64,000 nucleotides of DNA from Camelus dromedarius (lineage: Eukaryota). Below the pieces are notes generated by a model that saw only the letters and a program-made list of their open reading frames with translations, was not told the DNA's origin and made no database searches. The position numbers were made by a program, and so were the translations under genes. Below are positions 1 through 64,000 of this stretch, piece by piece. Each line of letters begins with the position of its first letter. Within the stretch, counting starts at the first letter, position 1. Where the stretch lies: positions 73,222,001-73,286,000 of the forward strand of contig NC_087444.1 in the NCBI RefSeq assembly GCF_036321535.1, in the 5' to 3' direction.

Positions 1-117
1 GAGCCCCCTTCCCTTCTCCATATCTCCAACTCTACTGTCAACCTCCATATCCTTCCCAGTGCCACCCTCAGCCCACCCCAAACCCCAGTCATTCCTCCCA
101 CCCCTGCCCAGCCTCAC

Positions 118-261
118 AGTTCATGTGGATTTGCTGGCCCAGTTCAATCAGTTCCATCTCCGTGGGCATGTACCCCATTGTCCTCATGAGATTCCCCAAA
201 TCCTTACAGGAGATGAACCCATCTCGGTCTTTGTCAAATTCAAGAAATGCTTCCCGGAGCT
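118..261 (-). CDS. CABP5: CABP5 coding exon 3 (EF-hand 1); gene continues beyond the window start
   Basis: Translates (E)[47 protein letters not shown] with EF-hand loop DKDRDGFIS. Acceptor ctttcag, donor GTGAGG, 144 nt, phase 1-1. Confidence 0.96.
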
Positions 262-768
262 CTGAAAGTTGAGAGAAGAACTTTGGGGAACTTGAAACAG
301 TCAATGTGGGAGAATAGCATTCCTTGAAACTATCAGTGTGGCACTGACTGGAGATTCCTCAAAGAAGAATACATTATAAAAACCCAAAATTTCAAAAAGG
401 AGTGATGTAGGAAATGTGTTAGCAAGAGGAAAATTTTCTGAGACCACTAAATGACAGCACCGAAGTCCTTCACATTCTTGGGTGAAGTTATGGGAAACTT
501 CAGAACCATCAAGGGAAAAAACAACAATTTTGGATGCAGCCTAAAACTCATGTGTCACTCCTGGATCTCTAAGACGCTTGGGGATGGGTATGCCTTCTAA
601 ACACTTTGGAAGCTACTTAAGCTGCCACAAAATCACAGTTGAGTGAGAAGAGAGAGTGATGTAAAATTTTCACGTCAAGGGATTTGTACTGAAATGCACA
701 GAGGGACAGAGAGCAGGTAAGCAGGTAGATGGCAATATGGGGCATTTGCGGGTGAGAGTATTTATTAC

Positions 769-799
769 CTTCAATCTCATCTGGCCCCAGTGGTCTTTC
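769..799 (-). CDS. CABP5: CABP5 coding exon 2 (31-nt mini-exon)
   Basis: ERPLGPDEIE+G. Acceptor ttcctttccag, donor GTAATA; phases join exons 1 and 3. Confidence 0.95.
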
Positions 800-2011
800 C
801 TGGAAAGGAATGTGGTGGGGAGGGGATTTGGAGACAGGGTCAGGGATCCACATTGACTTCTCCATCCTTCACGCATCCTTTTCTGTTTCTCTTCCTTCCT
901 TGCTCACTCCCCTCCACCACTCTCACCTTCGTTCTCCCATCTCCTGATTCCCATTCCATGGCTATTTTCTCCTCCTGCTCTTCCTCATCGCTTCTCATTT
1001 CCTCTCTCCCATCCTTCAATCTCAGTATCTCCCCTCCTGCCTTTCCCAAATAGACATCTATCCCATTGTGCTGAAATGGGTCTTGGTCTTGGAGGCCACG
1101 GAATCCAGTCCCCGCCTTCTCCAGATGAAGGAAGCCAGACTGGGAATCATAGCTAACATATTCAGAGTGCTGACTGTGCCAGGCTTCCATAATCGTTTCA
1201 TTTAAACTTCAGAACCACTCTGTGAGGTGAAGCCAAATATCATTCCCATCTTATTTAAGGGGAAGCCGAGAGACAGAAAGGTTAAGGAACCTGCCTGAGG
1301 TCACACCGCTTATAATGGCAGACCCCTTTCCCAAAGCAGGGAGATAGTAAATCACTCCCTAGAAGTCATGCAGCAAGTCAGGTGCATTGAGAGCTGGGAT
1401 TTGAATTCAGGGCTCTTGGCTCCCAGGTCAGAATTCTTTCCACTCTGTTCCATTGACTCTTTTTTCATCTGCCGCCATGTTTTCTCCTAAGGGTTAGAAT
1501 CTGTTGGGTGGGAGCAGTGCTCAGTGGCACCCAAGCAGGATGGTGACTGCCAGCAAGATTAATTCCTAAAACTTTTAAGAATTTCCAATCATGTTACCAC
1601 CCACTCCTGGACAAACCTGAAGGGTCAGATTTGGGTACATGGCATGCCAACTGGGAAATTCTGTCAACCACTGGCCCCTTTCACCCCCTATCTCCCTTTA
1701 TCTGTGCAGACTTTCTCCCAGCTTCTCTTTCTTACTCTCCCCCAACCCCAATCCTCTCTCTGTCTCTTTGGTGATCTTAAAGACTAACAATTAAAAGTCT
1801 GCACACTGGAATCAAGCAGACCTGGCTCTGCCACCTATTAATTGTGTAAGCTTAAAGCAAGGGACTTCATGACTCAGAGCCTTAGTTTCCACATCTAGTA
1901 AAATGGGAATGAAAGGATTATGGACCTCATGAGGCATTCTGAGGATTAAATGGCATCAGGGATGCAAAGTCTGGGCACACGGCAATGACTTATAAGTGGC
2001 AGTACTGTTAT

Positions 2012-2086
2012 CACCACCACCACCACCATCACCACCACCACCATCACCACCACCACCACCATCACCACCACCATCACCATTATCAC
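2012..2086. repeat. (CAC/CAT)n trinucleotide microsatellite in CABP5 intron 1
   Basis: About 25 imperfect CAC units read directly. Confidence 0.95.
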
Positions 2087-2378
2087 TGTGGTGCCCAAAG
2101 AAAGGAATGATGGTGATCACAACTGTGACATCTTCCCGGTTCCCCTGTTAATTCTCCTCCTTCATCTTCCACTTTCTGGTCCTGATTTCTAATTCACTCT
2201 CACCCATTTCACTGCCCCAGGTGTCCCCACTATGCTCCCTGGAATTCTTCTGCCTTCTTGGTTGCTGCTCTCCCACCTGCTCCCCCTTTTCCATCCCACC
2301 CGCCGTGTCCCTTCTTTTGCCTACATCCCAGCTCCCTTTGCCCTGCCCACCATCCTTCCCCATTGTCCACCACCTCAC

Positions 2379-2441
2379 CCGGTGTTTCTCAGCGATGCCT
2401 TTTCTTAAGAAGATGCAGGCAGGGCCCATGGGAAACTGCAT
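2379..2441 (-). CDS. CABP5: CABP5 coding exon 1
   Basis: ATG at 2441-2439, MQFPMGPACIFLRKGIAEKHR (the CaBP5 N-terminus), donor GTGAGG. Confidence 0.96.
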
Positions 2442-2757
2442 GGAGTGGGCAGGGCAGAGCTCACCAGGTGCCAGTCTCAAGATGGCTCCCCCTCCTTCCT
2501 GTCCCCTTTGGTGGCTCAGGCTCCTTATCTTCTCTACCACTCCTTTGCCAACTCTTCCTGCCTCTCTTGGCCTCTTCCTCGGTCCCCCAGCTCCCTAAGA
2601 GCTGTGACAGCTGGGTTGGAAATCTCTTTTCGGGTTGGGGAGGGATCAGAGTTGTTCCTGCCTCCCCATCTGGCTCGAGTGAGGCTGGAGGGGGAGCCAG
2701 TGTCAGGCTCTGACCTTTTATCCCCAGAATGGAATTGGAAGGATAGTTTTGAAACGA

Positions 2758-2876
2758 GGATTAGAGCAGAGGGCATCCATTCATACCATGTTCCAACAGG
2801 CACATTGAGTGCTGTGTAAGCCTGGCCTCGGCTGCCCTTTGAGCAGGGGAAGATGGAGAGGACATGGCCTGGATTA
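2758..2876. promoter_or_regulatory. Two GGATTA/TAATCC K50-homeodomain (OTX2/CRX-type) sites upstream of CABP5
   Basis: GGATTA at 2758-2763 and 2871-2876, about 320-430 bp upstream of the ATG of a retinal gene. Function is inferred. Confidence 0.5.
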
Positions 2877-3784
2877 AAGAGCTCTTGAGTAAGTCAGGAA
2901 TGTGTGTAAATGAGAATGCAAAAATTACACGACAACCTGATTTTAGGAATAGGTATACGTGGTGGTTAAGAGAATGGTATTTGCTCTTCCTCTGCTCATC
3001 TCTCCCCTTCCTTTTTTTTCTGAATAATTCAGGGGGAGGGGCAAAGTAGGCATCCATGCTGCTGGGGGTGGTCAGAGCCCAAGGAGGCAATCCTGTCTGC
3101 TCAGGATGGGGAGGGGACTGGGGGCCATCAGTGTGGGGAGCCAGTTTCAGTAAGGTAGTAGAGTGGGGGGGAGGCCCCGGTGGGGGCAGCATGGTGCAGA
3201 CCGTTGGGGCCTGGGAGGGGGAGGATGAGTCCATGGAGCTCTGTGGTGTTGGAATGGAACTGAAAGCATTGGCATGTGCTCATGGATTTCAATACAGAGA
3301 GCCCAGATGTCACTGTGTGTGTAGGACACTGGAACATAGATTCTCTAAGAGGACACGGAAGCAGCGGCACCCTAGTGTTAACGAACACCTCTGGCATCCA
3401 GATCTTGACTTCTAAGTACCATTCTCTGCTAAATAGGAGCCAAGACTCCTAGAAGAAACAGCTGATTCCATGTCTGGAGCAGGACAAGTATTACAAGATG
3501 AGCCTAAAACATCTGGCACCATAAAGCAGGAATGTGCTCAGTTATGGGGACAGGACAAAAGAACACAGAGCTCAGCTTTAAGAAGCTCCACTGGCCATAT
3601 CAGGGGAAATTTGAAAATCAAACTAACAGTAACAAGTTATATAGGACAAGTGGGAAACCAGGAGTCCATACAAAGATAAAGATAAGCGGAAAGTTTGATA
3701 ATATTTACATAGCTCAAAGGATGTCCTCACAAAATACTAATTTCAAAAGAGGGTCACTTTATAGTGGGAAAACCTAGCAGACAC

Positions 3785-3933
3785 TTTCTTTTTTGTTTTT
3801 ATTTATTTTTTGTTTGTTTTTGAGGGAGGGGCAATTAGGTTTATTTATTTTTTAATGGAGGTACTAGGGGTTGAACCCAGGACCCAGGACCTCGTGCAAG
3901 CACGTGCTCTGCCACTGAGCTATACCCTCCCCC
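3785..3933 (-). mobile_element. tRNA-Ala-derived SINE (camelid type)
   Basis: Minus-strand head GGGGAGGGTATAGCTCAGTGGCAGAGC...GGTTCAACCCC with A/B boxes and an A-rich tail; internal CCCAGGA duplication. Confidence 0.85.
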
Positions 3934-5597
3934 TACATTGGCAATTTCTTAAATGATTAAAATGATCATCAGTAATGTAACAAATCAAAATGATGGATTT
4001 CAATTCATACTGAATAATGAATTTTTACTCCAGCAAAGCTCCCTGGCTGCTCTCCTGCATGCTCTTCCCAGAGCCCTCCCAGCATCATCTCCCCCTGATG
4101 GCTTCCGACAATTTTTAGGACAGGATTTACACCACAGGGACTCCGGTCTCCGCCACTCCCCTCAGCTCCAGGCTCATCTCTGCAGGGGCCAAGTACTCCA
4201 GCAGTCAGCGTGATCTTTTCACCCCCAGACCTCACTGTGCCCTTTCTCTGCCTGCGGGATAAGGTTCCACACCCCTGCAGGGGCACGCAGGGCTCTCCAC
4301 GAGGCACTCTGGTTGGGGGGTGAGCGCAGGGTCACCTGCAGACTGCCCAGACCAAATCCTGGCCCTCCATTTCTTAGACAGTGAACCTGGGGAAAGTAAC
4401 TTACATCCCTGTGCGTCAGTGTGTTCATCTGCTCAATGCGGATGATAAAAGCAGCTACCTGGGGGGGTGTCATGAGGGTCATTGGTAAGCGAGGATGTCC
4501 CTGCCCAACCCTCCACGTAGAGCTGGACAGTCTGGGGGTCCCCAGACACACAATATTTAACACCTAGTCAAACAAATATTTTCCCTTAAATGCTTTATTT
4601 GAACTTAATATAAATGCACATTAACTTGCCCCTCGTGCTGTATCAGGATGCAGCTTTCAGCTATGAAAAGCAAGCATGTTTACAGTCATGCAGTCCCAGT
4701 GGGATTTAGTCATTCTCCCACCTCCAGTCCACCCCAGGGACAAGAAGCCCAGCTAGGCAGCTGCTGCCCTTAGTTCACTAAGGGTCATCGGGGCGCCTTT
4801 CTCTGTGACTCTCTGCCTTGTTCCTCATGATCACAAAGTGGCAGCCCCAGCTCCCACCATCATACCCACAGTCAGGGCAGGAAGCAAGGAAGGGCTGCCA
4901 CAACTGGATCTCCTTTTTGATCAGGAAAAACAGCCCTGACCACACTCCAGGCACGGTGCTATATGGGCCAAGGAAGTGAGGATGAGTAAAACCAGTGCAT
5001 CCACTGCCTGCCCTCACAGGGTCAGGTCTGGAAAACTGCGCTGACGATTCAGAGGCCAGGCCTGGTCACCAGATGGCAGGTGGCAGAGGTGGGTATCTCA
5101 CAAAAGTTCTGGCATGTACCGTCTCCCAACAGGATGGGGACCATACCTGAAAGACGGGAGGCCCAGGGCCAGGCTGCTGAGTCAGAACCCCGGTGTGCTG
5201 GCCCTCCCAGTGCCCTTGAGGAGCCACCGTCTCTCTCTGTGGTTCCTCATCTGGGAAACAGTGCTCTGGGCAGTGCCTATGTGGTAGGATTGCTGGGAGG
5301 GTAAATGAGTTAATTTACAGAGTTTAGATGGCCACCATCCAATAAAATAGCCATTTAACCACATGGAGCAATTTAGATGAAAATAAATTAAAATCTTCTA
5401 GTCCTCAATCACACCGGTCCCATTTCAGTGCCTGACAGCCACGTGTGGACATAACACACTTCCATCACCGCGCGATCTCTATGGAAGGTGCTGGTTTAGA
5501 TGGTTCCTGGCACACAGTTACACGCTCCCGAAGTGTGAGCTCTCAGAGCTGCGCCCGCGGAGCCCAGCACGGACACAGAGCAGGTGTTCAATAATTA

Positions 5598-5603
5598 TTT
5601 ATT
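5598..5603 (-). terminator. LIG1: LIG1 polyadenylation signal AATAAA
   Basis: tttatt on the + strand, 180 nt past the LIG1 stop codon. Confidence 0.8.
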
Positions 5604-5782
5604 GGGGAAAAAAAAGACTGAACCCCAGACCCCAGCTTAAAGCATCCCCACCCCCCCCCCACACACACCAGACTCTCGGAACCCACGCAGACTGCAACAC
5701 CAGATGTGCTTAGCCACAGAGGTGACGCCCCTGGGTCCCCTCGGCCTCTGCCGCCCAAGCCCCCGGGGAGAGCAGAAGTCAT

Positions 5783-5866
5783 CTAGTAGAAATCCTCCGG
5801 CTCGGAGTCCGGCTCTGCGCCGTGCTGGTTCTGAATCTGACTTTGCTTCCTGTACAGACAGGCCAC
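5783..5866 (-). CDS. LIG1: LIG1 exon 28 (terminal coding exon)
   Basis: [27 protein letters not shown]. Acceptor cctcag, stop TAG at 5785-5783. Confidence 0.95.
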
Positions 5867-5911
5867 CTGAGGCGAGAGCGGGGTGGGGGCGGCTCAGAAG
5901 GCCTGGGGCTA

Positions 5912-6163
<252 letters not shown>

Positions 6164-7206
6164 TCAGGTTCCTGACCAGAACAATGCAGCTGAGCAGAGG
6201 GCCGTCGTACAAATTAAATGAGGTAATCGCGTGCTGGGGACCGGTGACTGGTGGCTGAGTGCTGGAACGCCCGCTGCCGCGGCTGCTCTTACGCCGCTGC
6301 CATTGCTATCAGCGCCCGGAGGCCGAACAGCACAGGGTCCGCGTGTGGATTCTAGAACCAGACTGTGGGATTCAAACCCCAGCTCCCAACTCTCAAGAGC
6401 CACATCAGCCCGGGGCTAGTTCCACCCCCGGGGCTCTATGTCCCCATCTGTAAAACGGGGACGCTCAGTGTTTTTGTGACAATGACATAAGTGTGAACGA
6501 GTGACATGTCTGCTTAACATAAACGCTTGGTCAACACTGCTCCCTTCACCCTTGTGTCCAGGGGACCCCGACTTCCTGATGTGGAGCACAAGTGAGGAAT
6601 TTCAAGAAGGAAATCAGATTTAAAAAAATATGAGTTCTGCCTTGGCGTGGGAGTCTGCTGCTAATCAGAACAGCACATGCTAGATTTTTGAAGGATCGGA
6701 AAAATCTCAGAGGAAGTGCATTTTTAATTGAAGATTTCCCGTTCTTTGGAAGTGAGAGCTAAGAGCTGCCCCAGTGCTGGTCGCGGGGTAGTGGTTCCCC
6801 GGACCCTGATCCGCTAGCTGGTGTTGAGGACTGAACCACTAGGGAGAGAAACTGGCCGAGGAATTTTAAAACTTGGTAGCGTGAACATTAACTACAGGTG
6901 ACAAAGAAATGCGGTAGTTGACATAAATGCTCAGCAGGAAGTGTCTGAAGTTTTCACTTCAAAGAACTGGTTTCAAAAATTACTTACAAGCTGAATGTGA
7001 GGTTATAATGTGTAGGAAACCAACTTCACTGTTTTCTTTCTACTTCCGGGGAACTTTTCTTTTTTTCAATGAGAATGTGACCCTATAATCTGAAACCCCC
7101 AAAAAACGCAAGCTCGAGTTTTCCTAGTCATCACCCAGGAAGTGCAGACGTGTGCTCCAAGATCCCCTCCTCACCGTCCCCACCCCATAGTCCCCTCATT
7201 ACTCAC

Positions 7207-7350
7207 CAGGCCCCGGGCAGCGGGGTAGATGGGGGAGAGGGAGAGGTCGGCGCACTTGACCTCCCACACGGCGCTGGGGTCCAGCCAGTGGTCGGGGGTC
7301 ACGGCGCCGTCTGCCCGGACATAGGGGCGTGGGGCGGGCAGCACCAGGGC
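7207..7350 (-). CDS. LIG1: LIG1 exon 26
   Basis: [48 protein letters not shown]; 144 nt, AG/GT. Confidence 0.96.
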
Positions 7351-7911
7351 CTGCGGTCAGTGCGGGAATGAGGAAGAGAGAGTCTCAGATCTCAAAGTCA
7401 AGGCTGAGCGCTGGAGGGTTGGGGAGTGAGGAAGACGGGGAAAGGGGAGGGACCCTTCCAAGTACAAAGTGGTGGTGAGGGAAACAGGAGGAGGGGGGTA
7501 AAAAGGCAGAGATGCCTGAAGCTGAGACAAGAAACTAGACAGAGCGAGTTACAGCTGACAGTGCACCCCCAAATGCCTGGGGCCAGGACAGCAGACACTC
7601 CCAGGTACTAGGGGACCACTGGCCTCCTGAGGACGAACTCAGGGAACCAGCCCCAGCGCCCTGCCCAGAGCCTGGCCCCTGTGCGGCCGCGGCGCGGAGC
7701 CCGGGCAGATGAGGCTCCCTGACCGGCGCTCTGGCCGGCAGCTGAGACCTGACCCTAGACGTCCCGGACTCCAAAGGCCCCTCCACTGCCCGCTGCCCCT
7801 TGTCAGGACCCGGCCCACGCCCTGAGGCTCGGTGGAGGGTGGGAGCCCCGTGCCCGCGGAGGGAGGGCTGTGAGAGGTGGCGAGGTCTCCGTCGCGGCCG
7901 CCGCCGCCCAC

Positions 7912-7965
7912 CTGGAGGCTCTGGTGATGCTCTTCCAGCTCTTCGTCACTGAAGCCAGTCCCCAG
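7912..7965 (-). CDS. LIG1: LIG1 exon 25
   Basis: LGTGFSDEELEEHHQSLQ; 54 nt, AG/GT. Confidence 0.96.
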
Positions 7966-8984
7966 CTGCAAGGAGGACAGGTGGATCAGCCGTGCAGTGC
8001 TTCCTCCCTGCTCCTGCCCGAGGAGCCCCACCCAGCTCCGGCCTAACTGGTACCCACAGAAACCCCAGAGGAAGGGCCGGGGGCGCCGGGCATCCAACCA
8101 GTCCCTCACCGACCCCGGATGGGAAGCGACTCTCCCAGCTGCCCGCCCTGCTCCTTCTGCTCCGTTGTCTCCCGGGCCCAGGAACTCGCCCCTCGGGCCG
8201 CCCACATCCCACCTGCCCCGTGACTCTATTACCTCCAATCTTAACACTGTCAAGGGCTTTCCTCCGCCTACCAAAGAGTAAAAGCTTTATAAAAAATACT
8301 GTTCTGTGCCCCACAAACTTGTGGCAAGATGGACACCTTCAAACAAGCCATACGAAATTTCAACCAGAAGCCCTGTTTGTATTCAGAATCCTAAAAACTT
8401 TTCTCACCTTTGTCCTGGCAACAGGTCTTTAAAAAATCTACTCTAAATAATGTAAAATGGTGACAGATTGGTGCCCAAAGATATCTGAATTGTAAAATCA
8501 CTTCTATCACAGATTACACGGGTTGATGTATGTACAGTGCTGACTTATTTGTACGAAAAAAGCTGGCAACAACTTAACTATCGCCAGGGAGCCGGTTCAG
8601 GACACTGGGGCACGTCTACTTGGAAACTTTCATGTGAGCATCAAGTCACATTTATAAAAGCCCTGAATGGCAAGTGAAAACACTAACATTTCTTACCACG
8701 ATACTACTTAAATACATTTGATAGCATTTAAAGTATTTATAGGGCAAAAAAAGCAGAAGATTACTCATCTAGAAAGATCACAACTTGGTAAAAATACAAA
8801 GAAAACATCCCCTCAAATGTTACTAGCAGTTGCCTCTGGGCAGTGGAATTATGGGTGACTGTTTTTTTCTGTTTCTTTAGCAAAAGCCCCAAATTTGTTC
8901 AATCAGTGATGTGGGAAGCTTAAAGCAGAAACAAAACCACTCCGTTTTCCAGGCTCCCTCGCAGATGCGGTGGGCCACTGAGCA

Positions 8985-9320
8985 AAGTTCTAACTAAGGC
9001 GATTTAAGAAAAAGTTGCTCTCTGGCTGAGGCTGCCCCAAGTGGTCCTTGGCCTCTCCTGCCCATGGGCCTTCCTTCCTCCTTCCTGCTGTTTGGAGCAT
9101 GCCTGGCCATGATGGCTGGAGCCCTTGCAGCCACATTGTGAAGAGAAGGCCAGAAGCTCATGACAAAACCCGTTCTGGGGAAAGAGGAGCCTGGGTCCAT
9201 AATGACCCTGGAGTGCTGCCTGCCCTCCTCTGGAATTCTATTTCCATGAGAGAAAAAGAAATCCTTCTCTCATTGAAGCTACCATTTTCTGCCTCTGCAG
9301 CACTCAACTCCTAACTGACT
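8985..9320 (+). mobile_element. MaLR LTR relic (MLT1-like)
   Basis: Recognised MLT1-type motifs (gagcctgggtcc, ttgaagctacc...ttctgc); boundaries approximate. Confidence 0.5.
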
Positions 9321-9499
9321 TAGCTTTCTTACACTTTTTAGAGTGACCCAATTCTCCTACATTGAAGTAGGAGTTACTCATAAAATCAGAAAAAGCACAT
9401 GAGAACTAGAAGTAATCCTTGGCAGGGAAGACCTGCGAGCCTCTCGGTCCGGGCCCTCCCCAGGTTGGGCGAGTCTCCCTCTCGCCTGCCCTGCAGTCA

Positions 9500-9847
<348 letters not shown>

Positions 9848-10914
9848 CTAGAATGGGGAGGCGGGGCGGGGCGGAGGGGACAGGTGAGACGTGGAGACCT
9901 CGGGGTCACCCGGACCCCCCTTTCCTTTGGCGTGGAGGGACGCTCCACTCCCTCCTTCACGTGGAGGACATCTGTCCCTGTGACTGTGCTGACTGTGTGC
10001 CCGGCAGGAGCGCAGCCCCGGGGGTACAACAGTGACTATCTTCTAAGATAGGAAAGGTTCGGACCCGCACGGCTGCTTACAGTCTAGTTGGGGAGGCAGA
10101 CTATAAACAACTAAAAGCAGCAAGGTAATCCAGTCAGCAGGTCTGGCCCGGCCGGCTCCCAGCTCTCTCCTGCTCAGGTCTGCTGGCCCCCTCCTCACCG
10201 CCCCCTCTCTGCTCAGGCCTCCATCACCTCTTACCTCCTGCCCGCCTGCTCCCACCCTGCCCAGCAGCCCACCCCCGGCCACCATCCACAGAGTCACCAC
10301 CACTGGACCTGTGCAAAATGACAACCAGACCACGCGACTTCTGCCTTAAAAAACCAACCCCCCTACCCCGGCTTCCTGAAACCCTTAGAAGAAAACTCAG
10401 TTTTATTTTACTATAGCCTCCACCACGCTGTGTGATCTGTGACCCGCTCTCTGCCCTGAACTCACCTCACACCTCCACTGTCCTCAACCTCTGCACACGC
10501 TGAGCTTGTTTCTACCTCAGGACCTTTGCACTTGCCACCTCCTCTGCCTGATCTTCATGTGACAGACCACTTCCTGTCATCCCTGTCTTGACCCAGACAT
10601 CGCCTCTGGAGAGGCTTTTCCCAAGTGCCCACAGTGCTGTGGACCCTTGCTGGCCCCGAGTGGACGTGCTTTCTTCATGGAGCTCATTACTCTGTGACTT
10701 TATTCCATTCGTGTCCTGACTTGGAAGGCCTCACCTGACATGGAAGGCAAGTTCCGAGGGAACAGAAAGTTCCTCGGGCTCCCTCATCCCGGCACCTGGG
10801 GCACCTAGCTGGGGCTTCTCCACCAGTCCTTGGGGAATTTGTGCCAGAGGGAAGAGGAGCTGGGGCTGGCTGCACTAGGGAGCGGGAGGGATCGAGACAA
10901 GGGCTCCTGAGCTA

Positions 10915-11130
<216 letters not shown>

Positions 11131-11176
11131 CTACCCCCACCCCCCAACACAGTCAGGAGTCTGGTCTGATTGGCTA

Positions 11177-11485
<309 letters not shown>

Positions 11486-11801
11486 TCACGCAGCTTATGG
11501 AAATGAGTGTGAAGAGGGGCCTTGTTTTATATTTCCTTGAATTCTTTCACATCTGCCTTAATAGGGGCCGGACTCTCATCTCCGTGTCTGCCATCAGACA
11601 CTGCAGTACACTGTTTCGGGTGCAGTCGGAGAGAAAATCCACCTCACACAGACGTGGAGGAGTCGGAAAAGGGAGGGCCTCAGGGACCGCGCTTTGAGAA
11701 CCTCTGCCCGAGTGTGGCCTCGCAGCTAAGTGACACGGCAGAGTCGGACACAAAACTCAGACCTCTGACTCCCAAGCGCTCACCCCCTGCCCGCCCTGTC
11801 A

Positions 11802-12125
<324 letters not shown>

Positions 12126-12458
12126 CTAGAAAATTGCTCTCTCAGCCACCCTTGCAGCTAATGGGGGTGAAATGACAGTTTTGGCCAGTGAGAGGAAAGA
12201 AGTTTGCTGGGGTGCGGGTTGTGGGGGCTCCTGGAACAGATCTTCTTTCATAATAAAATGATGTAGAAAAGGAGTCCTTTCTCCCTTCCTACTTGACATG
12301 CTGGGAGGAGACCATGATGGCTGGAGCTGTGGCAGCCATACTGTAAAAGGCTGAGAGGACTGCATCCCAACTGACACTCTCTCTAGGATTGGGTAGGAAT
12401 GGGCAGAAGATAAGGGAGTAGGGGACCACGGCAGGTAGCAGACTGGGGCAGAGGCTAC

Positions 12459-12569
12459 CTTGCGTTTGCGGGTGGTGAGCACTTGGAATGGCTGGATCTG
12501 CTTCTTTTCCTGGTCCCAAGCCACGGCTTCAGTGTCCAGAATGAAGGATGTGACTGATGGGAGTTTAAT
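12459..12569 (-). CDS. LIG1: LIG1 exon 20 (motif III)
   Basis: [37 protein letters not shown]; 111 nt. Confidence 0.97.
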
Positions 12570-14564
12570 CTGAAAGGTGAAGAGGGAGACCCAGGGCTGG
12601 TGAGAGGTGGACGAGATCAAAAGACACAGGGAAACAAATACCCTTTGTTCTACAGCTCTGAAGGTCCACTGACATCTGATGTCAGAGGGACATATATGAA
12701 CACAGACTCCTTTTCTCATTCCCCACTGAGAGATGAAAAACACTAAGTTTTTTTGAGGACTTACTATTTGGTCCCCCAAGCTGGAAACCCAGAAGCCTCT
12801 GTCATCTTCCCCTTCCTCCCACTTCACATTCAGTTCCCCAGTGAGCTTGTCAGTTTCTCCTCCAAAATCTCTAAGCCATCCACTTTTCACCAGCTTACTG
12901 GGCCCAGTCCAGCCTAAGCGACAGCATCCTACTGGTCTCCCGGCTCCTGCACTGGCCCTGTTTAATCCACTCTCATCACAGCAGCCTGAGTGCTTTTGGC
13001 AAAACCCAAATCTGTTTATTTCTACATCACACAGCTCCCCAAGGCTATGGCAGCTCTCCGTGGTCAGCCCCTGGCCCTCCCTCACCTCACCTGGCCCCTT
13101 GGAATCACTCTCTGCACCCCAACACACTAGTGTCTCTATTTCAATAGGCTGTGCCCCCCTTCAACCACAGGACCTTTACACATGCCATTTACTCTAGCAT
13201 GCCTGTCCCTTTCCCTCACCTCCACTGTGAAGACTTCCTTTCCCTCAAAGGAACACTGCTGTCCAGCTCCAGTGGCACCATTCATACTGCCTCCTGGGGC
13301 TACGCAAGGTGACCACCCTGCTTTCCTGACATCAAGCCTCAGTTGAGCTTGATTCTTGTAAAGGCTCATAGAACGCTGGATGTTTTTTTTAGAGCCCAAT
13401 CTCCACATATACTTAGAAAGGCAACAGCAGGACTCCAATGAGACCTGCCTGTCCCGCTGTCTCGGTTAAACCCCCAGCCTCCAGCACAGGGCTCAGCACA
13501 GAGCAGATGTCCAATGAACACTTGGTGAATGAATGAGTGAAAGAAGCCAGATACTAAAGAGCCTGTACTGTGTGATGCCACCCACAGGAAGCTCTAGCAC
13601 AGGAAAACTAACCTGTCCCAATGACAAAGCGGATCCGTGGTCGCTGCCTCTGGGAGATGAGGGTGGGGGTGGGGAGAGGGGGTGCCTGGCAAGGGGCACG
13701 AGGAAACATTTCGGAGCAAGGGAAATACTGAAATGTTTTCTATGTTGATGACATGGGTGTATGAACCTGTGAAAACTCAACACTTAAAGTCAGAGCCATT
13801 TATGGAAGCTACGTCTTAATAAAAGGGATTTAAAACAGGAGCCCCACTAACGCCTGTGCTGTGCGGTACCCTTGTCCTTGCTGCTCAAGGAAAGAGCTGG
13901 TTTCTCATTCAGTTAGGGGTAGGCGAGGAGAACTGCTCTTTGGCTGAGGACTCCTGAAACAGGCCTGAGACCCCCCTCAGTAGCAGAGACGCCCCCAGCT
14001 CCAGGGCTCCTTGAAGCCCGGCCCTACTTAGGCTGTGGGGCTGATCTGCAGGCTGACCCCTCCGCCCTCGTCCCAGACCTTCTCCCTGTCAGAGTGAGGC
14101 TCTCCCGGCATCTGCTGCACCGGGGTGGCCGTGGCACCCAGTGCTGGACAGGGACCCCAAGCTGGAGTTGGCCAGGGGCGGTGAGAGGTATATAGAAAAG
14201 CGTTAACTTTCCTTGCGGGAGGGAAAAGAAGCCGGAACCCCTTTGCTGGCTGTCTGTTAGGAAGCGTGGCAGCCACTTGGAGACTATAGGGGACAAGCAC
14301 GAGGATGAAAAGGCAGCCAGCCAAGGACAGCAGGGGACGGAGAACCAAGCTGGGTTTGGGGGAACATCAGCCTCAGCAGAGCCAGCCTCGGGCCACCTGC
14401 CTCCAGATTTCTTTGAGGAAGAAGAACACCTGCAGGTGTTCTGTCATCTGCAGCCAAACGCACTCCGCCCTCCTCCCAGTGAGCGCCTGGCTGCGCCGAG
14501 CTGGCCCGGCCCAGCCTCAGTTCTCTGCAGCCCCACCCAAGTCAAAGCCACGGCAGACACCCAC

Positions 14565-14660
14565 CTTTGGGACGCGGCTGATGACGTCGGGGTACCTTCC
14601 TGTGTTGTCCTCCTGATTCCTGCTGAAGATCCTCACCTCCCCACCTTCCAGAAGGTGGAT
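14565..14660 (-). CDS. LIG1: LIG1 exon 19
   Basis: [32 protein letters not shown]; 96 nt. Confidence 0.97.
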
Positions 14661-15059
14661 CTGTGGCAGCGGGGGAGGAGAGAGGAGCTCAGAGCCCAGT
14701 CTGTCCCTGAGGTCCCCTCTTTTCTCTTCTTGACCCCCCTTTTCACTGGCAGAAGGTTCCAAGAGTTCTGGAGGAAGGACTGGGGCAGAGACCTGAGTGA
14801 ATTATCCCCTCGGTTCAAACAACATCTCCCACCTGTTTCCGGAAGCCCCTGCCCCCTCTTCCTCATCTCTGACCTGCCCTTCTCCCCCTGCAAGCACGGC
14901 TGCTCTGCTGTGAGTGTGTATTTTGATTTGTCTCAATGTTGTTATGCTGTAAATATCATTTTGGTTTCTATGATTTTAATTTATTTGTTTTAATACATTT
15001 GGTCACAGTCTTTGAGCATCTATATGCCATCCTACATGTATATACATACATACACATGT

Positions 15060-15144
15060 ATTAATTTTTTTAACAAGGTCCTGGGGATTGAACGCAGAAG
15101 CTGGTATGTGCTGAGCACGTGCTCTACCACTGATTACCCTTCCC
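15060..15144 (-). mobile_element. tRNA-Ala-derived SINE (diverged)
   Basis: ctggggattgaac...gctctaccactga head with an AT-rich tail. Confidence 0.75.
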
Positions 15145-15637
15145 TCTACTTACACATAATGATCACGAGAGACAGTTGTGTGTGTACAATGTAGACACGT
15201 GACTTCAAATATGCATATATTTTAATTCGTTGTCACCACTGTAAATCATTTGGTTTATTTTTTTTCAGGGCTATTTCAAAGATCCATCTATGATGCCGTG
15301 TCTCTCAAATCCACTACGTGTTACTGCCTCAAAGCACCACAGTGGGGCGCCCACCACTAGGCGATGAACACAGAGGTGCCCACTCACCCTCCCAGCCAGG
15401 ACAGAAGAGCCACCAGAAGCACCCAACTGGATCAGACCAGACATGTCTCCCGCACTGAGGGTCACACCAGCACCAGTTATCATGAACACACCCACCAACA
15501 GGACACCAGTGCAACCCATATTTCTTGAGCGCCCGCTGCTGTGGGTCAGGATTTGGACGATGTTATCAAGAAAAATCAATTTTCAGAGAAGCCAGTCAGG
15601 CCGCTATGACCACACCACTGCAAGGAGGTGGGAACTA

Positions 15638-15913
<276 letters not shown>

Positions 15914-16442
15914 TTATATGGGGGCAGAGTTGCGGGGGGGGTGAAGACTGCTAATTACACACAGGAGTGACACGTGCAACGCTTGGGTCATGTCATCACA
16001 AGGAACCTGGCCACCCCCTTTTCCCTCTTCTCAAAAACTAGAACAGAAACACTGGCTGTCTCTGACCACGCACATCAGGGTGACAACCTCGGGGGGATGA
16101 AATGGTGAGGCAGATGGAAGTTGGGTGGGTGATGCCTGGGCCCGAGCACATACCCTCCCAGGCTGCCTGCCTCCCTCTGGACTCTAAGGGACAAAAGAAA
16201 GACATTGTGTCTGGCCTGACCCACTGCCTTCTGGGGCGTCTTTGTCCTGGCAGCTCTAACATGGAAGGGGAAACTCCGAGGAGAAAAAGAACGGCTTTCA
16301 GTCTGGGAACAGGACTCGATTTGGGAGGAGAGGACTCTCCGGCTTCTCAGAGGGGTGTTCTTTGAGCAGGAGGAGCCTGGAGGCGGGCTGGCCCCCAGCG
16401 AGGCTGTGGTCAGGCTCCGGAGGGGCCCGAGGGGGCGCGTAC

Positions 16443-16528
16443 CTGGGCTCAGCCTGCAGTGCTCCGGCAGCTGCTCCAGGCCATGTGCCAGCAGCACAGG
16501 GACGATCCGGTCCAGATCTGGCACCTCG
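16443..16528 (-). CDS. LIG1: LIG1 exon 17
   Basis: [28 protein letters not shown]; 86 nt. Confidence 0.96.
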
Positions 16529-17465
16529 CTGGGGTGGGAGCAAGAATAAGGAGGGAGGGGTCTTTCTGGAACTCTGCTCCCTGGCTGCAAGATCCACTTC
16601 TGCCTGTCACCTCGTCCTGGGGCCTGCTGCCTATCTCCCACTCCCTCTGTCACCCTGTCTCTGTCACCGTCCTCCCTCAGTGTCACTACACATCACTCTG
16701 GCTCCGTCTCCCTCGATCTGGGCCTGCCATCACCCGCCACCTGTCATCATGAGACCAGTGATTCCCCATCTGGACTACACGTCAGAACCACTCAAGGACG
16801 TGACAGAAAAAGTGTTTCTTCAAGGCCAGCCTCCACCTCCAGAGATCCTGGTTTCACTGGTCTGGGGCAGGCCTGAGAGCGCTAGTCTGTCGGTCCCCAC
16901 GCAGGGGTAGAGTTAAGGCCGCCCTGGCCCCAGGGGCTCCGTGGGGCTGTTCCCCTTGGCCTTGTGTGCCCAGCACAGTGGGTGCAGCCTGGAGAGGTGC
17001 CCCATGGGCCTTTGTGGAGCTGCTCATCAGCCCTCCTGCCTCCGACAGTCTCTCTGGGCAGTCACCGTCCCGCTGTCACAGGCCCTGGGCTCTCTCCGGA
17101 GCCCTCCCTGTCACTCCACAAATGCCCTCTCTGTGATTCTCACGACCTCTCACTGTGTGGTCGGTCACCAGCCTTTCTGGGTCCCATGGCCTTTCCACAC
17201 ATGCAGTCCTGTCTGGAACCTGGAAACCTCCTGATGCTGTCTGCTCTCCTCCGCTGCCAGCACCTCTGCCTCTCCCTGTCCCTGTGTCACCATCCCTTCA
17301 CTGCTCCACTTCCCCGTGTGCAGCACCCATCTTGTCTGGATCCCCACCCCGTGCTCTCTTACCAGCCCAACACTGGTCAAGAATGCTTGCGGCCCCTCCC
17401 ACATCACCCCTGACCCCTCGATCCCCACCCACCACCCCCGTGGCTCTGCCCACGCTCGGGTCTCA

Positions 17466-17654
<189 letters not shown>

Positions 17655-17724
17655 TCAGGGCAGAGGAGCCTGGAGTGGCAGCGGGAGGTGGGAACCACTT
17701 TGGGGACCGGCCACAGGGGCTCAC

Positions 17725-17816
17725 CTTGGCCAGGGGGTGTGAGGCTCACGGCCTGGGCGAGGGCGGCCAGCACTGACTGCTCTGCCAGTCCGAGGCGCAG
17801 GCGTCCACTCAGGGCT
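17725..17816 (-). CDS. LIG1: LIG1 exon 15
   Basis: [30 protein letters not shown]; 92 nt. Confidence 0.96.
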
Positions 17817-18524
17817 CTGGGGAGATAGCAGGCGACGGGGAGCGGGCTGGTCGGCCCTGGACCCTCGTGCCCTCCACCCCTTGCTCCTGCCTCCCCCAGT
17901 CTCCCCCATCTCGACCCTCCCCTCAAAACTAGAACAACTTTCAGATCCTGAAGGGATCTGAGATCACACAGCACCACTGAACAGGGGAAACTAAGGCTGG
18001 TCAGTAACAGCGATGACCACCGGCAGGGCCTGTGGGCAGAACTGGGGGCCTTACCAGCATCTCCACCTCTCCCCTCAGCTGCCCTGAGAAAGCAGTGCAG
18101 CTCGGGGAAGGTGAGGCAGGGCAGAGCCGAGCCTGGAACTGGAACATGGCCTGTCCCAGGGGTGCCTGAGCGTGATGGTCCAGAACCTGTCCAGTGACTG
18201 TGGGCAGGAGGGGTAACCTCCCTGTGCCTCTCTCACTGTCATGGCAACCACTTGGCTCCGTGCTTGCTGCCCCTACTCGGGCCAAGGCAGACATCACTAA
18301 TCCATCTCGGCTCTCTTCACCCGTGAGCCCCAGACCCTTTCCCGGACTGCACTACTGAGGAAGGGAGCTGATCCATGAAAGGAAACCTATGTTCCCATCC
18401 CGCCCCCTCGGGGCCTGGGCTTCTCGCCCCCGCTGTTCTCATCAACGGTGGTCAGGGCACTGGCGGTGATCCGGCTGCCAGTCCCTCCCTGCCTTCAGCT
18501 CTCCTCACCGGCCCACACACTCAC

Positions 18525-18601
18525 CTGGCGATGAACCGAGCTTCTGAGTGGCGGCAGGCAACAAAGAGGCCTTTGATGATGTCCATCTTCTTGGTTGTGG
18601 A
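18525..18601 (-). CDS. LIG1: LIG1 exon 14
   Basis: STTKKMDIIKGLFVACRHSEARFIA(R); 77 nt. Confidence 0.96.
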
Positions 18602-19017
18602 CTAAAGAGAGAGAGGACCGGCAGTCAGCGCCTGGGGGTGAAGGCAGGGGAGGGGCCACACCACCCTGCTGGCCACACTGCCAGGGGAGCTGCCACCCTT
18701 GGGATACCTGCCTCTCATTTCACGCTGCAGTAACAAGCTCACTCTCCTCCCTGCCTCCCTCCGCAGCTTTATCAGCACGTACTTATGGGGTCCTAACACC
18801 TGGCAGGCACTAGATCGGGGCTGGAATCTCAGGGGGGGTTCCTGCAATTTTGAGAGCGGCAGGAAAGGCAGCTCTGATCACACAAGCAGGGCTGACACGA
18901 TCCAGCTCTCAGCAGTCTAACCAGAAAGAAGCCTTCTTGCCACTCGCTGGGCTTCAGGCCCCCTGGGTGAAGAGCGGAGGGTCTGGGGCATGGGGTGAGC
19001 TGCCCTGTCCCACTCAC

Positions 19018-19184
19018 TGCATTGCCGGCCAGCTGGGCGATGTCCCGGAACTTGGCGAAGACACCGGCGGCGGTCAGGGCAGGCGGGGGCAGCATGAGTC
19101 TCTGCATGCTGCGGCTGCTCTCGGCCACCAGCCCCACGTCGCCCTTCTCTGTGGCCTCGGCCCGGACCGACTCCAGCTGCCGAC
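19018..19184 (-). CDS. LIG1: LIG1 exon 13 (DNA-binding domain)
   Basis: [56 protein letters not shown]; 167 nt. Confidence 0.96.
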
Positions 19185-19543
19185 CTGGGGGTTCGGGGGT
19201 GGGGGTGGGGAGCAGAGAGTGCAGGTGCTGAGGACGAGGAGGGGTGTGGCCGCGCATCTCCCCGAGATCTCTTCTGCGAGATCATCTCCCCAAGATCTGG
19301 GCCGCGTGCACGCTCCTGGCGAGCCCAGTTCCTGACGCGCTACCGGATGACATCCTCTAGGACCTCTGCTACCTCCATAAGCCCTCACCTTCCCTCCCAG
19401 CCCCCTGCCCTGCTCTTTGCCTACAGCATCTTTCCCTGTGACCTCAGTCTCAGTGTCCCCAGTCATGCTCTCTGCCGGCACCCTGCCAGTCAGTCTGTCC
19501 CATCAGGCTCTCCAACACCCCTCTTCCCTGCGCCGCTCCGTCA

Positions 19544-20041
<498 letters not shown>

Positions 20042-21149
20042 TCATTTTCCAGGCGCGGGTTTTAAGCCCTCGGCAGCATTCCCTAACTCCCTGAATTCTC
20101 AAAGCTCCCCAAGGCAGGTATTATTATTCCATTTCACAGATGAAGAAACTGAGGCACAGCAAGACTATGTAACTTGCCCAAGGTCATAGAGCTCGTAAGT
20201 ACCAAACCGAGCCCGTCTGCTCGAGGACCTGGGCTCCCAGCTCCCAAGCTGTGCTGCCTCTAAAAAAATAGAATATTTCTGTCTGTGTCACAGCAACTGT
20301 GGAAACGTCTGGGTTTACTGTTGGCAAACTCGGAGGGTCTCACTGAAAAGACAAGCTCTGTGTTTCTTACGAAGTCCTGTTAACAAAGGCAGAAGCGATG
20401 TGAGAAACACAGGATCACCACGGACTTAACCGTGACGGGGAAGACCCGGCACCGGATGCTGCGGTGGACGGAACAGCATGCCCACTCACGTCCACACAGG
20501 AACTCAGAGGGGGGCCTTAACTGGAAACAAGGTCTCGGCGGGTGTAATTCAGGTAAGACCAAGGCGAGATCATCCTGGATTAGGGTGGGCCTTGAGTTTG
20601 ATTTGAGTCCTTATAAAATACAGAAGACACACTCCTGCTGTTGGAAGCCACCGGGTCTGCGGTCATTTGGTTCGGCAGTCCTAGGACACTCACTCAGAGG
20701 CCAGAATTAGTGGGCGAGAGCTTGAGGAGAAACAGAGTCCTTGCAGAGACTCAAAGCGCACTCCAACAAGACGCCTGGGAAACTCACAGAGGGAAACTAG
20801 GCAAACGGGCGATGGAGATGCCTGGACGATGGTCCCAGAGCCGTGTCACCCAGGGGCACGAGCTCTGAAAGGAGGCTGTGAGAAAGCACCTCCCGACGGA
20901 AGACGCATCGCCTCCTGAAGAAACAGCAAAGCTAAACAAGAGACATTCTACGAAATTGCTGGACTCCTCACAAGTGTCGAGGTGAGGAAGGATAAAGACA
21001 GAGGAACTGTCGGGGAGGAAGGAGATGAGAGGTGGGACGGCTAAGCTCAGTGGATCCTGGCCTTGCACGCAGAGAAGCTAGCAAAATCCAAACGGTCTAT
21101 AGATTCCTGACGAGCATGGACGGCCGGCCGACATGGAGGGCCAGCTGTA

Positions 21150-21250
21150 CCCTGCCACTTTATGCAGGGGACTTGAGCACCCCCAGACTTTGGCATCCGC
21201 AGGGGGGTTCTAGACTCAATTCCCCATGGACACAGAGGGACGACTGTACT
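21150..21250 (-). mobile_element. MER2/Tigger-type DNA transposon fragment
   Basis: Reverse strand reads CAGTCGTCCCTCTGTGTCCATGGGGAATTG...GCTCAAGTCCCCT, like the MER2 terminus. Confidence 0.65.
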
Positions 21251-22498
21251 GACGTTAATGTCCTGGTTTTGGTCTGTCTCCTATGCTGATGTAAGATGTG
21301 AACACGAGAGGAAGCAGGTCAGGGTGGATGGGGACACTGTACTATTTCTGCACTTTTCCTGTAAGTCTAAAATTATTTCCATAGAGTTTAAAAAAATTTT
21401 AAACCCTCTTATTTCAGATGATGGGGTTTGAACAGTCTCCCGCAGTTCTCCTGAGCTAAGGGATTTTGGACAGTCTCTTCTGAAACTAAATGCCACACCA
21501 TGTCACTTTTTCACTTCACAGTTCTCACGGCAACCTTGAGACAGATAATCAAGACCTTACTAGTGAGAGACCACAGCTCAGAGAGATTAGGTCGCCTACC
21601 CGCTGTCACACAGCCAGGAAGCAGCAGAGTGGGGCCCACTCCCACACCTGTCGGAACCCCAGGGCAAGGCTTTGGCTCATGGGACCTCACTCCGCAGCCC
21701 TTGTGAGCCCCTCAGCCTGGCATCCAAGGCCCTTCCTGCGCCCCTGGTGCCCTGCGATTCCGTGGTGGGGTTTACGCCCCAGATGAGGTTACTCCACATT
21801 TACCAAGACACACATTTGCAAGAACAAGGTGTCAGGAATAGTCTAAATGTTGGAGAAGCGAAAATGAAGGGACAGCAGCAAGCAGTTCAAACAAGCTGAG
21901 ATCTGCTTAAAGTAAAGTGAAGAGAGCTCTGAAAACAGTAACAGTAGGAGCAGAAGAGGCAGACCCCATAATAACACTGACATCAACTAAATACACAGGG
22001 GGAGTGGGGGCGGGGGGGAAAAGGAGAAAAGCCTGGGGATGGGGTGGGAGGGGGAAGACCAGGTCCGGGCCAGCCCAGAGCCCCACTGGGAGTGGAGTTC
22101 TCGCTACAAACAAGACCTGGACTTCTTCACACAGGCTGAGAAAGGTCAGCAAGGCTGTGGCCACTTCTGATTTCTTAGGGTAGATTAAGTTTCCGCCATC
22201 AGGAGGTGGACGCTGTTTTCCCATCCCCAGAATCTAGGCTCACCCTCACGCCTTGCTCTGACTAACAAATGAGGCAGAAATGATGGCATGGTCCCTCCGA
22301 GCCTGGGCCTCCACAGGGCCCGTGGCTGCTCCTGTGTGCCTGTGGTCTGTGATCTTGGCGTGAGGGTGAGGGTGAGGGTGAGGGTGCGAGGGAAGAGAGG
22401 TCAGAAGGGTTAAGCAGCTGGAGGCACAGGGACCAGCAGAGGGACAGAGCCGGAGTCCCCACCCCTCCCGCCCATGCCAGGCAGGCTTGGTTAATTAC

Positions 22499-22555
22499 CG
22501 AGCAGAAACCTCCTCGATCTTCTCAAAGGTCCGGGCCACGGCCAGGTAAGGGACC
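22499..22555 (-). CDS. LIG1: LIG1 exon 11
   Basis: VPYLAVARTFEKIEEVSA(R); 57 nt, AAG acceptor. Confidence 0.95.
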
Positions 22556-22838
22556 CTTGGGGAGGAAAAGAGACACAAGAGTGGTGTGCACACGCATGCG
22601 GCCCCTCCTGCCTCCCCACACCTCCCTGGGGACAGCCTTACTGGTCCCCCAGAGCACATCTGCAACTCTGCTGCCCACTGCCCAGGGTTTCCTCTCTGTG
22701 CCCTCCAGTGCTGCCCACAGTGTCCCAAAACACGGAAGGCAGAGATTGGACAGTTTCCTCCCCCTGCGGCCACCAGTGGAGGGCCTCCTGCAGTGACAGG
22801 GGCTGAAGGAGGACAATCTGGGGAGGAAGAAGCCTCAC

Positions 22839-22919
22839 TTCTGGCCCGGCTGCCAGCAGGCATCTTCAATGGGATGGTAGTTGTTCTTGGCCGGGTTGTA
22901 GCTGGGTGGGTCCAGGTGT
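22839..22919 (-). CDS. LIG1: LIG1 exon 10
   Basis: [26 protein letters not shown](K); 81 nt. Confidence 0.94.
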
Positions 22920-23386
22920 CTGTGGAGGGAACAGGGATATTACAGGGGAGATGCCGAGGTCAATGAGAAGTCATTCCTCCAGCTAACATTTATTGAGCAC
23001 TTACTAAGTGCCAGGTCCTAGTGAAGGAAAATAATTTGCTAACCTGGAGCTCACAAGCTGGTGGAGAGTCAGGGAAAACAAACCAACAAAACAAAAGCAA
23101 AGCAATAATTTCAGGTATTAAAAAATATTTCAGAGAACAAAACAAAGCCAAGTAGAGGAAGAAAGTGGGATGGTACATGCTACTTCAGAGGGTGGCTGGG
23201 GAAGACCGGAGAGGAGGCGTTTGGGCAGAGTGACGTGAGGGAGGGCACAGGGCATCAGAGAGAAGAGCATTCCAGGCGAGGGCACCACTCCTAGTGCAGC
23301 CTCGTGCTAAAGTGTGCCACTCACAGTAATCTCACTAGTCAGGTCTCAACTAGGGGGCAAAACTGATGTTAAGAATCCCTGAAGAC

Positions 23387-23523
23387 NNNNNNNNNNNNNN
23401 NNNNNNNNNNNNNNNNNNNNNNNNNNNNNNNNNNNNNNNNNNNNNNNNNNNNNNNNNNNNNNNNNNNNNNNNNNNNNNNNNNNNNNNNNNNNNNNNNNNN
23501 NNNNNNNNNNNNNNNNNNNNNNN
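23387..23523. other. Assembly gap (137 N)
   Basis: N run inside the L1. Confidence 1.
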
Positions 23524-23749
23524 TCAAAAGCCCACAAATGACAAATGCTGGAGAGGCTGTGAAGAAAAGGGAACCCTCCTGCACTGCTGGTGGGAATGCA
23601 GTTTGGTGCAGCCACTGTAGAAAAGTGTGGAGAATCCTCAAAAGACTAAAAATAGACCTACCATATGACCCAGCAATTCCACTCCTGGGCATGTATCCAG
23701 ATGGAAACCTAATTCAATAAGACACCTGCACCCCAGTGTTCACAGCAGC

Positions 23750-23909
23750 NNNNNNNNNNNNNNNNNNNNNNNNNNNNNNNNNNNNNNNNNNNNNNNNNNN
23801 NNNNNNNNNNNNNNNNNNNNNNNNNNNNNNNNNNNNNNNNNNNNNNNNNNNNNNNNNNNNNNNNNNNNNNNNNNNNNNNNNNNNNNNNNNNNNNNNNNNN
23901 NNNNNNNNN
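23750..23909. other. Assembly gap (160 N)
   Basis: N run inside the L1. Confidence 1.
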
Positions 23910-24491
23910 TTCTAAGTAAGTAAGCCAGAAAGAGAAAGAAAAATACCATATGATATCACTCATATGTGGAATTAAAAAAAAAAAAAAGACAAATGAACTT
24001 ATATATAAAACAGGAACAGACTCACAGACACAGAATACAGACTTGTGCTTGCCAGGGGGTAGGCGGGTGGGAAGGGATAAACTGGGAGTTCAAAATTTGC
24101 AGATACTAACTGGTAAATATAAAATAGATAAACAAGTTTATACTGTATAGCACAGGGAAATATATTCAATATCTTGTAGTAGCTTATGGTGAAAAAGAAT
24201 ATGGAAATGAATATATGTATATCCATGTATGACATTGTGTTGTAAGCCAGAAATTGACACAACACTGTAAACTGACTGTATCTCAATAATAATAAAAAAA
24301 AAAAGAATCCCTGAAACATTATGATTGGAATAATTAACTCTTGATGAGGAAATTGCGAAGCTGAAAGAACTGGTGGTGTTTGTCTGCCTGTTTCGGAGGC
24401 CCACCTACAACCAGATCAGGAAATCCTGGACCCAGAGCGTTACTCTTTTCAATCCACTGTCCTCTCTGCTGGGCAGCAGATACTGACTCAC

Positions 24492-24567
24492 CCCTTGGCT
24501 GCCTCCTTTCTTACAGAGCCAGGTCCCTCTTCTTCAGCTTCCTTTTTGACTGCCGGCTTTCGGGGGG
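24492..24567 (-). CDS. LIG1: LIG1 exon 9
   Basis: (S)PRKPAVKKEAEEEGPGSVRKEAAK(G); 76 nt, phase-consistent. Confidence 0.9.
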
Positions 24568-24784
24568 CTGGGAATGAAGCCAGGAAACTGTGGGTCCTTC
24601 CTCCTTCTGATAGCCCCCACCTGCTGACCCCTCCCCAGCCAGCATCACCCCAGTGCTCGGGGAGATGGCGACATGGCAGGAGAGGCCAGTCAGACTTTCT
24701 CACCTGCCGGAGGGCAGGAGGGATTCCTGTCTCTGGACGAAGACCCCCCCCCCATGCTACCCGGAGTGAGGAGGAGAAACTCAC

Positions 24785-24904
24785 AGAAGAAACTGCTGAG
24801 TGTCTTGGCAGCTGGGCGGGGAGGCTGTGTCTGGCCGTCCTCCTGTGGTCCCTGCTTCGTTGCCATCTCAGGCTTGCAAACACTTTCTGTCAGGGGCTCG
24901 GCTT
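24785..24904 (-). CDS. LIG1: LIG1 exon 8
   Basis: (E)AEPLTESVCKPEMATKQGPQEDGQTQPPRPAAKTLSSFF; 120 nt. Confidence 0.9.
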
Positions 24905-25580
24905 CTAAAGCAGGAGGGGTCAGACCCTGAGACTTTTCTTTTTTAATCCCCGTCATTCTGACCTACAGATGGAAAACATCACCAACTCTGCCCTTTTCCT
25001 TTCCACAGTGTTGGCTTTGAGCCTCTTGGGCCCGATGCTTCAGTGCTAACCAACGGAATTCTAGCATCTGGCCTGACACTGGAGACTGATGGATAGTGGT
25101 AAAAAGAAATACTGGCCCTGTAAGCACTGTAAGAAGGAAAGGTTCCCGCTGCTCCTGCAGATGCAGAACGTCAGATAGGATTCTGCATCCTGAAGGTGCC
25201 CCCACTGCGTTCTTTCCACCACGGGAGTCTCTGGACGCCGGGACTACGTGGGTTGTTCTCTGGCCCGTGAGGGTAGGCCCAGCCTCCAAGATCTTACTCC
25301 TCAGCCTGGCTTTCTAACTTAAAAAAACCACTGCTCAGTTAATAACACTGAGTGCCCATGATATCTGGAAAATACATTCTGTGGGAGGACCACAACAATA
25401 AAAACAGTCACAGTAACAGAACCTATGATTTCCCTAGAATTTGCATTTAAACAACACATTTGAGAATCTTATTTAAAGCTTAGCTCATCTAGGTCTTACT
25501 TAAATTCCCTGTCTTCCAAAGACCTCCGACCTCAAAACCAGAGAGATGGGGCTGTGGGAAGATGAGCATCAGAAACTCAC

Positions 25581-25688
25581 CGGGGGTCTCTCGGGGTCTG
25601 GGGGGCGTCGTGGGCTGCTCCTTCGCATCTGCCTCCTCCTTTTTGCCCACTTCAGGCTCCGTGAGGCTTTCTGATGGGGTCTCTAGTT
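25581..25688 (-). CDS. LIG1: LIG1 exon 7 (5' boundary at a CAGCAG tandem acceptor)
   Basis: (E)LETPSESLTEPEVGKKEEADAKEQPTTPPRPRETP; 108 nt. Alternative in-frame acceptors would start the exon at 25691 or 25682. Confidence 0.85.
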
Positions 25689-26143
25689 CTGCTGACAGGC
25701 AAAAAAGTCAGACGGCAGGAAGTCACTATGACCCCTCAAGGGCATTTCAATTCCCAAGGCACTGATCCCATTTGTTTTGCACTGGGCTGATTGGACTGTA
25801 AAGTGACAGGGGGGTAAGAGCCCGCTCCTGGGCTCCTCTGGGGTGACCAACCCCAGTGTTCGCCCATACAGCTAGGAAATAGAGAGGGCCAGTCCTCCCT
25901 TATAAACCATTATTTCAGAATGATTCACCGCGAAATAGACTTGGAAGGGGTTCAGTATGCAAATGAGAAACTTCTTAGAGATAAACATAAAGCTTTTTTT
26001 TAAAGCTATTATTAAGTAATAATAAAAACTGCATCAACTAACTTAAGAAAAAAAATCTGCCTTCGTAGAAAGAAACCACCCACCACCACGCCCCCAGATA
26101 CAGACAATAGCTAAAACTGCACGATTGACAGTAAAATTTGTAC

Positions 26144-26345
26144 CAAATGTTTTTTGGGGGGAGAGGTGATTATTTATTATTATTACTTTTTAAAATGGGG
26201 TTATTTAAAAATTTTTTAATTAACTAGTTTATTGGGGGGGGTAAGTAGGTTTATTTATTTATTTTTTAATGGAGGCACTGGGGATTGAACCCAGGACCTC
26301 GTGCACACTAGGCGTGCACTCTACCACTGAGCTATATCCTCCCCC
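26144..26345 (-). mobile_element. tRNA-Ala-derived SINE with compound tail and TSD
   Basis: Near-consensus head; TAAAATTTGT at 26132-26141 and 26346-26355. Confidence 0.88.
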
Positions 26346-27378
26346 TAAAATTTGTTACTGATTGAAAATGGCCAACAGGAAATCAGATCTCCACCAAATT
26401 CAAATCTTCCTTGGGAAAGAGGAGCCTAATAAGGACCTTTTATTAAACACACACACAAACCAACAGTGGCAAAGGCTACAAGCCTTCTGATCTCATGCAG
26501 GCCTAGATGATCAGCGGCTTGGGACTTCCTGGCTGTGCTTCCCCGCGTGCACCAAGATTCAGGGAAGCCACGGGGACACAGCAGGATATCTGACATTTTC
26601 AAGGGAGGCCAGTGACATCTGTTGGACACCATATGAACTAGCTTCAGGTAGTCTAATCACAATTAGATCACTTTTCTTTGCAATTCCTAACACTATCTTT
26701 CTGCAAAGCTGGGTACTCGGCGTGATAAAAAACCAAGCAGTGCACAAAAATCAACACAGAGCAGGAAGTGAGCGTGGCAGTTCTCAACTGGATTCCAAAG
26801 TTTGAGAAACTGTGCAGTGCCCAGGTGACATCCTATTAGTAAGTAATTGTGATTATTTAAGAATGAGATCAAACAGCGTTTTTGCTTTCCATGTATGTGT
26901 ATTATTTTCTCAAATGCCCAAGTTGCTAGAACATAAATGGTTGTTTGGACGTAACTTAATAAATGGAACGGTGAAGGCACTGGCCTTGGGGCACCATGAA
27001 AAAAATCACTAAGACACAAAGGGCACTGGAAGGTTGGGAACCTCTCTGCTTTCTGGTAAAATTTACAATAAAAACAAACCATGTAAAGGAAAGTGTTTTC
27101 CATACAATAAACATAAAAATAGAAGAGAAAACCAGGAAACTGTGTATGCATTAACACTGAAGGAAGATGGCCAAACGAATATACTCCAAAAAGCTTTGCT
27201 AACAAAAATCCCCATGTTGGGGTGTGGGACTCTGGTGGACAAGTGTGGATTCTTGGACAGAGGCATCAAATCAGTGGGGTCCTCACACTCTGTCCTCTTA
27301 GACAGGCCCCCATCCTTCCAGGACCCCTGCCCCAGTGTCTCTGTTTCCCTCCCTCCCCCTCTACCCCCCATGCCTCAC

Positions 27379-27474
27379 CTTTGTCCTCCTTCTTCTTCTT
27401 GGCTTCTGTGACCCTGTCCTTGCTCTGCTCTTCCAGGACTTCCAGAAATGTCCGTTTAGGAACCTGCTTCCGGG
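27379..27474 (-). CDS. LIG1: LIG1 exon 6
   Basis: (A)RKQVPKRTFLEVLEEQSKDRVTEAKKKKEDK; 96 nt. Confidence 0.92.
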
Positions 27475-29059
27475 CTGGGAAGGTGAAGGGCTCAGTGTGA
27501 CCTATTCACTGGCCCACCGGCCCCAGTGAGCTCAGACTCCGTGATGATGGGGCCCCCAAGAAGGCCCTAGGCCCCTGTCCCCCTTGCCTGCCTGCAGCCA
27601 CTGCCCCAGCACAGGCCTCGTCCTTCAGGCTTCGCTGCTCCCTGGCTGTGTGTCCTTAATCTCTCCGTGCCTCACCCTCCCTTATCTGCAGGATGGGCAC
27701 AATCCTACCAAGGGAACAATGCTATACCACGATGGACCATGCTTGGCCCAGGACCAGACTCCAGCAGATGCGCCCGGTGCCCTGCCTGCATCCCTAGGGT
27801 CTTACCATCTCTGTGGGACCCAGACAGCTTTTCTGGATCCTTGGAAGTCCAGAAGTGGCAGGGAATCAAGGCCCTGGGAGGGGCCCTCAGCTAGTGACTT
27901 ATGGAGTCGGGGTAACAACACCCCGGCTCTTCGCGCCTGCGTGGACAACGCTGAGGCCAAAAGCCTCTTCACCCACTGAGCTCCAGATGCTCACAGCTGC
28001 CTCTCCATCCCGGAGTCCCTCCCTGTCTGTGCTCTCTGCACTTCCCAAAGAGACGGCTCACACTTGAATTCTTGTTTCAGAGCTTCAGGGCCTGCTTCTA
28101 GAAGACGCCAAACCAAGCTACTGACACACGGTGAGGAACGCACTAAGAGGCGGCTGTCATCATTTTCATCATCTCTCACCTTCTCCCTGGTCTCCCGGAC
28201 CCCAGTGGCTCCTGCACAAGGCCCCCGAGCCACCTTCTGCCAGCCGCGGCAGGCCCCAGCCCTCCCCTCCTCCCACCGCACTCCAGGATGAATTCACTTG
28301 CTAGCCACCCTGTCCCCTCCGACCTCTCCCCACCGAACCCTGTGATCTTCCCACACGACAGTCCCCTTTATTCCCCAGTATCGCTCAGCTGCTGTTGTTC
28401 CCAAACACTCCAGGCCATGTCACACCTCTGCGTCTTCACACCCGCTGTTCAGTGGCCTTCTGAGACAAGGGTCAGATGTCACTGCCTCTAAAAGGAATTC
28501 CCTGACACCGCCCCCTCCCAGGGCCAAGCTCAGTGTCGGCCCTGAGCTGCCGGCAGGGCCTGAGCCGCTCCGCTATCCCGTTATGACCACCTCTCCCGCA
28601 GTGGCCCTGCCAGCTTGCAGCCCTCCCAGGGCTCCCAGCTCCCCCAGGACAAGACCCAGGCGCAGCCCCGCACGCCAGGCCCCTTGGGAGCTGGTGCCTG
28701 CTGCCCTCTCTGCCTCGTGTCTCCCACACACTACCCACAAACGCTCCCTACTCCTCAAATCGCGCTTGATTCTCCAGAACACTGAGGTGATGGGGTTCCG
28801 CGACGTGCCGCGCTGTTCCCTCCCTGAGGCCTCTGCACAGTGCACCCCGAGGCATTTGCACGTGTCCTTCTCGGCTGCAACACTTCCCAGCTGCCCTTTC
28901 TTAATGCAGCCAACCCTAAGCCATCTTCCACGACTCAGCCCCAACATCACCTCCTGCGGGCTGGCTCAACCCTGAGCTCCGCCCGCGCCTGGTATTACCA
29001 CTATTACTTCTCACACCAGCCCCACCCCATGGAAATACAGGGCGAGCCACCTACGTCGT

Positions 29060-29410
29060 CTTAAACTTCCTAGTAGCTACATTGAGAAAAAGGGAAAAAA
29101 CCAAGTGAGCTTAGTTTTCATAATACAGTTTCCCCAACCCAATATATCCAAAATATTATGACTCCAACATGTTTTGAACATTAAAAGAAGTTATTAACAT
29201 TCTTTTTTTATGCTAAGTATTCAAAATCTGATGCACTTACAAGGACATCTCAACTAGGGGCTCAATTTTCATCAGAATTACTCCATCTGCATTTAGAGTT
29301 CATAGAATTTACCATGAAAAGGGAGATTCACTTATCCAAGTTGTTTCAAATGTACTTGGAAGTCTCTAATAACAGAATCCAGCATTGCTTTCAAATTTAA
29401 ATGAGACAGC
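29060..29410 (+). mobile_element. hAT-Charlie (MER33-like) DNA transposon relic
   Basis: aacccaatatatccaaaatattat ... acatctcaact, recognised from memory; approximate ends. Confidence 0.6.
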
Positions 29411-30116
29411 ATTACAAATTCAGTTCCTCAGTCACACCCAACACGGTTCAGGGGCTCAGCGGGCCACATCACCCTGCATCACCTGGGGGTCGCTCTGAGC
29501 CTCTACAAAATCTCCCCGAGCTCCCTGGGCACAGAGACACCCCTCCTCAGGCTGGCTTTCACAGACCTTCTCCAGTCTCACGGCTGGCTGTCCCCAACCC
29601 TGTGCTCTGAGGACCAGCACACCAACCCACTTGCAGCCCCGAAGGGCTTTCTCAACTCGCACTCCCCCTGCCTGGAACTCTTCCCTTCTCGGTCCCTGTT
29701 TTTGTCCTTCAGGGCTCAGCTGGGCTAAGCTCTCTTCTAGAAGTCCCCCTCGAGTCATGACCCCTCCCCTGTGCTCCCACAGTGAATTCCATCACCGCAC
29801 ATAATCACAATTAAAACAACAGACATTTACAGAACCCTCACTATGGGCCAAGCCCAGTGCCAAGCACTTCACACGTGTTCACTTTTAATCCTCCCCGCAC
29901 TTCTATGTGGTAGGTGCTGTAATTATCATCTGTTTTACAGATAAAGCTCAGAGAAGGTAAGTCCTTTGCCCCAGGTCACACCGCCAGTGGATGGTGGAGC
30001 CGTGCTCTTTACCACAACACTAAGCTCAGAGCTGTCGTGAGGGTGGCCGGATGACACAGAAACCCAAGGGCGGACAAAGTCAGGCAACTGAAGGGGCAGG
30101 GCTGGGAGGTCATTAC

Positions 30117-30249
30117 CTGTGCGACGCTTTGGGATCGCCGGGATCGCCGGCGGGGAGAGGACTGCTGGAGAGGTGTTGGAGAGGGAAGGGCTCTTGGGAA
30201 GTGTGACAGGATGGGGAGGGGAGTTCTGTGGAGAGTCTGGTGCAGGCTT
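30117..30249 (-). CDS. LIG1: LIG1 exon 5
   Basis: KPAPDSPQNSPPHPVTLPKSPSLSNTSPAVLSPPAIPAIPKRRT; 133 nt. Confidence 0.9.
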
Positions 30250-30510
30250 CTGGAAGGGGTGAGAAAGAGCAATTCTTGAGTGAGGGGACGAAGGAGGGAG
30301 CACTCAGCTAAGTCATCTTCCAAACACTTGAGACTACAGAGGGACTCAGCCCCAGTTCAGGCCTCATCCCCTCTTACCTGCGCCATCACTCTACCCACCT
30401 GCACAGTGTCATAGTCCCAGATGTCCCTATCATGGACCCCAACAACAATTCTTTTTCTAAAGTAACAGAATCTTTGATTTTTAGCTAGGCATGATATGGC
30501 CCAACTAAAA

Positions 30511-30610
30511 ACTACATTTCCCAGGGTGCCTTGCAGCTGGGTGTGGTCAGAAGCCTGAGGACTACACTTCCCAGGGTGCCTTGCAGGTAGGTGTGGCCAG
30601 GAGCCCTAGG
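30511..30610. repeat. 50-bp tandem duplication inside an ERVL/MaLR-type LTR relic
   Basis: ACTACATTTCCCAGGGTGCCTTGCAGCTGGGTGTGG... at 30511 and ACTACACTTCCCAGGGTGCCTTGCAGGTAGGTGTGG... at 30561. Confidence 0.85.
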
Positions 30611-30942
30611 TCTACATGATGCAATGTAAGGGGAGATAATGTACACTTCCCTTGGTTCAAATAACATTCAGTTAAGGGCAAGTGGGGTGCCCAGGTCTTC
30701 CCACTGGTTGAATGTGGGCATTCACTTGGACAAGGAAGTCTAGGGACGACAAGCAACAGTATAGAAGCAGCCTGGCTGATCCTGGCCGAGGCGGAGTTAG
30801 GAGCGTGTGGACCACGCACAACCCCTCAGCTCTTCCACCTTCTGGAGCGCTATCTCCAGTTCTCCTGAGCAGCTGCTGCCCTCAGTTCCAAAGCCCAGTG
30901 GGAATGACGGTTTCTTCTGATAAAAATGGGCAGGCTGCTTAC

Positions 30943-31078
30943 CTGGCCTTTGAGGGGCGAGGGGGCTTCCTCCTCCTCCTCCCCCTCGCTGCCCAGGACC
31001 CGGGCCACCTTCCTCCCCGGCCTCTTCACTGGAGAGTCGCCCTCAGGCACCATTCTATTCCGCTCTTTCAGAGCCGCC
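30943..31078 (-). CDS. LIG1: LIG1 exon 4
   Basis: [45 protein letters not shown]; 136 nt; CDK/CK2-type serines. Confidence 0.94.
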
Positions 31079-33362
31079 CTGGAAGGCGAGAAAAATGGAT
31101 TTTTTCCGGCAGGCAGAGTGGGGACCCTGCCCAGAACACTCCAGCCTCTTCGTTACGTTTCATTCCCCTCCTTGCCTTTCAAGCATTCAACGAACATTTT
31201 CCAGGGGCCTCCTCAGCATACACTTAGTCATCCATCCCTCCCACATCTCTGGAGGTCTCCCCTGTGCCCACGCTGTGGTGGGCAATGCTGAGAAGGTGAT
31301 GTCCTTACTTAGGGCAGAGACTGTCCTCCGACATCCACCTAGTGACCTGCTTTCTTTCACTTGGTCATATAATCCCCTTGAGTTTTAGCTAGGTCCATGG
31401 CCACTCAGCTAGGGACTACAATTCCCAGCCACTCCTGCAGTTAGGTACGGACACGTGATGAGTTCAGACCAACAGGATGTAAGCGTTCCGACTGAGGCAT
31501 GCCACCTGTTCCTGACTGCCTGTCCTCACTGCTGTCTGACCCCTGGTACTCTGACTTGCTTGGATGATGCAGATAAGAGCATGAGAGGAGGAAAGTCGGG
31601 GGAGGCTGCCAGTGACACAGGCCACCGTCAAAATAAAGTGTGACGTGCACGCTGGTAGAGGTCTCTTAAGGGGCTGAGAATACAGCTGATTCCTACTGCT
31701 TTCTGCACTCAGAGCTCGCGGTCTGGACAGAGACCAAGGTGTACACAGACCACTCCTTACAGGTCAATGATGGCACAAGCATGTTACAGAATATCATCAA
31801 AAAGAATAAAGTGGGTTTATAGGAAGCACTTGGCTCTGAGATGTTTTCTGTGGGGAAAGCAAGCAGGCTGTCAAATCTCCGAGAGGAGTGGCTGTTGATT
31901 TTACTGCTAACCCCACAGGGTCTAGAACAGTACCGGGCACACAGGAGATACTCAGTAGTTATTTGTTGAAAAAATGAATCTGTACAGTAGGACTCCATGA
32001 ACATAAAAAGTGCATGAATGTTTGCCAGCATATACCTGCAACTTGCATACACAACAATCCTGCTTTTCTTATTTAAAAATAAATTAAAGGTGTATATTAT
32101 TATCTGTTAGATGACAGGCCTGTACCAGCTCCTTGAGATATAACAGTGATCAAAATAAGAGTCCCTGCTATCCAATATACAAATGTGGGACAAATATTTA
32201 CTGAGCACCTACTATGTTGATAACTCTGTTAGGTGCATGTATGTTTAAATGCATATAAAAAGGGTATGGAAAGATATGACTCAAATTGGCAATAGCAGTT
32301 CCTCTGGGGAGTGAATTCTGAAAGGACTTCAAAGTTTTTACTTTACCCACTTCTCTGAGTTGACGAATGAAAAATTACCATGTGTGCGTCCGCCTAGGGG
32401 TATCTGTGCTTGGAAAAACTATCTGCATGTGGGCCCAAGGAATCACACATTAGACTATTTACTGCAGAGTGGATTGTTTCAGCCCAAAATTGGAAACAAC
32501 CTAAATATCCATCAGTAGGGGAATGCTAAATAATTTCTGCAGTACACCCATAAAATGGAACACAAAGCAGAAAGTGAAAGGGATCAGATGGCCCTCTGTG
32601 CTCACGAGTGGGAAAAAAAATCTCTAAGTCATACTGTTGCTGAAGAAAGCAAGTCGAGAAACAACATACACGTATGATCTCTATTTTTCAAGAAACTAAA
32701 ATATTCCACAGAAAATAAAATAACCAAAGCGTGTATAGATAGCAATGTAAATGCAAAAGGAGCCGATAGAAAAATCAAGAGTATTGAGAAATTATGACGT
32801 GATTCTTAGCGCTTACTGAGCGTCTTTGGTGAAGCAGGCACTGTTCTCTAAGTTGTTAGTGTGTTAATGCGTCAAATCCACACAGAAAGCCTGATAGAGA
32901 TCGTGATACTCTGTTACCCATGAGGAAGCTGGGGCCCGGAAGTGAAGGTACTTGCCCAGGGCCCCAGACTGGGGATGTGAGCGGAATCTACCTTGAGTGC
33001 ACGGTCTGGAAAGCTGACTGGTCCAGGGACAGGGTCTTCCTGAGAACCTGTGACAAAGATGCTGGAGGAGAGAACATTGTTCTCTTCCACTTGGACGCAG
33101 CCAATGGCAGGTTCTCTGCTTCATGGGGAAAGTCTGCTCCAGAATGAAGTCAAGACACCAGGACAGAGCCCTGAAGACAACTCTGAGGCCCTGGATCCAG
33201 CTGTGCCTGAAGCTGAACCCACCTTTGACCTTCCAAGTTACTGGAGTCAAAAATTTCCCTGTGGGGCCCCGATACATCCCTAGTTGGGATTATAACTCTT
33301 GCAGGCAAGAGAGTCCTGACTGATAAAGGAACAGACTCCCCACACCCAGGCCCAGAACGTAC

Positions 33363-33449
33363 TTTGGAGGGGACTCTGTTTCTCTGGTGCTGTTGGATGT
33401 CTCCTCTGGCTTCTTCACTTTGCCTTCTTTCTTGGGCTGGAAAAATGAC
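33363..33449 (-). CDS. LIG1: LIG1 exon 3
   Basis: (M)[28 protein letters not shown](K); 87 nt. Confidence 0.94.
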
Positions 33450-34590
33450 CTGGAGGAGCAGAAAAGGGGGCAAAAACAGGAATTATAACAGTACCAATAA
33501 CCTCTCCCACAGGTGCCACATTCTACAGATTTCCACGCCCACAGAAACACAAGAAACATCCCAGCAGGCAACACAAGATTTCAAAGAACCCCCTTCTACC
33601 GATAGGGAAACTGAGGCTCAGATAGAGAGGCAACATTCCACTTATTTGTCTTTCCCAACTCACCTGCCACCTGAGAGATGACACACCCCAGTGTCCACTC
33701 CACAAGTATTAGCTATGCACTCACTACGTGCCAGGGCCTGTCCCGGGAACCGAGGGGCCCGGCAGCGACCCAGACACATAAAGCCCCTGCCCTCGAGGGG
33801 CCGACACTGGTGGGGGAGGCAAATATTAAGCAAGTAGCTAAATATAAAATGTCCGGAGGTGCTAAGTGTTCTGGAAAAGACAGGTATCTTTACAGCTTCT
33901 CTGTGCATCTGAAATAACTCCAACATTAAGAGTTTACTTTCTCTTTAAAAAATCAGATATAATCCAGCAAGGTGACAGAAAGCAATCAAAAGTGCTATCA
34001 CCCCAGGAGAGACTGTCCCCAGATTTCTCATCACCTGAGAAAAACGCAGCCTGGGATCTGTGTGAGCCACCAGCTCCCAGGTCTCTGGGGTGACGTCCTC
34101 GTCCGGATCTGTCTAGGACCCATTCCCTCCTGGGAACAGCCCTCCACGTTCCTCTTGGGACACGCCTTCCCCTAAATTCTCTCAGTCCCTGTGGTCTGCT
34201 TGAGGCTGCCCTCTCCCCCACAACCAGGCCGGGCACATGCCCCAGGCCTGGCCAGTCAAGGCACTGCATCCCCGGGGGTCAGTGGCTGGTTCAGGGACTG
34301 GCATGCAGTCTGAGAGGGGCCAACAAAACTTGACTCTAGATCTTGTTGGGACAGTAGGGAGAGAGACCACCTCTTTCCACTAGGACTGCTGACCCTACGC
34401 TGCCACAAGCTCAGGGAAGGGGGCCCAACAGAGCGATACAACATCGAAGAAAGCGGAGCCGAACGATGGAGAAAGATTCCCAGGGACAAAGTTGGGACAA
34501 CTGGATCTGCCCCCTAACTCCAGGTTTCCCCTAACTCCAGGAGCTGAGGGATTCCTTTTCTGTTTTTCCTGAAGCCAGCTTGGGTTAGTG

Positions 34591-34782
34591 CAGGGTTTCC
34601 CACCCAGGGCATCTCCAGCCAGACAGTTCTTTGCTGATGGGGCTCTCCTGTGCTTTGCAGGATGCTGAGCAGCCCGCCTGGCCTTTACCCACCAGAGGCT
34701 AATGAAGAACCCCTCCTCCCCAAGTTGTGACAACCCAAAACATTCCCTGGGGGGCAAAACTGCCCCTGACTGAGAAACACTG
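34591..34782 (-). mobile_element. MER20 (hAT-Charlie) non-autonomous element
   Basis: TIR-like ends CAGGGTTTC / GAGAAACACTG; internal ttgtgacaacc and ggggcaaaa. Confidence 0.75.
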
Positions 34783-34994
34783 AGTTAGCATTTCTGAACG
34801 TAGCGACTAAAAATTTCAGTCACTATCCTACCCCACTCCCCATTTTCCATTCTGCTCAACTCCTGGAAATTCCTCTGTGGAGACTAACCCGAGATCTTCT
34901 AAGAAAAGGCACCGGGCTAGAGAGAGGTGCAGGGAGCTGGAGAGCAGGGCTGGTGGCGGGTGGGGTGGCGGTGGGATGCGGGTGGGATGCTTAC

Positions 34995-35011
34995 ATGATA
35001 CTTCGCTGCAT
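34995..35011 (-). CDS. LIG1: LIG1 exon 2, coding part (start codon); whole exon 34995-35071
   Basis: GCCGCCATCATG CAG CGA AGT ATC AT|gtaagc, acceptor ctgtttcag at 35073-35072. With exon 3 gives the PCNA PIP box MQRSIMSFF. Confidence 0.94.
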
Positions 35012-35137
35012 GATGGCGGCTTCCGAATTCTTCCCTCCCCTCTCCTCCTCCACTCCTCCGCTCCGCTCCTCCTGAAACAGACATCCAAACACTTGGTGAG
35101 GATATTGATTGTGCGGAGATCAAAACACACACACCTC

Positions 35138-35661
35138 TGATGGGAGAAACTTCCACATTGCAAGGTGTGGGGCCATCGCTCTGGGGTACACTTGATTTGG
35201 TTTGAACTTCATGCTAACTGGAACAGCCTGCCTCATGGCCTGTCAAACGGACATTGTACATCTGCTTTAACCAATTAAAGGGTAGTAAGAATGCATTTAC
35301 CAGGAGTAAAACACGTCCACTCTGAAGACAGAGGTAAACACCCCCCTTCCTACTACACCAGGCAGGTAGCCCTCCAGAGACAAGGCCCGTTCCCACGGCC
35401 AAGGCCATGCTGACTCGCTGTGCACACGCTCATCTTTTTTTTTTTCTTTTTGAAACCTTGAAGGAATGTACCCCTGGTCGTGTCTACTGTATGTTCTTTG
35501 TTCTAACAAGATGTAAACCTGTGCTGAAAACCAGGCTTCCCCGGAGCGGTTCCCCGGAGCTATCAGAGAGGCTGTCTTGCCGGCTAGCGTTCTCAGTCTG
35601 GCTCGAAGAATACTCTTTTCTATTCCTAGTGTAGATCATCTGTTGACTATTTGTGTCAACA
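35138..35661 (+). mobile_element. Solo ERV1-class LTR in LIG1 intron 1 (antisense to LIG1)
   Basis: TG...CA termini (TGATGGGAG...GTGTCAACA), 524 bp, 4-bp TSD CCTC at 35134-35137 and 35662-35665; R/U5-like CGGTTCCCCGGAGCTATCAGAGAGGCTGTC. Confidence 0.8.
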
Positions 35662-36987
35662 CCTCCTTTCAGAAGGAAAAAAGCCCACAAAATCAGAAAC
35701 GTGAGTTCCCCTGTCAGGAAGAAACTCCTGTTTTTATGGACCAAAATGACATGCTGGTGAGATTTGTTAGTGACGTGAAAGTTACAAGTCAGAGAACAAG
35801 ACAAGAAGCCTCCTCTTCCACACGGACCGACAAAAGGTGCTTGTAAGAGCCGCTCACTTTCCTGACCTCTCCATGGTGGTTATTCAGTACTTTTCTTGTC
35901 TCATACAGGGCATCAACCCCGTGTTCCCCGGACTGCGTTCAGAGTTTATCTTCCCAATCAGATGTGGGCTCTGGGGCCGGGGGGCTGTGCCTGGTTCACT
36001 CCTACCTCCTCCAAAACTTATTTCCCAACCTTCAGACATTCCTCGCAGCACCTCTGCAATTTCTACCATGCCAACATAAAACCTTTTTTTTCTACTTAAT
36101 TACTTTTTCTGTGAAAGAGTCATCTTTTTACTAACTGGGGTGCTTACCAAGCAGCAGGCAGTATTCCAAGTCTTTATATGAATTAATTCATGCAAAACCT
36201 ACTACAATTCACTATCGTCCTGATTTTACAAATGAGGCCACAGAAGCACAGAGAGGTAGAGTAATTTGCTTGAGGTCACACAGCCTAATGAGTTGCCAGG
36301 ATCTGAAGCCAACTGTCTGGCTCCAGAGTCTGTGTCCTTAACCACCACCATTTTGAGGATGAGGAAGGTAGGAGCCCTTCTGGACTGGGATCAAGGAAGG
36401 TGGAGGCAGCCCCTAGACCTTGGGGCCGTTGAGGTAACAGCAACCGTGTAACAACGATAACGTCACCCTGAACCCCCAACCAAGCATCCTCAATTGTCAT
36501 CCCCATTTCCCCAGTGAGAAAACTGAGGCACAGAAAGGCTGAATCACTTGCCCTGAATCATAGAGCTTGTAAGTGGCAAACGGAGGTTTTAAATTCAGAC
36601 AGCCTGGCTCCAGACCCAAGGTGCCCTGCACTCCCAGTCTTGTCACTCCTGCAGACAGAAGAGCATCGCTCATCACAAACAGGAGACAGCCGCAAGAATA
36701 AAGAAAAAAGAACAAAACCAGATGATTAGGTTCTAGTTAAACAGCGTTGGCTGCCGGAGGCTCTGAGCCCAGGCCTAATTAGCCAAGTGCTGGAGAGGGG
36801 TGTGAAAGTCCGGGCACCAAACCAAGCCTTTCTCTTAAAGACAACCTGAAAGAGACTATGAAGTGATTCACTTTCTTATTACACCTGCCTTAGGGTTATT
36901 TAATATCCTACCTACACACCACCTTGTTTTCTTAGGCAATTTTGTTAATTTTTTTATTTGTGAAACACATATCAGAAAATGCCTCTA

Positions 36988-37112
36988 GGGTGGGGGTAGA
37001 GCTCAGTGGTACAGTGCATGCTTGGCGTGCACGAGGTCCTGGGTTTAATCCCCAGTGCCTCCGTTAAGGGGGAAAATTTTTTTTAAAAATTAAAATAAAT
37101 TTAAGAAAAAAG
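36988..37112 (+). mobile_element. tRNA-Ala-derived SINE
   Basis: GGGTGGGGGTAGAGCTCAGTGGTACAG...GGGTTTAATCCCCAGTGCCTCC plus an A-rich tail. Confidence 0.85.
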
Positions 37113-39131
37113 AAGGAAACTGCCTTTATTGCTTAAAGCAGCATGCTGAAATAAACAAAGACAAAATGTCATGTCTGTAAACTACTTAAAATATTTCAGC
37201 AAATGCCTAAAGTTTGCTTTAAAATAATTCAGGTTTTTTTTTTTTTTGAGGGGGAATTAAGGAGAATACAGATGAAGTAAGAATAAATATATTTTGGTAA
37301 TTCCTGGAGCTGGGTAATGGGTACATACAGATTCATTAGACTACTCTCTTCACTTCTGTGGATGTTTGAAAATTCTACAATAAACAATTTTTTTTCTGAA
37401 AATAACATGGTGTAAACACAGCAAAATGTTAACAACTGTAATATCAAAGTGATAGCACATTGTTATCCTAGTTGCTCTATAAGTTTTCCTGTAAGTTTGA
37501 AAAGGTTTATGAGTCAAACAAGAAAAAGTAACCTAAAATTGGGACCAAAAATAGAATTTGCATATACAACTCAAAGCTCAGAATTCATTAAAGTCAAAAG
37601 GGAGTGAATAACCCAGCTCCTCTTCCCCTCAAAACACTCAAGTATTATTAGGAGTCCCTCACTGTAGAAAGTTCTCACCTACCTAGTGCATGAATTCTTT
37701 GTAAATGTTGGCATCTTTTCTTCCCAGTTAGGGGGCCCCTGGATTCATTCCCACAACAAGGAAGAACAGAGCCTCACACAGAATTCACTGCACGTCTCCC
37801 AAGACTTTTGGTCTCTGGGGACAAACAGGAAAGGAAACCCAGTCCCTGGCTTGAAAAAGCTCTAGGGCCCCAATCTTGAAGATGTGCCAGGTCATCTCCA
37901 ACAAAGGACAGACACAAAGACGGGAGTACACAAAGGAAGGAATGAGCAAATACACCAATTAACAAACTCCACTAAAACCCAGTCTCTTCATTCAAAGCTC
38001 AGGGCCCTGGCATTAAATACCATTTATTTGCTGATTTCTATCTCAGTTTCAAACGTCCTGTTCTCCAACCCCCACCCCTAAGTCTCCAGCCAGTTTCCTC
38101 TAGGAACCCAACTCCAAAAGTGTCCCCGCCCTTCCCTCAGTCTACAGCCCCAGTGGTTTGTCCCCACTCTTTTCACCGTCCCTGCTCCATCGCGTCCTCC
38201 CTCCCTCCGTTCACTGGGCTGGATTCTGGTGCACCGTTATCACCCATCATCGCTCACCTGCTCTCGCCTCCCTCCCTTCGTCTCCCACTGGGCAAAACCC
38301 CACTGCTGCCAATTCAACCCAACCCTCCAGCTACCCCGGACCGGCACCCGGAGAGCTGAGAGGCACTGGTCTCTGGGGTTCCTTTGGGCTGCGGTACAAG
38401 CCTCTCCATTTCCCCAGACCACGCAAGTCTCTCGCTCTCCCAGACTGGGTTTCACTCACCTTCACTTGGCTGAGGACAGGGAAGCAGTCGCGAGAAAGAC
38501 GAGCTCCCGCAGCTTTATCTGCCTGTGGTGCCACTGCGCCTGCGCTCACCTGCGGCCTCCCAGCTGCGGGTACCACCACCCACCCACCTGTGCTCTCATC
38601 CAAGGCTAGACCCTCGACCTGCGCACCTGCACACCAGAGCTCGTGCCCCCTCCACCTCCTCAAGCCCCATGCTGTGTTATCACCTGCATCTTCAACTTCT
38701 CTACTTGATCATCCTTTTCAGTTAACAAATCTGCAGTGGTTCCTCCCATCTTAAAAGCAAAATCCAAAAAACCCCAAAAACCTTCTCTTGACCCCCATGC
38801 TCCTGCAACTATTGTCCCTCTTCTCTGCTCCCCTTTTCAGAGTCCTAGAAAGAACTGTCCCAAGGAACCGTCTCCAGTCTCTCTCCTCCCATCGCCACGA
38901 GAGCCTTCAAGTTCAAGTTTTCCCCCATCACTCAGCTGACCCAGCTCATCAAGGTCATTGGGAGCCTGGGGGCTGCTAAATCCAGAAGTGGTTTCTCGCT
39001 CCTCATATCGGCCTGTCAGCAGCATTAGAAACAACTGACTCCTTGCTCCACTGAAATTCTTCCTTCAAACCACACCCTCAGCTCAGCGTCCACTATTTCC
39101 TGGATTCCTGTGACGGTTCTTCCTCGGTAAT

Positions 39132-39600
39132 TGTGGTGAGCAGATACGGGCCCCCAAAGATGTCCACAGGCAAATCCTACACCTGTGGGTATGTTACCTT
39201 ACACGGTGGGAGATTCTGCAGATGCGATGAAGTTAAGGGTTTTGAGATGGGGAGGGTATTTCGGATTATTCAGGTGAGCCCAAAGTAATCACCTATCAGT
39301 GATGATAACTGATTCTTATAAGTAGAAGGAGGGGGTTAGAATCAGAGATTTGAAGATGCTATGATGCTGGCTTTGAAGATGGAGGAAGGGGCCATCAGCC
39401 AAGGAATGCAGGGGGCCTCTAACAGCTGGAAAAAGCAAGCAAATAATTTTTCCTGAAAGGCCCCAGAAGGAAAGCCCCCAGAAGGTATGCAGCCTTGCCA
39501 ACACCTCGATTTTAGTGAAACCAATTTTAGACTTCTGTAAGACAATAAAACATGTACTGCTAAAGCCCCTCAGTTTGTGGTAATTTGTTACAGCAGCAAC
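39132..39600 (+). mobile_element. MLT1D-like MaLR solo LTR
   Basis: cccccaaagatgtccac, gctggctttgaagatggagg, agccaaggaatgcag, tttgtggtaatttgttacagcagcaa. Confidence 0.85.
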
Positions 39601-39949
39601 TTACTTTCTGTTGCGGTGCCCAAGGCCCAATCCCTGGGTCTCCTCTGTCCTATTTACACCTACTGCCTTGGAAATCTTACCCCGTTTGATGGCTTAAACA
39701 TACTCTGTGATGGTGACCCCAAAATGTCTAACGCTGGCTGTGACTTCCCCCCTAAACTCAAGGACTCATTATTTCTAGTTTTCTATGCTAATTATCTCTC
39801 TCCAGATGTCTCAACATCTCAAACTCAATGAACCAAATCCAAACTCTTAGACACACATACATTTATTCCTCCTCCAATGTTCCCCATCTCAGCCTTGGTA
39901 GCTATTTTCACCCAGATGCGCAGGTCAAAAACCTCAGAGCCTACTACCT

Positions 39950-40580
39950 ACCTATTATTTAACTACCAAACAAGTGACAATACCAAGTGCTGGGGAGGAC
40001 ATGGAGCAACTGGAACTGTCACACATTTCTGGTGGGAATGTAAAATGGTCCAGCCCACTGCAAAGCCCAACGGAAAGCTTGGCAGTTTCTCAAACAGCTA
40101 AGCACACATTTAGCATATTGACCTGGCAAGCCCATTCCTAGGTATTTACCCAGTGAAATCCTATGTTCACACAAAAACCAGTAAGCAAATGTTTACAGCA
40201 GCAGGTCTATGTATAATCACCAAAAACTGTATAAAAAAAAAGGCTTTCAATGGGTGAATGGATGAACAAACTGGCACATCATACGGTGCCTTTAATTGTT
40301 GGATAGTAGTCCATTGTAGAATGTTCTCAACTTTGTTTACGCTTACTTGGCCATAAAAAGGAACGCTCTAGTGACACTCTACAGGGGTGGGGTGGGATCC
40401 ACGGCTGCCAGGGGGAAGAGCAGATTACATAGAAGGAGCACCAGGCATCATTTTTAGGGGTGATGGAACTGTTCTCTGCCGTGATTGTGGTGATCACATA
40501 CCTCATGTTTCAAAATTTACAAAGCTATATACCAAAAAGAGTAAATTTTACTATCTGTAATTTTTTTTTTAATATTTAAA
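39950..40580 (+). mobile_element. Old L1M 3' fragment
   Basis: gacaataccaagtgctggggaggacatggagcaactggaac ... cccattcctaggtatttaccc. Confidence 0.75.
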
Positions 40581-40715
40581 AAAATCCATGGTGGCCACTG
40601 ACTCAGGTCCCGCTACTGCCATCCTTGGCCTGCTGTACTGGCCCCTCACTCTTTTTCTTCACAGCACGTAGCACAACCTGACTTTATAAACGAGAATCTG
40701 TCTCACCCTCTAGAG

Positions 40716-40912
40716 CAGTGCTTCGAACAGAACTTTATGCATGACAGAAATGTGCCTTATCTGCATTGTCCAAAAAGGTAGCCCTAGCCATATGTGGCTG
40801 CAGAGCATTTGAAAGGCAGCTAGTGCGACTGAGGAGCTGAGTTTTTCATTTGTGTCTAACTTAAATTTCAAGAGCTACATGTGGCTAGTGGCTGCTGTAT
40901 TAAGTTGTGCAG
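40716..40912 (+). mobile_element. MER3-like hAT-Charlie element
   Basis: agaactttatgc...tagccatatgtggctg...ctacatgtggctagtggctgc. Confidence 0.7.
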
Positions 40913-42379
40913 GACGTAAATCTAAGTTCCATAAAGATAGAGATTTTGTCTATTTGTTCGGTGATACGGCCATAGGACCTAAAACAGTGCTAGTACCAGA
41001 TGCACTGGCCCACACACACTCCTTTGATTACTAAAAATCGGGGTAACAAAAACATCCCTAACGAATTTAGGGTTTATAAGCAGGATCTTTCAGAACTGGA
41101 GACCATGGTAACAAAGAGCAATGTGAAAGGGTCTCTGGTGGTGAATAGTTTGAGGAGGACAGGCCAGGAGGCTCAAGTCTGCATTTCTTCTACTTCACAG
41201 AAGCTCACATTTCCTGACCTGTCTGCCCCTCTGGCCCCACCTCACCCCTATGAAATGTTTTACCCATTTTCCCTAAATATGCTACTCTCCCTGATGCTCT
41301 GAGGCTTAAAACAGCTCAACATCTTCCCAAAGACAACTAAGGAAGCTGAGAGAGGAGTGGGAAAGTGTCTTGTCTGGGGCCACACAGCCGGTCAAGGATG
41401 GATACAAGAAACGGAGGGTGCCGGTTCTGAGGACCGACCGGGATTCCTGTTTAAAATATCCCCACCCGACTCCCAGAATCTCTGCAAATAGAGGGGGTAA
41501 TATGCAGAGGATCCTAAGAGATGAAATTAAGACATCTCACTTTACTAACACTCGTCCTTCCTGCCTTTTCCTCATGCCTTCTTCTCAGGCTACCTGGTAA
41601 GTCAGAGACTCAAAGGGGCTGAAATGGGGATAGAGGCCAAGGAGTGATGTCCTTAATCCCACTGTTTGCCGTCTCCCCTCACTGATCCCCCTGAGCTTTC
41701 AGACGCCAGCTCTCCTTTCCAAATGCCCCTCTTCTCCTGCCAAGTGCCCTCGCCCTTACCCCTGAAGACTCCCTCTCACTTAAGGACCTCAAAATCCTTC
41801 TCTCTTCCCTTCCCAAGCGCTAATGGCCTTCCCTCCACCCCGCTGAGCAACAGTAAGCCCGGACAGTTCAGCTACTCTGTCTTGGCCCCTGAAAATTTCT
41901 CTATGGCCCCACCTCTTTCCAGGCCTTGGCCCCCTTCTCGCTATCCAGCCCACCCCTTCATGGCTCTTCCCTTGGCTCCGCTCCCTCATCAGGCACACAC
42001 AAGGCCAGACCTCTCCCCAGTTAGAAGTTTCCCTAACTTTCATTAAGACCTTTGCGTAGCCTGAGATCTCACCGTCGACTTCTCCCTGGCCTCACCCCCA
42101 TATTTAATCCGGCCTACCTCTTAAAGCTGACCCGTCTCCTTCAACCCTTCCCCCGGCTCCACCCACTATTAAACTTTCCCCTAGCCCCACCCCCTTCCAG
42201 TTGAGCCCACCTTCCCCGGCCCTTGGAATTTTCGGATGGCCCCGCCCACTGACAGCTTTTCCCTGACCCCGCCCCCATCCCTCTCTAATCACGCCCCTTC
42301 AGGTAGTTCCGCCCCTCCAGGCCTCTCTTCAGACCTTGCACAGTCCAAGGGATCCGGCCCTCGTCTACCTTCTGCCTGG

Positions 42380-43320
42380 CTCTGTCCCTTCGGCGGACGC
42401 CGCGCCGCCCCGCCCCGCCCCCTCCAGCGGCCCACTGCTCGCACTCTCCCCTCCGCACCGCGCTTCCGGCTGCCTCAGCGTCCCCTACGTCCGCTCCTCT
42501 GCAGCCGACCGACCTGGCGAAGGCAGGAGCCCCAAGTTTACGACACGCGCGCCGTTCCCCAGCCCTCCAGCCCCGCACAAGCGGTGCCACTTGCCTCGCG
42601 CCGGCCCCGCGCGCCACTGTCCTGAGCGTCACACCCGGAACCGCCCGGCGCTACACGGCAGTCCCAAATTCGCGCCACGGCGTTCGCGCGCAGACTTCGG
42701 CGGGCCGGGGCGGGGCCGAGTCGAGGGGCGGAGCCCGGGCGACGTCCGCGGCCGCCGCCACGGGGAGGACGCTGGAAGTTGTAGTTTCCGGGACACGAGG
42801 CTGCCAGGAAAGAGGGTGAAGTGGGGCGAGCCCTCCCGCAGAGCACGCTGGGAAACAGCCCCGGGCCTTCTCTTGCTCTGAATGAGTGGATGTGGCTACT
42901 GGTCTGAGAAGTGACCAGCGGGGAAATACATTCGGTGGAAGCCGCTGCGCGAGGCACGGCGGGAAGAGAGGCGGGAGGCCGCGCGGGGCATCCCGGGAGC
43001 AAGGGCCGGGCCGGGCATCGGCGCGGAGCATTGTGGGAGGTGGACGCCGCTCTGGGGCGGGTAGGTGAGTGGGGAGGGGCGGGAAGGGTGCACATCTGGG
43101 GGAGGGGAGAGGCACAGCTGGGTGGGACAGCCGGGATGGGAGGTGCTGCGGCGGGCGGGGCTGGGGGGAGTGCCGCGGCGGGCGGGGCTGGGAGGGATTG
43201 AGGAGGTAGGAGACGGCTGGGAGGGGCTGCACGAGGTGGGAGGCGCAGCTGGACGTGGGGGAGCAACCGAGGTGATGAAGCCCATCTGAGGACGGGGGGG
43301 GGCGCTTGTCCAGGACGAGG
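42380..43320. promoter_or_regulatory. CpG island; bidirectional LIG1/ZSWIM9 promoter
   Basis: Dense CpG. E2F-like TTCGCGC at 42669 and 42683, GC boxes at 42707-42716 and 42725-42734, GACGTC at 42741, and a ZNF143/THAP11-like ACTACAACTTCCAGC (minus) within 42771-42786. Confidence 0.85.
42595..42690 (-). other. LIG1: LIG1 non-coding exon 1 (putative; TSS approximate), GC donor
   Basis: Lies in the CpG island and contains GAATTTGGGACTGC...GCGCGCGGG, resembling the human LIG1 5'UTR as recalled. Ends at CGAG|GCAAGT. Confidence 0.6.
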
Positions 43321-43912
43321 ACGCATATCTGGGGAGGACGACAGCTGTAGATGGGAAGAGGGGGTCACAGGCAGACTAGGCGGTGCATCTGGGCAGGAGG
43401 GGACCACAGATGAATATTGGTGGCACTTCTGAGAATGGGCCACAAGGGAATGGGGCACACACCTGTAGGCGAAGAGTCCATACTAGTGGGGAGGACGTCT
43501 GGATATGGGAGCATCTCTGGGAAGCAGGGGCACAGCAGGATGTGGCAACCCACAGGGGTCACATCTAGGAGAGGGGCCACAGCTGCCTAGTATTATAGAC
43601 ACATCTGGGTAGGAGGGAGCCACGGGTGCTCCGAATATGAAGAATATGACAGGGGATGAGGGGTCCATTTGTGGGTGTGCAGAGCACATCTGGAGATGGA
43701 ACGCCTTTAGAGGGGGACACAGCTGAATGTGGGTTACAGCCCATGTGTAGGCATGGAAAGGTGAGTTCCATATAAATGGAGGCACTAGAGGTTACCACCA
43801 AATGTAGGAGACACATCTAGAAAGGGAGGAGATCCTATCAGGAAACTGGGAACACTTTGGAGTGTCCACTTCTGAGTTTAAAGGTCATTTTGGGAGAGGG
43901 ACCCCAGCTGTC
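43090..43912. repeat. Degenerate G-rich minisatellite with CANNTG cores
   Basis: Recurring (G/A)CACATCTGG / CACAGCTG units; 16 CANNTG counted by hand. Confidence 0.65.
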
Positions 43913-44194
43913 CCTAGCGGTCACAGCGATGGAGGAGAGGACCAGAATTGGAGTTCATGATCAGGAAGATATGTTCCAACTGTCCCAAGAATAAAGCAGT
44001 GGGTGAGAGGAGATCAGAGATGGGCTGGAGCTTCCTGTCTAGAGATTAACGGGTAGATCCTGCCCCAGGCCCCACCTGGATAGAGGAATCAGCGCAGAAG
44101 GCGCAGGCCGCAGATGGAGGAGGCTGGATACCTCAGGAGGGGAAGGATCTGACATCCACTTGTCCTCGCACTCTTGCCACTCAGGCGCCCCAGG

Positions 44195-44460
44195 ATGGAG
44201 CCCCCACCCGGCACGGCGGCGGGGCAGGAGGAGCAGGAGCTGCGGGAGAGGGCTTTCTTCTCGTGGGCCGAGTTCAGCCGCTTCTTCGACTCATGGTGCC
44301 AGCAGCGGCTGGCCCTCTTCTTCGTTAAGAGCTCCATGCACCTAGCGCGCTGCCGCTGGGCCAGCGCGCCCCCGCTCTACACGCTCATCGACGTGCTCAA
44401 GTACAGCTACGTGCGGCTGGTGTGCAAGGACGTGCGCGCGCCCAGCCGGCCCGCCGTGGG
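44195..44460 (+). CDS. ZSWIM9: ZSWIM9 first coding exon
   Basis: aggATGG Kozak context. MEPPPGTAAGQEEQELRERAFFSWAEFSRFFDSWCQQRL...YSYVRLVCKDVRAPSRPAV(G). Donor GG|gtgcgt, acceptor ccactcag ending at 44184. Confidence 0.92.
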
Positions 44461-44690
44461 GTGCGTGAGCTGAGCTGCTGTCCTGCCCGGTGCGGGAGGG
44501 GAGGGGGAGCAGGGGGGAGGGGAAAGCATGAGCCCCGACCCAGAGACTGCGAGGGAAGGATGCCACCTAAAACCGCTAAATACAGAGAGGCCAGGAGGGT
44601 CCAGGGGGGAAGCTTCCTGAGACGGAGACAGAGCCAGTTTGCTGGAGGGATAAAGGCACACATAGAGGTTGAGCTTCACTTAACAGACTA

Positions 44691-44783
44691 TTTTTTTTAA
44701 CTTTTTTTAATGGAGGTACTGAGAGTTGAACCCAGGACTTCATGCGTGCTTAGCATGCGCTCTCCCGCTGAGCTATACCCCCC
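44691..44783 (-). mobile_element. tRNA-Ala-derived SINE
   Basis: gagttgaacccaggacttcatgcgtgcttagcatgcgctctcccgctgagctataccccc. Confidence 0.85.
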
Positions 44784-47149
44784 ACAACAGACTTTGTAAC
44801 AGAGACCCACTCAGAGGCGGAGAGAGACGCAGACACACACACCCAAGAGACATAGAAAAAGAAAACTCCAGAAACATGGAGACATGGCACCAGAGACCCC
44901 AGAAAAACAGGGGAGAGCCAGGTTTGGGACACATACAAAGAGCTGCAGAGAAAGCCACAGGACAAAGACAGAAAAAGAGCCATCCAGTCAATAAATGCAG
45001 GGCCCGGTCCCATGCTGGGAGCAAGGATATTTCACTTAGAGGAGGTGGGGAGTTTAGCACGACCGACAAATTCCCCACCCTTCTGGAACTTTCATACAGG
45101 ACAGAAGACTGACATTATGTGAACAAGCTCACCAAATAGTTACCTCCAACTGTAATGCCACAAAGGGCTTAAGAAAGCCAAGAGGGCTAGGAAATATACC
45201 CCGGTGGCCAGGGGTGTTTTAACTGACCCCAATTTTAAACCCTGAACCTTCCCTGTACGACGTCGGGTTTCCAGCATCCCTTGAAACATGGGAAGAGGCT
45301 GAGCCAGTGTTCCCGTGTGGCAGAGGGCCACCCTGATTAGGTGGGGCATCGGTGCTCAGGTTTGCCCCAGACCCCACTGCTCTCTGCCACCTCTTCCTTC
45401 CTCGTTTTGCCTGCCTGGCCCTGACGCGTGTGAGGTGGAGACCCTTGAGTGAGGAGCCACGGGCAGGAGGGGAGTGCTTTGGAACACAGGCTCTGCCTGC
45501 AGGCTGCTTGAGGCCGGCTCCCCCACTTCCTGGGTGGGTCTCTTTGGGCAAGGACTTCACATCTCCAAGCCTCAGTGTTCTCATCTCTGAAAGGGGGTTA
45601 TCACCATATTTGTCTCGTGGGGCTTTTGTGAGGCTACCGGCAGCCCAAGCGCAGGAAGGCGTTTAACTAGTGCCTGGAACACAGGGCGGCTGCGTACAAG
45701 ATAGATGTTACAGGAGTCGAGAGCACAGACCAGCCAGCTGGCAGCCTGGGTGCCAGCCTCGGCGCCACGGCCGATCAGCCCACTGACACTGAGCAAGGGA
45801 CGTCACCTTTGGAGGCCTCAGTTTCCTCCCTGGGAAAGTGGGAATGGTAATACTACTGATCTCCTAAATTTTGTGAGGATTAAATGAGCAAATGCAGGCA
45901 AATTGTTCAGAAGCCTTGCTAACAGTGATTCTTACTCAGTTATTTAAACATTTATTGTGAGAATTACGATTCTCAGTAGCTTGCCCACTGCTTATTCTAG
46001 AAACAGACTTAGAAACAGACACTTACTGAACCCCTACTGTGTGCATGTTCTTTGTGGGGCACATGAACCCCGAGCTGGTCTCTGCCCTTGGGCAGCTCAG
46101 GACCTAATGGAGGAGACAAAGATAACAAAGAGAAAAGAAAAAGAAAAGTAGCCCAAAGTCATGAGAAAGAGTAAAGAGGGAGATGGAGGAGGATAAAAGA
46201 GGAGTGGTCAGCTCTACTGCGAGCTTACAGCAGGGTGGTCCTGGAAGGCTTCCTGGAAGAGGTGACCAGTAAGTGGAGTCTTGAAGGATCTTACTTACAC
46301 ATTTATGTATGTATAGTATTTGACTTAAACACATGGCACGTACTGTGCATGAAGGCACTGTCCGTCTACAAATACCAGAGGGAGCCAGGGGGCAGGAGGG
46401 TTGGGCTGGAGAGTGACAGGCTGTCAAGGGGGTTAGAATGGTGTCTGGGGCTTGGGCCTGGCGACTGGGTGGACAATGGGATGGTCCCTGGATGGGGAGC
46501 CCAGGCGTGGAGGTGGTTGATGAGCTGGTGGATGATGGCATGGAGCCCATTACTTTGAGCCCCTCTACCCTCCAGCTGCTTGGGCAGAGCCTCTTCTGTG
46601 CCCAGGGACCAAGGTCCAAGTCTGGAGGATTTGTATGTGAGAAAAGGCAGGAGATGTGGCTGGAATGGTGCCAAGGCCCAGACCTGTGGGGCTGAGTCTG
46701 AGGGCTGGGACTTTATCCTGGGGCCCTGGGGAGCCTCCAGAGGGCTGTGAGCAGGGTCAGCTCTGGATGTAGGAAGATCCTCTGGGAATGGACTTGTGGG
46801 GGATGGACTGGAGGGGAGAAACCAGAGGCCAGGGAGGCAGCTGGACCAGAGGCACTGTCTTTCCGGTCACTCCCTCCCCCTTTCCTGGAAGTTGCACAGG
46901 GGCCCCCAAGTCACCATCGCCGCATCTTCCCCTCTCCCACCCCAGCTCTCTCTGGCTCCTCCAACCCCCTAGCCTCTCACAACACTATCCCCGCCCCACC
47001 TGCCAGAACAAGATTGCCAACCTTTCCCAACACACACCAGCCTTGGAAAACACAAAGATCTTGAGCACCTGAAAGTTCACGAAGAAATGGGCTGGTGGAC
47101 CACACAAAGCAATGGTCCTTTTAGAAGAAAAAAAGATGTTTCAAAATAG

Positions 47150-47400
47150 AGCTACTTTTTAGTAACCACTTAGTAGGCACCAGACCCTTTTCTAACCATT
47201 AATGTAATTTCATCCTCTTGTTTAAATCCTCCCAATGACCCTGCAAGGTCAGTATTACTATGACCCCCAATTTCCAGATGAGCAAACTGAGGCACAGAGA
47301 GGTTAAAGGACTTTGCCAAGATAACACAGCTGCTAAGGGGGGAAAGCCAGAATTTGGACCCACACAGTTTGACCACAAAGCCCATGCTTTTACTTACCAT
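47150..47400. mobile_element. MIR (representative; further MIR cores near 1200, 1850, 6350, 20130, 29850, 36200, 36500, 45500, 50750, 54620, 56450, 58950, 60050, 60520)
   Basis: MIR core: ccccaatttccagatgagcaaactgaggcacagagaggttaaaggactttgccaag. Confidence 0.8.
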
Positions 47401-48708
47401 TTTCTCTCTCTGTCTCTCCCTCTCTCCCTTTCCTCTCATCTTCATTTCAGTCATGGATCATAAATATGAGAGTTAAGTGTGCCGACACCCAAAAGGCTTT
47501 TTGGTCCTAGAGGCCATGCTGTTTGTTCATTCATCCAAGAGGTTTCTTTTGAGCACCCACTGTGTGCAGGATGCGTGTGTTTTAGATGCTGGAATTTCAG
47601 TGGGAGAGCTCCCCATTCAGTAGGGGACCATTCGTTACAGGTGGGCATCAATCTAGTCATTACCCCAATACGTGATGGAATCTGCCCTCGCCTAGGGATG
47701 ATCCTTCCTGGAGGAGGTGATGCTAGCTCTGAGTTACAAAGAATGAGTAGGAGTTAACGAGGGGAAAAGAAGGGAGAAGGAAGGATGTTTCATGAAGAAG
47801 GAAAGAACTTACAGTCGGTTGGTAACAGTGGAAATGGAAGATAAGTGGGCGGTTTAGAGAGTTTAGGAGGCATGATAGGCCAGACTTGGTGATGGTGGCT
47901 TTGATGGGATGAGTGATGAGAGGTATGCCTTGGTGCTTGGGGTTCGGACAGTGGGATACAGTCATTTGCTCATCATATGTTTACTAAGCACCTCCCAGGG
48001 ACTAGGGAATGTTTGAGGTGCAGGGAACACAGCAGTAAATGAAAGAGACTAAAATTCCTGCCCACGTGGAGTTTACAGTTAGAGGGGGTGGCTTTATTCC
48101 CCCAGATAGATGGAGAGAAATGGCAGAAACGGGGTGTTGAGGCTACAGTAGACACTGAGATACCGGGCCCCCACAGAGGGACGTGCTATGCTCTGGTAAG
48201 ATGCATGGCTTCACAGAGGAGGTCACCTCCTCTAAGTGGGGGCTCGTTCTAGGGGCTGAAACCCCCAGGCCCAGAGAAGTCAGACAAGAGAGTTTCACGA
48301 AAGCCCAAGAAACTGTTCTAGTGAAATGTACTGGGGAGAACGCCATGAACTTGCCCTTTTGGTGGATCAGAAATGGCTGCAGGTTGGGAATTGATTTCAT
48401 TGCTTTCAATTAAGGCCAAAAGCCTCAAACTCTGTCAATTTTGAAAATCGCTCAGGCTCCTGGGTTTTCTTTACCTCGTGGGTGGAGGAGAAAAGGGTTG
48501 TGTGAAGGAACCTCTTCTGGTTTGACAAACACAGTTCTTAAATGTTTGGACCAGAGGTTCTCCGGGTGGGTCCTGGGAAGTCTCCCCCTCCTCAGGGGCC
48601 ATTTGGAAACAACACGGGAGCATATTGGTGGAGCGGGATGCCCCTGGCATTTACCACCTGGGAGCCAGGCTTCTCAACTATATGCCAGGCCCCCAACAGT
48701 CTATGTTA

Positions 48709-48893
48709 CAAGGGTTGGCAAACTAGGAGCCTTCGGGCCAAATGCAGCCTGCACCTCATCTTTGTAAATAAAGTTTTATTGGCACACAGCCACCCCCATT
48801 GATTTACAAGTGGTCCGTGGCTGTGTTTGCAATCTAGCAAACAGGATGTACCTATTGTCCCAACCTTTGCAGAACAAGCTCGCCACCTCTGCT
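48709..48893 (+). mobile_element. MER58A-like hAT-Charlie element
   Basis: caagggttggcaaact...tttgtaaataaagttttattggcacacagccac. Confidence 0.75.
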
Positions 48894-49137
48894 CTATAAA
48901 CGTAAAACGTCCTACCAAAAATGCTGACATCAGCCCTCCTCCGTGAAGAAACAGAGACCCCCTTTCAGACAGCAGACGTCCACTTAAACACTATCAGGGA
49001 ACCATACTCTTCTCTATGCTTGAAACAATTCTTAATGTTGAAAAAAAAAATCACGATAAGCATCAAGGAGAGCGCGAAGGCAGAAGAGGGCAGGCGGCAG
49101 GGTGGTGTGACGGCGGCCGTGGTCCTTCCTCCCGCAG

Positions 49138-49450
49138 GCCCCCCCAGCCCGGCTGCCCGGCCTTCATCATCGTCAAGCTGAGCCCGCTGCGGGACCGCCT
49201 CGTGGTGACGGAGTGCCAGCTGACCCACTCGCACCCGGCCTGCCCGCTCGAGTTCGCCTACTACTTCCGCCCGGGCCACCTGCTGGCCAACGCCTGCCTG
49301 CCGGTGCGCACCACCAACAAGATCTCCAAGCAGTTCGTGGCCCCGGCCGACGTGCGCCGCCTGCTCTCCTACTGCAAGGGCCGCGACCACGGCGTCCTGG
49401 ACGCCCTGCACGTGCTCGAGGGGCTCTTCCGCACCGACCCCGAGGCCAAG
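49138..49450 (+). CDS. ZSWIM9: ZSWIM9 second coding exon
   Basis: PPQPGCPAFIIVKLSPLRDRLVVTECQLTHSHPACPLEF...FRTDPEAK; 313 nt, cccgcag/GTGGGG, phases match both neighbours. Confidence 0.94.
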
Positions 49451-49649
49451 GTGGGGTCTCGCGAGAGGCAGGCTGGGGGCGGGGGAGAGCCACTCCCAAG
49501 TCTCGCGGGCCCATTCATTCATCCATCCTCCCACCCATCCATCCTCTCCTCTCATTCATCCGTTCGCGCGTTCATTCCGTACGTATTTATCCAGGCTTTG
49601 GGGAGGCGGCCGGCAAGACACACACCATCCCTACCCTCATCCTCTAGGG

Positions 49650-49855
49650 CAGCGCCTCCAGTAGAACTTTTCTGCCGCGATGCTCATGCCGTATGATTCT
49701 GGGCCGCCCAGTATGGTAGCCCCCAGCCACGCGTGGCTGTTGGGTACTTGCAATGTAGCCAGGAGGATGGAGGAACCAAATTTTTTAAATTTTATTTTTT
49801 ATTTTATTTTAACGATGCGATATTTTAAATAGCCACTGGCAGCGATTGGCTACTA
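49650..49855 (+). mobile_element. MER3-like element
   Basis: cagtagaactttctg...ggtagcccccagccacgcgtggctg. Confidence 0.65.
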
Positions 49856-50461
49856 CAACCCTGCCGTTGTCGTGGGAGAAACCAACAATAGACAGACACA
49901 TCCAAATGTGATATAATGTCAGTAGGGTTAGGGCCAGGAAAAAGAGGGTCCAAAGTGATGGAAAGTGCTCCTTAAGAAAAAAAAATTTTTTTTAAACTGA
50001 ACAACACAAATAGAAAATGCACCAATGATTAGTATACAGTTTGATGAGTGTTCACAAAGTAAAAACACCTCTGTGCCCATCTCGCAGATCAAGACTCAGA
50101 AGGGAAGGTGCTACATGACATAATGTGATGGACTGGGGGTATCATAAAGGAGACGAGGGTGAGGGTGAGAGTGTGGACCCAGACAGTTGTAACGGTGCTA
50201 TTTTAATTTGAGTGGTCAAGAAAGGCTTCTCAGAGGAAATGATGGCGAGGCAGAGAAGAGAGACTGGAGGGAGGGGACCCCTATTCTGTCTTCAGAAGGA
50301 AGCGAGTTCCTGACAGAGGGAACAGCCAATTCTAAGGCCCAGAGTCTCTAGCAATATCCATGTGTTGAAGGAACAGTGAGAATACTGCCCCTTCGGGAGG
50401 AATGTTTCTGCTGCTTTGATCCAACTTCAGGGCCAGGGTGGACTTGAAGGGAGGGAAAGAA

Positions 50462-50525
50462 TGAAGGAAAGAAGGAAGGAAGGAAGGAAGGAAGGAAGGA
50501 AGGAAGGGAGGAAGGAAGGGAAGAA
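50462..50525. repeat. (GAAG)n microsatellite
   Basis: Read directly. Confidence 0.95.
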
Positions 50526-51863
50526 AAGTGCTTACTCCTTCTGGACATGCTTTTCTTTCATGCATGGAAGAGGTCCCAACTCAGGATGAAGATGAGGCAT
50601 GAACTCACTTTCCAGAATCAGGTCCAGAGCACTCCCCCTACCTCCATCTCATGCCCAATAACCAGCCCTCTTTCAAGCCACCAACCCAAACCCAGCCCTT
50701 TATCCACACATAATATTGATAATGATTTTAACTAACATTTATCAGGCACTTGCTATGTGCTTTACCTGTTGTAATTCATTTAACTCTTACCAGCACATGA
50801 CGAGGAAGGAGTCCATCATTTTTATCTTCATTTTCCAAATAAGGAAATGGAAGCACAGAAAGGTCAAGTAACTGGCCCGAGGTCACACAACTACTTAATG
50901 ACAGAGCTGGACTTCAGACCTGCATGTTCTGGATCCATTGCCATGCTCTTCATCGCTCTGCTATTCCCCAGTTTGGAAATGAGGCTTGGACCCCTCCCTG
51001 TCAGTTCTAGCTCGTTCCTGGAAACACCCTATGTAGGGTCGCCGCTGTAAGAAGCGGCCCATTCATAGCAAAAAACTTCAATGCCAAGGGATTGTCCTTT
51101 TAACTCTCATTTGAAAGCTGTTGTGAAATCTAGCCTAAACCAAGGTTGGATCCCGGGATTTGGCCTGCCTTAATATTTTTAAAAGAAATGGGAAAGAATT
51201 TCTAGAAAACCAAGAGACCAGTGAAAGAGTTACTCCCTTTAAAAAAACATTTAAAATTTGGCCTTTTGAATATGCAAAACATACACATGGTCCTAAATTC
51301 AAAAGGTTCCGAAGGGTAAGTAGTGAAATACCCTTATCACCTCCCATTCCTCAGGTCTCCGCAGAGGCTGCCAGAGTACCAGTTGCTTATCCATCTTTTA
51401 TATATGTTTCTATGGTGCTCGACATGATCTGTGTCTGCGCTGTCCAGTAGGGTGGCTCATGTGGCTACTGGGTGCTTGCAATGTGGCTAGTGTGACTTAA
51501 TTTAATGTAATTAATGGAAATTCAGCAGTCCCACGTGGCTAGTGGCTTCTATATCAGACAGCACAGCACTGTACCTACATAGATAGATTTGCATGTCTAT
51601 TTTTAACCGTGTTTCAGCCCCTACCCCAGCCAGGTAGCATCTTATACCCACTTTTTTGCATCTTGCTTTATGTGTTGGGGCATACTGGCTGCTAGAGTTT
51701 TCTGTTCTTCCTCTGGGGCCAGTCAAATCCCCCTGAGAAAACTCCAGCCACCCAGCTGCCAGCTTCTGGGAGCCACAACAGGGGAAGAGGGCTGGGGAGC
51801 TGGCGTTCAGTCCTCAAGTTCCCCCTCCCCTGCTCCCTGCCATCAGATGATTTAACTGCTGCT

Positions 51864-52003
51864 TTAAAAAAAATTTTTTTAAATCTTTTTTTGGGGGTGT
51901 AATTCAGTTTACTTATTTATTTTTAATGGTGCTGCGGATAGAACCCAGGACCTCATGCATGTTAAATATATGCTCTACCACTGAGCTATACCCTCCCGCC
52001 CAA
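51864..52003 (-). mobile_element. tRNA-Ala-derived SINE with degenerate TSD
   Basis: Head plus tail; GATTTAACTGCTGCT (51849) and GATCTAACTGCTTCT (52004), 13/15 match. Confidence 0.82.
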
Positions 52004-52123
52004 GATCTAACTGCTTCTAAAACAACCTCATACTCTTCGTTTAAACCTTCCTACCCTGCCTGAGTTTGCCAGTTCCTCTGGGGGACTCTGCTGTTGGTCC
52101 CACTTGCAAGCTTAGGAATCATG

Positions 52124-52165
52124 GGTTTTTGTTGTTGTTGTTGTTGTTGTTTGTTTGTTCGTTTG
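52124..52165. repeat. (GTT)n / (GTTT)n microsatellite
   Basis: Read directly. Confidence 0.9.
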
Positions 52166-55100
52166 TTTCCTCACCACTATCCTAACAAGTTTCATTTTTG
52201 TTTTTGTTTTCTTTTGGTGGGGGTAGGCAGTGGTCAACTTATCCATCTGCTTTCCAACTTCCGAAGTTTGATTCCTGTGGCTTCCTTTCCTGTTGCCTCT
52301 GCATCTTCAAAAAAAAAAAAAAAATCCCTTTTCTATGGGTTCAGGAAAGAGTGAAATTAGAGGGATGTGTTTAGTTCATCACCTTTACATGGAAGTTTCT
52401 CCTGGCTTTTTTTTTTTTTTTTTTCTTGTAAGATACATCAAAAGAGTTCTGGATCATTACCACATTAAGGTAATAAAGAATTCTTTATTCCCATCCCAAG
52501 ACTAGGCTCAGCAACAATCAGATATTATTCTTTCTGCTTCTAGCAGTTTCCCAAAAGAGGGATTATTTTTGAGCAGCTGAATGTCTGGGACCCCCTGCAT
52601 TGAGGTGGCTCACCTGGCCTTGGGAAAGGGTCAGACAAGAAGAGTGTACCCGAAAGCCCCAACCATAGTCAAGACTGAGGGGCTGCTTCAACTGGGGAGG
52701 TGTTAAGACCTTTTATAATCTGCCCTGAGGTGGGAATGATGGGCTGAGGATTCCAATCACGTCTCCGTTGCCTTCTTTGTGGCTGGCTCCAGGGTAACCA
52801 ACAAGCAAGCTGGAGAGAGCTGCATCTCACACGGAAATATTGCAGCCCTCTCTTACGTGTATGCTTTGTCTGAGAAGGGTGAACATTGATCAGTGTGCTA
52901 CTTTTGAGGAATACTAAATGGTCAACTGGTACAATTTGTCAATGTCTATCAAAGTGACCAAATCACTCACCCTTTGACTCCCTCTCCCTGATGAGAATTT
53001 GTCCTGAAGACATAGTTGTTCAGGTTTCAAATGACTTCTGTGCAAGATTAATCATTGTGTTCATGAAAGCAAAAGATTGGAAATAACTAAAACCCACCGA
53101 TGGGTAATGGTTACATAAGATGGTGGGACATCTATTGATGGAATACTATGCAGCTTTGAGCAAGAATTAGGACAACTCTAGGAACTGATCTGAACAGATC
53201 TCTCCATTATAAAAAAAAAAAAAAGCAAGGAGCAAAACAGTGTACATAACATGTTTTATGTATAAAATGAAGAAAAGAATATATAGGTGTGCTTGCTCGT
53301 ATTCACATAAAGAAACTCTGGAAGAATAATAGCAAGAGATGTGGATGGACATGAGAATAACGAATGGCAAGAAAGTGGTTAGAAAACAGAGGTAGGAAGA
53401 GGACCTGGTGCTGGATAGCTTTGTATTATTTGGCTTTGAGATCTCGTGAATTTTTGCACATTTGAAGAATTAATTTTAAGAGAGAAGATGAAAAATAGAC
53501 AATAGTCCCAGTGTGCTACACTGGTCTGTTTCTCTCTAGAAAAGAAAACTTCAGGATAAGCGATGAGGGTCCTAAGACGGTGACAGTCAGGATGGCCTGG
53601 ATTTTGCTGTAGTAACAAGCAGCGCTCGAATCTCACAGGTTTGCCCCATTGAAATTTAAGTCTTGTTCATTGGTCAAAGCAAGTCACATGACCCTGTCAA
53701 ACTGCAGGAGTGCCGAGATGCAGCCCTGCCAAGTGCCCAGGTCAGGGGAGAGCTGCGATTACTTGGCACAGGGTAAAAGACAACCACAGGTTTACAGAGG
53801 GCAGTTTCAGTGAGGGCCTCCCGGAGCCCAGTCTGAATCCGGGGCTCCTGTTTTCCCTGCTCTGTAGTTAACACCGACCTCTCGAAGCTCAGTCTCAGCC
53901 TTTGCCCTCCTCCTGGCTCCCAAAGGGCATCTTCTCTGGGTCCAATAGCCTATTTTTACAACAGACCAGCCATTTTCGGGGTGATATGGTAACAGCTGGA
54001 AACTTGATCTGATTTATATTGATAGACACTAGAAGCTTCATATGCATTCTAGCTGTGCCCTTTACTGGCTGGGGAACATCCAAGAGGTTGTGAACAAGTT
54101 ACTTAACTTCTCCAGGCCTTGGTTTGTTCATCTGTAGAATGGGGACAATAATAGATATTGTCTCCTAGGTTGTTAGAACTGATGTGTGAGGATTAGATGT
54201 GTGTGTGTGGAAGGAACAGTGCCCAGAAAGTAGGAAGCTCTATACAGTGTAGCTATTCAGACATAGTTTTTATTCTGTCATTGTTTACTGTGGGACAGTC
54301 TGGAGAATAGTATTGTTCTGATCACGTGAAAAAGGAGGGCATGTGCTTGCATATAGGAAAAGGTGCGGATGTGAAGTGTTAAGGAGCATGGTTTCCGACG
54401 TTCACACTTGTGGAATCCACCGTCTGTGGTTGCTGCATCCCTGTGCCACCGATCTGTGTATCTGAGAGCGTACCCACGCTCGTTTGCATCTTCAAATCTG
54501 CCCCGTCCTAGGCTGCTCCATCCCCGTTCACCGCCACCCCCTGTGCACCTCAACCCAGCAGCATGTGAGTCAGGTCTGTGGGATCACTTTTACAAAGAGT
54601 ATAGTGGTGAGGAGCACGGCCCCTGGGCCCGAGCTGCCTGGGTTCAAATCCCAGCTCTGGTGCTTGCTACCTGCGTAACTCCAGGCAAGCTACTGAACCA
54701 CTCTGTGCCTTGGTTTCCCCATCTGATAAATGGGGATGGTAATAGCAGGACCGGTTGTACAGGATTGTTACGGGGATTGAACGAGTTAATGCCTTGGAAC
54801 TTTTGGCACCGAGAAGTCGCTTTGCGTGTGGGGTTCGTTCTCTTCAGCACTTTATACACCTGAAATCAACTTGTGCAAGTTTATCTTCGGTTTGCAGGCT
54901 GTCTCTTTCCCCTCTAAGGTGTCTTACTGGCTCCTGAAGCAGTGCTCAGCACATCTGATTTGCTCAGAACATATCTGGTAGATAAATTCATTCGTTTGTG
55001 TATTCCCCCAACTTCATCAAATGTCACCACACCACTTCAATGTCACCCACGCATTTCCCCAAACTCCTTGCTTCCCCCAACCCTGTTTTTTTCTTTACAC

Positions 55101-55289
55101 ACACACACACATACACACAAGATTTTATATATTTATATTTATTTAATGATCCAGGGACTTTGGTTAACTGAAGCTCCCAGTCAAGTGGATGATCAGGAGG
55201 GGCTCGTGGAGAGTATCTGAGTACTTTCTTGATGAAAACCATTTGAAAGTCAGTTCGGCTAGACAGAAAAATCTTTGGCTCACGTTCCC

Positions 55290-55590
55290 TTTCTTTTTCT
55301 TTTTCTTTTTCTTTCTCTTTTTCATTTAACAGCTTTATTGAGATACAATTCCCATATCATAACATTCCCTGTTTTCAAGTGTACAGTTCAGTGTGTTTTC
55401 AATATATTCACCAAGTTGTAAAACCATCACCACTATCTAACTCCAGGGCACTTTCGTCATCCCCCAAAGAAACCCCCTACCCCGTTAGCATTCACTCCCC
55501 ATTCCCTCCTCCCTCCAACCCCTGGGACCCACCAATCTACTTTCTGTCTTTGTAGATTTGCTTACTCTAGACATTCAAATGGAAACATAT
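55290..55590 (-). mobile_element. L1M 3' end (antisense)
   Basis: T-rich tail, acagctttattgagatacaatt, accaatctactttctgtct. Confidence 0.8.
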
Positions 55591-55677
55591 CAATGGCCCC
55601 CACCATTCTTAATGATCTGGGCTTGACTCCCAGCCTCACTGCTTGTTGGCTCCATGGCCTGGAACAAGTCACTCCCC

Positions 55678-56243
55678 TGTGGAGTCAGGGTCCCTAAGAC
55701 CACCGTCGGGTTCCATGAGACTCATACAACTCAGCAAAGCTGTTATTTATACTCACGGTTAAAGTTTATTACAGTGAAATGATACAGAGTGAAATCAGCC
55801 AACGAGTGCATGGGGCAGAGTCTGGGGAGACCAGATGCTGCTTACATTTGTCTCTCCCAGGGGAGGCATCTGGACAGTGATTATTTCTCCTGGCAATGAT
55901 GTGTGACAACACACACCGGGTGTCACCCACCGGGGAGGCTCACCTGAGCCCTGAGTCGAGTTTTCATTGGGGTTTGGTCATGGACACATGACTGACTGCC
56001 TGAGTGGCTGACCTCAGGCTCCAGCCCCTCTAGAGGTCAGTCCAAGGCCCCCACTGTAAATCGGCTGTTAGCATAGATTGTCCAGATTGGCTCAAGCCCC
56101 CAGGTGAAGGAAGTCTCTCTTATCAGGCAGAACATTCCAAGGGCTTGGAGGCGCTCTCCCAGGAGTCAGGATAGAGCCAAATATTTCTTTGGAATGTGCA
56201 GGATTTGGACAACCCAGACCTGCTGAGTTAATCCTTTACTGCA
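55678..56243 (-). mobile_element. MER21/MER68-group ERVL LTR relic
   Basis: gggtccctaagaccacc...caactcagcaaagctgttat...gtttattacagtgaa; family assignment approximate. Confidence 0.6.
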
Positions 56244-57285
56244 AACCTGGAATCTTTCACCCTCAGTTTCCATGTCTATGATATAAGGAAGATAATGGTC
56301 ACCGTCTCAGCAATGAACCTCACTCAGTCAGAGGGCCCCACACCAACCCTAGTACCGCTAGCCCTTCTCTTTAGCATGCCCTCCATGCTCTGGAAATAAT
56401 AATAGTAATAATAACAGTTGTCACTCAATAAACACTGGTCTTGCACCAGGCACTGTGCTACACGCTTCACGCAGATTAACCCATTTAATCCTCATAGCAA
56501 CTTTGTAGGGTCAGTGTAGCTATGCTCCTCACCTTTGAGGATGGGAGCAGCTCCCATGCTCAGACACAGCACAGAGAAGTTCAGACACTTTCCCTAAGTC
56601 ACACAGCTGGTGCATACATTCACACAGCTAGTAAGAGGAAGAACCTGGCTTTGTATCCCTAGAGTCTGGCTCCAGGGTCCAGGAACACTTAACTGTCCAG
56701 TCATTGGGCCTCTGTGCTGAAGGCAACACTGGTTGTGCTATTGTTCACAGAGTCTTGGCCAGTCCAACAGGGCAGGACTGGGGCCAGTCTCAGTCCCCTC
56801 TCTCTCCTCAAGGCTAGTATGACATGAGGCACACACTAGGTGCTCAGTAAATGCTGTTCAATGAACAAAAGGCTATGCAAGGAAAGCTTCTGTGCCCTCT
56901 TTAGAAAGAAACCCCAATATCAGAAATCTAAGTTTTCTCTTTAAGAATGGAAGTCAGCTTCTAATTAGACAAGTGCTTGCCATCTCTGGGAAAGTCTCAA
57001 GGTAAATACATTTTGCTGTATTTCCTTTTCTCTTATTCCTGCCTCTCAAGGAGAAAAAGATCAGAACTTACCTGATACCATAGAAACATGTAAGGTATTG
57101 GTTTTTAACCCATTGTTCCTATTACGATTTTGTTCTTCTTTTTTGGGGGAGATGTAATTGACATATAACATTATGTTAATTTCAGGTGTACAGTACAATG
57201 ATTTGATATTTATATATAGTGAAATGATTACCATGTTATGTCTAGTTAACATCTGATGACTTTTATCTTTATGTTAGTTTCTCAA

Positions 57286-57491
57286 CTGGTGTCGTCAACT
57301 AGAATTTTCTATGATGATGGAGACATCCTTGATCTGCACCACCCAATGGAGTAGGCACTAGCCTCATGTGGCTTTTGGGCACTGAAATATGACCAGTGTG
57401 ACTGACCAACTGAATTTTTATATCTTTAAAAATATTAATTTAAATGTAAATAACTACATGTGGCTGGAGGCTACTATATTGGACAGAGCAG
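57286..57491 (+). mobile_element. MER3-like element
   Basis: tagaattttctatgatgatgg...ctacatgtggctggaggctactatattggacagagcag. Confidence 0.72.
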
Positions 57492-59347
57492 TTCTAGATG
57501 GAAACATCGGCTGAGACCAATGAAATCATAAAGTCATAGCAGATATAAAAATTAACAATGGTTGAAAAAAATGTAACTTATTCAGCGATAAGCTGAGTAG
57601 GCTTTTTTGTAACATTTATTGAATTTCTTTTTGATTTAAGATGCTTTATGTATAATTTCAGGATTAGGGAAGCAATTTTCTTGTTCTTTCTGGACTCGAC
57701 TCAACCTTTTTTCTTTCTTTTTTTAAAACAGAATTGGGTTTGATTTTTGTTTTTCCTTTAAAAGCTAAGAACTGTGCATTGCTTTTTAACCAGTTTTGTA
57801 GGAGGAAGTTAGATCATGGCAGAATGATTTGTGAAGAGATCCGTGCTCAAACCATATTCCAATCTGGGTTCTGCAGCTTTGAGTCAGCTCTGACAGAGAC
57901 TGGCTTATAAGAGCATAGCCGCCTGCCTGGTAGAGGGGGCCCTAGCTGATCGTTGCTTATCTCCCTACCCCAGTAAAGGTCTTTCGTGCAATAATAAAGA
58001 GGCCAGACTGGCTGAAGCCAAGGCAGACAAGAGGGATAGAAGATGAGGTCCAAGGGCCTGATCGCCCAGTGCGTAGCCGTGGCATGAACTCTGGATTTGA
58101 CTTGAAGTGTGATCGCAAGTTCTGGGAAGGGTTTTTAAGTGGGGTGGGGGTGATCTGATTGGAGTTTTAAAAATGTCTCCCCATGTGGGGACAGACAAGA
58201 GGGCTCAGGAGGAGACAGGGAGCCCAGTGAGGAGGCAGTCACAATAATTCAAATGAGAGACGGCAGGGAAGCTTTGACCAGGATAGTGGCCATGGGCATG
58301 GGGAGAAGAGGTCAGATTCTGGACTCCTTTTGAAGGTCGCTGCTAGGATGTGGGGATGGATTGCATGTGCAGAGTGAAGAAAGAGAAGAACCAAGAGCCA
58401 GTCTGAGCTCTGGAGTGGATGGTGGAGTCAGAAGTGGCAGGTTAGAATCAAGGTGGGTATTTAGAATCAAGGGTGGCTTTGGGCCATCAATCTCAGGCGA
58501 CATGTGAGCTGTCCAAGGGGCCATACTGTTGCTGAAGCAGTTAAATAGGTAGGTCTAGAGCCTGGGGATACAGACCTAGGAGTTGTCAACTTAGAGATGC
58601 TGAAGGCCGTGTGACTGAATGAGATGCCCTTCGCAGAGCCTAAAGACAGGAGAGAGGAGAAGAGTGGGCCAGGACAGAATCTGCAATGCAGCGACATTTA
58701 GAGGTGGAGCAGGGGGCGAGGGGCAGGCAGAAGAGACTGCAGAGGAGAGGCCTGGGAAGAAGGAGGAAAGTCAGGATTCTCCAGGGTGACAGAAGCCAAG
58801 AGAGACCCATGATCCAGAAAGGGTCGGCATTACTGTACTGATTGCTGCTGAGAACTCAAGTAAGATAGTAGTGACGGCTGGGATTTGATACATGCCAGGC
58901 ATCACTGCAAGTTCTGAGCATGAATAATCTCCTTGTAGCCTCACCACAACTATTAGGTAGACATTATTATTCCCATTTTGCAGACAAGGAAATTGAGACT
59001 AAAATGCTAGGGGAAGTCCCTTGCCCAGGGTCCCACAGCTAGAAAGAGACAAAGACAGGATTCAAACCTAGACTGTATTCCCTGAACTTGCACTCCAGAG
59101 AAGAGGCCAATGGTTATGCTGCACACTCGCACCCTGGTGCACTCAGTTATTCAGGATGTATTGAGCTTTTGCCCAGGCCAGATGCCATTCAGAGCACTGA
59201 GGGATGCAAAAGTGAACGGGAACAATACCCTTGGGGGGCTTACCTTTTAGGAAGGGTAAACAGGCAACAAGCAAACTAATAAATAAAGATGTAACATGCT
59301 TCACGGAGGTGTCATGGCTGTAAGTGTAGAGAGAGCCAGGGTGTTTG

Positions 59348-59864
59348 TGCCACTGAGTACAAACTCATACTGCTTGCCACACGACAGGCCAATAAATCTA
59401 GAGATGACTTGTTAGGGCAAGGAATAGCAACTTTATTCAGAGAGCCAGCTGACTGAGAAGATGGTGGACTAGTGTCCCAAAGAAACATCTTGCCCGGGTT
59501 TGGATGCTAGTTTCTTTTACAGAACAAAGACAGGGGAGATGAGGAGGTAAAGTGAAAAAGGCAGTGAGCTGTTGTAAATATTTCCTGGTTCTGGCCAGAC
59601 TCCAGAGGGGATGTGTAAATTTGTTTCCTGCAGCCATGCATAGGTGGGCCTGGTCAGGGTGTTTCCTGTGAGCTAAACAAAGGCATTTTAGCTTAAGGCT
59701 CAGGCATGGGAGGCAGGGTTCCCAGAGATGAGCCCTCACGTATAATTTAAGCTTATTGGCAACATCCCTTTGGTGATTAACTTGTAGCAAAAGCAATAGA
59801 ATACAAATGTTAAAGTAAAAGAAACAGATCCAATATGGAGTCAGATTTGTTCTTCCTTATTACA
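59348..59864 (-). mobile_element. Solo ERV1-class LTR in the last ZSWIM9 intron (antisense)
   Basis: TG...CA ends, 517 bp, 4-bp TSD TTTG at 59344-59347 and 59865-59868, minus-strand AATAAA near 59432. Confidence 0.85.
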
Positions 59865-60289
59865 TTTGCTTAGGTGGGGTGGTCAGAGAACTTTTATGAG
59901 CATGTGGTCTTTAAGCAGGGATGATAATTATAGTATAACAAACACTTAGCACTTACTATTTGTCCAGTGAGTTTTGTAGGATAATGGTAATATTTGTGCC
60001 AGGCAGTGTTTCTCAATGTTCTAATCATTTCATTCTTCCAATCACAGACATAGTCTCATCGTCATCATTTGGTGAATGAGATGAAGGTCAGGGCAGTTGC
60101 CAGAAGCCACACAGCCAGGAAGTGGGGGCTCCGGGCAGTTTCAGTTCCCAGAAGGGAAAACTGGGAAACAAGGAGGTTAAGGAGGAAACTGAGGCACAGG
60201 GAGCTGAAGTCACAAGGTTAGAAAGTGGTGCGGCCAGGACTCAAACCTAGGCAGTCTGCCTGCACAGTCTATGCGTTTTACTCCTAGCC

Positions 60290-60468
60290 CAGTGGCTCTC
60301 TTACTTGAACATGCGTGGGAATCCCTCGGAGGGCAGATTGCTGGGCCCCTTCCCCATAATTTCTGACTCAGCAGGACTGCGGTGGGGCTGAGAATATGCA
60401 TTTCTATCAAAGTCCCAGCAAGTGATACTGACACTGCTGGTCCGGGGCCTACCCTTTGAGAACCACTG
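60290..60468. mobile_element. MER5A-like hAT-Charlie element
   Basis: TIR-like CAGTGGCTCTC / GAGAACCACTG; internal tttctgactcagcagg and gaatatgcatttcta. Confidence 0.75.
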
Positions 60469-60787
60469 TCCTAGGCTGCCTCGCAGCGCGTGAAGGAATG
60501 AATACTCAATTCCCAGTAGGGGAAACTGAGGCTCAGAGAGGTGGTCTAGTAGGCAAAAATCACAGTTATTAGGTGGCGGTGTCAGGATGGTAAAACCAGG
60601 TAATCTGCCTCCGGGGTCCGCGTTTTTAACCATCCCCTGCACCGCCTCCTGCGGGTCAAAGGAATCAATGCACGCACGTCTGAAAGAATGGATGGATTCG
60701 CGTTGCCTAGGATGGGGGCAAATCGCAGGCGGGCCGACCTCCGGCGTCTGCTGACCGCTGTCCCTGCCTCCCCGTCTCCGCCCACAG

Positions 60788-62980
60788 GTGAAGCTGGTGT
60801 TCGTGGAGGACCAGGCGGTGGTGGAGACCGTGTTCTTTCTGACGTCGCGCACGCGGGCGCTGCTGCGGCGCTTCCCGCGCATGCTCCTGGTGGACCGGCT
60901 GCCGGGGCTGCAGGGCGCGCTGGACCTGCTGGCGGTGCTGTGCGTGGACGGCGCGGGCCGAGCGCGCCAGGCCGCCTGCTGCGTGGCGCGGCCGGGCACG
61001 CCGAGCCTGCTGCGCTTCGCGCTGGCCTCGCTGCTGCAGAGCGCGCCCGACGTCAAGGGCCGCGTGCGCTGCCTGACGGCCGGGCCCGAGGTGGCCGCGC
61101 AGCTGCCCGCCGTGCGCCAGCTGCTGCCGGGCGCGCGCGTGCAGATCTGCCGCGCGCAGGGCCTGGAGACGCTCTTCAGCAAGGCGCAGGAGCTGGGCGG
61201 CGCCCGCCGCGAGGACCCGGGCCTGTGGCCGCGCCTGTGTCGCCTGGCGGGCGCCCTGTCGCCCGCCGCCTACGCCGAGGCGCTGGCCGAGCTGCGCGCC
61301 CACGGCCCGGCGGCCTTCGTCGATTACTTCGAGCGCAACTGGGCGCCTCGCCGCGACATGTGGGTGCGCTTCCGCGCCTTCGAGGCGGCGCGGGACCTGG
61401 ACGCGTGCGCTCTGGTGCGCGGCCACCGCCGGCGCCTGCTGCGCCGCCTGAGTCCCTCGCGCAGCGTGGCGCAGTGCCTGCGAGACCTGGTGGCCATGCA
61501 GTGGGCCGATGCGGCTGGGGAGGCGGCGCCCGACTTCTCCGACGATGGGGGGCCTTGGCTGGAGAGTGAGCCGGGGAGGGGAAGCCGGGTGGAGAAGGAG
61601 AGGCTGAAGGGCCTGAAGGAGACTGGGGACTGGGGAGGGACCCCGAAAGAAGGAAGTATTTGGAGAGAAGCCCAGTTAGAGAAGGAGTGGATCAGAGGAC
61701 TGGAGCCCAGAGACCGGGGAGGGGCTCAGGCAGAAAGCGAGAAGGGGAGGGGGTTGCAAGTTCGAGATTGGAGAGGGTTCCAGTCGGAAAACCAGAAGGG
61801 AAGAGGTCTAGAAGGGAATGTCTGGAGAGGGTCCCAGTTGGAGAAGGAGCACTTGAGAGGTCCCGAGATCAGAGACTGGAGGGGGAGTCCGTTGGAGGGT
61901 GAGAAAGATGGCGGACTAGAAGGTTATATTTGGAGGGGGGCCCCGTTGGAGGCCCAGAGGTTGAGAGGATTGGACGGGTACACTCGGAGGGTGGCCCAGT
62001 TGGAGGACCGAAGAGTTAGGGTGCTGGAGACTGCAGACGGGAGGGGGACCCCGCTTGATTATGAGAGGGCCGGGAGTCTGGACGGGAACACCTGGAGCCG
62101 GGCCCGGTTGCAAGATGAGAGGGCGAGTGGACTGAAAGCCAGAGACTGGAAGGGGCCTCAGTGGGAAGCGGAGAAAGGAAGGGGGCTGGAGGTCCAAAAC
62201 TGGAGGGGGAGCCATATGGAGAAGCCGGTGGAATTGGCCCCTGAGAACGGAGACCAAAGAGGGCCCCAGTGGGGAGATGGGAGGCAGAAAGGGCCAGAGA
62301 CCAGAGAAGAGAGAGGAGTGAGGTTGGGTGTTAAAAGAAGGAGGGACCTGGGGGATGTAGTTCTGGTCCAGCTGGGGGACCCGAGGGGGACAGGCCTGCA
62401 GAATGGAGATGGAGGGTGTGCCCGGTCTGGGGGCCCCCAAAGCAGAGGAGTGCAGGGGGCGGAGTGTGGAGACACTGGAGGGAGGTGTCTAGCACTGGGG
62501 AATGGAGTCCCGAGCGGCACCCCCATGGGGACTGTGTTTGAGGGTGACCCAGAATGGGCAAGGATAAGGAGGATGGACTTGGCAGCTGGGGAGAGCCTGC
62601 AGGAAGGAAGTGGAGAAGAAGGCCCAAGGGAACCGAAGAGGCCTTGCTGCCCCTCGGAAGAGGAGGAGGTGGACTGGGAGCCCCTGGCCAAGTTCCGAGC
62701 AGCCTGCGGACCAGAGCTGGCCGACCTGGTGGCGGAAGAGCTGGCCTTCGCCCGGCAGCACGGGACCCGTGGTTTCCACTGGATGGGAGCCGGCTTTGCC
62801 CTGAAGGACGGCACCTCGGACTTCTTCCTGGATGGAGCCCTGACGCGCTGCAGCTGCTCCATCCACGCCGCCCGCCGCCTGCCCTGCCGCCACCTCTTCG
62901 CCGCGCGCCTCCTCACCGGGGCAGCCTTATTCCACATGGACCTGCTCAGGGATTGCTGGGGGAGAGACCCGGAGCCCTGA
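60788..62980 (+). CDS. ZSWIM9: ZSWIM9 terminal coding exon (MULE/RNase H-like region, 18-aa repeats, SWIM zinc finger)
   Basis: 730-codon open frame after cccacag. SWIM motif CSC-x9-CRH at 62849-62893, stop TGA at 62978-62980. Full protein 923 aa. Confidence 0.95.
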   Translation: MKLVFVEDQAVVETVFFLTSRTRALLRRFPRMLLVDRLPGLQGALDLLAVLCVDGAGRARQAACCVARPGTPSLLRFALASLLQSAPDVKGRVRCLTAGPEVAAQLPAVRQLLPGARVQICRAQGLETLFSKAQELGGARREDPGLWPRLCRLAGALSPAAYAEALAELRAHGPAAFVDYFERNWAPRRDMWVRFRAFEAARDLDACALVRGHRRRLLRRLSPSRSVAQCLRDLVAMQWADAAGEAAPDFSDDGGPWLESEPGRGSRVEKERLKGLKETGDWGGTPKEGSIWREAQLEKEWIRGLEPRDRGGAQAESEKGRGLQVRDWRGFQSENQKGRGLEGNVWRGSQLEKEHLRGPEIRDWRGSPLEGEKDGGLEGYIWRGAPLEAQRLRGLDGYTRRVAQLEDRRVRVLETADGRGTPLDYERAGSLDGNTWSRARLQDERASGLKARDWKGPQWEAEKGRGLEVQNWRGSHMEKPVELAPENGDQRGPQWGDGRQKGPETREERGVRLGVKRRRDLGDVVLVQLGDPRGTGLQNGDGGCARSGGPQSRGVQGAECGDTGGRCLALGNGVPSGTPMGTVFEGDPEWARIRRMDLAAGESLQEGSGEEGPREPKRPCCPSEEEEVDWEPLAKFRAACGPELADLVAEELAFARQHGTRGFHWMGAGFALKDGTSDFFLDGALTRCSCSIHAARRLPCRHLFAARLLTGAALFHMDLLRDCWGRDPEP
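61661..62220 (+). repeat. ZSWIM9: Coding degenerate tandem repeat, 54-nt/18-aa period, 10 units plus a partial one
   Basis: Units such as WRGSQLEKEHLRGPEIRD. Unit 1 Trp codon at 61661 and unit 11 Trp codon at 62201, exactly 10x54 nt apart. Confidence 0.9.
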
Positions 62981-63756
62981 GTCTCCCAGCCCCCGCCCGT
63001 CACCCTCCACTATGAGGGCAGAAGGGCATTCTTCAATCCCAAAGATAACAGGGCTGATGCCAAGGAGGCCACCCCAGCCCCCCGGCCATCCCCTGTGTCA
63101 TCCAGTGACCTCATCTTGGCAGTTTGCCTCTCTGGGTCCAAGGGGAAGCCGACGGTGTGGTCTCTGAGGTCCTGGAGCCGCAGCTGTGGGAGATGGTGGT
63201 GGCCAGGGTGGATCCCAAGGGCTTCCCTCAGGAGAGGAAATGCGTGATAAGGGATGTAGACAGGTCAGCCCAGGGCAGGAGGAAGAAGGGGATAAACGTG
63301 GGGGAGGGGAGGACACCAGGATGAGGGGACAGCCTGGCAGAGGTGGGAAATAGCAAGGGGTAATGAAGGAGAGGTAAGGGGTGGAAGGACAAAGGGGCGA
63401 CACACATGGAGGAGAGTGGACAATAAAAGAGGCAGAAATAGGGAAGAAGTGGGGGCAGGCAGAGGAAGGCAGGAGAGGAGAGAGGGGCCGGGGAGGGGAG
63501 AAAGAGACAAGAATGGTGGAGAGGGAAGGAAAAAGCAGCTGACAAAGGAAAGGTACAGGTGATGGGGAGGGAAGAAGTGAGAGGGGAGTGATTTTGGTAT
63601 TTCTGTAAGGCCTGGAGTCTTGGGTCCCCTTTGCCTTCAGGTTGTTCATTCCCGGAAGAGGCAGAATGAGAGGGGACACTGGGAGTCTGGTGGGATGGGC
63701 TGGAGGCTCACCATTGGGGGAGGGGAACTGTCTGGACTATCGTGGTGCAAGATTGG

Positions 63757-63762
63757 AATAAA
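63757..63762 (+). terminator. ZSWIM9: ZSWIM9 polyadenylation signal AATAAA
   Basis: Followed by a U/GU-rich tract (TTTTGGTTTCTGTG). The upstream AATAAA at 63422 lacks such a tract. Confidence 0.7.
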
Positions 63763-64000
63763 ACTATTATTTTGGTTTCTGTGCTGAGTTCTTGGCTCAT
63801 GGGGAAGGGTGGGAGGCCCAGACCCACAGGGAAATTGAGATGATCCAGCAATCCTTCATTTTTTTTTTTCTAACAGGGCCCTCCTGGGCTAGATAGAATG
63901 AAGGGGCCCCAGATGAATCCATCTCCATGGCAACTCAGCCCTCATCCTCCCTGCCTGGACCAGAGTGCCATGGTGGCAACTTGCCAACATCCATGGATTC

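Follow-up and report, generated by a model that had tools for sequence, protein, structure and literature searches.

Probable ancient deletion of PLA2G4C between LIG1 and CABP5 in the dromedary, shared with other laurasiatherian mammals

The window analysed here, a stretch of 64,000 nucleotides from the dromedary (Camelus dromedarius), carries the genes CABP5 and LIG1 side by side on the minus strand. The first coding exon of CABP5 (2379-2441, minus strand) opens with an ATG at 2441 and comprises 21 codons, encoding MQFPMGPACIFLRKGIAEKHR, with a GT donor directly after them. In many mammals this peptide finds matches named calcium-binding protein 5, at 83-96% identity over exon 1, and the exon aligns with the beginning of the CABP5 gene at the narwhal, pig, sea lion and bat loci. 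Further CABP5 exons lie on the same strand near 780-810 and 120-260, and an exon at 92-358 matches EF-hand families; the gene therefore combines an N-terminal exon specific to CABP5 with exons of the EF-hand type, which identifies it as CABP5. On the other side, the last coding exon of LIG1 occupies 5783-5866 of the minus strand, with its stop codon at 5783-5785, and is collinear with called genes that bear the domains DNA_ligase_A_N, DNA_ligase_A_M and DNA_ligase_A_C in several of the loci compared (L001, L003, L006 and L009-L011). The LIG1 exons of the window itself match DNA_ligase_A_M at 1e-10 and 8e-9 and DNA_ligase_A_C at 4e-3, and the exon at 9500-9847 is far closer to DNA ligase 1 in the PDB (E 1e-27) than to ligase 3 (5e-6); the gene has the adenylation and OB-fold exons, nearest to ligase 1, that are expected of LIG1. 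A LIG1 polyadenylation signal, AATAAA at 5598-5603 of the minus strand, stands about 180 nt 3' of the stop codon, and the sequence around it can be aligned with LIG1 3' ends from the other loci compared.

The DNA that separates these two genes, consisting of the LIG1 3' untranslated region and the intergenic spacer, extends from 2442 to 5782 (3,341 bp) and corresponds to the ancestral site of PLA2G4C, the gene encoding cPLA2-gamma. The original prediction placed the CABP5 start codon (2441) and the LIG1 polyadenylation signal (5598) about 3.1 kb apart with no gap between them, and a rereading of the coordinates and of the letters, which include no N there, bears this out. Runs of N occur in the window only at 23387-23523 and 23750-23909, so the interval 2442-5782 is free of gaps, and the flanking LIG1 and CABP5 genes are intact and directly adjacent. 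The same prediction described the spacer as holding only repeat relics, a description that is loosely right. One tRNA-Ala-like SINE is present (3790-3950, minus strand), within which ARAGORN calls a tRNA-like element at 3856-3929 of the minus strand, and five diverged copies of this SINE are found elsewhere in the window. The remainder, by contrast, is ordinary intergenic DNA, conserved at approximately 72-78% with other laurasiatherians. The SINE is a later, lineage-specific insertion: narwhal, pig, sea lion and bat all show a gap where the stretch 3790-3950 would align.

Traces of PLA2G4C were sought in the window with references reached through the CABP5 proteins of other mammals, the loci of these proteins, a hare exon from those loci and, finally, the cPLA2-gamma family; local searches covered window positions 1-5962 and 6002-64000. 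The last three hare PLA2G4C exons gave tblastn matches only at E-values of at least 0.27, none of them a phospholipase exon, and 58 representatives of the cPLA2-gamma family, searched over the whole window, gave matches only at E-values of at least 0.03, none of them a PLA2G4C exon. The single strong match from those 58 representatives came from the part of a fused gene model that belongs to CABP5, not to a phospholipase. When 12 full-length PLA2G4C orthologues were compared by tblastn with the spacer of the window and with those of nine further laurasiatherian loci, E-values were at least 0.5, and all 70 PLA2G4C proteins taken together revealed no exon anywhere in the window (tblastn, E at least 0.03). 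A weak match of residues 152-208 of one of the reference proteins (P0090) to window positions 2848-2702 (E 0.11) was dismissed as noise, as neither a mammalian orthologue nor the profile HMM reproduces it. That profile, built from 32 PLA2G4C orthologues of species other than lagomorphs, reached a best E-value of 6.5 over 6,537 stop-free pieces.

Both methods performed well on the lagomorph gene. A golden-mole protein recovered 12 exons in the hare locus by tblastn, at E-values from 1e-6 to 1e-50, and the profile HMM recovered 11 hare exons at E-values of 5e-8 or lower and 13 at 0.01 or lower. With such controls positive, neither tblastn nor the profile HMM detected PLA2G4C relics in the window or in the nine other laurasiatherian loci, and the interval 2442-5782 in particular contains no exon-sized stretch resembling cPLA2-gamma, whether as a PLA2G4C gene or as a pseudogene (Pfam PLA2_B). 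The null searches and the working controls together confirm that PLA2G4C is absent between LIG1 and CABP5 in this genome, and the initial reading, which had noted no phospholipase-like exons between the two genes, is upheld by both kinds of search.

This arrangement is not peculiar to the dromedary. LIG1 and CABP5 adjoin one another without PLA2G4C in eight other assemblies from three orders. Measured between the LIG1 end and the CABP5 start, the two genes lie 3.34 kb apart in the window (3,341 bp from stop codon to ATG), 4.0 kb apart in narwhal and beluga, 2.9 kb in pig and warthog, 3.2-3.3 kb in three pinniped assemblies and 4.45 kb in the vespertilionid bat Cnephaeus nilssonii. Alignments of the window spacer to the cetacean, suid, pinniped and bat loci are all collinear. 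In narwhal and beluga 92% of the spacer is aligned, with identity near 78%; the covered share is 47-61% for the bat, the suids and the pinnipeds, and 79% for the non-artiodactyls combined. The stretches left uncovered include the tRNA-like SINE at 3790-3950. Other members of the clade thus possess an orthologous, collinear spacer with the same junction. A pangolin contig contributes the CABP5-proximal 1 kb of the spacer only, as it ends short of LIG1. The synteny sample comprised artiodactyls, pinniped carnivores and one bat, with Eulipotyphla and Perissodactyla outside it, and it therefore bounds the branch on which the loss occurred rather than fixing it. Published observations extend the pattern to additional species: PLA2G4C is marked as 'absent' in cow in a figure legend (PMC3017005), in dog it is listed as missing from the syntenic site (PMC2644713), and LIG1 is drawn beside CABP5 in sheep, dog, horse, panda, elephant and pig (PMC4557993).

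Outside this group the gene occupies the position in question. The tarsier locus displays, on one strand, LIG1, 3.5 kb of spacer, a PLA2G4C gene of 39.6 kb, a further 5 kb and CABP5, so that 48.1 kb separate the end of LIG1 from the start of CABP5. In hare and rabbit a PLA2_B gene, PLA2G4C, ends 2.9 kb before CABP5 (the hare gene spans 25.4 kb), and in the tenrec, a member of Afrotheria, the corresponding PLA2_B gene ends 7.7 kb before CABP5. PLA2G4C thus stands at the syntenic position in all four of these outgroups, and the location between CABP5 and LIG1, which the original prediction had given for human and mouse, now rests on data from tarsier, hare, rabbit and tenrec. The same context has been reported for mouse, rat, rabbit and Tasmanian devil (PMC4557993).

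Comparison with outgroup DNA was made on the CABP5 side of the hare and rabbit loci, the hare flank stopping short of LIG1. By blastn, window positions 2778-2012 align with hare (L004:9676-10391) at 71% and with rabbit (L005:9667-10402) at 72%. When the spacer was compared in the same manner with a 45-kb hare locus, made up of 10 kb upstream, PLA2G4C itself and the stretch leading to CABP5, matches were confined to the CABP5 promoter and exon 1. The CABP5-proximal promoter block at 2442-2778 (minus strand) is accordingly all of the spacer that remains alignable with lagomorph DNA. That the breakpoint lies inside the interval, as had been proposed, is trivially true, but with only 2442-2778 alignable to lagomorphs the comparison assigns it no place within 2442-5782.

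Several alternative explanations of these observations must be weighed. One would reverse the direction of change, with PLA2G4C inserted between LIG1 and CABP5 in Euarchontoglires and the human and mouse arrangement therefore derived. We found no point in favor of such an insertion, and the outgroups contradict it: the tenrec carries PLA2G4C directly upstream of CABP5, the Tasmanian devil has it in the same context (PMC4557993), and orthologues exist in marsupials, a monotreme, reptiles, a bird and a fish. As Afrotheria and the marsupial side with Euarchontoglires, the order LIG1-PLA2G4C-CABP5 is ancestral and the arrangement in the window derived; the possibility raised at the outset, that the human and mouse order might be the derived one, is scarcely credible. 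An assembly artefact, in which a mis-join or collapse dropped PLA2G4C from the contig, appears similarly far-fetched. The interval contains no N, and 97-99% of its sampled 31-mers are present in 14 DNA runs from nine studies (three of the nine not flagged as a possible source) and in a second organism. Moreover, the eight assemblies of other species were produced independently and agree on the same adjacency, making a mis-join at this interval very unlikely. Neither is there much to commend the notion that PLA2G4C was moved rather than lost, and that an intact or diverged copy resides elsewhere in this and other laurasiatherian genomes. One conservative PLA2G4C prediction has been placed at a non-syntenic site in dog (PMC2644713), although what was predicted there could be a retrocopy or a paralogue. 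Of the 503 homologues of degu PLA2G4C, the best 120 range from 100% down to 34% identity and include sequences of rodents, lagomorphs, tree shrew, primates, marsupials, echidna, reptiles, a bird and a fish, as well as of five insectivore-grade afrotherian species (tenrecs, golden mole and elephant shrews). They thus reach as far as fish at 34%, whereas a laurasiatherian orthologue would be expected at roughly 55-60%, and yet no laurasiatherian is among these 120. Likewise, the short or unnamed entries examined could be assigned to beaver-like, ape, pika-like, elephant-shrew-like, tarsier, rat, vole and hamster-like sequences, with no laurasiatherian among them. Many annotated laurasiatherian genomes nevertheless contribute to the same protein collection, as their CABP5 and LIG1 proteins were found there, indicating that their annotated proteomes are represented. 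The absence of any laurasiatherian protein from the best 120 of 503 homologues, and from the fragments, leaves the relocation originally offered as an alternative to deletion without support here, and we regard it as unlikely.

There remains the question of whether the deletion is specific to the lineage of this species, or arose several times independently in different orders. The lengths of the spacer do vary, from 2.9 to 4.5 kb, and elephant is among the species that lack PLA2G4C in this context (PMC4557993), so that at least one separate loss outside Laurasiatheria is plausible. That report hints at a parallel loss of PLA2G4C in elephants. However, all three sampled orders share an orthologous, collinear spacer reaching from the LIG1 3' untranslated region to the CABP5 promoter, independent deletions would leave different retained flanks, and where the lengths differ the alignments show gaps of the kind that repeat insertions leave. 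A lineage-specific origin, or repeated deletion among these orders, is thus very improbable. The original prediction had the gene deleted or relocated in this lineage; its absence from the ancestral position stands, but the restriction to this lineage does not, as cetaceans, suids, pinnipeds and a bat share the gap. Since their spacers are collinear and alignable with that of the window, the event very probably predates the common ancestor of these groups. Retention of the same flanks is not expected from independent deletions, which leads us to infer a single deletion or a few closely spaced in time.

The interval is therefore best viewed as the ordinary LIG1-CABP5 spacer of laurasiatherians, very probably left by an ancient and complete deletion of PLA2G4C that the clade shares. 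The ancestral chromosome carried the whole gene, which occupies 25-40 kb in living outgroups, between LIG1 and CABP5 and on the same strand as both. No later than the common ancestor of artiodactyls, carnivores and bats, the entire gene, exons and introns alike, was very probably removed by one large deletion or by a few, leaving a residual spacer of some 3-4 kb. This spacer would then have been inherited in each lineage, changed only by neutral substitutions and by the insertion of small repeats, the SINE at 3790-3950 among them. A more specific proposal, which falls a little short of even odds in our estimation, is that cPLA2-gamma was excised completely and once only, on the stem lineage of Scrotifera or of Laurasiatheria as a whole, an event never described as such.

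For general genome biology the matter is a minor one: a missing PLA2G4C in one more laurasiatherian is expected, and reflects an ordinary ancient deletion held in common. Its value is modest and twofold. An apparent single deletion common to artiodactyls, carnivores and bats provides a usable clade marker and, were it to represent a single event on the stem, it would constitute a rare genomic change marking the clade. The absence also indicates that cPLA2-gamma is dispensable across a large part of Mammalia. Furthermore, if the gene was lost on the stem, the 'PLA2G4C' protein reported in cattle and other livestock would be some other, cross-reacting protein. Studies that ascribe functions to endogenous 'PLA2G4C' in tissues of cattle, sheep, pig, horse or dog should be read afresh. 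In the case of bovine endometrium, the protein so named was only a band of 61 kDa that 'cross-reacted' with an antibody against the human enzyme, and the cDNA over-expressed was human (PMC1868772). As the endometrial identification was made only through a cross-reacting antibody, it deserves re-examination.

Absence of PLA2G4C from this site is already on record, although its scope is wider than was first supposed. The reports for cow, dog, sheep, horse, panda and pig (PMC3017005, PMC2644713, PMC4557993) concern the same gene, missing from the same site between the same neighbours on the same strand; they mention the absence in passing and species by species, whereas the present comparison adds one further species, finds the spacer collinear across three orders and suggests one shared event. 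It differs from them also in excluding exon relics with the aid of positive controls. Our literature search on PLA2G4C in Laurasiatheria and on its loss in mammalian lineages found no treatment of it as a clade-wide loss. Among the sequences compared, the closest positional counterparts of the interval are the PLA2G4C (PLA2_B) genes of tarsier, hare, rabbit, tenrec and golden mole, which occupy the matching position but which it resembles neither in DNA (as judged against hare) nor at the protein level. With respect to the clade-wide unitary gene losses that comparative genomics has revealed in mammals, the loss of PLA2G4C differs in being a clean deletion, rather than a pseudogene with inactivating mutations, and for this reason it cannot be dated from the decay of a coding sequence. 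In other respects it conforms to them closely, as those losses are likewise distinguished by the presence of the gene at a conserved position in outgroups, by intact flanking genes and by a junction that the members of the clade have in common.

The listing of species in PMC4557993 places LIG1 next to CABP5 in elephant, and no PLA2G4C of elephant, manatee, hyrax or any xenarthran occurs among the best 120 of 503 homologues of the degu protein, a set in which tenrecs, golden mole and elephant shrews are represented. The elephant adjacency, together with the lack of any paenungulate among those best 120 of 503, hints at a separate, independent loss of PLA2G4C in Paenungulata.

Between 27 and 29% of the words sampled from the LIG1-CABP5 spacer of the dromedary (window 2442-5600) are present in RNA-seq contigs X15-X18, which derive from "reproductive system" samples; some of this interval must therefore be transcribed, whether as an extended LIG1 3'UTR, as read-through or in some other way. 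Within CABP5 itself, intron 1 carries a (CAC/CAT)n microsatellite at equivalent positions in the window (2004-2086), the hare locus (L004:10377-10670) and the rabbit locus (L005:10374-10750), the tract being severalfold longer in the two lagomorphs. A LIG1 intron contains two runs of N (window 23387-23523 and 23750-23909).

Public gene models at this locus merge or misname neighboring genes (as in proteins P0065 and P0075): a hyena protein labeled "DNLI1 ligase, partial" groups with CABP5, and a marmot-like model fuses the CABP5 N-terminus to PLA2G4C.

In many non-anthropoid mammals, including hare, rabbit, golden mole, tenrec, tarsier, squirrel and deer mouse, PLA2G4C is 770-840 aa long. These long forms carry about 170 additional residues at the C-terminus, a region lying at L004:4700-7071 in hare and at residues 590-770, 640-842 and 600-796 of proteins P0074, P0136 and P0139, respectively. 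When compared with the Pfam family of sea-anemone actinoporins, two of the five PLA2G4C proteins tested gave no match, and the extensions of the other three scored 24.4, 22.7 and 19.9 bits, all slightly below the family cut-off of 25 bits.
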